IMG/VR virus record: IMGVR_UViG_2531839586_000020
Span: 1-7,227 of that record
Length of the DNA stretch: 7,227 bases
Direction: 5' to 3' (one strand)
From: a virus
Lineage: Duplodnaviria > Heunggongvirae > Uroviricota > Caudoviricetes
Both the position numbers and the translations under genes were made by a program. Below the pieces are notes generated by a model. That model had not been told where the DNA came from and searched no databases. It saw nothing but the letters and a program-made list of their open reading frames with translations. How positions within the stretch are numbered: the first letter of the stretch is position 1; each line of letters starts with the position of its first letter. This document shows positions 1 to 7,227 of this stretch, in pieces.

Positions 1-492
1 AACTCCGGGACGCTCAACAACGTCACGATTAACGAGAACTGTCGGGTTCTGGGAAAACTGTCCGCGAACCAGATTGAAGGCGATCTCGTTAAAACAGTGG
101 GCAAAGCTTTCCCCCGGGACTCCCGTGCACCGGAGCGGTGGCCATCAGGAACCATTACCGTCAGGGTTTATGACGATCAGCCGTTTGACCGGCAGATTGT
201 TATTCCGGCGGTGGCATTCAGCGGCGCTAAACATGAGAAAGAGCATACTGATATTTACTCCTCATGCCGTCTGATAGTACGGAAAAACGGTGCTGAAATT
301 TATAACCGTACCGCGCTGGATAATACGCTGATTTACAGTGGTGTTATTGATATGCCTGCCGGTCACGGTCACATGACACTGGAGTTTTCGGTGTCAGCAT
401 GGTTGGTAAATGACTGGTATCCCACAGCAAGTATCAGCGATTTGCTGGTTGTGGTGATGAAGAAAGCCACCGCAGGCATCAGTATCAGCTGA
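1..492 (+). CDS. J: Tail tip / host specificity protein J, C-terminal 163 codons (5' end outside window)
   Basis: Frame 1 is open from position 1 to TGA at 490-492. Translation ends ...[89 protein letters not shown], which matches my recollection of the lambda J C-terminal receptor-binding end. The ORF track starts at an internal GTG (97) but the frame is open upstream to the window edge. Confidence 0.9.
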
Positions 493-511
493 ATTTTATA
501 ACCCCAATACG

Positions 512-535
512 GGCGCCAGAAATGGCGCCTTTTTT
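512..535 (+). terminator. Rho-independent terminator downstream of J
   Basis: Perfect hairpin GGCGCC (512-517) / loop AGAAAT / GGCGCC (524-529), followed by a T6 run (530-535). Sits 20 nt after the J stop. Confidence 0.6.
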
Positions 536-559
536 ATTGCAGAAAAGCGAGAGGTAATT

Positions 560-1140
560 ATGCGTAAAGTTTATGCAGCCATTTTGTCCGCAGCCATCTG
601 TCTGGCCGTATCCGGTGCGCCTGCATGGGCGTCTGAGCAGCAGGCCACACTGAGCGCAGGGTATCTTCATGCCCGTACGAACGCTCCCGGCAGCGATAAT
701 CTGAACGGGATTAACGTGAAATACCGTTATGAGTTTACGGACACCTGGGGCTGAACGTCTTCAGTATGCAGGAAGATGAGCAAAAAACGCATTACAGCGA
801 TACCCGCTGGCATGAGATTCCGTCGTAACCGCTGGTTCAGCGTATGGCGGGCCGTCTGTGCGCGTGAATGAATGGTTCAGCGCGTATGCGATGGCGGGTG
901 TGGCTTACAGCCGTGTGTCGACTTTCTCCGGGGATTATCTCGTACTGACAACAAGGGGAAAAGCACGATGTGCTGACCGGAAGTGATGACGGTCGCCACA
1001 GCAACACGTCTCTGGCGTGGGGGGCTGGCGTGCAGTTTAACCCGACCGAATCCGTGGCCATTGATATTGCTTATGAAGGCTCCGGCAGTGGTGACTGGCG
1101 CACTGACGGTTTCATCGTGGGTGTCGGTTATAAATTCTGA
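560..1140 (+). pseudogene. lom: lom (outer membrane protein Lom, Ail/OmpX family moron), frame-disrupted
   Basis: RBS GAGAGG (549-554) then ATG at 560. Frame 2 gives MRKVYAAILSAAICLAVSGAPAWASEQQATLSAGYLHARTNAPGSDNLNGINVKYRYEFTDTWG, then TGA at 752-754. Lom-like peptide then continues in shifting frames: SDTRWHE (frame 1, about 796-816), RRNRWFSV (frame 2, 821-844), VRVNEWFSAYAMAGVAYSRVSTFSGDYL (frame 3, 858-941), and KHDVLTGSDDGRHSNTSLAWGAGVQFNPTESVAIDIAYEGSGSGDWRTDGFIVGVGYKF (frame 1, 961-1137) ending at TGA 1138-1140. Span 581 nt is not a multiple of 3. Identity is confident; the pseudogene call assumes the sequence is accurate. Confidence 0.75.
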
Positions 1141-1167
1141 TTAGCCAGGTAACACAGTGTTATGACA

Positions 1168-1193
1168 GCCCGCCGGTTCAGGCGGGCTTTTTT
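1168..1193 (+). terminator. Rho-independent terminator downstream of lom
   Basis: Hairpin GCCCGCC (1168-1174) / loop GGTTCA / GGCGGGC (1181-1187), followed by a T6 run (1188-1193). Immediately precedes the stf RBS and start. Confidence 0.6.
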
Positions 1194-1775
1194 GTGGGGT
1201 GAATATGGCAGTAAAGATTTCAGGTGTACTGAAAGACGGCACAGGAAAACCGGTACAGAACTGCACAATCCAGCTGAAAGCAAAACGTAACAGCACCACG
1301 GTGGTGGTGAACACGCTGGCCTCAGAAAATCCGGATGAAGCCGGGCGTTACAGCATGGACGTTGAGTACGGCAGTACAGCGTTATTCTGTTGGTGGAAGG
1401 TTCCCGCCGTCACATGCCGGGACCATCACGTGTATGAAGATTCCACCGGTACGCTGAATGATTTTCTCGGTGCCATGACGGAGGATGATGCCGTCCGAGG
1501 CACTGCGCCGTTTGACTGATGGTGGAAGAGTGGCGCGTAACGCGTCCGGGTGGCACAGAACACGGCAGCCGCAAGAAGTCAGCCAGGATGCCGGCACATC
1601 GCCGTGAGGCGGCAACCCATGCGACTGATGCTCAGGCTCAGCACGGCAGCCAGCACTCAGCCGGCAGGCCGCGCGTCGGCTCAGTCAGCTCTTCCAGCGC
1701 AGGAACGGCATCAACAAAGGCTGAAGCATCAAAAGTGCTGCGCTGCAGAGTCCTCAAAAAGCGCGGCAGCTACCA

Positions 1776-4007
1776 GTGCCGTGCGGCGAAAACGTCAGAA
1801 ACGAATGCGGCAGCGTCACAACAATCGCAGCCACTTCTGCATCCCCGCGACCACGAAGCGTCAGAAGCGCCACCTCAGCCCGGGATGCGGCGGCCTCAAA
1901 AGAGGCAGCGAAATCATCAGAAACGAACGCATCATCAAGCGCCAGTAGTGCCGCTTCCTCGGCAACGGCGGCAGGAAATTCCGCGAAGGCGGCAAAAACG
2001 TCCGAGACGAACGCCAGGTCTTCTGAAACGGCAGCGGGACAGAGCGCCTCAGCTGCGGCAGGCTCAAAAACAGCGGCTGCGTCGTCTGCCAGTGCCGCAT
2101 CAACAAGTGCCGGGCAGGCCTCAGCCAGTGCCACCGCTGCCGGAAAGTCGGCAGAAAGTGCCGCATCGTCTGCTTCAACAGCCACAACGAAGGCTGGCGA
2201 AGCCACTGAACAGGCCAGCGCAGCAGCGAGGTCAGCTTCCGCAGCGAAGACATCCGAAACGAACGCGAAAGCGTCGGAAACCCGTGCAGAATCCTCAAAA
2301 ACGGCTGCCGCATCGTCAGCCAGTTCGGCGGCGTCATCGGCATCATCGGCGTCTGCTTCAAAAGATGAGGCGACCATACAGGCGTCAGCAGCGAAGGGCA
2401 GCGCCACGACGGCATCCACGAAGGCGACAGAGGCTGCTGGTAGTGCGACGGCAGCAGCTCAGAGCAAAAGTACGGCGGAATCTGCAGCAACGCGCGCTGA
2501 GACAGCGGCAAAACGGGCAGAGGATATTGCATCCGCCGTGGCGCTTGAGGATGCGAGCACGACGAAAAAGGGGATAGTACAGCTCAGTAGTGCGACTAAC
2601 AGCACGTCTGAAACGCTGGCGGCAACGCCAAAGGCAGTAAAATCAGCCTATGACAATGCAGAGAAACGTCTGCAGAAAGACCAGAACGGCGCTGATATAC
2701 CCGATAAGGGACGCTTCCTGAACAACATTAACGCGGTCAGTAAAACAGACTTTGCTGATAAGCGTGGTATGCGTTATGTGCGGGTTAACGCTCCTGCAGG
2801 TGCAACATCTGGAAAATATTACCCTGTTGTTGTTATGCGTTCTGCTGGCTCAGTAAGCGAACTGGCATCAAGGGTCATTATCACCACGGCAACGCGAACC
2901 GCAGGCGATCCGATGAATAACTGCGAGTTTAACGGATTTGTTATGCCTGGTGGCTGGACTGACAGGGGGCGTTATGCTTATGGAATGTTCTGGCAATATC
3001 AAAACAATGAACGAGCCATCCACTCAATAATGATGAGTAATAAGGGCGATGATTTGCGCTCTGTGTTCTATGTTGATGGCGCTGCTTTCCCTGTTTTTGC
3101 GTTTATCGAAGATGGCCTGTCAATATCCGCACCTGGTGCTGATCTCGTTGTTAATGATACGACCTATAAGTTTGGGGCAACAAATCCGGCGACTGAATGT
3201 ATCGCGGCGGACGTTATCCTTGATTTTAAGAGTGGGCGTGGTTTTTATGAGTCTCATTCGTTAATCGTTAACGATAACTTGTCGTGCAAAAAACTTTTTG
3301 CCACAGACGAAATTGTAGCGCGTGGTGGTAATCAGATTCGAATGATAGGTGGGGAGTATGGGGCATTATGGCGTAATGATGGCGCTAAAACTTACCTGCT
3401 GCTTACCAATCAAGGTGATGTTTATGGTGGCTGGAATACATTAAGACCGTTTGCTATTGATAACGCAACCGGCGAACTGGTTATTGGAACCAAACTGTCC
3501 GCAAGTCTGAACGGTAATGCATTAACAGCAACAAAGCTGCAAACGCCAAGACGGGTTTCTGGTGTTGAGTTTGATGGTTCCAAAGATATTACTTTAACCG
3601 CCGCGCATGTGGCTGCTTTTGCCAGAAGGGCAACGGATACATATGCCGATGCGGATGGTGGCGTTCCCTGGAATGCCGAATCAGGCGCTTATAATGTCAC
3701 CCGCTCTGGCGACAGCTATATTCTGGTTAACTTCTATACCGGAGTCGGAAGTTGCCGGACCTTGCAGATGAAGGCGCATTACAGAAATGGTGGTCTGTTC
3801 TACCGTTCTTCAAGAGACGGTTATGGTTTTGAGGAAGACTGGGCAGAAGTTTATACCTCGAAAAATCTTCCACCAGAAAGCTACCCAGTCGGCGCACCAA
3901 TCCCGTGGCCATCAGATACCGTTCCGTCTGGTTATGCCCTGATGCAGGGGCAGACTTTTACAAATCTGCCTACCCGAAACTTGCAGCCGCTTATCCGTCA
4001 GGCGTGA
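1776..4007 (+). CDS. stf: stf central fragment: longest intact ORF of the disrupted side tail fibre gene (Ala/Ser-rich shaft repeats plus distinct central domain). The ATG at 1776 is probably not a real start
   Basis: 743-codon ORF in frame 3. Contains [24 protein letters not shown]..., [44 protein letters not shown] and ...[21 protein letters not shown], all recalled as Stf-like. The last 16 codons (after about 3960) are out-of-frame read-through. Confidence 0.6.
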
Positions 4008-4585
4008 TCCCTGATATGCGTGGCTGGACGATTAAGGGCAAACCCGCCAGTGGTCGGGCCGTATTGTCTCAGGAACAGGACGGCATTAAATCGCATACCC
4101 ACAGCGCCAGCGCATCCAGTACGGATTTGGGGACGAAAACCACATCGTCGTTTGATTACGGCACTAAATCCACGAATAACACCGGGGCGCATACGCACAG
4201 TCTGAGTGGCTCTACGGGGTCTGCCGGTGTTCATACTCATGGTAATGGTATTCGTTGGCCAGGAGGCGGCGGTTCTGCGTTAGCATTTTATGATGGCGGT
4301 GGGTTCACTTATGTCCAGAATTCACAGTATCAAGTAAGCCCGGAGACTTCTTCCTATAGATCGTATTATCAACGTATTCAGACACAGTCAGCAGGTGCTC
4401 ATACCCACTCGCTGTCTGGTACTGCAGCAAGTTCTGGCGCACATGCACATACTGTAGGTATTGGTGCGCATACGCACTCCGTTGCGATTGGTTCACATGG
4501 ACACACCATCACCGTTAACGCTGCGGGTAACGCGGAAAACACCGTCAAAAACATCGCATTTAACTATATTGTGAGGCTTGCATAA
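3905..4585 (+). CDS. stf: stf C-terminal fragment (His-rich repeat region, receptor-binding / Tfa-dependent tip); the first roughly 18 codons are out-of-frame overlap
   Basis: Frame 2 ORF. From about 3962 it reads [52 protein letters not shown]...GAHTHSLSG...[49 protein letters not shown], matching the recalled lambda Stf C-terminus. Stop TAA at 4583-4585. Confidence 0.6.
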
Positions 4586-5169
4586 TGGCATTCAGAATGA
4601 GTGAACAAGCACGGACCATAAAAATTTATAATCTGCTGGCCGGAACTAATGAATTTATTGGTGAAGGTGACGCATATATTCCGCCTCATACAGGTCTGCC
4701 AGCAAACAGTACCGATATTGCACCACCAGATATTCCGGCAGGCTTCGTGGCTGTTTTCAACAGTGATGAGGCATCGTGGCATCTCGTTGAAGACCATCGG
4801 GGTAAAACGGTTTATGACGTGGCTTCCGGCGACGCGTTATTTATTTCTGAACTTGGCTCGTTACCGGAAAATGTCACCTGGTTATCGCCGGAAGGGGAAT
4901 ATCAGAAGTGGAACGGCACAGCCTGGGTGAAGGATACGGAAGCAGAAAAACTGTTCCGGATCCGGGAGGCGGAAGAAACAAAAAACAGCCTGATGCAGGT
5001 AGCCAGTGAGCATATAGCGCCACTTCAGGATGCTGTAGATCTGGAGATCGCAACGGAGGAAGAAACCTCATTGCTGGAAGCCTGGAAAAAATATCGGGTG
5101 TTGCTGAACCGTGTTAATACAACAACTGCACCTGATATTGAGTGGCCGGAAGAACCAGACACAATGTAA
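4585..5169 (+). CDS. tfa: Tail fibre assembly protein Tfa (194 aa), intact
   Basis: ATG at 4585 overlaps the stf stop (TAATG); RBS GAGG at 4573-4576. Translation [91 protein letters not shown]... is near-identical to recalled lambda Tfa (orf-194) and the same length. Stop TAA at 5167-5169. Confidence 0.92.
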
Positions 5170-5172
5170 GCG

Positions 5173-5219
5173 AAAAAGAAAAACCGCAGACACGACGTAT
5201 GCAGGACGTGCTGCGGTTT
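5173..5219. terminator. GC-rich hairpin between convergent tfa (+) and the minus-strand cassette; candidate bidirectional intrinsic terminator, stronger for the minus strand
   Basis: Stem CCGCAG(A)CACG (5184-5194) pairs with CGTGCTGCGG (5207-5216) around a 12-nt loop. On the minus strand the hairpin is followed by TTTTTCTTTTT (complement of 5173-5183); on the plus strand only TTT follows (5217-5219). Confidence 0.45.
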
Positions 5220-5335
5220 GGCTAGTAAACTTTTGATAGTGCGAGTATTGAATGATTTCCAGCCCATTACTCATTTTACGCTTTTCACGCGCAAGAGAAA
5301 TTGAACTTTATTCCTCTGTCACCACATGACGGGGA

Positions 5336-6094
5336 TTAACATTCTGGATTTTTTATTTCTAAATCAGATAAAGCATTAATTCTTATTTTTTCTAAGGCTT
5401 TATCCATGGCCCCCTTGATTCTGTATCCATAATCATCCGGTTCTTCATATTCCTGTGGGGACGGATTTGTACCAATATTCTCAATTAATTCATTTAAAAT
5501 AACTGTTACTTCTTTATTAAGAAGAACTGCTTTAGTTAACATCATCTCTGTTAATGCTGTGAAGGCTAGGCTAAGTTTCTGTTGTAGCTCTTTATTTTTT
5601 AATTTAAGATCTTCATCGTTTAGTGCTTTATCACGGTCTTCGTGAGCCTGTTGTACTTCATCCCAAAACAGCTTTTCTTGTTCTTGATTAAAATATCCTT
5701 GATAACTATTGGCTACATATGTTGGCATCATGTGAATCTCAATAATTTCAAATTCATTATCAGCCCATTTTTTTATACTAAGTAACTGAGTGTAAATGTA
5801 CTCATACATATCGTACTTTTTTTGCCAGATTTGTTGAGAAATCCACAACTCAGAAGTAATCTTTTTTTCTATATCTTTGATAGTTGTTGTATTTAATGCT
5901 AACTGCTTTCTGAGTATTTCATAGTTAGCGTTGGTAGCAGAAATTTTTGCTTTTTCAGTTATAAAAGAAACAATAAAGTTCACTATGAGAGCTGCAATAA
6001 TAATAGCGAAGCTCAACCCTAAAATCTCTGTGGTTGAGAAATTAGATGACTGTAATGCTTTGATAAGTTCAAAAAACTGTTTTTCTGTGAGCAT
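5336..6094 (-). CDS. Hypothetical single-pass membrane protein (252 aa), AT-rich cargo gene B; function unknown
   Basis: 759-nt ORF in roughly 32% GC DNA (sample counts), where long ORFs are unlikely by chance. ATG at 6094-6092 is preceded on the minus strand by AAGGT about 5 nt upstream. Hydrophobic stretch ILGLSFAIIIAALIVNFIVSFI (residues about 24-45) then a charged, probably helical domain (...EDRDKALNDEDLKLKNKELQQKLSLAF...). No recognisable catalytic motif. Confidence 0.75.
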   Translation of the reverse strand: MLTEKQFFELIKALQSSNFSTTEILGLSFAIIIAALIVNFIVSFITEKAKISATNANYEILRKQLALNTTTIKDIEKKITSELWISQQIWQKKYDMYEYIYTQLLSIKKWADNEFEIIEIHMMPTYVANSYQGYFNQEQEKLFWDEVQQAHEDRDKALNDEDLKLKNKELQQKLSLAFTALTEMMLTKAVLLNKEVTVILNELIENIGTNPSPQEYEEPDDYGYRIKGAMDKALEKIRINALSDLEIKNPEC

Positions 6095-6165
6095 GGTACC
6101 TTACCAAAAATTAAGACTGTTATCTATATAAAAATGTTACCCAAGAGGGATTGTAATGAAATAAC

Positions 6166-6187
6166 AAACCGGCACATTGGCCGGTTT
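6166..6187 (-). terminator. Hairpin directly after the stop of gene A; candidate intrinsic terminator or attenuator between the two cargo genes
   Basis: Perfect 8-bp stem AAACCGGC (6166-6173) / 6-nt loop / GCCGGTTT (6180-6187). On the minus strand it begins 5 nt after the gene A stop and is followed by GTTATTTCATT (U-rich). The stem has only 5 G:C pairs, so strength is uncertain. Confidence 0.4.
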
Positions 6188-6192
6188 GAAGT

Positions 6193-7227
6193 TCAAGGGG
6201 GTGAGATTGTAGAGGCGTTACCTTGTTCTATCACACCAGACCTAATCTTATAACTACCAAGGATGTTGACCGTTTTATTATTTTTCATCGCGTCAAAAAT
6301 TAAGCCTATTTCATCAGGATCATTGATAAAACTGGTATCAACATAGATCGGGAATGAATCATCACCTGTTGGCTCATGGCAGCTTAACGTTAGCTTATCG
6401 GCTGAGCGTTTTATACTATCAATGACAACTTCCAATGTTTGCTGCTCTGACTTAGCCTTTTCAATTGGGTTCTTGATGATTTCTTGAACCTGACCTTGCG
6501 AAAGCTCAATATTGCTGGCCCCGCGGATCGTCACTTTGTCTGCATCAGATGCACCTTTAAGAACTCCAGTGTATGCCTTAGCTGTGTGCTCTTGGATACC
6601 TTCGGCGCGCTCTATCGTATCAATACCTTCATGTGCTTTTATTGCAGACAGCATACCATCGCGTAGAATTGTCATCCGCTCGGATTCTGCTCGCTGTTTT
6701 GCTTCTTCCAGTTGTAACTCAATAGTTTTGGTTTCGACTTGTGTCTGATGATCTAAGTAGGACGTACCGACCCATGCGCCGCCTAAAACTAAGACAGCAA
6801 ACAGGAAACACATTGTTTTCTGTCTTGGGCTCATACCTTGCGTTACCTTCTCAAATGCGTTACCAAAGGAATCAATAAGTTCTTTAACTGAGGTGATAAT
6901 TTCTGTGCAGCCAGGATTGATAGTAAAAACCAACTCTGCAGCTTCTCGATCCTCAGCAGTGAGCTTCTGTAAGTTAGAGGTTTTGTACTTGATTAGAGTA
7001 AAAACCTTGTACATCTCAGTTTGAAATTCACAGATACCCTGTGCCAAACTTGCAGGCAGAGTACCATTATACTTATCTTCATCACCAAAAAATTTGAAAT
7101 CAATACTTTCTAAGAAGTTTAACTTCAAATTTTCAATGTGGATTTCTTCGCCTGAAATAACTCGTCCGAAAATATTTTCTATATCATCAATATCATTGAT
7201 TTCATAGGCCTGAATTGCATCTTCCAT
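6193..7227 (-). CDS. Hypothetical membrane-anchored protein (at least 344 aa), AT-rich cargo gene A; function unknown
   Basis: 1035-nt ORF on the minus strand, stop TGA at 6195-6193. The ATG is the last three bases of the window (7227-7225), so the RBS and promoter are not visible and the true start could be upstream. Acidic N-terminal region, one hydrophobic segment MCFLFAVLVLGGAWVGTSY (residues about 139-157, coded about 6757-6813) with basic residues on its N-side (SPRQKT), then a roughly 185-aa C-terminal domain ending ISPP. No Walker, nuclease or other motif recognised. Confidence 0.7.
   Translation of the reverse strand: MEDAIQAYEINDIDDIENIFGRVISGEEIHIENLKLNFLESIDFKFFGDEDKYNGTLPASLAQGICEFQTEMYKVFTLIKYKTSNLQKLTAEDREAAELVFTINPGCTEIITSVKELIDSFGNAFEKVTQGMSPRQKTMCFLFAVLVLGGAWVGTSYLDHQTQVETKTIELQLEEAKQRAESERMTILRDGMLSAIKAHEGIDTIERAEGIQEHTAKAYTGVLKGASDADKVTIRGASNIELSQGQVQEIIKNPIEKAKSEQQTLEVVIDSIKRSADKLTLSCHEPTGDDSFPIYVDTSFINDPDEIGLIFDAMKNNKTVNILGSYKIRSGVIEQGNASTISPP

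Follow-up and report, generated by a model that had tools for sequence, protein, structure and literature searches.

Frame changes in a lambdoid side tail fibre gene at the end of a draft Escherichia coli contig, read as consensus errors of a collapsed repeat

The side tail fibre gene (stf) in the window, the stretch of 7227 nt of viral DNA analysed here, is broken as deposited by a dense series of small deletions. From comparison with related sequences we conclude with high confidence that these frame changes are consensus errors of a collapsed repeat in the deposited draft assembly, and not pseudogene decay. We read the sequence as a mixed-template consensus because the missing bases fall on paralogue-variable sites, because the damaged stretch is a multi-copy contig end, and because sibling assemblies carry different subsets of the lesions. 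In the organism itself, the gene is most likely intact, stfR-like and ∼1137 codons long.

The window corresponds to positions 2–7228 of draft contig AQBW01000105.1 (30,776 bp; GCA_000358615.2) of E. coli p0305293.15, and covers the last part of a lambdoid prophage. This ETEC isolate belongs to a series of colonies that were sequenced together; PMC4309559 describes the P0305293 series as ETEC isolates from Bangladesh (2011), with GSCID sequencing. The start of the window is the end of the contig and lies inside J, in the lambdoid J-lom-stf repeat. Four features follow on the plus strand. The 3′ end of J, the lambdoid tail-tip gene, occupies 1–492 (ORF 97–492, with PF12421, Ig_GpJ_C, on the called gene). 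The Ail/Lom outer-membrane protein gene lom spans 560–1140 and is divided into ORFs 560–754, 858–986 and 970–1140, with PF06316 matches. The stfR-like gene stf extends over 1205–4585, and the tail fibre assembly gene tfa (4585–5169; PF02413) is an intact ORF. Directly after J and after lom, at 505–535 and 1166–1192, lie G+C-rich hairpins followed by T-runs; they are conserved in homologues and, judged by their sequence, would be typical intrinsic-terminator-like elements.

Beyond tfa the minus strand holds two intact A+T-rich ORFs, situated between tfa and dinI-prfC: one of 252 aa (5336–6094), whose N-terminal segment is hydrophobic, and one of 344 aa (6193–7227). Their position is conserved in many E. 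coli, and the 344-aa protein occurs in 613 blocks of the collection index; neither ORF had a significant Pfam or PADLOC match. They look like a putative pair of prophage cargo (‘moron’) genes. The stretch 5336–7227 has no gaps against the closest complete genome, Ec-U11, and serves as an error-free control.

The lesions belong to the deposit itself and were not added later, since the GenBank proteins ENG47479.1 and ENG47476.1 match the truncated Stf and Lom ORFs, respectively. Contig AQBW01000105.1 is the sole record of the truncated ORFs. Ambiguity codes stripped by our scan pipeline were considered as a source of the deletions and rejected, as ENG47479.1 is already the truncated ORF; such stripping may have occurred inside the submitter's pipeline.

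Reading frames were taken from nucleotide alignments, as tblastn searches with the Ala/Ser-rich shaft gave many spurious low-complexity matches. Aligned to intact alleles, the stf patch shows 29 deletion events, together removing 32 bases, after window positions 1371 to 1868; all but one of these events change the frame. Mapped base by base against Ec-U11, the window lacks 32 bases, all within 1369–1868, and has no extra base there. The same result (32 missing, none extra) is obtained against each of 75 distinct intact stf alleles, with 80 loci drawn from IMG/VR, and in a multiple alignment with seven annotated homologues none of these lacks a base in any of the 32 columns. More broadly, the counterpart of 1150–2700 (1551 nt) in thousands of E. 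coli genomes, and in phages, is 1583 nt long, so that the window is 32 nt short relative to its relatives. An earlier note on this DNA had described at least seven frame switches between about 1370 and 1830. Repeated switching is indeed what the alignments show, but the count rises to 28 frame-changing events and the right limit moves to 1868: 26 events (25 frame-changing) lie inside 1370–1830, and three more are at 1844, 1858 and 1868.

The flanks are clean, as that note had also held. The 167 nt before the patch (1205–1371) and the 2.09 kb after it (1869–3959) are in frame, and 959–1368, between the lom and stf patches, contains no indel, which bears out the description of two damaged patches around an intact interval. 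Over window positions 454–4210 there are 57 gap columns relative to Ec-U11, versus none over source contig positions 4401–8715 (4315 nt, comprising the window from 4400 onward and 1.5 kb of chromosome beyond), despite many A/T runs; chance does not account for this contrast. Between these segments, 4210–4400, which encodes His-rich repeats (G-A-H-T-H-S type) of the Stf C-terminus, fails to align with Ec-U11, although its flanks are 97–99% identical; it is still in frame, and we therefore take it as allelic variation in repeat content.

The missing bases fall preferentially where natural alleles differ. Among 74 close alleles, 26 of the 32 missing sites are polymorphic, versus 112 of the 497 retained sites of the patch (Fisher p=2e-11). 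The bias is sharper for common variants (minor-allele frequency ≥5%), which account for 24/32 missing and 38/497 retained sites (Fisher p=2.5e-18). Third codon positions make up 17 of the 32 missing sites, and 23 of the 32 missing bases lie outside any homopolymer. Six missing sites, as placed, show no variation among the 74 alleles; all six are in runs of two to four identical bases, so that gap placement there is ambiguous.

Individual pairs of stf copies reproduce much of the pattern. Ec-U11 and the stf copy of ETEC strain 120899 differ within the patch at 17 of the 32 missing sites, and adding a further allele (L033) brings this to 23. Within a single complete ETEC genome, comparison of two stf copies gives 20 differing sites, and 11 of these are among the sites deleted in the window. 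No pair or triple of the sampled alleles covers all 32 sites (the best pairs cover 17–23 and the best triples 23–26); the best allele combinations, those covering 23–26 sites, bring 5–11 extra differences; and the window keeps its base at some positions, stf nt 90 and 150 among them, where sampled alleles differ. Because variable sites are retained and no allele set covers all 32, the copies actually co-assembled would lie outside our allele sample. Polymorphism across all sampled alleles is 26% inside the patch and 29% outside it, in stretches that stayed intact; the extent of the damage (673–1868 plus 3959) would reflect which sites differ between this strain's own copies.

Apart from its gaps the patch is nearly indistinguishable from natural sequence. 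It has no substitutions relative to the stf copy of ETEC strain 120899 and four relative to Ec-U11, and at each of these four the window's base is found in other natural alleles. The best genome matches by megablast are 94.2% identical, which is 521/553, so the gaps are the only differences from the top matches. The frequent substitutions reported earlier are real by comparison with lambda (∼86% identity) but disappear against the closest alleles (0–4 in the patch). Restoring 33 bases yields a single ORF of 1137 aa with no internal stop, ending at the start of tfa. The same prfC-side locus, where the module lies by dinI-prfC, is intact in other strains, with a 1133-aa fibre gene, and in Ec-U11, whose genes are arranged in the same order, lom is intact and stfR is 3399 nt long. 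By megablast, only intact versions occur in the 5,426 complete E. coli genomes, and none has the damaged allele; exact-pattern scans likewise did not find the exact damaged pattern in IMG/VR or in GTDB representative genomes.

The repaired gene is an ordinary member of the lambda Stf/E. coli StfR family. It shares with that family the J-lom-stf-tfa order, the PF08400 N-terminal domain (phage_tail_N, detected on a 104-aa fragment), the Ala/Ser-rich shaft, the His-rich C-terminal region and a tfa gene overlapping the stop codon, and its nucleotide identity to annotated stfR genes is 96–97.5%. As deposited, without repair, the gene differs from these in being split into many ORFs.

Lambdoid prophages share the J-lom-stf module, and E. 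coli genomes usually hold several slightly different copies of it. The 5′ stretch of stf occurs at a median of two places per E. coli genome, with a maximum of 13–15, and at 4–8 places in the ETEC genomes listed among the best matches. In sibling isolates the module is found at a second locus too, on the ydfJ side. Counted over the first 900 nt of stf, the prfC-side contig end of p0305293.15 has 32 deletions, the contig end at the second, ydfJ-side prophage of p0305293.2 has 18, and the contig end at the same ydfJ-side locus of p0305293.11 has 43. Two short contigs made of the J-lom-stf repeat are also affected: AQCA01000157.1 (3.5 kb; 27 deletions), counted with the sibling assemblies and having an 83-aa Stf fragment of the same protein sequence as in p0305293.2, and APXC01000170.1 (2.5 kb; 31 deletions). 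The five sets of missing sites overlap without being identical. The most direct comparison is that of p0305293.2 with p0305293.11: at this one locus of two sibling isolates there are 72 gap columns, 66 of them in lom-stf, while the adjoining 8 kb of chromosome is almost identical. Heritable mutation cannot yield such a difference at one locus of clonal siblings; assembly from a mixed pile-up can.

Two other observations concern assembly quality more generally. At ∼9500–10000 of the p0305293.2 sequence, the comparison with p0305293.11 shows six gap columns and six substitutions in a chromosomal Peptidase_M3 gene (683 versus 681 aa), which suggests that localised consensus errors in this assembly batch are not confined to prophage repeats. 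A further record of the same prfC-side prophage (GCA_900449095.1, UGBT01000002.1) has many split chromosomal genes around it (deoC, yjjI, tatD and others); since the assembly looks generally indel-rich, it is unfit as an intact reference.

We propose that reads from at least two diverged J-lom-stf copies, a copy number that p0305293.15 itself would have to carry, were piled into one consensus at the contig end. Where the copies agree, the base would have been called correctly; where they disagree at a column, the consensus would have emitted no base. As for the software step itself, we infer that alternative bases may have been spread over different alignment columns, in each of which gaps won the vote, or that ambiguous calls may have been removed. 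The case resembles the collapsed-repeat and mixed-haplotype errors of draft short-read contig ends in affecting the same kind of multi-copy stretch (here, one that is multi-copy in E. coli genomes) at a contig end, with errors at copy-variable sites, clean unique flanks and lesions that are not reproducible across siblings. It departs from them in one respect: such errors usually leave a chimeric base, a majority base or an ambiguity code, whereas in the window the variable column is dropped, leaving 1-nt deletions.

The lom patch (673–958) is the same artefact. The gene has a net 19 bases missing, its intact counterpart in relatives encodes a Lom of 199 aa, and the variable loop region (742–794) corresponds to one particular allele type (L011) minus ∼10 bases at lom-allele-variable positions. 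Downstream of the main stf patch, a 1-nt deletion after 3959 (3959–3960, in TTTT[G/A]ACAAA) splits off a C-terminal stf ORF of 226 aa. The missing base is the first of a GAC/AAC-variable codon, read as GAC in 13 relatives and as AAC in one other draft assembly, APYH01000058.1, whose accession prefix is close to the window's. From 3968, 9 nt further on, the sequence is homologous to truncated tail-fibre copies in other prophage remnants. This deletion is probably the same artefact, although with less certainty than the main patch.

The earlier note had offered two accounts of the damage, a low-quality or low-coverage stretch of sequence and a defective prophage whose tail fibre is truly inactivated. 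The former was right in pointing to an artefact, here one of assembly, but not in its cause. Random sequencing error from poor quality or coverage, that is, missed base calls unrelated to repeat structure, would fit a dense, deletion-only pattern in a short stretch near a contig end, such as a poorly covered read tail; it would not, however, favour polymorphic sites (p ∼1e-11 to 1e-18) or third codon positions, nor hit the same positions again in independent assemblies and at another prophage locus, and most of the missing bases are outside homopolymers. We consider it very unlikely. Homopolymer-type error (454, Ion or nanopore) was likewise rejected: homopolymers account for only a minority of the lesions, and not one indel occurs in the 3′ half of the window, which is A+T-rich and rich in homopolymers. 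As to genuine decay, in which a defective prophage would have accumulated frameshifts in stf and lom, it draws some credit from the many prophages at such loci that are remnants and from real frameshifts in some lambdoid stf genes: one lambda record has stf as two CDSs, and split annotations are found in phi458, mEp332 and ev099. Laboratory lambda provides the clearest parallel, in the same gene family, and one lambda match carries a note of a missing C relative to Ur-lambda; but that is a real, single, heritable one-base lesion, whereas the window has 33 lesions at variable sites that are not reproduced between sibling assemblies. Bacterial pseudogenes decaying neutrally should gather many more substitutions than indels, and their indels should be mixed in sign and size. 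Here 32 deletions in 500 nt are accompanied by no insertion, by 0–4 substitutions and, after repair, by no nonsense codon; the lesions sit on paralogue-variable sites; clonal siblings have different subsets of them at one locus, which is not what a heritable pseudogene predicts; and the allele occurs in 0 of the 5,426 complete genomes. With the clean 1137-aa repair and a locus intact elsewhere, the idea of an inactivated fibre gene does not survive, and we give decay even less credence than random error.

Base removal by the cell at mismatches, for example through faulty heteroduplex processing during recombination of paralogous prophage copies, also predicts lesions at paralogue-variable sites and differences between sibling colonies. 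We know of no mismatch-processing pathway that removes a single base without resynthesis, however, and such a process would need to strike dozens of times within 500 nt, in each colony, and yet spare the adjacent unique DNA; the lesions are, moreover, tied to contig ends in draft assemblies. As an account of the patch it is the least credible of those considered, close to negligible. The narrower claim that the deletions are real at least in part, arising by mismatch-directed single-base loss during paralogous tail-fibre recombination and differing by colony, is itself extremely improbable. Programmed frameshifting and slipped-strand phase variation were rejected as well, given that 23 of the 32 missing bases are outside runs of identical bases. 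Pseudogene, phase-variable gene and programmed frameshift are therefore all unsuitable labels for stf, since each of these classes failed a defining test.

Collapsed-repeat consensus errors can be diagnosed in practice from a signature of four parts: 1-nt, deletion-only lesions without substitutions, at paralogue-variable sites and near a contig end. The signature can be recognised by sequence comparison alone, without reads. The lom and stf ‘pseudogenes’ of this and the sibling records should accordingly not be taken as evidence for prophage decay, for loss of side tail fibres or for a local mutational hotspot.

Follow-up and report, generated by a model that had tools for sequence, protein, structure and literature searches.

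The single base that is missing between positions 3959 and 3960 of the window, the 7,227-nucleotide stretch of prophage DNA analysed here, is very probably an artefact of assembly consensus at a single-nucleotide polymorphism (SNP) between prophage copies rather than a mutation. The contig from which the window comes shows 44 events in its first 4 kb, all of them deletions and this loss included; when all are restored, an intact 1137-aa side-tail-fibre protein (Stf) and an intact Lom result, with no further defect. Most likely, the real prophage carries an intact stf of 1137 codons, in which codon 930 specifies Asn or Asp, and an intact tfa downstream of it.

The window agrees base for base with positions 2-7228 of AQBW01000105.1, a 30,776-bp contig of the draft assembly (GCA_000358615.2) of ETEC isolate p0305293.15, and the frameshifted 104-aa N-terminal Stf fragment that it encodes is an exact-sequence match to ENG47479.1 of E. 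coli p0305293.15. The window therefore starts one base from the end of the contig, which begins inside the repeated J gene. PMC4309559 lists P0305293.1 as an ETEC isolate from Bangladesh, dated 2011 and sequenced at GSCID, and, judging from the isolate name and the sequencing centre, p0305293.15 presumably belongs to the dataset of Sahl et al. (PMC4462620), a project covering many colonies per patient in which paired-end Illumina HiSeq2000 reads at >200x coverage were assembled with Celera Assembler.

The sequence corresponds to the right-hand end of the late operon of a lambdoid prophage, with the gene order J-lom-stf-tfa (Table 1). As deposited, stf remains in frame from its start for the first 56 codons only and is broken 30 times, and lom lies in three pieces, with ORFs that include 560-754 and 970-1140 and that the source record lists as three Ail_Lom fragments; once repaired, Lom agrees with the 199-aa protein called in related loci. 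The repaired Stf starts with a phage_tail_N domain (PF08400, residues 1-134, E = 1e-71) and contains a Gp34_trimer region (663-762), a Collar domain (907-954) and a Phage_fiber repeat; its intact homologues in the Ec-U11 and ETEC1732 loci (L001 and L002) are annotated as proteins of 1132-1137 aa. Downstream, the exact Tfa protein is found in four assemblies. It is followed by two cargo genes, the first of which gave zero matches in Pfam, PADLOC and PHROG searches, and many genomes encode the exact protein of this gene at the corresponding locus beside prfC. Since a dinI-like gene and then prfC come next beyond the two cargo genes in related genomes, the prophage adjoins prfC.

Table 1. Features of the window, with positions counted from its first base.
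Feature	Position	Strand	Basis or remarks
J, 3' end (tail-tip gene)	1..492	+	open frame running off the left end; PF12421 Ig_GpJ_C in the source record; gpJ at the homologous position in L002
lom (Ail/Lom outer-membrane protein)	560..1140	+	three ORFs as deposited, intact frame once repaired
Deletion zone 1	745..963	.	in lom; 14 events, 19 bases missing
stf side-tail-fibre gene	1205..4585	+	1137 codons after repair of 30 internal events
Deletion zone 2	1370..1869	.	stf N-terminus; 29 events, 32 bases missing
Haplotype-switch interval, L035-type to L036-type	3890..4042	.	missing base is the sole L035/L036 difference inside
Missing base (first position of codon 930, Asp/Asn; G or A)	3959..3960	+	alignments to intact homologues
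tfa tail-fibre assembly chaperone, intact, 194 aa	4585..5169	+	PF02413 Caudo_TAP, E = 4e-44
Cargo gene 1, 252 aa, no known family	5336..6094	-	context only
Cargo gene 2, 344 or 350 aa by start codon; phrog_6191, function unknown	6193..7227	-	context only

Frame 3 is open from 1776 to 4007 and ends with 15 out-of-frame residues followed by a stop, while frame 2, open from 3905 to 4585, carries on to the C-terminus of Stf. Alignment to three intact homologues (Ec-U11, ETEC1732 and phage 204576, the last being L003) places exactly one missing base between 3959 and 3960, in codon 930 of the 1137 of the repaired stf, where the frame passes from 3 to 2. The ORFs and the three alignments thus confirm the single-base deletion near 3960, with a shift from frame 3 to frame 2, that an earlier note had proposed from the letters of the sequence; the lambda Stf sequence given in the note was also right, lambda orf-314 reading LMQGQAFDKSAYPKL, and the full-length fibre of roughly 1100 aa that it expected agrees with the 1137 aa encoded by the repaired gene. 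The loss of one base holds, but its attribution to the D codon GAC holds only in part: codon 930 is GAC (Asp) in some natural alleles and AAC (Asn) in others, and the base may have been an A, which is what the closest allele over both flanks, L003, has at the site. Moreover, the site does not separate the shaft from the C-terminal region, as had been suggested, and instead falls in the middle of the Collar domain assigned by Pfam.

Around the shift the sequence reads CAG ACT TTT ACA AAT, with a run of four T only. If the ribosome or RNA polymerase slipped by one base on this run (ACU UUU ACA), the product would be a fibre of full length in which Tyr replaces Asp/Asn; specifically, tRNA-Phe on the UUU at 3957-3959 could re-pair with the UUU at 3956-3958, making the next codon UAC, in the downstream frame. 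That the site serves such recoding is nonetheless the least probable of the explanations considered, to the point of being almost negligible, as the X XXY YYZ slippery heptamer is absent, just as the earlier note had said, and nothing in the sequence points to programmed frameshifting; furthermore, homologues use a single frame, the two-frame arrangement is seen in none of 5,516 homologous places, and the deposited gene contains 29 more frame breaks upstream that lie beyond rescue.

In addition to the base missing at the site, comparison with the intact stf homologues reveals events upstream of it that had gone unnoticed in the earlier reading. Against L001-L003, there are about 43 further gaps, all of them deletions, with zero insertions; in total, 43 events upstream of 3960 account for 51 missing bases and are confined to the two zones of Table 1, which lie 0.7-1.9 kb from the contig end within J. 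When the zones were searched among 5,426 complete E. coli genomes, the best matches paired 301 query bases with 320 record bases and 551 with 583. Window 700-1000 aligned to its best match (L005) over 301 columns with 0 mismatches and 14 gaps, and window 1350-1900 to its own (L004) over 551 columns with 0 mismatches and 29 gaps, each gap in either alignment corresponding to one or more bases absent from the window; both zones together thus comprise 852 aligned columns, 43 gaps, 0 mismatches and 0 insertions. Because the stf frame is lost already at 1370, the literal sequence would yield no fibre at all, and the truncated fibre without a Tfa-dependent tip that the earlier note had deduced from the 3960 deletion does not follow from a draft contig in which that deletion is one of 44.

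Unpolished long-read homopolymer errors were considered and ruled out by the use of Illumina reads and by the lack of homopolymer bias, the number of single-base events that adjoin an identical base (14/37) being about that expected at random; in the two zones, the losses are spread roughly evenly over A, C, G and T. Pseudogene decay was likewise discarded, for a set of 43 deletions placed on polymorphic positions, unaccompanied by any substitution or insertion, represents no mutational spectrum. Among 12-13 natural alleles, 38 of the 43 events (12/14 in zone 1 and 26/29 in zone 2) fall on polymorphic columns, versus 64 of 696 background columns (9%) taken from the same zones (Fisher p = 1e-30, the count of 38 allowing for ambiguity in gap placement); a cruder, MAFFT-based count gives 30/51 deleted versus 81/719 background positions on polymorphic columns.

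The same kind of damage is found in two sister assemblies of the project, L022 (AQBX01000095.1) and L023 (AQCA01000157.1), in which lom and the N-terminal part of stf likewise show deletions only; those of L022 occupy many matching homologous positions, even though L022 represents another prophage locus. An E. coli genome contains several near-identical copies of the J-lom-stf-tfa module, and the regions that correspond to the two zones have a median of 2 copies and up to 13. Within the allele panel, no single pair of natural alleles differs at all the deleted positions of zone 2, suggesting a contribution to this zone from three or more copies or from an allele outside the sample. Beyond 3960, the following 6.7 kb of the contig (to 10,670) are free of indels relative to an orthologous locus, apart from a block at 4211-4388 that is naturally hypervariable.

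The position of the 3960 event itself coincides with a difference between prophage copies. In the form that has A at the site (AAC, Asn), a segment of 122 nt recurs at 100% identity in >40 complete genomes, many of them ETEC, and other genomes have G. Both variants occur in the complete ETEC genome 504237, with G in the stf copy beside the bio region (L035) and A in the one near potB (L036); the two copies are identical over window 1000-3750. In the window, six SNPs from 3776 to 3890 match the L035 type and, from 4042 on, most differing positions match the L036 type; in the interval 3890-4042, the two types differ at the G/A position alone. The base missing from the window thus occupies the only column that tells the two types apart within a stretch of ~150 nt, across which the window switches from one allele type to the other. 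Natural alleles with the same L035/L036 mosaic do occur, and the closest of them, L003, retains the base as A.

This coincidence bears on the possibility of a random sequencing or base-calling error that entered the consensus independently of repeats. Errors in length are conceivable at this place, which adjoins the T4 run and, where the allele has A, two consecutive A; on the other hand, the reported >200x Illumina coverage should outvote an error of this type, which would also leave both the match to a SNP and the haplotype switch without explanation. We thus regard it as very improbable, although not quite to the degree of recoding.

Searches for a second carrier of the deletion returned none. 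Not one of the 5,516 homologous places found across 5,426 complete E. coli genomes lacks the base, and all top matches carry it; the exact junction string has zero matches in the genome, viral and metagenome contig collections, the first of which was also searched with a degenerate string. The 489-aa truncated product is encoded by the source contig alone among 153 billion gene positions, and the 226-aa and 743-aa ORFs have no exact protein match in the collection. Within the sequences searched, both the junction string and the truncated product are confined to the source contig, and the lesion does not recur in independent ones.

The 189-aa ORF that starts with MRGW was also tried as a marker of the deletion and rejected: it is present on 15 contigs and, among the 10 places shown, none of those inspected has the same deletion. 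In the places inspected, this ORF belongs to Rac-like remnants with unrelated upstream DNA, or is accounted for by contig starts, N-runs or, in L011, an extra base. Other drafts are interrupted close to the site. A contig of another strain of the same project (L012), which has A at the site, starts at 3943, 17 nt upstream of it; two metagenome scaffolds (L013 and L015) have N-runs there; and in the assembly of a sibling isolate the locus is broken into a 1414-bp contig (L021), the one sibling contig recovered here, which starts at window 4097, beyond the site.

These data allow a consensus artefact to be weighed against the possibility that the stf of the ETEC prophage has truly lost one base, in this isolate only, which would abolish the C-terminal 207 residues. 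Frameshifts in stf are known both in nature and in the laboratory, as in the case of orf-401/orf-314 of lambda PaPa and of HK630, where the annotation reads 'missing C'. Furthermore, the event is isolated, 2.1 kb from the nearest cluster of artefacts, and could thus be a separate genuine mutation that happens to sit on a polymorphic site; the indel-free state of the following 6.7 kb outside the naturally variable 4211-4388 block points the same way, and the SNPs just beyond 3890-4042 are retained, so that not every difference between copies was dropped. Opposed to this are the facts that 3960 is one of 44 deletion-only events, the other 43 of which are demonstrably technical; that it lies exactly on an inter-copy G/A polymorphism, the only one in the haplotype-switch interval; that no sequence searched provides a second carrier; and that the gene is not otherwise intact, considering the 29 additional events at 1370-1869. 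On balance, a genuine deletion is improbable, if less so than a random error.

A consensus artefact between prophage copies could have arisen as follows. Reads or unitigs from different copies would have been merged during assembly, and the consensus would have assigned no base to columns where the copies disagree; at such a column, an A/G mismatch was probably set out as two half-filled gap columns. In the lom and stf N-terminal regions, the outcome would be the loss of 51 bases at inter-copy SNPs, and at 3960 the loss of a base at the only G/A difference within the 150-nt overlap between the two allele types. Celera consensus of mixed alleles is known to produce short-range mosaicism and can give a sequence that is found in no read (PMC1964779), and collapsed repeats result in correlated SNPs in the multi-alignment of reads (PMC1868940). 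From the pattern of the data we infer the step by which a mismatch is converted into a gap, which is documented in neither of these papers. The argument is drawn from assembled sequence, and the second stf copy to which it appeals is one known from genome 504237, that is, from another strain.

The window shares several features with collapsed-repeat errors of overlap-layout-consensus drafts. As in such errors, it concerns a multi-copy prophage near a contig end, its discrepancies are found at positions that distinguish copies, and its consensus equals no natural allele; the differences are of a single technical type, and the pattern recurs in L022/L023. The window departs from the described behaviour in that a base is dropped per SNP instead of one allele being chosen.

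The split stf of lambda PaPa offers a second comparison. In both cases one base is missing in stf and two ORFs precede an intact tfa, and Ur-lambda, unlike PaPa with its split gene, encodes an intact 774-aa Stf. However, as the earlier note had maintained, the two sites are distinct: the PaPa lesion affects approximately residue 499 of the repaired protein, whereas that of the window affects codon 930, inside the Collar domain. Moreover, the PaPa lesion is present in two lambda-group records inspected, including that of HK630, which annotates a frameshift mutation, whereas the lesion of the window is present in one draft contig only and bears the marks of an assembly error.

The repaired gene closely resembles the intact lambdoid Stf/Tfa modules of E. 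coli (StfR-like), being the same in length, domain order and J-lom-stf-tfa context; the modules of ETEC1732, phage 204576 and Ec-U11 match the window at 97-98% of DNA positions, with the missing bases counted as differences. The N-terminal PF08400 domain is found together with the Collar, the fibre repeats and Caudo_TAP. Whereas the intact modules have stf in a single frame, that of the window is interrupted 30 times as deposited, and an uninterrupted frame is obtained only after repair.

The two main possibilities make different predictions for the reads of the isolate. If the missing base is an artefact, the reads should carry CAGACTTTTGACAAATCT and/or CAGACTTTTAACAAATCT and essentially none should carry CAGACTTTTACAAATCT; at least two read populations should be seen at each dropped column, with about 2x or higher coverage over 745-1869. 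If the deletion is real, reads anchored in the unique cargo genes (5336-7227) should instead show TTTTACAAA, without G or A.

For phage biology, the 3960 event carries very little weight, since even a real deletion would simply add a further private lesion, of the pseudogene type, to those of prophage tail-fibre genes. In that improbable case, the loss at codon 930 in p0305293.15 would be a fresh natural knock-out of stf inside the Collar, possibly made leaky by -1 slippage on U-UUU-U, and would be the counterpart, at another site, of the loss of side fibres in lambda PaPa. As a warning, the result matters more widely: the p0305293.15 draft and at least two sister assemblies of the ETEC project contain dense deletion-only errors where lambdoid prophage copies differ. 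These errors have passed into GenBank and RefSeq as fragment proteins, such as WP_001666020.1 (104 aa, named 'prophage tail fiber N-terminal domain-containing protein') and the 189-aa and 489-aa pieces of Stf, as well as spurious antisense ORFs. Pseudogene counts, calls of prophage intactness and tail-fibre typing that are based on such drafts will be wrong in these regions; at the same time, a one-base gap at a known inter-copy SNP is a recognisable signature that lends itself to automatic screening.

Two dense zones of the window (745-963 and 1370-1869) differ from other alleles by deletions only, with 43 events removing 51 bases and not a single substitution. As a consequence of these events, lom is split into three ORFs and the stf frame is lost from codon 56 onward. 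The events coincide with positions that are polymorphic between alleles and are seen again in the sister assemblies; both zones are therefore assembly artefacts. The source record (L008) calls some of the long alternative-frame or antisense ORFs that cross stf as genes (217, 70 and 39 aa) because the true stf frame is broken; the part that they cross is an Ala/Ser-rich repeat with a GC content of 62%. Such ORFs are almost certainly spurious.

Features of the window and gene calls of its source record
Feature	Position	Strand	GC
Long ORF over stf, alternative-frame or antisense	1519-2577	+	
Long ORF over stf, alternative-frame or antisense	1754-2419	-	
Long ORF over stf, alternative-frame or antisense	1861-2532	-	
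Source-record gene call (L008)	1639-1758	-	
Source-record gene call (L008)	1755-2408	-	
Source-record gene call (L008)	2366-2578	+	
Low-GC cassette, first gene	5336-6094	-	31-44% (both genes)
Low-GC cassette, second gene	6193-7227	-	

The stf stretch around position 3960, where the window lacks one base, is a repeated difficulty for assemblers: one metagenome contig (L011) carries an extra base around its positions 240-275 (GCTAGTTGCC against GCTATTGCC), and two others (L013 and L015) have 10-N scaffold gaps upstream of a 189-aa ORF, these defects lying at most about 60 nt from the equivalent of 3960. In the large-contig assembly UGBT01000002.1 (L026), stf itself is in fragments, and so are many core genes near prfC (yjjI, tatD, a patatin-like gene and a BON-domain gene), which suggests an assembly that is indel-prone in general, a second case of frameshifts that should not be taken as biology.

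In contrast to the deletion-only zones, a block of the Stf C-terminal region (4211-4390) looks like real receptor-binding diversity. This block is hypervariable among natural alleles, with dense substitutions and compensating in-frame indels, as exemplified by Ec-U11, the prfC-adjacent locus L025 and one stf copy of ETEC genome 504237 (L035) versus the window, ETEC1732 and the other copy of 504237 (L036). Within it also falls the single mismatch over the 1414 bases shared with a sibling isolate's contig (L021), at position 4344, where the window has A and the contig has G; this may be a further site of mixed copies.

Flanked by tfa on one side and by a dinI-like gene and prfC on the other, the two-gene cassette encodes proteins for which Pfam and PADLOC searches gave no match; the sole match of the second is phrog_6191 (function unknown). 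Each contains a hydrophobic segment, judged by eye, that is probably membrane-spanning. The cassette is kept at the prfC-adjacent locus across many E. coli genomes, including those with a differing adjacent tail-fibre module, and may represent candidate prophage cargo or defence genes. At this locus in other genomes (L025-L034), the same junction of cargo genes, dinI and prfC is attached to quite dissimilar tail-fibre modules: examples are a Collar-type Stf paired with Tfa, a fibre of 1003 aa accompanied by opposed tfa genes and a resolvase fragment, and a fibre of the Peptidase_S74 type. Some genomes have lost most of their tail genes here. The pattern indicates modular exchange and decay at the prfC-adjacent prophage locus.

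Follow-up and report, generated by a model that had tools for sequence, protein, structure and literature searches.

Among the main sites at which E. coli gains accessory genes is the far end of lambdoid prophages; the T3SS effectors of EHEC, the b-region genes of lambda and the AT-rich genes of the viral DNA analysed here (a 7,227-nt stretch, hereafter the window) all lie there. In the window, the tail genes and this cargo are separated by a short intergenic region that contains a GC-rich hairpin, and the question is what this hairpin belongs to and what it does. An earlier note on this DNA had read it as a conserved junction at which lambdoid phages exchange cargo cassettes and, additionally, as a likely convergent terminator. 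We find that the hairpin is the left part of a non-coding element of ~100 nt, which we name E (window ~5178–5281) and which consists of the hairpin and a conserved block of 65 nt. Judging from its sequence, E is rather likely to combine two roles, as a terminator of the leftward cargo operon in the window and as a patch of homology for module exchange.

The hairpin and its setting in the window

The last gene of the late/tail module is tfa (tail fibre assembly; 4585–5169, plus strand), as recognized from the list of open reading frames and from megablast matches to annotated lambdoid phages. Its stop codon (5169) is followed by 14 nt, the hairpin (5184–5216) and another 120 nt up to the stop codon of a convergent reading frame, the AT-rich cargo gene B (5336–6094, minus strand; 252 aa). 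Cargo gene C (6193–7227, minus strand; 344 aa), taken from the same list, lies upstream in gene B's leftward unit, and searches of Pfam and PADLOC found no family for either protein. The 14 nt behind tfa are an A-rich spacer, GCGAAAAAGAAAAA (5170–5183), which on the minus strand reads as a U-run, UUUUUCUUUUUCGC, after the hairpin. The 65-nt conserved block (5217–5281), delimited by alignment, by 171 phage records and by linkage and four-gamete analysis, lies to the right of the hairpin and is followed by the rest of the cargo operon's 3′ untranslated region (5282–5335, minus strand; from the alignment). The first ~25 nt of this last segment weakly resemble the right side of the lambda copy (TTTTTTGCATGAGAGAATTTG versus TTTTCACGCGCAAGAGAAATTG), and a sequence similar to ...TTTTGCATGAGAG is common to the right-flank classes at cargo-type loci, again as a weak resemblance. 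On the other side, the 3′ end of tfa and the spacer travel together with the hairpin as a left module, and the tail-module matches in most phages stop at 5147 by megablast.

The hairpin reads CCGCAGACACG-ACGTATGCAGGA-CGTGCTGCGG and forms a stem of 6 + 4 bp with a single bulged A. It is real, as the earlier note had supposed: its 71-nt context folds with a ΔG of −22.6 to −22.7 kcal/mol (about −17.5 kcal/mol for the hairpin by itself), which corresponds to z-scores of −2.99 on the plus strand and −4.53 on the minus strand, and none of 200 dinucleotide shuffles folded as well on either strand. The stem-loop is therefore as stable and GC-rich as that of a Rho-independent terminator. A simple consensus terminator scan of the window made no call at the hairpin, since a bulge or a loop of this size falls outside its rules, and between gene B and tfa it detected nothing else like a terminator. 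For transcripts of gene B, E is the first such structure that they reach, 55 nt after the stop codon. A promoter scan found no σ70-like site within E.

The base composition had been said to change exactly at the hairpin. The fall in GC content does begin just to its right, and the word 'exactly' proved slightly generous, the fall being complete only by ~5350 (GC of 0.52 in the tail module, 0.48 in tfa, 0.67 in the hairpin, 0.37 at 5217–5281 and 0.315 in gene B).

Distribution and two-part anatomy of the element

We compared the junction (5170–5335) with 50,697 phage records by BLASTN. There were 171 matching records, including lambda, HK97, HK106, HK633, phi80, mEp460, cdtI and many Stx phages, and the similarity was confined to 5178–5281 in all of them, breaking off on both sides. 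The resemblance to the lambda b region to which the earlier note pointed was recovered: positions 24,162–24,240 of lambda (NC_001416) match window positions 5184–5262 with 87.5% identity over 80 nt (expectation value 4e-22). As the note also stated, the lambda copy does not directly follow tfa; it lies 1.6 kb beyond it, between ea47 and ea31. The lambda record has an unlabelled misc_recomb feature at 24,389–24,390, 150 bp to the right of its E copy. In an alignment of the window, mEp460, HK97, lambda and HK633, a single conserved island opens with the hairpin's first base and ends at ...GATTTTAC (window 5281), and the sequences on either side of it are unalignable.

Among complete E. coli genomes, 5,384 of 5,426 carry E, at 14,587 places (median of two per genome, maximum of nine), and no annotation lay under these copies among the matches listed. 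In a species-level genome scan, the natural hosts of E were Escherichia and Shigella. Apparent hosts such as Pseudomonas, Streptomyces and Enterococcus were rejected; their matches lie on short or ~48.5-kb low-coverage contigs with lambda-type sequence, which we take to be lambda contamination. Most lambdoid phages and prophages in Escherichia and Shigella carry E, located at the distal end of their tail-fibre (late) region.

The genes around E vary and their orientation does not, as E always lies downstream of leftward genes (int-att-sib-E in HK97, ea31-E in lambda, ecpE-E in K-12, and likewise in mEp460, UTI89 and PPompW). The commonest order is tail fibre genes, E, a leftward dinI-like gene and a leftward integrase gene. 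E follows the stop codon of the dinI-like gene in 74 of 79 phage loci (partly deleted in one), and in 68 exact matches it begins 23 nt after that stop codon. HK97 has the order tfa, E, sib, attP and int, where E (20,943–21,041) abuts the annotated sib (21,042–21,091), and PPompW_EH1910, a Stx-phage-associated prophage, has the order nleC, E, dinI and prophage end. In many prophages E is the last recognizable phage sequence before host DNA (ydfJ, dacD/sbmC or icd). Cargo lies to the left of E in some cases (ea47 in lambda, nleC, and a ykgJ-like gene in some phage contigs) and to the right of it in others (ea31/ea59 in lambda, genes B and C in the window). The idea that the hairpin marks the boundary between tail module and cargo consequently describes the window, where the cargo is on the right, and is too simple for the family as a whole. 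Because cargo occurs on both of its sides, E is a conserved island inside a variable end region and not one boundary line.

The two parts of E are conserved in different ways. We collected ~150 copies of E with a 28-nt pattern, so that the central 28 nt of E are fixed in this sample by the search itself, and assembled further sets anchored on the hairpin and on the DinI protein. When unique variants were folded one by one, the hairpin was retained in 79 of 81 despite changed sequence, with paired changes in its arms (CCGCAG/CTGCGG becoming CCGTGG/CCACGG, CCGCCG/CGGCGG or CAGCGG/CCGCTG), and in one family of E a wholly different one, GCCGCAGTAACTTGTCATGATAGGATACTGCGGC, takes its place. The block, with the consensus TTGGCTGGTGAACTTTCGATAGTGCGAGTATTGAATGATTTCCAGCCGTTACCGATTTTAC, is better conserved than the hairpin. 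In the hairpin-anchored sample, in which the block was not forced, its central 28-mer had zero to two mismatches in 50 of 76 unique contexts; the remaining contexts are a diverged family or truncated copies. It is therefore the structure of the hairpin and the sequence of the block that are conserved. The window's own block is unusual in having an extra T, GGCTAG and CCCATTACTCA. In IMG/VR contigs, the diverged family reads GGCTGATGGACGTTCGATAGCGCGAGT-TTGAATGAAAATCAGCCGGAGATGATTTTAC, with a 1-nt deletion and a compensatory change in GGCTGG/CCAGCC arms, and truncated copies of E are also found there, with homology ending inside the block.

We rejected a coding role for the block on both strands. 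Two minus-strand reading frames start in E (5025–5267 and 5068–5274), and their ATG is missing from other copies of E (ATCGG for ATGAG). On the plus strand, the frame is broken by two 1-nt indels in the window, and substitutions fall at codon positions 1 and 2.

This pattern of conservation bears on whether E has a function at all. It could be a neutral relic of an ancestral sequence, and lambda b2 deletions that remove the E region are viable. We regard this as highly improbable, since E persists at 80–100% identity amid unalignable flanks, the pairing of its hairpin is kept through many different arm sequences, and E. coli genomes contain 14,587 copies of it.

Flank reassortment and the attachment-site question

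The flanks of E reassort, both left and right, among the ~150 collected copies. In 92 unique contexts of 270 nt we distinguished 35 left-flank and 18 right-flank classes, which occur in 55 combinations. Eleven left classes pair with at least two right classes (up to six), and nine right classes pair with at least two left classes (up to 18). The variable columns of the left flank and the hairpin had a normalized mutual information of ~0.9 with the left class and ~0.3 with the right class, columns beyond the block tracked the right class (~0.9), and these values are inflated by the large number of flank classes. The switch in linkage falls inside the 65-nt block. In addition, all four allele combinations were present at 41 of 78 site pairs within E. 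E accordingly has the properties of a mosaic boundary, with a conserved stretch, non-homologous DNA on both sides, reassorting flanks and recombination inside the stretch. The earlier proposal of a conserved junction with cassette exchange is supported by these data, with the amendment that the unit is the hairpin together with the 65-nt block, not the hairpin alone.

Since ~100 nt are common to phages with unrelated neighbouring genes, E would act as a homology patch at which tail-fibre modules are rejoined with right-hand modules (dinI-int, sib-att-int or cargo cassettes). The reassortment pattern is directly observed; the pathway of the presumed homologous recombination may be Red or RecA. 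Lambda gains DNA from defective prophages, and so forms mosaics, by Red-dependent recombination between stretches that are only 88% identical (De Paepe et al. 2014, PMC3945230).

Alternatively, E could be a site-specific attachment site, that is, the attP of some phages and a secondary attB inside prophages into which integrases insert other phages. Nakamura et al. (2021, PMC8112680) described a 96-bp sequence, 'attB-in-PP_2', that is ~81% identical to the K-12 ykgJ/ecpE intergenic region and adjoins exchangeable effector loci in EHEC prophages, and they found lambda-like phages inserted there, flanked by this 96-bp att sequence. E is very probably the same sequence, and the same as the feature annotated as attP in HK633 (JQ086377, 20,680–20,760, 'similar to non-coding region between ykgJ and yagV'), with sameness judged from size, homology and position rather than base by base. 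E matches the published site in length (~96 bp) and in its similarity to the K-12 intergenic region (~81%), is present in the deposited PPompW and Stx2 phage records of that study, and lies at a prophage end beside exchangeable cargo both in PPompW_EH1910, between nleC and dinI, and in the window and UTI89. In our comparison, window positions 5196–5280 are 83% identical to K-12 304,228–304,311 over 86 columns; E accounts for the part of the ykgJ/ecpE region that is homologous to phages. The 309-bp, 84% extension reported by Nakamura et al. also reappears.

The attachment-site reading also has on its side the HK633 annotation itself and the two direct copies of E that flank cargo in UTI89. Several observations speak against it. 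E lies beside at least four unrelated types of integrase; lambda and HK97 have their attP elsewhere, and the UTI89 prophage is at prfC with its attR beyond dinI. We tested E as the attP of HK633-type phages and rejected it, as homology breaks ~70 or 150 nt to the right of E and not inside it. The homology of HK633-type phages ends near or inside the 3′ end of int, and the real crossover is probably outside the annotated attP feature. The attP label in the HK633 GenBank record is thus probably an over-reading. A search with ARAGORN for a tRNA-derived attachment sequence detected no tRNA, tmRNA or fragment of either at 5000–5500. In the published cases, an ompW-like att sequence of 121 bp remains next to the int of the inserted phage (PMC8112680), which would fit homologous recombination through E better than integrase action. 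Because this att sequence stays beside int and E adjoins unrelated integrases whose att sites are elsewhere, insertion through E by homologous recombination appears to explain the published cases at least as well. We therefore hold a site-specific attachment site to be unlikely.

The UTI89 prophage gives a closer view of two copies. UTI89 and its relatives share the window's right end, and tfa is only a remnant in UTI89; genes B and C are found as a pair at this site in UTI89, NU14 and other E. coli as well, in the position held by ea31/ea59 in lambda and by effectors in EHEC prophages. The order in UTI89 is tfa, E1, the leftward genes B and C, a spacer of ~140 nt, a left-flank remnant, E2, a dinI-like gene, attR and prfC. 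E1 is the window's copy of E. E2 (UTI89, NC_007946; 14518–14616), ~340 nt beyond the window's right end, is in direct orientation and 86% identical to E1, and the 135–230 nt before it share homology with what lies left of E in other phages. The dinI-like gene after E2 carries a LexA box, and attR at prfC lies beyond it. The two copies therefore bracket 2.3 kb of cargo together with 135–230 nt that match the left flank of another phage.

If E were an attachment site, the cargo between these copies would be the remnant of a prophage-in-prophage insertion. The copies differ by 14%, hence they do not represent a fresh duplication, and no link to an integrase was found. The arrangement is what would be expected if two prophage right ends had been joined and then partly deleted; a decayed insertion or a homologous exchange fits it as well.

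K-12 has two copies of E, of which one is at the extreme right end of Qin and the other is solitary, in the ykgJ/ecpE intergenic region. The Qin copy (3501–3604 in the K-12 derivative XL1-Blue) has an IS30 fragment next to it and the truncated ydfJ ~180 nt away. At the solitary copy, K-12 positions 303,869–304,375 (NC_000913), which comprise ykgJ, E and the decayed 3′ part of a dinI-like gene, are shared as one block with phage contigs at 77–90% identity, and the PPompW record aligns to the intergenic region through E into the dinI coding sequence. Because the alignment runs through E into dinI, and because ykgJ-like genes are phage-borne, the K-12 ykgJ/ecpE region looks like a prophage scar (E with a dinI remnant) and not like the source of the phage sequence. 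The direction of transfer would then be opposite to the capture from chromosome to phage proposed in PMC8112680.

Transcript ends, RNA function and comparison with known systems

For termination, the two strands of E differ. On the minus strand, which is read by leftward transcripts, the stem is followed by UUUUUCUUUUU and thus by a U-run. On the plus strand, it is followed by UUUGGCUA, with only UUUGG. Of the 81 variants, 49 have at least five U in the eight positions after the stem on the minus strand, and not one has them on the plus strand. The convergent terminator of the earlier note is thereby reduced to a one-sided one. In the window, E is located at the 3′ end of the leftward cargo operon (gene C, then gene B), where the hairpin and the minus-strand U-run would form a Rho-independent terminator that closes the cargo transcript. 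Termination at E would keep leftward transcription from running antisense into tfa and stf. A literature search on ykgJ with Term-seq found no transcript 3′ ends.

This terminator function is not general to the family. About 40% of E variants, lambda's copy included, are without a U-run on either strand, and termination therefore cannot be the hairpin's universal selected function. In addition, transcription from pL and pR′ of lambdoid phages is antiterminated by N and Q. Given this antitermination, a simple terminator at E would often be ignored during lytic growth.

A different possibility is a role of the hairpin in the rightward late transcript, where it would either terminate the operon after tfa or stabilize the 3′ end against exonucleases. 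The hairpin is 14 nt from the tfa stop codon, it directly follows the last rightward gene in many phages, and its fold is equally stable on the plus strand. An attempt to assign a strand from the asymmetry of G-U and A-C pairs failed, as 39 variants had the more stable hairpin on the minus strand and 42 had it on the plus strand. The missing plus-strand U-run (none of 81 variants; UUUGG in the window) argues against a terminator of late transcripts, and lambda late transcription is in any case Q-antiterminated. Furthermore, the gene to the left of E is leftward in lambda, K-12 and the ykgJ-carrying phages, so that no rightward gene ends there. A role in the late transcript is, in our judgement, improbable.

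Neither termination nor exchange accounts easily for the block. A recombination patch alone leaves purifying selection on 65 nt unexplained, and a function beyond it, at the level of RNA or protein binding, is therefore probably involved. One candidate is a functional minus-strand RNA formed by the block and the hairpin, either cis-acting or a 3′-UTR sRNA derived from dinI or cargo transcripts. [quoted passage not shown] E likewise has ~65 conserved nt at the 3′ end of an mRNA, directly upstream of the terminator hairpin with its U-run that they share and 23 nt after the dinI stop codon (exactly so in 68 of 79 loci), and this block is better conserved than the hairpin. A candidate second helix, GGCTGG/CCAGCC, gains support from one compensatory variant in the diverged family, GGCTGAT/ATCAGCC.

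Several results speak against this RNA. Apart from that variant, changes in the second helix were disruptive as often as neutral or compensatory, and wobble-compatible changes were evenly split between the strands. RNAalifold on MAFFT alignments found no minus-strand consensus helix; it also missed the terminal hairpin itself because the bulge and length variants shift the register, and we used per-sequence folds instead. There is no U-rich stretch before the terminator stem (...CACCAGCCAA), as an Hfq-binding module needs. A search of Rfam 15 gave no family at E, even at expectation values of up to 10. The only real match nearby is IS009 (RF02111), a full-length hit at window 4928–5126 (plus strand; 225 bits against a gathering score of 117) that is wholly inside tfa; this 'sRNA family' appears to model conserved DNA that codes for tail fibre assembly. 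The 3′ UTR of the chromosomal K-12 dinI is unrelated to E, and a homology of E to chromosomal dinI 3′ UTRs or to DinR was considered and dropped, as none was found. Finally, the published sRNAs of EHEC and EPEC prophages that we compared, the anti-sRNAs and PasA/C/D, lie near PR′, Q and the lysis genes and not at E. A functional minus-strand RNA is on balance quite unlikely.

More broadly, the block and hairpin could be an undescribed functional unit, be it a prophage RNA released from dinI or cargo transcripts, for example after SOS induction, or a DNA site that actively promotes recombination between prophages; we offer this as a speculation with a small chance of being right. If true, such a unit would be present in ~99% of E. 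coli genomes, including K-12 (ykgJ/ecpE and the Qin end), where it is currently unannotated. On the preferred reading, as a terminator here and a homology patch for exchange, E gives a concrete substrate to the homologous exchange by which phage mosaics and tandem prophage clusters arise, and it is a candidate insulator or terminator between early/lysogenic and late transcription units. It is also a landmark for cargo cassettes and prophage ends. E has been noticed before under other names; its pan-lambdoid spread, its two-part anatomy and its link to dinI appear to be new to the open-access literature that we searched.

Several known systems resemble E in part. Like ordinary Rho-independent terminators between convergent genes, it has a GC-rich stem-loop and a U-run after the stem, on the minus strand. 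Unlike them, it is one-sided, lacks a U-run in ~40% of variants and is joined to a 65-nt block that a terminator does not need. The lambda sib/tI retroregulation site resembles E in being a non-coding element with RNA structure that follows leftward genes, on att's b-region side; its sequence is not similar to that of E, which in lambda lies 3.3 kb from sib. DinR shares with E a conserved segment and a terminator at the 3′ end of a LexA-controlled dinI, and in the absence of sequence homology this likeness is an analogy only.

E and attB-in-PP_2 agree in length (96 versus ~97–100 nt), in homology to the K-12 ykgJ/ecpE region (81–84%) and in position between effector or cargo genes and dinI. 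The difference is one of scope and origin. PMC8112680 treats the sequence as an attachment site that phages took up from the chromosome, in a few STEC prophages, whereas E has unrelated integrases as neighbours and occurs in lambda, HK97, phi80 and almost every E. coli genome. These comparisons suggest a re-reading in which the published 'attB-in-prophage' site is pan-lambdoid and a prophage scar is what remains in the K-12 ykgJ/ecpE region.

A further parallel is with the boundary or linker sequences of lambdoid phages (PMC3945230 and the modular theory), which, like E, are short conserved stretches between non-homologous modules, with reassorting flanks and internal recombination. Most described mosaic joints are located within genes or at their ends and are not widely conserved non-coding units. 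E differs from them as a discrete, non-coding element with a structurally conserved hairpin, which also occurs on its own in the K-12 chromosome.

What the first reader, a model, noticed from the sequence alone, without database searches (positions are those of the whole stretch)
5336..7227. AT-rich two-gene membrane-protein cassette in the variable slot downstream of tfa: candidate undescribed accessory or defence module
Directly after the conserved J-lom-stf-tfa module the composition drops from roughly 50-65% GC to roughly 30-40% GC (hand counts on several 60-120 nt samples). Two long ORFs on the opposite strand encode single-pass membrane proteins that I cannot assign to any family. The region downstream of the tail fibre genes in lambdoid phages (the lambda b region) is a known non-essential, highly variable cargo site carrying morons, and prophage variable regions are known hotspots for anti-phage and lysogenic-conversion genes. 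A pair of small membrane proteins is a common architecture for superinfection-exclusion and abortive-infection modules. The function here is inference only.
Basis: partly seen in the sequence, partly recalled or inferred. Interest (0 to 1): 0.8.

Follow-up and report, generated by a model that had tools for sequence, protein, structure and literature searches.

The report
Two independent prophage cargo genes, not a pair
The AT-rich stretch after the tail-fibre genes holds two real, uncharacterised prophage cargo genes that are unrelated and travel separately; the larger one belongs to a widespread family that usually sits right behind phage repressor genes, in the slot that holds rexAB in lambda, so it is a testable candidate for a new phage-exclusion protein.

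Summary
Window 5336-7227 is AT-rich (GC 0.32 and 0.40, against 0.48-0.63 upstream). It carries two intact minus-strand genes, A (252 aa, 5336-6094) and B (344 aa, 6193-7227), with no Pfam, NCBIfam or PADLOC family.

The slot is variable cargo. It lies between tfa and a DinI-like gene at the right end of a lambdoid prophage next to prfC. Only 28 of 5,426 complete E. coli genomes carry A+B. Other strains carry a DRT-type reverse transcriptase plus SLATT, a TIR-reverse transcriptase and other genes there.

The "two-gene cassette" reading fails:
- A and B are adjacent only in this one near-identical E. coli lineage and occur separately everywhere else.
- A strong terminator hairpin separates them.
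- Their profiles are unrelated.

B's usual home is directly downstream of the cI-type repressor (31 of about 41 viral loci; phages mEp332 and PhiR12), where lambda has rexAB. It has an N-terminal α/β domain, one moderately hydrophobic helix and a C-terminal OB fold. Its superfamily spans about 790 clusters. A is an N-terminally anchored helical-bundle protein that moves as a single AT-rich gene.

Both are best read as independent morons. An anti-phage exclusion role is inferred from location only and is untested.

The parts
4585..5169 (+). tfa (tail fibre assembly gene). It is the last gene of the conserved late operon and the left border of the cargo slot.
   Evidence: 194-aa ORF. Annotated as tail fibre assembly protein in strains W4 and Ec-U11.
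5178..5281 (.). Conserved 'post-tfa' element R (copy 1). It contains a hairpin at 5181-5219. On the minus strand the hairpin is followed by UUUUUCUUUUU, so it looks like an intrinsic terminator for gene A, and for tfa in the other direction. A second copy lies beyond the window, just after the dinI-like gene, so about 100-nt direct repeats bracket the A-B insert.
   Evidence: Direct repeat, 62 nt at 90% identity, spacing 2,390 nt. The alignment extends to about 100 nt. Fold; sequence. The element occurs in 121 phage records and 2,915 of 5,426 E. coli genomes. In HK97 it lies between tfa and the sib site/attP.
5336..6094 (-). Gene A: 252 aa with an N-terminal transmembrane anchor (residues about 24-45) followed by an all-helical four-helix-bundle domain. 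GC is 0.315. It is an independent single-gene moron.
6165..6188 (-). Intrinsic-terminator-like hairpin 4 nt after the stop codon of B. It separates the B and A transcription units.
   Evidence: 9-bp stem with 6 G-C pairs, followed by a T-rich tail. dG -16.6 kcal/mol, z = -4.56, 0 of 200 shuffles as stable.
6193..7227 (-). Gene B: 344 aa. It has an N-terminal α/β domain (1-130), a moderately hydrophobic helix (about 134-158, with a small-xxx-small G150-x3-G154 motif), a helical hairpin (169-225) and a C-terminal OB-fold domain (231-342). It is a member of PHROG 6191. Its start codon is the last codon of the window. Its roughly 115-nt conserved leader and promoter region lie outside the window.

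Best explanation
Window 5336-7227 is the right-end cargo slot of a lambdoid prophage integrated next to prfC. It holds two unrelated genes, each followed by its own terminator-like hairpin and so read here as separate transcription units ('morons'), that were brought together by recombination. They are not a two-component system.

Gene B belongs to a large uncharacterised family (PHROG 6191; about 790 clusters at 50% identity). Its usual position is immediately downstream of, and on the same strand as, the cI-type prophage repressor. That is the slot that holds rexAB in lambda and bstA in BTP1. In this prophage a sub-lineage of B has been placed between dinI and tfa. It carries its own roughly 115-nt conserved leader, its own terminator and a remnant of an ssrA attachment site.

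Gene A is a separate AT-rich gene (GC about 0.33 in every host). It encodes an N-terminally anchored helical-bundle protein and recurs on its own in post-tail-fibre slots and at unrelated chromosomal sites.

Shown here: the anatomy, the independence of the two genes, the variability of the slot, the conservation of both proteins, and the fold of B's C-terminal domain.

Inferred: both proteins are made in the lysogen. B most likely acts as a single-protein phage-exclusion factor at the inner membrane. Its N-terminal domain would face the cytoplasm. The helical stalk and OB-fold domain would lie on the other side, where they could interfere with an incoming phage's DNA-delivery apparatus (superinfection exclusion). 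Alternatively B could oligomerise through its small-xxx-small helix and collapse the membrane (abortive infection). A is inferred, more weakly, to be a similar accessory or exclusion factor.
For: Independence of A and B:
- A tblastn survey of 72 loci finds A and B adjacent only in E. coli prfC-prophage loci at 98% identity or more.
- In complete E. coli genomes, 28 carry both, 7 carry A only and 5 carry B only.
- A terminator lies between them.
- hhalign of A against B gives probability 1%.

B in the repressor-adjacent slot:
- mEp332 has cI-B-Timm and PhiR12 has cI-B-N.
- 23 of 29 distinct upstream neighbours carry Peptidase_S24 plus HTH domains.
- 31 of about 41 IMG/VR loci have a cI-like ORF 72-771 nt upstream on the same strand.
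- E. coli MDK9L1 has an S24 peptidase followed by B.
- Precedent for this slot: rexAB and bstA, 'hotspot of mosaic diversity' (PMC8585504).

Slot variability and defence content:
- A+B occur in 28 of 5,426 genomes.
- Alternative occupants between tfa and dinI are RT_UG17 plus SLATT, a TIR-reverse transcriptase, an SDH protease, a pin invertase plus ydfK, and acetyltransferase/sigma-factor genes.
- Other defence neighbours of B relatives are AbiD, a type VI retron and AbiEi/AbiEii.

Mobility:
- Direct repeats of about 100 nt flank the insert.
- An ssrA 3'-end remnant lies upstream of B. Y. ruckeri B sits at the ssrA-proximal end of a Mu-like prophage.
- A keeps GC 0.33-0.35 even in Aeromonas, where the flanks are 0.64.

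Retention:
- A and B are intact in the window, while lom and stf there are broken.
- Ec-U11 keeps both genes in a heavily deleted prophage remnant.

Structure.
Against: - There is no functional evidence of any kind.
- No PADLOC model matches A, B or 68 B-superfamily members.
- The consensus scan finds no sigma-70 promoter upstream of either gene, so expression in the lysogen is assumed, not shown.
- B's hydrophobic helix is marginal. My hand estimate of its insertion energy is slightly positive, and a third of distant relatives fall below KD 1.6.
- The OB fold matches nucleic-acid-binding OB domains best. B could therefore be a cytoplasmic nucleic-acid binder rather than a membrane protein.
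- The only published mention (DFI-seq in UTI89, PMC5404293) lists both genes as mildly induced (1.65-1.84-fold) in bladder cells. That hints at a host-interaction role rather than phage defence.
- Guilt by location is weak: these slots also carry non-defence cargo.
Confidence: 0.55

Rival explanations
1. One reading: A and B form one two-component membrane module, Rex-like or toxin/sensor-like, that works only as a pair.
For: They are adjacent on the same strand and 98 nt apart in all 28 E. coli genomes that carry them. Each has one hydrophobic segment.
Against: - All 28 loci are one lineage at 98% identity or more. The 89-92% copy in SCU-306 lies in an assembly riddled with frameshifts.
- In every other locus examined the partner is absent within the flank held for that locus (up to 10 kb each side where the contig allows).
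- 7 E. coli genomes have A only and 5 have B only.
- A strong terminator separates the genes.
- There is no homology to RexA, RexB or SieB: hhalign probability 1% or less.
Confidence: 0.06
2. One or both genes are lysogenic-conversion factors that change host physiology or host-cell interaction, like lom and bor, rather than anti-phage factors.
For: - Promoter-trap fragments mapping to UTI89_C5140 and UTI89_C5141 were 1.84- and 1.65-fold enriched in bacteria infecting bladder cells (PMC5404293).
- The slot also carries non-defence cargo such as acetyltransferase, dehydratase and hydrolase genes.
- lom lies in the same late-operon cargo region.
- Several carriers are extraintestinal pathogenic isolates, including UTI89, NU14 and mastitis strain 1303.
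Against: - The fold changes are small, and many neighbouring prophage and prfC-region genes appear in the same list.
- The mutant tested in that paper (dC5139) maps, by my reading of the coordinates, to a 154-aa ORF antisense to the tfa remnant. It is neither A nor B.
- B's tight synteny with cI across many genera, including plant and insect associates such as Dickeya, Pantoea and Xenorhabdus and the fish pathogen Yersinia ruckeri, argues for a phage-centred role rather than a mammal-specific one.
Confidence: 0.2
3. B serves the prophage's own life cycle. It could be a membrane-linked modulator of repressor maintenance, induction or lysis timing, co-expressed with cI, rather than a factor excluding other phages.
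For: B is conserved directly behind cI on the same strand, before the immunity terminator. In the window it sits directly behind an SOS-regulated dinI-like gene. The second repeat copy after that gene lacks the U-run, so read-through is possible.
Against: - B is absent from most lambdoid phages, so it cannot be a core function. Only 10 of 50,697 phage records and 33 of 5,426 E. coli genomes carry it.
- It also occurs away from any repressor: at prophage ends, in Proteus and Vibrio-like islands, and next to Abi genes.
- It is retained in a prophage remnant that can no longer grow lytically.
Confidence: 0.12
4. The ORFs are non-functional remnants or chance ORFs in AT-rich junk DNA.
For: The composition is AT-rich, no family is assigned, and no consensus promoter is found.
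Against: - Full-length conservation at 45-99% amino-acid identity across genera, with dozens of invariant residues.
- Confident AF2 models, pLDDT 80-83.
- A superfamily of 790 clusters for B.
- A conserved Shine-Dalgarno sequence (AAGGA) and leader for B.
Confidence: 0.02

Closest known systems
Lambda RexA/RexB (abortive-infection exclusion system encoded downstream of cI)
   Same: B homologues occupy the same genomic slot: directly downstream of cI, on the same strand, before the immunity terminator and upstream of N. The slot is variable and accessory. A membrane element is involved.
   Different: There is no sequence or profile similarity: hhalign probability 1.0% to RexA and 0.3% to RexB. 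Rex is a two-gene system with a four-TM RexB. B is a single protein with at most one TM segment and an OB-fold domain. In the window B is not next to cI at all.
BstA (single-protein prophage abortive-infection factor of Salmonella phage BTP1)
   Same: Both are single genes conserved downstream of the prophage repressor and are presumed to share its promoter. Both are spread over diverse Gram-negative prophages (PMC8585504).
   Different: No PADLOC or Pfam hit links B to BstA. From my own knowledge, BstA is a cytoplasmic DNA-binding protein with a KilA-N-type domain and a cognate aba anti-defence element. I did not look for such an element here.
P22 SieA and HK97 gp15 (single inner-membrane superinfection-exclusion proteins)
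   Same: They are prophage-expressed morons encoded by one gene and anchored in the inner membrane. SieA blocks DNA delivery across the inner membrane (PMC10883804). From my own knowledge, HK97 gp15 is a moron in the tail-gene region. Both A and B fit this general architecture and location.
   Different: There is no homology: the PHROG scan gives only the unknown family 6191 for B and nothing for A. B is much larger and has two folded soluble domains. Function was not tested.
Morons in the sense of Juhala/Hendrix (extra transcription units inserted between conserved lambdoid genes)
   Same: The composition deviates from the flanks. Each gene is followed by its own terminator-like hairpin. The genes are present or absent among otherwise similar prophages. 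They sit at the late-operon end.
   Different: Promoters were not identified by consensus scanning. The two morons lie side by side and so mimic an operon.
PHROG 6191 (phage protein family of unknown function)
   Same: B matches it end to end, E=2e-92, residues 4-342 of the protein against positions 4-332 of 338 in the profile.
   Different: The family carries no functional annotation. The 'T2SS GspM containing protein' label in the PhiR12 and mEp332 GenBank records is not reproduced by Pfam or by the fold searches.

Membership tests
Lambda Rex system (RexA + RexB) | Sequence or profile homology to RexA or RexB | tested here: not met
   hhalign of the B superfamily profile gives probability 1.0% against lambda RexA and 0.3% against RexB.
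Lambda Rex system (RexA + RexB) | Two co-transcribed, co-inherited genes (sensor plus multi-TM channel) | tested here: not met
   A and B are inherited separately and a terminator lies between them. A and B each have one hydrophobic segment.
Lambda Rex system (RexA + RexB) | Location downstream of cI in the pRM transcript | tested here: met
   This is met for B homologues in other phages. It is not met for the copy in this window, which lies between dinI and gene A.
Moron (independent accessory transcription unit in a lambdoid phage) | Composition different from the flanking conserved genes | tested here: met
   GC is 0.315 for A and 0.404 for B, against 0.48-0.63 in the flanks. A homologues keep GC about 0.33 in hosts with flanks of 0.37-0.65.
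Moron (independent accessory transcription unit in a lambdoid phage) | Own terminator | tested here: met
   A hairpin at 6188-6165 follows B. A hairpin at 5219-5181 plus a U-run follows A.
Moron (independent accessory transcription unit in a lambdoid phage) | Own promoter | tested here: inconclusive
   No site with 9 of 12 consensus matches lies upstream of A or B. About 115 nt upstream of B is conserved across four different contexts, which suggests a private regulatory region.
Moron (independent accessory transcription unit in a lambdoid phage) | Present or absent among otherwise homologous phages at the same junction | tested here: met
   28 of 5,426 genomes carry it. Six other occupants were seen at the same tfa-dinI junction.
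Known anti-phage defence systems (PADLOC-DB v2.0.0) | Significant match to any defence-protein HMM | tested here: not met
   The best E-values are 0.052 for A and 0.019 for B. Among 68 B-superfamily members no model is matched by more than one member.
Single-protein inner-membrane superinfection-exclusion factors (SieA / gp15 type) | Inner-membrane localisation through a transmembrane segment | tested here: inconclusive
   A has a strong TM segment, KD19 2.79. B is marginal, KD19 1.82, and the segment is weaker in many relatives. No experimental localisation is available.
Single-protein inner-membrane superinfection-exclusion factors (SieA / gp15 type) | Blocks DNA entry of superinfecting phage when expressed alone | not testable with these tools
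   This needs plaque, DNA-injection and potassium-efflux assays.
PHROG 6191 | Full-length HMM match | tested here: met
   For B: E=2e-92, 310.8 bits, residues 4-342.
OB-fold nucleic-acid-binding domains (SSB/RPA/anticodon-binding type) | Five-stranded β-barrel superposable on known OB folds | tested here: met

The most novel reading that the evidence does not exclude
B (PHROG 6191 and its superfamily of about 790 clusters) is a new, widespread single-protein anti-phage exclusion family. In this reading it is the commonest uncharacterised tenant of the rex slot behind cI in enterobacterial temperate phages. It would work by a mechanism not yet described: a membrane-tethered OB-fold domain that intercepts an incoming phage's DNA or DNA-delivery proteins, or that senses them and triggers membrane failure. 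A would be a second, unrelated new exclusion protein.
Probability: 0.35. Interest if true: 0.7.

Novelty: new member of a known kind. Interest (0 to 1): 0.45.

Why it matters
The slot behind the prophage repressor and the slot after the tail-fibre genes are two places where temperate phages keep genes that protect their host. rexAB, bstA, sieA-type genes and reverse-transcriptase systems live in such slots.

Gene B is a conserved tenant of both slots. It has hundreds of sequence clusters, no Pfam family, no defence-database entry and no published function. A single cloning and phage-panel experiment could therefore add a new exclusion family, and possibly a new mechanism based on a membrane-tethered OB fold.

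The work also gives a practical caution. Two adjacent small membrane-protein genes in a hotspot need not be a system. Here comparative genomics splits them into two independent genes.

Tried and rejected
- Family scans. Pfam, NCBIfam and PADLOC scans of A and B gave nothing significant. Pfam and PADLOC scans of 68 distant B relatives gave no shared family.
- Solved structures. Profile searches of both families against PDB sequences gave 0 hits at E up to 1.
- Homology to known exclusion proteins. hhalign against lambda RexA, RexB and mEp332 SieB was negative. A against B was negative.
- RNA genes. An Rfam scan of 5000-7227 found nothing inside the finding. No tRNA genes were found near B in four loci.
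- Literature. Searches for mEp332, PhiR12, RefSeq accessions, UTI89 locus tags and phrog_6191 found only a qPCR paper and the UTI89 DFI-seq paper. No functional study of either family turned up.
- LexA control of B. The conserved CTGATAAAAC..CAG motif upstream of B has the wrong spacing for a LexA box (CTG-N9-CAG, not N10). I rejected this by eye.
- A second diverged A-B pair. The SCU-306 copy at 89-92% identity is best explained by an error-ridden assembly in which every neighbouring gene is frameshifted.
- Genome-contig scan. The scan for A returned only two loci. Its power was limited by the degenerate-pattern pre-filter.
Full report
**1. What is in the window**

The window is the right arm of a lambdoid prophage. 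It holds the 3' end of J, then lom (560-1140), stf (1199-4585, split into three ORFs) and tfa (4585-5169) on the plus strand. Two minus-strand ORFs follow: A (5336-6094, 252 aa) and B (6193-7227, 344 aa).

GC falls from 0.48-0.64 to 0.30-0.36 across A and to 0.40-0.46 across B. Per feature the values are A 0.315, B 0.404, tfa 0.48 and lom 0.55.

In complete E. coli genomes the same DNA lies at the end of a prophage next to prfC. The order is J - lom - stf - tfa - A - B - dinI-like gene - prfC. B's ATG is the last codon of the window and matches the RefSeq CDS start.

**2. Both ORFs are genuine, conserved and unassigned genes**

- B has 48 homologues and A has 56 in the 5.8-billion-protein collection. 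All are Enterobacterales, plus Aeromonas for A. All are full length, at 45-99% identity, and all are called 'hypothetical'.
- The alignments show many invariant positions.
- Pfam, NCBIfam and PADLOC give nothing significant. B matches PHROG 6191, 'unknown function', end to end at E=2e-92.
- Profile searches against PDB sequences are empty.
- A full HMM search places B in a much larger superfamily. It has 790 clusters at 50% identity with E up to 1e-3 and 328 with E up to 1e-10, nearly all 310-380 aa long.
- None of 68 sampled superfamily members shares a Pfam or PADLOC family.

**3. The slot is variable cargo and holds known defence systems in other strains**

Only 28 of 5,426 complete E. coli genomes carry the A-B segment. 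The roughly 100 nt just after tfa is found in 2,915 genomes and 121 phage records. The dinI-prfC side is found in 4,208 genomes.

I sampled the same tfa-to-dinI junction in six other strains. Each had a different occupant:

| Strain | Occupant of the slot |
|---|---|
| ETEC1701 | Reverse transcriptase (PADLOC RT_UG17, E=2e-158) plus a SLATT protein |
| WP9-S17-ESBL-11 | 'TIR domain-containing anti-phage reverse transcriptase' |
| 50EVAW | SDH-family Clp-fold protease |
| 729_021014_1_4 | Pin-type recombinase, ydfK and ynaM |
| O39:NM F8704-2 | Acetyltransferase, dehydratase and a sigma-70-family protein |
| JNE112863 | DUF1653 protein and an α/β hydrolase |

It supports 'variable cargo slot that can hold defence systems'.

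**4. A and B are not a cassette**

- I ran tblastn with both proteins over all 72 loci collected by then. A and B are adjacent only in the E. coli prfC-prophage loci, which are at least 98% identical to the window.
- B occurs without A in about 45 IMG/VR viral contigs (30-95% identity). It also occurs alone in Proteus mirabilis, in phages mEp332 and PhiR12 and in Pasteurella phage Pmp14.
- A occurs without B in Aeromonas bestiarum, where it is a lone gene between formate-dehydrogenase genes. It also occurs alone in Serratia oryzae, Rahnella and four IMG/VR contigs.
- Within E. coli, 28 genomes have both genes. Seven have only an A-like gene (about 71% nucleotide identity) and five others have only a B-like gene (about 67%).
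- One A-only case has A after tfa and two unknown genes, next to an integrase remnant. One B-only case has B directly behind an S24-family repressor.
- An apparent second A-B pair at 89-92% identity (SCU-306) lies in an assembly where every neighbouring gene is frameshifted. It is best explained by sequencing error.
- Between the stop of B (6193) and the start of A (6094) there is a terminator-like hairpin at 6188-6165. It has a 9-bp stem with 6 G-C pairs, dG -16.6 kcal/mol and z = -4.56, and a U-rich tail follows.
- A is followed by a second hairpin (5219-5181) and the run UUUUUCUUUUU.
- The two profiles are unrelated: hhalign probability 1%.

I therefore treat them as two separate single-gene units.

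**5. B's usual home is the rex slot**

- In the mEp332 immunity-region record the B homologue lies between cI and the Timm terminator. oL/pL and N follow. The depositors noted its similarity to UTI89_C5141.
- In PhiR12_1 the order is cro / cI - B - N.
- Of 29 distinct ORFs immediately upstream of B homologues on the same strand, 23 carry Peptidase_S24 and 22 carry an HTH_3 domain. These are cI/LexA-type repressors.
- A count with an HMM built from that set finds a strong repressor-like ORF in 31 of about 41 IMG/VR loci that have at least 1.5 kb of upstream sequence. The gap to B is 72-771 nt, mostly 72-180 nt. A few weak hits in that table are self-matches of non-S24 sequences that went into the HMM. 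I did not count them.
- This is the position of rexA-rexB in lambda and of bstA in Salmonella phage BTP1. [quoted passage not shown]

A second recurrent position for B is the extreme end of a prophage.

- In Yersinia ruckeri it lies after the invertible tail-fibre segment of a Mu-like prophage, next to smpB, which neighbours ssrA.
- In IMG/VR locus L021 it starts 310 nt from the 3' end of ssrA.

Defence genes are frequent neighbours of B relatives:

- AbiD in Proteus.
- A type VI retron (HTH_VI plus RT_VI) in Pmp14.
- AbiEi/AbiEii next to a distant relative.

**6. How the two genes came to lie together**

- A direct repeat brackets the A-B segment. It is 90% identical over 62 nt and aligns over about 100 nt. 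Copy 1 lies just after tfa (window about 5178-5281). Copy 2 lies just after the dinI-like stop codon, 2,390 nt away.
- The repeat is the conserved 'post-tfa' element. In HK97 it lies between tfa and the sib site/attP.
- Copy 2 keeps the hairpin but not the U-run. It is followed by UUUCAACUCCC.
- The next 25-30 nt resemble the 3' end of ssrA. The 340 nt up to B align with the attL-to-B interval of the ssrA-integrated element L021.
- The last roughly 115 nt before B's ATG, including an AAGGA ribosome-binding site, are conserved in four different non-cI contexts. They are not conserved in the cI-adjacent homologues.

My reading is an inference. A sub-lineage of B left the immunity region, acquired its own leader, rode at the end of an ssrA-integrating prophage, and then recombined into the prfC prophage through the conserved post-tfa element, next to a resident A moron. 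Because copy 2 lacks the U-run, some SOS-dependent read-through from the dinI-like gene into B is possible. A LexA box lies upstream of that gene. This was not tested.

**7. What the proteins look like**

*B* (AF2 model, pLDDT 82.8, pTM 0.72):
- A compact α/β N-terminal domain (1-130).
- A confidently predicted helix (134-151) that covers the only hydrophobic segment.
- A disordered linker (160-167), then a helical hairpin (169-225).
- A β-rich C-terminal domain (231-342).

The hydrophobic segment of B (138-158, CFLFAVLVLGGAWVGTSYL) has KD19 = 1.82. It carries an invariant G150 and a G150-x3-G154 small-xxx-small motif. The flanking charges are 3 K+R on the N side and 1 on the C side. That favours an N-in, C-out topology. 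In distant relatives the segment stays at the same position but is weaker, with median KD19 1.74 and 22 of 68 below 1.6. Membrane insertion is therefore probable, not proven.

Neither protein shows an invariant set of residues that looks catalytic. That is my reading.

**8. Most likely function and its rivals**

The anatomy shows two independent morons in a defence-rich variable slot. The larger one belongs to a family that has conserved synteny with the prophage repressor.

From established knowledge of what such slots encode (rexAB, bstA, sieA/sieB, HK97 gp15, reverse-transcriptase systems), the best-supported mechanism for B is single-protein exclusion of superinfecting phages at the inner membrane. 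I cannot separate two sub-models:
- a block of DNA delivery by the externally tethered helical stalk and OB domain, as shown for SieA (PMC10883804);
- an abortive response in which the cytoplasmic N-domain senses infection and the small-xxx-small helix oligomerises.

I put about 0.45 on an anti-phage role for B and about 0.3 for A. I put about 0.85 on the anatomical conclusions.

Rival explanations:
- *Lysogenic conversion.* The only publication touching these genes lists UTI89_C5140 and UTI89_C5141 as 1.84- and 1.65-fold up in bacteria infecting bladder cells (PMC5404293). The mutant made there (dC5139) maps, by my reading of the coordinates, to a 154-aa ORF antisense to the tfa remnant. It is neither A nor B.
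- *A role in the prophage's own regulation.*
- *A true two-gene system.* This is largely refuted.
- *Junk ORFs.* This is refuted.

**9. Comparison with known systems, and novelty**

- B shares its slot with Rex, but nothing else. There is no homology and it is one gene, not two.
- It shares the single-gene, repressor-linked layout with BstA, but no detectable similarity.
- It shares the general design of SieA and gp15, but no homology.
- It is a member of PHROG 6191.
- The GenBank label 'T2SS GspM containing protein' is not reproduced by any search here.
- A has no comparator beyond 'membrane-anchored helical bundle'.

Both genes meet most criteria of morons. Their promoters are unresolved.

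I classify the finding as a new member of a known kind: prophage accessory or exclusion morons. It is a good experimental lead for B and an ordinary unknown for A. It is not the two-component system that was proposed.

**10. Limits**

- There is no functional, expression or localisation data.
- TM prediction used Kyte-Doolittle windows only.
- The count of repressor neighbours depends on my simple ORF calling.
- The slot survey sampled six alternative alleles, not all of them.

Noticed in passing
window 4928-5126 (+): A full-length match to Rfam family IS009 (RF02111), 225 bits against a gathering score of 117, E=4e-56. It lies entirely inside the 3' part of the tfa coding region.
   Followed up: no
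window 560-1140 (lom) and 1199-4585 (stf): lom carries at least six small indels and a scrambled stretch relative to the intact lom of strain W4. stf is split into three ORFs. A and B in the same window are intact. Either the structural genes are decaying while the cargo is kept, or sequence quality is locally poor.
   Followed up: partly
window about 5178-5281; second copy at L001 14400-14500: An element of about 100 nt with a 39-nt hairpin follows tfa in many lambdoid phages. It is present in 121 phage records and 2,915 of 5,426 E. coli genomes, and in HK97 it lies next to the sib site. Here it is duplicated on both sides of the A-B insert. It probably acts as a bidirectional terminator and as a recombination joint for cargo exchange.
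   Followed up: partly
L001 about 14405-14431 (upstream of B, outside the window); L021 1-52: A diverged copy of the 3' end of ssrA (tmRNA), GCGGTTTCAACTCCCGCAGCCCACCA, lies between the dinI-side repeat and B. In IMG/VR locus L021 the true ssrA 3' end lies 310 nt upstream of a 93%-identical B. This suggests the B module came from the end of an ssrA-integrating element.
   Followed up: partly
L012 3596-5960 (Pasteurella phage Pmp14): A type VI retron (PADLOC HTH_VI, E=2e-32, plus RT_VI, E=2e-88) lies directly upstream of a B-like gene (31% identity) on the same strand, with an 85-nt gap. I did not examine whether the B-like protein is linked to the retron.
   Followed up: no
L090 1-1283 (E. coli Ec-U11): The prfC prophage in this strain is a remnant. 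A terminase large-subunit gene is followed almost directly by a J fragment, so the head and tail genes are deleted. lom, stf, tfa, A, B and dinI remain intact.
   Followed up: no
L007 8001-8759 (Aeromonas bestiarum chromosome): A 70%-identical copy of gene A (GC 0.34) sits alone between formate-dehydrogenase-related genes, in DNA of GC 0.64. No phage genes lie within 8 kb. How a single gene was inserted there is unexplained.
   Followed up: no
L073 2646-3110 (-) in UTI89, corresponding to window about 5025-5280: By coordinates, the published 'UTI89_C5139' is a 154-aa ORF antisense to the tfa remnant and a small membrane-protein gene, 52 nt downstream of A. RefSeq no longer annotates it. Its deletion raised bladder-cell adhesion and invasion by 25% (PMC5404293). 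The published phenotype may therefore reflect loss of other features in that interval.
   Followed up: partly
L070 1989-3110 and L013 11028-12149: A conserved 373-aa ORF with no Pfam or PADLOC match follows gene A homologues in two unrelated contexts, an IMG/VR prophage end and Serratia oryzae. It could be a recurrent neighbour of A.
   Followed up: no

Follow-up and report, generated by a model that had tools for sequence, protein, structure and literature searches.

Gene B of a lambdoid prophage: a predicted membrane-anchored helical protein in a single-gene cargo niche

Lambda-type morons are autonomous promoter–gene–terminator cargo units at the ends of prophages, a term that describes a genetic format and not a function. 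HK97 gp15 and T4 Imm are superinfection-exclusion proteins of the inner membrane. To these can be added P22 SieA, a prophage-encoded inner-membrane protein with three (or four) transmembrane (TM) helices, short soluble parts and the cytoplasmic motif FxRYPxEAxxFNK, for which its authors propose a block to DNA entry (PMC10883804). In SNIPE, a defence protein anchored in the membrane by one TM helix, experiments have mapped the N-terminus to the periplasm and the C-terminal domains to the cytoplasm. SNIPE acts on lambda DNA as it is injected, and it provides a precedent for a membrane-tethered, cytoplasm-facing protein that intercepts phage during genome injection (PMC13190303). Here we compare these systems with gene B, which lies in a window of 7,227 nucleotides (positions 1 to 7,227 of IMG/VR virus record IMGVR_UViG_2531839586_000020, Caudoviricetes).

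The locus and its two modules

The window corresponds to the right arm of a lambdoid prophage, with lom, stf (side tail fibre) and tfa on the plus strand, followed by a low-GC block (31–37% compared with about 50%) that holds genes B (5336–6094) and A (6193–7227) on the minus strand (Table 1). The gene order in the prophage is J-lom-stf-tfa-[B<-A<-]-dinI-attR/prfC; B occupies the final cargo slot and runs antisense to the late genes. The hairpin of the terminator segment downstream of B (−20 kcal/mol, z = −4.4) is followed by UUUUUCUUUUU, a U-run on the minus strand. This segment is present in about 2,700 E. coli genomes as well as in HK97 and mEp460; in mEp460 it occurs once, between the tail fibre gene and dinI. 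Genomes with the cassette have a second copy (87% identity) on the far side of gene A, adjacent to dinI and outside the window (L002, 8374–8472), which indicates that the A–B cargo entered the tail-fibre/dinI terminator and is bracketed by direct repeats on both sides.

Table 1. Coordinates of the features of the B locus in the window
Feature	Position	Strand	Basis or remark
Tail-fibre/dinI convergent terminator segment	5181..5280		Hairpin 5181–5219; predicted to end B transcription on the minus strand
Gene B CDS	5336..6094	minus	252 aa plus TAA stop; ORF list, homologues, dN/dS
C-terminal helices, residues 114–252	5339..5755	minus	Variable, acidic; predicted to pack with helix 81–113 into an up-down bundle
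Stalk (residues 47–80) and W-motif helix (81–113)	5756..5956	minus	Most conserved part of the family; columns in alignments A1/A2
Single TM helix, residues 24–46	5957..6025	minus	Kyte–Doolittle maximum 2.79; hydrophobic segment also in relatives
N-terminal tail, residues 1–23	6026..6094	minus	Predicted periplasmic; AlphaFold2 secondary structure, alignments A1/A2, flank charge statistics
Native B upstream DNA	6095..6140	minus	Shine–Dalgarno sequence and about 46 nt; the only upstream DNA travelling with B here
Module A/module B junction	6141..6162		Homology breakpoints of A-only and B-only loci
Intrinsic-terminator-like hairpin	6165..6188	minus	9-bp GC-rich stem, then UUAUUUCAUU; between A and B
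Gene A	6193..7227	minus	344 aa, phrog_6191; promoter beyond the window edge

Gene B starts with ATG, 4 nt downstream of an AAGG Shine–Dalgarno sequence, and its product contains 10.7% E, 9.5% K, 6.0% Q, 11.1% L and 10.7% I, with a net charge of −11. The GC content of the gene is 31–35% in all hosts checked, Aeromonas, Klebsiella and E. coli among them. Homologues fall into 56 clusters (47–99% identity), and eight genes from different genera all have a length of 252 codons with zero indels and a pairwise dN/dS of 0.07–0.17, a ratio calculated from synonymous sites that are often saturated. Together with the 198 distant representatives that are described below, these clusters and the dN/dS values without indels argue that gene B is more than a chance ORF. 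It is a real, constrained, conserved and horizontally mobile gene.

The junction between the two genes is delimited by homology breakpoints. Two A-only loci (L054 and L055) align to the cassette up to window position 6163 or thereabouts, and the B-only loci L045–L047 align to it from about positions 6127–6146; the B-only loci place the limits of module B at 46–52 bp upstream and at most 42 bp downstream of the ORF. The hairpin between the genes (fold energy −16.6 kcal/mol, z = −4.56) is retained in the A-only loci and in the Enterobacter cassette, and is thus part of module A. The AT-rich block that lies upstream of stand-alone B genes is missing from the window cassette (upstream alignment A4), and no sigma-70 consensus promoter was found in the window directly upstream of B or between A and B. 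One candidate for a conserved upstream element of B in the same alignment, 'CTTCGAACCA...CATGT', proved to be a fragment of the icd gene at the attachment end of icd-integrating elements, and the MAFFT alignment of the window's A terminator to this icd-fragment block was judged spurious.

The earlier note on this DNA, made from the letters alone, had implied a functional tie between B and gene A, with a membrane-tethered sensor or an oligomerizing effector as candidate roles for B. As a two-gene system, A and B would act together, for example as sensor and effector on opposite faces of the membrane, and their predicted topologies are indeed opposite and possibly complementary. Of 5,426 complete E. 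coli genomes, 28 carry both genes side by side, 98 bp apart and in the same orientation, at a locus between tfa and a dinI-like gene that adjoins prfC; the A–B block of about 2.3 kb is also found, at 84% nucleotide identity, in a different prophage, the smpB prophage of Enterobacter hormaechei. The pair travels as a unit in this E. coli/Enterobacter sublineage, so a secondary functional link between A and B may exist there. Because the usual upstream block of B is lost and the two genes have no consensus promoter between them, B may also be transcribed in this sublineage by read-through from A, on which it could then depend.

The wider distribution of the two genes speaks against such a system, however. 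On IMG/VR viral contigs, B is missing from 38 of the 43 A loci, including L054 and L055, in which A is 93–95% identical at the amino-acid level and homology to the cassette stops right after the A hairpin; absence of B from otherwise matching cassettes of this kind had been set beforehand as the observation that would tell against the tie. At 21 or more loci (at least), A is a lone gene directly downstream of a cI-like repressor gene, as it is in the phages mEp332 and PhiR12_x and in a Citrobacter braakii prophage. The position just downstream of cI is the one that rexAB occupies in lambda. In E. coli, a divergent A stands without B in five genomes, and seven others carry a B that has diverged (71% nucleotide identity) and no A. 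Four of the nine B loci on viral contigs also lack A (B at 61–80% identity), as do more than 10 genomic contexts of B, which span Klebsiella, Citrobacter, Proteus, Aeromonas, Serratia, Pectobacterium, Rahnella and Pantoea; among the genera examined, the only one outside E. coli in which A accompanies B is Enterobacter. A stable terminator-like hairpin of module A separates the genes, and no conserved partner gene or small ORF was found beside B across its contexts.

These distributions largely refute an obligate A–B pairing, and we regard a two-gene system as very improbable. Given the homology breakpoints, the A-only and B-only loci and the module A hairpin between the genes, the window cassette consists of two single-gene modules that abut but are independent of each other, gene A being a neighbour that stands outside the system of B. 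The locus illustrates how a cargo slot is built: two unrelated modules, A with its usual place behind cI and B with its usual place at prophage ends, have been spliced into a duplicated terminator between tfa and dinI.

Predicted topology, fold and family of B

The best 19-residue Kyte–Doolittle window of B covers residues 24–42 (score 2.79), and all windows above 1.6 fall inside residues 19–49, which defines one strong hydrophobic segment. Within the N-terminal half of the protein, this TM helix has the lowest sequence conservation; only its hydrophobic character is kept, which points to an anchor and not to the lining of a pore. The tail that precedes it contains a short amphipathic helix (residues 4–16 in the AlphaFold2 model), and is retained in the close clade and missing from many distant relatives. 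A basic-leaning stretch, TEKAKISATNANYEILRK, comes directly after the TM helix. The 15 residues C-terminal of the helix are richer in K/R than the 15 residues N-terminal of it in 150 of 154 relatives. Distant relatives average 3.4–3.6 K/R after the helix compared with about 0.5 before it, and many of them have just a few acidic residues ahead of it; in the close clade the difference is small (mean of 0.94 compared with 2.03). By the positive-inside rule, applied to these flank statistics and the single basis of the assignment, B is predicted to be a single-pass inner-membrane protein with a periplasmic N-terminus and a cytoplasmic body. With the opposite topology, B would be a signal-anchor protein whose N-terminus stays in the cytoplasm and whose helical bundle is periplasmic; from there it could block the passage of the tail tip or of ejection proteins, or sense a cue in the periplasm as 4HB sensor domains do. 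The small charge difference in the close clade leaves some room for this arrangement and the near-uniform bias across the relatives points the other way; we consider it distinctly unlikely.

We modelled B with AlphaFold2 from an alignment of 36 sequences (mean pLDDT of 76.7). The model is all-helical (residues 4–16, 21–113, 115–129, 137–159, 161–192, 194–207 and 219–245), and in the long helix 21–113 the TM helix runs on into the stalk. Residues 47–113 are the best conserved in both the close and the distant alignments. They carry the family motif WxxQQxWxxKxxxY, within a helix of the form EK.WI.QQVW.KKQE.YE.IF. Of its residues, W84 and Q87 are invariant and Q88, W90, K93 and Y97 are near-invariant (these six residues are encoded at 5801–5845). 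Further towards the C-terminus, an acidic-aromatic loop, YEEPDDYG (residues 216–223), is conserved, and the family shares the ending A..EL.L. The soluble part is acidic throughout the family, with a median net charge near −11.

The earlier note had described a helix-rich protein with an N-terminal hydrophobic segment at about residues 24–45 and a probably cytoplasmic large domain. The model and the Kyte–Doolittle profile agree with the first two points, including the coding coordinates (5957–6025), and the flank charges support the third as a prediction. The same note had also read the charged region as coiled-coil-like, and this description was not supported: the stretch quoted for it (residues 161–186) is one helix of the modelled bundle, and a crude heptad score reaches its maximum of 0.53 at residues 48–82, which is not above that of shuffled sequences (P of about 0.10). 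Because the model folds as a helix-turn-helix bundle and the heptad signal is no better than shuffles, B is best read, from the model, as a membrane-anchored helical bundle on a stalk rather than a long coiled coil.

An exhaustive HMM search identified 198 representative clusters (about 200) at E ≤ 1e-3, 37 of them at E ≤ 1e-10, from Enterobacterales, Aeromonas, Vibrio and Pseudoalteromonas. Nearly all members are 200–280 aa in length. Most distant representatives align only to profile positions of about 22–105, and the family has in common the TM helix, the juxtamembrane stalk, the W-motif helix and the C-terminal ending. As the earlier note had anticipated, no known family could be assigned: B had no significant match in Pfam (up to E ≤ 1), NCBIfam, PHROGs, PADLOC v2 (2023) or BFVD, nor did 32 distant relatives in Pfam (E ≤ 0.01), PADLOC or PHROGs, and 10 relatives with N-terminal extensions yielded nothing significant in the family libraries. 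Weak matches to LeoBC, PspC, an Rz-like spanin, Csn2 and others each occur in one member only and were attributed to TM or helical composition. The best sequence match in the PDB was a formin-binding protein (E = 1.2), which is not a relative. No catalytic family was found for B in any library searched, and the all-helical model has no output domain. B showed neither homology nor specific fold similarity to defence or exclusion proteins of proven function. The protein accessions and peptide strings of B are not mentioned in the literature that we searched, and B does not appear in the DefensePredictor supplementary tables as far as their table text extends.

Distribution and possible roles of B

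The distribution of B is patchy; the gene is present in 35 of the 5,426 complete E. coli genomes. The uropathogenic strains UTI89 and NU14 carry it. In E. coli, B follows tfa or pinE and is the final gene of the prophage. In Klebsiella, Citrobacter and a metagenome-assembled genome it lies beside an integrase or an icd attachment end, often with a SRAP gene next after it and near umuDC, dinI, RnlAB or a T5orf172 protein. The SRAP gene often lies downstream of B in Klebsiella, Citrobacter and Enterobacter, and is missing from this window and elsewhere. A Proteus prophage has B in the moron slot between Q and lysis, beside HEPN_Toprim_N and FRG genes. Other carriers are an ICE of Pectobacterium, a ParM/IS110 contig of Serratia and a megaplasmid of Pantoea, and in Aeromonas and Pseudoalteromonas B is a lone chromosomal insertion away from recognizable prophages. 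Across these contexts the neighbours of B include RnlAB, HicAB, a T5orf172 protein and the PADLOC candidates PDC-S39, PDC-S15 and PDC-S57. This pattern is best read as that of a solitary moron, a cargo module of one gene that temperate phages and other mobile elements carry, with conflict-type dynamics; the compact limits, foreign GC content, purifying selection combined with patchiness, shuffling between slots and antisense orientation all point in this direction.

Our favoured reading of its function, held tentatively and with somewhat less than even confidence, is that B is a membrane-tethered phage-exclusion or defence factor that acts alone, by binding, as an autonomous prophage cargo gene. 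A tethered binding protein is favoured because of the moron pattern, the lack of a catalytic domain, the anchor-like TM helix, the conserved W/Q/K/Y-rich membrane-proximal helix and the variable acidic bundle, and an exclusion role is made plausible by the precedents of SNIPE and P22 SieA. In this mechanism, B would be expressed in the lysogen and work on its own, held at the cytoplasmic face of the inner membrane by its TM helix. It would act by binding and not by catalysis; when a competing phage infects, B would interfere with an early step close to the membrane, such as delivery of the genome or the proteins that enter along with it. A conserved partner in the host or membrane would be bound by the conserved stalk and W motif, with phage specificity residing in the variable acidic bundle.

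Several observations weigh against this proposal. Expression in the lysogen is an assumption, and directly upstream of B the window has no consensus promoter; PADLOC v2 (2023) and PHROGs returned no match, and none of the 50,697 deposited phage genomes contains B. The argument from context is one of guilt by association, as prophage ends also carry morons that do not function in defence, and the neighbours that recur (such as SRAP, umuDC and dinI) belong to the SOS or DNA-damage response and not to defence. These neighbours fit an accessory role outside defence, in which B would be a lysogenic-conversion or element-maintenance factor that influences a host inner-membrane process, the envelope-stress or SOS response, or the induction of its own element. 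The lone chromosomal copies in Aeromonas and Pseudoalteromonas, the presence of B in UTI89 and NU14 and a fold that nothing ties to immunity can be read in the same way. Strong purifying selection together with extreme patchiness, foreign GC content and slot shuffling is, however, the typical pattern of conflict genes, no link between B and a host pathway was found, and the accessory role is poorly specified; on balance we think it rather unlikely.

The layout of B, conserved close to the membrane and variable in its distal part, would also suit abortive infection. Here, the variable bundle would sense a phage cue, and the stalk and TM helices would oligomerize and permeabilize or depolarize the inner membrane, killing the cell before phage release. 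B has one TM helix and no enzymatic domain, residues 48–82 are its only heptad-like stretch and could drive oligomerization, and some neighbours (RnlAB and HicAB) are of abortive type. However, the TM helix lacks the conserved polar face that would be expected of a pore lining, the heptad signal does not exceed that of shuffles, and B has no similarity to holins, RexB or TM effectors in PADLOC or PHROGs. We regard abortive infection as improbable.

The tethered-binding reading can be extended from B to its family. In this form, B and its approximately 200 representative relatives would constitute an unrecognized single-gene anti-phage family without an enzymatic domain, in which the acidic bundle, tethered at the cytoplasmic face of the inner membrane, blocks genome entry or captures co-injected proteins purely by binding, with the WxxQQxWxxKxxxY helix as the docking element and the variable bundle setting specificity. 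We put this broader claim forward as a doubtful one that is, on present evidence, unlikely. If B is an exclusion or defence factor, its family would be one that current defence catalogues miss, with no match in PADLOC v2 and no model in Pfam, PHROG or NCBIfam. B would then be a non-enzymatic counterpart of SNIPE and useful for the study of inner-membrane events during phage genome entry. Should B have no anti-phage role, it would be another of the conserved hypothetical membrane proteins that mobile elements carry.

Comparison with known systems

B and SNIPE/PD-lambda-1 share a short periplasmic N-terminus, one N-terminal TM helix and an elongated helical cytoplasmic part (predicted for B), and both occur as single-gene systems on mobile elements of E. 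coli. Unlike SNIPE/PD-lambda-1, B has neither a DUF4041 domain nor a GIY-YIG/T5orf172 nuclease (no match in Pfam or PADLOC, and the model is helical to the C-terminus). B is also half the size of SNIPE and acidic rather than DNA-binding. The pattern of conservation differs as well, with the membrane-proximal part being the most conserved in B, whereas the N-terminal region is the least conserved in SNIPE. With exclusion proteins of the SieA type, B shares a predicted character as a small inner-membrane protein, encoded alone by a prophage cargo gene and without an enzymatic domain. It differs from SieA in having one TM helix and a cytoplasmic helical domain of 200 residues, in lacking FxRYPxEAxxFNK and in having no PHROG match.

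Among the proteins of more general resemblance, four-helix-bundle sensor domains (of the 4HB_MCP, NIT, TorS and NarX types) and designed bundles resemble B in fold in a generic way only, at an identity of 5–11%. B has no Pfam match to 4HB_MCP, one TM helix instead of two and no output domain, and is predicted to be cytoplasmic. Two further candidates were rejected. An Rz-like i-spanin, which has a TM anchor with a cytoplasmic N-terminus and a periplasmic coiled coil and is encoded in the lysis cassette together with its Rz1 lipoprotein partner, was suggested by phrog_739 (E = 0.98), but B lies after tfa and not in a lysis cassette, and its predicted topology is the opposite. A RexAB-type pair, in which a sensor and a multi-TM channel are both required and are co-transcribed with cI, is contradicted by the loci examined, in which B is never next to cI and A alone fills the rex slot, and there was no Rex match in PADLOC or PHROGs.

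As a genetic unit, B resembles a moron in its compact limits, foreign GC content and position antisense to the late operon, within an intergenic terminator with flanking repeats, and in its occurrence in many unrelated slots; it differs in that, in this window, it has no recognizable promoter of its own. Overall, B resembles the prophage inner-membrane exclusion proteins only by analogy and fails the defining features of each specific family considered, and it is best filed as an uncharacterized family in a known genetic niche, that of the single-gene prophage moron.

Terminator repeats around the A–B cassette

The A–B cassette, which comprises gene B (encoding a predicted N-terminally membrane-anchored helical protein) and its neighbour gene A, is flanked by direct repeats of approximately 100 bp. 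The two copies, one from the window and the other from the prophage of Escherichia coli Ec-U11 (L002), are 87% identical. The repeated segment is a conserved convergent terminator that separates the tail-fibre genes from dinI; mEp460 and HK97 each have a single copy of it, and it also occurs in around 2,700 E. coli genomes. This terminator repeat marks a recurrent cargo insertion site.

The right edge of the window (position 7227) coincides exactly with the start codon of gene A, and the promoter region of gene A, the second repeat copy, dinI and attR/prfC therefore lie outside it; all of these were taken from Ec-U11. The IMG/VR contig IMGVR_UViG_2778261151_000017 (L041 and L050), whose A and B proteins match those of the window exactly, likewise stops at the gene A start codon.

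Features located in the window and in related loci
Feature	Locus	Position	Strand	Details
Small-deletion sites	Window	496-963, 1372-1869, 3960		Comparison with the Ec-U11 prophage
IS009 (RF02111)	Window	4928-5126	+	Full-length Rfam match, 225 bits, E 4e-56
Direct repeat copy 1	Window	5181-5280		
Direct repeat copy 2	L002	8374-8472		On the far side of gene A, not within the window
icd (isocitrate dehydrogenase) gene fragment, called	L015	6702-6884		Immediately upstream of B, Klebsiella

Small deletions and an Rfam match in the tail genes

Comparison of the window with the Ec-U11 prophage (97% identical) revealed 43 small gaps, every one of which is a deletion in the window, mostly of 1 nt. These are concentrated in lom and the 5′ part of stf, with a single one at 3960, and leave lom and stf fragmented, with multiple reading frames such as 1199-1519, 1776-4007 and 3905-4585; no small gaps were found in the half that carries B and A. 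The pattern resembles a localised error in sequencing or assembly; alternatively, lom and stf may be decaying. The tail fibre assembly gene, tfa, contains the IS009 match within its 3′ portion.

Genes and gene remnants adjacent to B

In Klebsiella, Citrobacter and Enterobacter prophages (L015-L020, L037 and L045), a gene for a SRAP-domain protein (PF02586, approximately 222-225 amino acids) lies 240-320 bp 3′ of B on the same strand, often near umuDC, dinI, RnlAB or HicAB. The gene is missing from the window and from the other contexts of B, and is therefore a frequent neighbour of B, not its partner.

Upstream of B, DNA from Serratia, Pectobacterium and E. coli loci (L003, L021 and L033) aligns with the icd block of the Klebsiella locus. 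No icd gene was called at these three loci, but the sequence match suggests that they too have icd-derived remnants upstream of B. Taken together, the Klebsiella fragment and the aligned upstream DNA would mean that B lies at the end bearing the attachment site in icd-integrating, e14-like elements or in what remains of them.

What the first reader, a model, noticed from the sequence alone, without database searches (positions are those of the whole stretch)
6193..7227. Gene A: bitopic protein with an acidic N-terminal domain, a central TM helix and a 185-aa C-terminal domain; start codon at the window edge
The protein has about 138 N-terminal residues, one hydrophobic segment (residues about 139-157) and about 185 C-terminal residues. 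Basic residues immediately N-terminal of the helix (RQK) suggest an N-in, C-out signal-anchor topology, which would place the C-terminal domain in the periplasm. This resembles envelope-acting sensors or effectors more than cytoplasmic enzymes. No catalytic motif is evident. Because the ATG is the final triplet of the window, the upstream regulatory region and any partner genes are unseen.
Basis: partly seen in the sequence, partly recalled or inferred. Interest (0 to 1): 0.6.

Follow-up and report, generated by a model that had tools for sequence, protein, structure and literature searches.

The report
Prophage membrane protein replacing lambda RexAB
Gene A is a real, intact gene for a membrane-anchored protein from a large, unstudied prophage family; in related phages it sits exactly where phage lambda keeps its rexAB anti-phage genes, so it is most likely an uncharacterised way for a resident prophage to protect its host against other phages.

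Summary
Window 6193-7227 (-) is an intact 344-aa ORF (RefSeq WP_001555707.1, "hypothetical"). It has an acidic N-domain, one central hydrophobic segment (residues 138-158) and a 186-aa C-terminal region. Upstream sequence from complete genomes allows at most 6 more codons. The gene lies at the right end of a lambdoid prophage beside prfC.

No Pfam, NCBIfam, PADLOC or PDB-sequence match exists; only phrog_6191 (unknown function) matches. The family is nevertheless large, with 795 50%-identity clusters.

AlphaFold2 gives an N-domain with no known fold, a hydrophobic helix, a helical hairpin and a C-terminal OB-fold.

In 7 of 14 contexts examined, homologs sit immediately downstream of the prophage repressor. 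In phage mEp332 (lambda immunity) the gene replaces rexA-rexB between cI and the Timm terminator, and homology to lambda breaks at the cI stop codon.

Gene B next door is an independent cargo gene, not a partner.

Two new leads emerged: a strictly conserved Gly-Ser/Cys in the N-domain, and an invariant Met132 preceded by a conserved Shine-Dalgarno-like motif, which suggests a second, shorter product.

Most likely this is a lysogen-expressed phage-exclusion protein acting at the inner membrane. Function and topology are untested.

The parts
6193..7227 (-). Gene A coding sequence, 344 aa (RefSeq WP_001555707.1; UTI89 orthologue UTI89_C5141); member of phrog_6191
   Evidence: ORF list and sequence; RefSeq annotation in complete genomes; PHROG match E 2e-92 over the full length; homologs
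6829..7227 (-). N-terminal domain (residues 1-133): alpha/beta, acidic (net -14), best conserved part of the wide family, no known fold
6904..6912 (-). Gly106-Cys107-Thr108: family motif G-[S/C]-[T/S] in the turn between strands 101-103 and 109-113; candidate nucleophile
   Evidence: In 128 aligned family members position 107 is Ser 73% / Cys 27% with nothing else; G106 is 98%; secondary structure
6845..6852 (-). Internal Shine-Dalgarno-like GAGAAGGT, 11 nt upstream of the Met132 codon
   Evidence: An SD-like 4-mer at this spacing is present in 11-12 of 13 homologs with DNA, against a 10% background; the Lys codon is AAG in 10 of 10 cases, against 29% expected
6832..6834 (-). Met132 codon: candidate internal translation start giving a 213-aa product (MSPRQKTM + hydrophobic segment + C-terminal region)
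   Evidence: Met is 96% invariant, otherwise Val/Leu (plus one Asn); the Val variant uses GTG with AGGA 11 nt upstream
6754..6816 (-). Hydrophobic segment, residues 138-158 (TMCFLFAVLVLGGAWVGTSYL): probable transmembrane signal-anchor, or the h-region of a signal peptide in the short product
   Evidence: KD 1.82; conserved position in the family; Hessa sum +0.9 kcal/mol; AF2 helix 134-148, pLDDT about 88-90
6553..6723 (-). Helical hairpin (residues 169-225), preceded by a low-confidence linker at 155-167
   Evidence: AF2 model
6196..6453 (-). C-terminal OB-fold (residues 259-344; b1-b2-b3-helix-b4-b5), acidic (net -5)
6155..6188 (-). Intrinsic-terminator-like hairpin (CAAACCGGCCAATGTGCCGGTTTG + T-rich tail) 5 nt after the gene A stop codon
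   Evidence: Terminator scan; coordinates
5336..6094 (-). Gene B, 252 aa: N-terminal TM segment (residues 24-46) plus a helical C-terminal region. An independent neighbouring cargo gene, not a partner of gene A
   Evidence: ORF; KD 2.79; its homologs occur alone at prophage ends and never beside an A-family gene; A homologs never have B beside them
5181..5279 (+). Copy 1 of a ~100-bp direct repeat (~90% identity) that brackets the B-A cassette; copy 2 lies about 345 bp beyond the window end, next to dinI
   Evidence: Repeat finder on L001; blastn; the same sequence follows the tail-fibre genes in HK97, mEp460 and Stx phages

Best explanation
Gene A is a stand-alone prophage accessory ('moron') gene. 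Its product is anchored in the cytoplasmic membrane and most likely protects the lysogen against superinfecting phages. It would be a single-gene functional substitute for the lambda RexAB exclusion system.

Proposed working (inferred): the acidic, conserved N-domain stays in the cytoplasm. The hydrophobic segment spans the inner membrane (N-in, C-out). A flexible linker, a helical hairpin and an OB-fold are displayed in the periplasm. There the more variable C-terminal region would recognise a component of an incoming phage or of its entry route. The outcome would be either a block of genome entry, or a signal passed to the cytoplasmic N-domain that aborts the infection.

In most relatives the gene is co-transcribed with the repressor from the maintenance promoter, so it is made in every lysogen. 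The copy in this window has moved to another cargo site at the prophage end and has its own terminator.

A second, shorter product (Met132 to the end, i.e. hydrophobic segment plus C-terminal region) is probably made from an internal ribosome-binding site. It may modulate the long form.

Shown: the gene is real; the architecture; the OB-fold prediction; the family size; the prophage contexts; the exact swap with rexAB in mEp332; the independence from gene B. Inferred: membrane insertion, topology, expression in the lysogen, anti-phage function, the two products.
For: (1) Position. mEp332 belongs to the lambda immunity group (PMC3442831). Its deposited immunity-region record annotates pRM - cI - mEp33204 (43% identical to gene A, and noted there as similar to UTI89_C5141) - Timm terminator - oL/pL - N. 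Lambda and mEp332 DNA are near-identical through cI, and homology ends at the cI stop codon. In lambda that interval holds rexA-rexB.

(2) The same slot, directly after a CI-type or HTH repressor on the same strand, is used in PhiR12 phages, Citrobacter, Pantoea, Dickeya, Klebsiella (13-bp gap) and a Rac-like prophage. Five of these loci (Dickeya, Citrobacter, Pantoea, the Rac-like prophage and Klebsiella) were scanned: none has a terminator-like or promoter-like site between repressor and gene, and three have a strong terminator just after the gene.

(3) The cI-N interval is a recognised mosaic hotspot that holds RexAB and BstA and is highly transcribed in lysogens (PMC8585504).

(4) The other contexts are also prophage cargo sites: the prophage end next to dinI/attR here, a Mu-like prophage end beside the tail-fibre invertase, next to an Abi_2 gene in Proteus, and the genome end of Pasteurella phage Pmp14.

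(5) Architecture: a conserved hydrophobic segment, an OB-fold, and conservation of the whole protein.

(6) Precedents exist for inner-membrane prophage exclusion proteins (P22 SieA, PMC10883804) and for membrane-anchored OB-fold Abi proteins (AbiP, Pdp(Sau), PMC10127798).

(7) Promoter-trap activity upstream of UTI89_C5141 was reported in UTI89 (PMC5404293). This is weak, because many genes of that chromosomal region are listed.
Against: There is no experimental evidence for any phenotype. I found no paper that tests this family.

Guilt by position is not proof: cargo slots also carry virulence, fitness and regulatory genes.

There is no similarity to any known defence protein. PADLOC gives nothing for 63 diverse members. 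hhalign to RexA and RexB gives probabilities of 0.7% and 0.2%.

The hydrophobic segment is marginal and the charge bias is weak, so membrane insertion and topology are unproven.

The window's own copy is not in the repressor operon, and no consensus promoter was found upstream of it.

One distant metagenomic member lies among housekeeping genes with no visible phage context.

The most conserved part is the cytoplasmic N-domain, which a pure entry blocker would not need.
Confidence: 0.5

Rival explanations
1. Rex-like abortive infection. The protein would be a membrane-embedded sensor-effector: on a phage cue it oligomerises through the Gly-rich hydrophobic helix and the OB-fold, collapses membrane potential or halts macromolecular synthesis, and kills or arrests the infected cell. 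The short internal-start product would act as a built-in modulator or self-immunity factor, as Esc does for P22 SieB. This is a sub-variant of the best explanation (post-entry action rather than an entry block).
For: All characterised occupants of the same slot that I could document act after entry (RexAB and BstA; PMC8585504). The conserved N-domain with a strict Gly-Ser/Cys looks like an effector or sensor. There is evidence for an internal start, with the sieB/Esc precedent (PMC12197685). Membrane-anchored Abi precedents exist in AbiP and Pdp(Sau), the latter causing membrane depolarisation. Weak compositional profile hits go to TM-plus-stalk proteins.
Against: There is only one marginally hydrophobic segment per chain, and no homology to RexA or RexB. 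Both soluble parts are acidic and the OB-fold is not basic, unlike Pdp(Sau). No toxicity or phenotype data exist.
Confidence: 0.22
2. A lysogenic-conversion factor unrelated to phage defence. The envelope protein would change host physiology, for example envelope stress tolerance, colonisation, serum or bile resistance, or interbacterial competition.
For: Prophage-end cargo next to lom, dinI and tail-fibre genes often affects host fitness or virulence (established knowledge). The cassette is found in uropathogenic and mastitis isolates. Promoter activity was reported inside bladder cells. Periplasmic OB-fold proteins (YgiW/BOF, SilF) serve stress and metal functions.
Against: The family is spread across plant, insect, fish and animal-associated Enterobacterales, Pasteurella and beyond, which argues against a niche-specific virulence role. 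The recurrent repressor-operon position is the classical site for exclusion genes. In Proteus the neighbour is an Abi_2 gene.
Confidence: 0.17
3. A prophage maintenance or induction regulator. A transmembrane sensor co-expressed with CI would couple an envelope or periplasmic signal to the lysis-lysogeny switch. One route would be sequestering or processing a cytoplasmic factor through the N-domain, by analogy with membrane-anchored anti-sigma factors.
For: It shares an operon with the repressor in many phages. The layout of cytoplasmic domain, single TM and periplasmic domain is that of one-pass signal transducers such as anti-sigma factors (established knowledge). A conserved Gly-Ser/Cys could mark a processing site.
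Against: The gene also occurs far from any repressor, at prophage ends, in prophages with unrelated switches (CI-type, Rac-type; also in a Mu-like prophage), and apparently outside prophages. A regulator tied to one switch would not move so freely. Lambda-immunity phages work with rexAB in its place.
Confidence: 0.08
4. Not a membrane protein. The hydrophobic helix would be a buried core or oligomerisation helix of a soluble cytoplasmic protein, and the OB-fold would bind nucleic acid in the cytoplasm.
Against: The hydrophobic stretch of about 21 uncharged residues is conserved in position while its sequence varies freely (20.7% identity). It is followed by a low-confidence linker (pLDDT 41-47). 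The OB-fold is acidic in 70% of members. The profile's only PDB sequence hits are TM-anchor-plus-stalk proteins.
Confidence: 0.08

Closest known systems
Lambda RexA-RexB exclusion (abortive infection) system
   Same: Homologs of gene A occupy exactly the rexAB interval, downstream of cI, inside the pRM-Timm operon and upstream of oL/pL. In mEp332 homology to lambda breaks at the cI stop codon. Both are membrane-associated and prophage-encoded.
   Different: There is no sequence or profile similarity (hhalign 0.7% and 0.2%; no Pfam hit). This is one gene with one hydrophobic segment, not a cytoplasmic sensor plus a 4-TM protein. It has an OB-fold. The copy in this window is not in the repressor operon.
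P22 SieB / Esc (one exclusion gene, two translation products)
   Same: Both are prophage exclusion genes from the immunity region. Here there is evidence for an in-frame internal start (Met132 with a conserved SD-like motif), which parallels the distinct peptides encoded by sieB (PMC12197685).
   Different: There is no detectable similarity (no SieB Pfam or PHROG annotation hit; tblastn hits in only 10 phage records, none of them P22 or lambda). The internal start here is only inferred, and no antisense RNA is known.
Inner-membrane superinfection-exclusion proteins (P22 SieA; HK97 gp15)
   Same: Both are prophage-expressed, inner-membrane single proteins that need no partner. SieA blocks DNA injection at the inner membrane (PMC10883804). 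HK97 gp15 is a tail-region moron with a bitopic topology (my own knowledge, not checked here).
   Different: They are unrelated in sequence. Gene A carries a 133-aa conserved cytoplasmic domain and a C-terminal OB-fold, which these proteins lack.
Membrane-anchored OB-fold abortive-infection proteins (lactococcal AbiP, staphylococcal prophage Pdp(Sau))
   Same: All are single-gene, (pro)phage-related, with one membrane anchor plus an OB-fold. Pdp(Sau) causes abortive infection with membrane depolarisation (PMC10127798).
   Different: In those proteins the TM is N-terminal and the OB-containing domain is cytoplasmic and basic. Here the hydrophobic segment is central, the OB-fold is acidic (net -5) and probably periplasmic, and there is an extra N-domain.
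BstA (prophage Abi downstream of cI)
   Same: It has the same conserved genetic architecture, lying downstream of the prophage repressor and presumably sharing its promoter. It is also a single gene (PMC8585504).
   Different: BstA is a soluble DNA-associated protein. There is no PADLOC or Pfam match between the two.

Membership tests
phrog_6191 (PHROGs, unknown function) | Full-length match to the family HMM | tested here: met
   E 2.2e-92; residues 4-342 match profile positions 4-332 of 338
Lambda RexA/RexB | Sequence or profile homology to RexA or RexB | tested here: not met
   hhalign of the 63-sequence family profile vs lambda RexA gives probability 0.7%, and vs RexB 0.2%; no Pfam hit
Lambda RexA/RexB | Located between cI and oL/pL and co-transcribed with cI from pRM | tested here: inconclusive
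   Met by position for homologs in mEp332, PhiR12, Citrobacter, Pantoea, Dickeya, Klebsiella and a Rac-like prophage. Not met for the copy in this window, which lies at the prophage end. Transcription was not measured.
Lambda RexA/RexB | Two components: cytoplasmic sensor plus polytopic (4-TM) membrane protein | tested here: not met
   Single ORF with one hydrophobic segment. The adjacent gene B is an independent family.
Lambda RexA/RexB | Exclusion phenotype (e.g. T4 rII) with loss of membrane potential | not testable with these tools
   Needs infection assays
Inner-membrane superinfection exclusion proteins (SieA, HK97 gp15 type) | Inner-membrane localisation | tested here: inconclusive
   KD 1.82 over 19 aa and family-wide conservation of the segment, but the Hessa sum is +0.9 kcal/mol and the family median +2.3. 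No dedicated predictor or experiment was available.
Inner-membrane superinfection exclusion proteins (SieA, HK97 gp15 type) | Sequence relationship to a characterised Sie protein | tested here: not met
   tblastn against 50,697 phage records gives 10 records, all unannotated homologs or mis-annotated as GspM. No PHROG with an exclusion annotation. No Pfam SieB or other hit.
Inner-membrane superinfection exclusion proteins (SieA, HK97 gp15 type) | Blocks phage DNA entry | not testable with these tools
   Needs K+ efflux or DNA injection assays
AbiP / Pdp(Sau) membrane-anchored OB-fold Abi proteins | N-terminal TM anchor followed by a cytoplasmic, positively charged OB-fold domain | tested here: not met
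OB-fold | Five-stranded barrel with b1-b2-b3-helix-b4-b5 order | tested here: met
T2SS protein GspM (label used in GenBank records PV340541 and PV340549-PV340554 (five PhiR12 records)) | Match to the T2SSM family; short cytoplasmic tail, TM, periplasmic ferredoxin-like domain | tested here: not met
   No Pfam T2SSM hit at E <= 1 for gene A, nor at E <= 0.01 for 63 family members. The N-domain is 133 aa and the C-terminus is an OB-fold.
Known anti-phage defence systems (PADLOC-DB 2.0.0) | Match to any model of a known or candidate defence protein | tested here: not met
   Only chance-level hits (E >= 0.019) for gene A. No family is shared by more than 1 of 63 members. The library dates from 2023, so later systems are not covered.

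The most novel reading that the evidence does not exclude
One reading frame would encode a two-protein, envelope-spanning phage sensor that has replaced the two-gene RexAB system. The long form couples a periplasmic OB-fold, which detects an incoming phage's injection machinery or DNA in the periplasm, through one transmembrane helix to a cytoplasmic domain of new fold. That domain's strictly conserved Gly-Ser/Cys would be a catalytic or self-cleaving nucleophile. The short form, started at Met132, would be a secreted or anchored copy of the sensor that tunes or neutralises the long form (self-immunity). This would be an 'outside-in' anti-phage signalling mechanism with no characterised counterpart.
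Probability: 0.12. Interest if true: 0.85.

Novelty: new variant of a known kind. Interest (0 to 1): 0.6.

Why it matters
The interval between the repressor gene and pL in lambdoid phages is where RexAB was found, the oldest known abortive-infection system and one whose mechanism is still unresolved. BstA was found there later.

This work shows that a large family (795 clusters at 50% identity) without any annotation recurrently fills that same slot, with a clean swap against rexAB in a lambda-immunity phage. That makes it a concrete, cheap-to-test candidate for a new single-gene prophage defence.

The isolated phages that carry it already exist (mEp332 and the PhiR12 phages), as do E. coli K-12 lysogens.

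The protein combines a domain of unknown fold, a marginal membrane segment and a probably periplasmic OB-fold. If it senses phage from outside the cytoplasm, or makes two products from one frame, it would broaden the known ways in which prophages guard their hosts.

If it turns out not to act on phages, it is still a widespread lysogen-expressed envelope protein whose role in host physiology is unknown.

Tried and rejected
Library searches that found nothing:
- Pfam, NCBIfam and PADLOC scans of genes A and B and of 63 diverse family members gave only chance-level hits.
- A phmmer search and a family-profile search against PDB sequences gave nothing beyond compositional hits to TM-plus-stalk proteins such as ATP synthase b and MotB.
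- Foldseek against viral predicted structures gave two full-length matches, both uncharacterised (Leptospira phage LE1, an uncultured myovirus). The remaining hits were local OB-fold matches.
- The AFDB50 fold library was not available.
- Rfam found nothing in the cassette and its flanks.

Searches for related loci:
- The search for related loci with the broad alignment failed for lack of a conserved stretch. With the close alignment it returned only four loci.
- The second word-indexed search with the broad alignment added little, because of the candidate cap.

Literature:
- Searches for the protein accession, the UTI89 locus tag, mEp332, PhiR12 and GspM-labelled prophage proteins found no functional study.
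- The DefensePredictor supplements do not list the accessions.
- The Degnan et al. 2007 paper on lambda-immunity wild phages is not held.

Hypotheses rejected:
- Gene B as a partner of gene A: each family occurs without the other everywhere else.
- A longer ORF with an earlier start.
- The GenBank label 'T2SS GspM containing protein'.
- Membership of RexA/RexB.

No consensus sigma-70 promoter was found in the 450 bp upstream of the window's copy.
Full report
**What is in the window.** The 7,227-bp window is the right end of a lambdoid prophage.
- On the plus strand are lom, a side-tail-fibre gene (stf) and a tail-fibre assembly gene (4585-5169).
- On the minus strand, in DNA of much lower G+C (31-44% vs 50-62%), are gene B (5336-6094, 252 aa) and gene A (6193-7227, 344 aa).
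- Megablast places the B-A segment in 28 of 5,426 complete E. coli genomes at 98-99.5% identity, among them strains 1303, UTI89 and NU14.
- In these genomes the order is tail fibre - tfa - B - A - about 450 bp non-coding - a DinI-like gene - prfC, i.e. the prophage/chromosome junction.

**Check of the observation.** It is confirmed.
- RefSeq calls the same 344-aa protein (WP_001555707.1, hypothetical).
- In the full locus the frame can be extended by only six codons before a stop. The annotated ATG has an AAGGA Shine-Dalgarno 6 nt upstream.
- A terminator-like hairpin follows the stop codon (window 6165-6188, T-tail to 6155).
- The single hydrophobic segment is residues 138-158 (Kyte-Doolittle 1.82; next best window 1.01).
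- The N-domain is acidic (net -14), and R134/K136 precede the segment.

**Family.**
- No Pfam, NCBIfam, PADLOC or PDB-sequence match exists. PHROGs matches phrog_6191 (unknown function) end to end, E 2e-92.
- The word-indexed search found 48 clusters, all from Enterobacterales and all 'hypothetical'.
- The exhaustive profile search found 795 representatives at E <= 1e-3 (325 at <= 1e-10), nearly all 310-360 aa and full length.
- Sixty-three diverse members share no Pfam or PADLOC family.
- A hydrophobic segment at the same position is a family trait (median position 131; 71% with KD >= 1.6). It is marginal on the Hessa scale (+0.9 kcal/mol here, family median +2.3), and the flanking K+R bias is weak (2.45 vs 2.30).

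**Structure.** AlphaFold2 with 27 sequences gave mean pLDDT 81 and pTM 0.68. The elements are:
- an alpha/beta N-domain (1-127);
- a helix at 134-148 and a low-confidence linker at 155-167;
- a helical hairpin at 169-225 and a small beta unit;
- a C-terminal barrel with the OB-fold order b1-b2-b3-helix-b4-b5 (259-342).

**Context is the main evidence for function.** Homologs travel without gene B and sit in prophage cargo sites.
- In seven independent contexts the gene lies immediately downstream of the prophage repressor on the same strand: Dickeya, Citrobacter, Pantoea, a Rac-like prophage, Klebsiella with a 13-bp gap, the ECOR12-derived PhiR12 phages and phage mEp332.
- The mEp332 record, deposited as an 'immunity region', annotates pRM, cI, the homolog (noted as similar to UTI89_C5141), the Timm terminator, then oL/pL and N.
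- mEp332 has lambda immunity (PMC3442831). Its DNA is near-identical to lambda through cI, and homology breaks at the cI stop codon. In lambda that interval contains rexA and rexB. The gene is thus a clean replacement for rexAB.
- In five further loci, pattern scans find no terminator or promoter between repressor and gene. In three of them a strong terminator follows the gene.
- The BstA paper describes this cI-N interval as a mosaic hotspot that houses RexAB and BstA and is highly transcribed in lysogens (PMC8585504).
- The other contexts are also accessory sites: a Mu-like prophage end beside the Gin-type invertase, next to an Abi_2 gene in Proteus, the end of Pasteurella phage Pmp14, and after a tail gene in another genome. 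One metagenomic member shows no phage context.

**Gene B is not a partner.** It has its own family. Its members occur alone at prophage ends near DinI, SRAP, UmuDC-like and RnlAB genes. It has no tblastn match in the phage collection. The B-A cassette is bracketed by a ~100-bp direct repeat (window 5181-5279; the second copy lies beyond the window next to dinI). The same sequence follows the tail-fibre genes of HK97, mEp460 and Stx phages. Part of the region upstream of gene A resembles a 'tmRNA pseudogene/attP' of phage LLS. The cassette therefore sits in a mosaic joint of old prophage ends.

**Two leads from the family alignment.**
- First, position 107 is Ser (73%) or Cys (27%) in all 128 sequences, preceded by Gly106 (98%) and followed by Thr/Ser (91%). 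It lies in the turn between two strands. A strict Ser/Cys alternation is what nucleophiles show. Whether it marks a hydrolase or a self-cleavage site (Gly|Ser/Cys, as in several autoprocessing proteins; from memory, untested) is open. No conserved His exists.
- Second, Met132, six residues before the hydrophobic core, is 96% invariant; the substitutes are Val and Leu, plus one Asn.
  - In 11-12 of 13 homologs for which I hold DNA, an SD-like AAGG/GAGGT lies 10-11 nt upstream, against a background of 10% for random codons.
  - The Lys codon involved is AAG in 10 of 10 cases, against 29% AAG for Lys-before-G in these genes, while neighbouring synonymous sites vary.
  - mEp332 reaches the same motif with different residues, using the rare AGG codon.
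  - A Val variant uses GTG with AGGA 11 nt upstream.
  - This suggests an internal start giving a 213-aa product that begins MSPRQKTM followed by the hydrophobic segment, i.e. a short-tailed signal-anchor or even a cleavable signal peptide.
  - An alternative reading is an SD-like translational pause before a membrane segment.
  - The precedent of one exclusion gene giving distinct peptides is P22 sieB/Esc (PMC12197685).

**Interpretation.** The best-supported reading (confidence about 0.5) is a lysogen-expressed phage-exclusion protein acting at the inner membrane, functionally replacing RexAB. The N-domain would be cytoplasmic and the hairpin plus OB-fold periplasmic. I cannot decide between a block of genome entry, as for P22 SieA (PMC10883804), and a Rex-like abortive mechanism.
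- For abortive infection: the conserved N-domain and the slot's known occupants.
- For an entry block: the envelope location and the variable C-terminal region.
- Rivals are a non-defence lysogenic-conversion factor, a regulator of the prophage switch, and a soluble protein whose hydrophobic helix is buried.
- It is not a member of RexA/RexB (hhalign 0.7% and 0.2%), of any PADLOC family, of GspM (the GenBank label on the PhiR12 and mEp332 genome records), or of the AbiP/Pdp(Sau) layout (PMC10127798).

**Novelty and limits.** I found no functional study of the family. It is a new variant of a known kind, namely prophage exclusion genes of the cI-N hotspot. Its architecture is unprecedented and its function is unproven. 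Everything about expression, membrane insertion, topology, the two products and anti-phage activity is inference, and the experiments listed above would settle each point.

Noticed in passing
window 454-4210 (lom and stf): Relative to the intact genes of E. coli Ec-U11, this stretch has 51 gap openings in 3.8 kb at 97% identity. They break lom into 3 ORFs and stf into 3 frames (1199-1519, 1776-4007, 3905-4585). In contrast, 4400-7227 (tfa, B, A) has no gaps at 99.4% identity. This is either assembly error in DNA repeated among several prophages, or decay of the tail genes with the cargo genes preserved. Unresolved.
   Followed up: partly
window 5181-5279 and L001 11372-11470 (outside the window): A ~100-bp direct repeat (~88-90% identity) brackets the B-A cassette. 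The same sequence follows the tail-fibre genes in HK97, mEp460, HK106 and Stx phages and is present in about half of complete E. coli genomes. It is probably a recombination joint for swapping cargo.
   Followed up: partly
L001 11213-11378 (about 190-350 bp beyond the window end, upstream of gene A): This stretch is 81% identical to a feature annotated 'tmRNA pseudogene / attP' in Escherichia phage LLS. It looks like a relic of an ssrA-type attachment site. In Yersinia ruckeri the gene A homolog sits at the smpB/ssrA-proximal end of a Mu-like prophage.
   Followed up: no
window 5336-6094 (-), gene B: A 252-aa protein with a strong N-terminal TM segment (residues 24-46, KD 2.79) and a long helical, acidic C-terminal region. 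It matches no family in any library. Homologs occur in Klebsiella, Enterobacter, Proteus, Citrobacter and Aeromonas, alone at prophage ends beside DinI, SRAP, UmuDC-like and RnlAB genes. It is a second uncharacterised cargo gene worth testing for phage exclusion.
   Followed up: partly
GenBank PV340541 and PV340549-PV340554 (five PhiR12 records; L029 3953-4978): Homologs of gene A are labelled 'T2SS GspM containing protein' in these phage genome records. My Pfam scans of gene A and of 63 family members give no T2SSM match, so the label looks unsupported.
   Followed up: yes
window 1750-2500: The N-terminal part of stf is a high-G+C (62%), strongly A-over-T-skewed stretch encoding Ala/Ser/Thr-rich repeats (…AAKTSETNA…). 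Long overlapping ORFs appear in several frames there, as a by-product of the repeat composition.
   Followed up: no
L003-L006 (Proteus mirabilis), about 2.4-3.4 kb upstream of the gene A homolog: An Abi_2 (PF07751) abortive-infection gene lies in the same accessory stretch as the gene A homolog, with PAAR-motif and integrase-fragment genes nearby. This suggests a small defence/cargo island.
   Followed up: no
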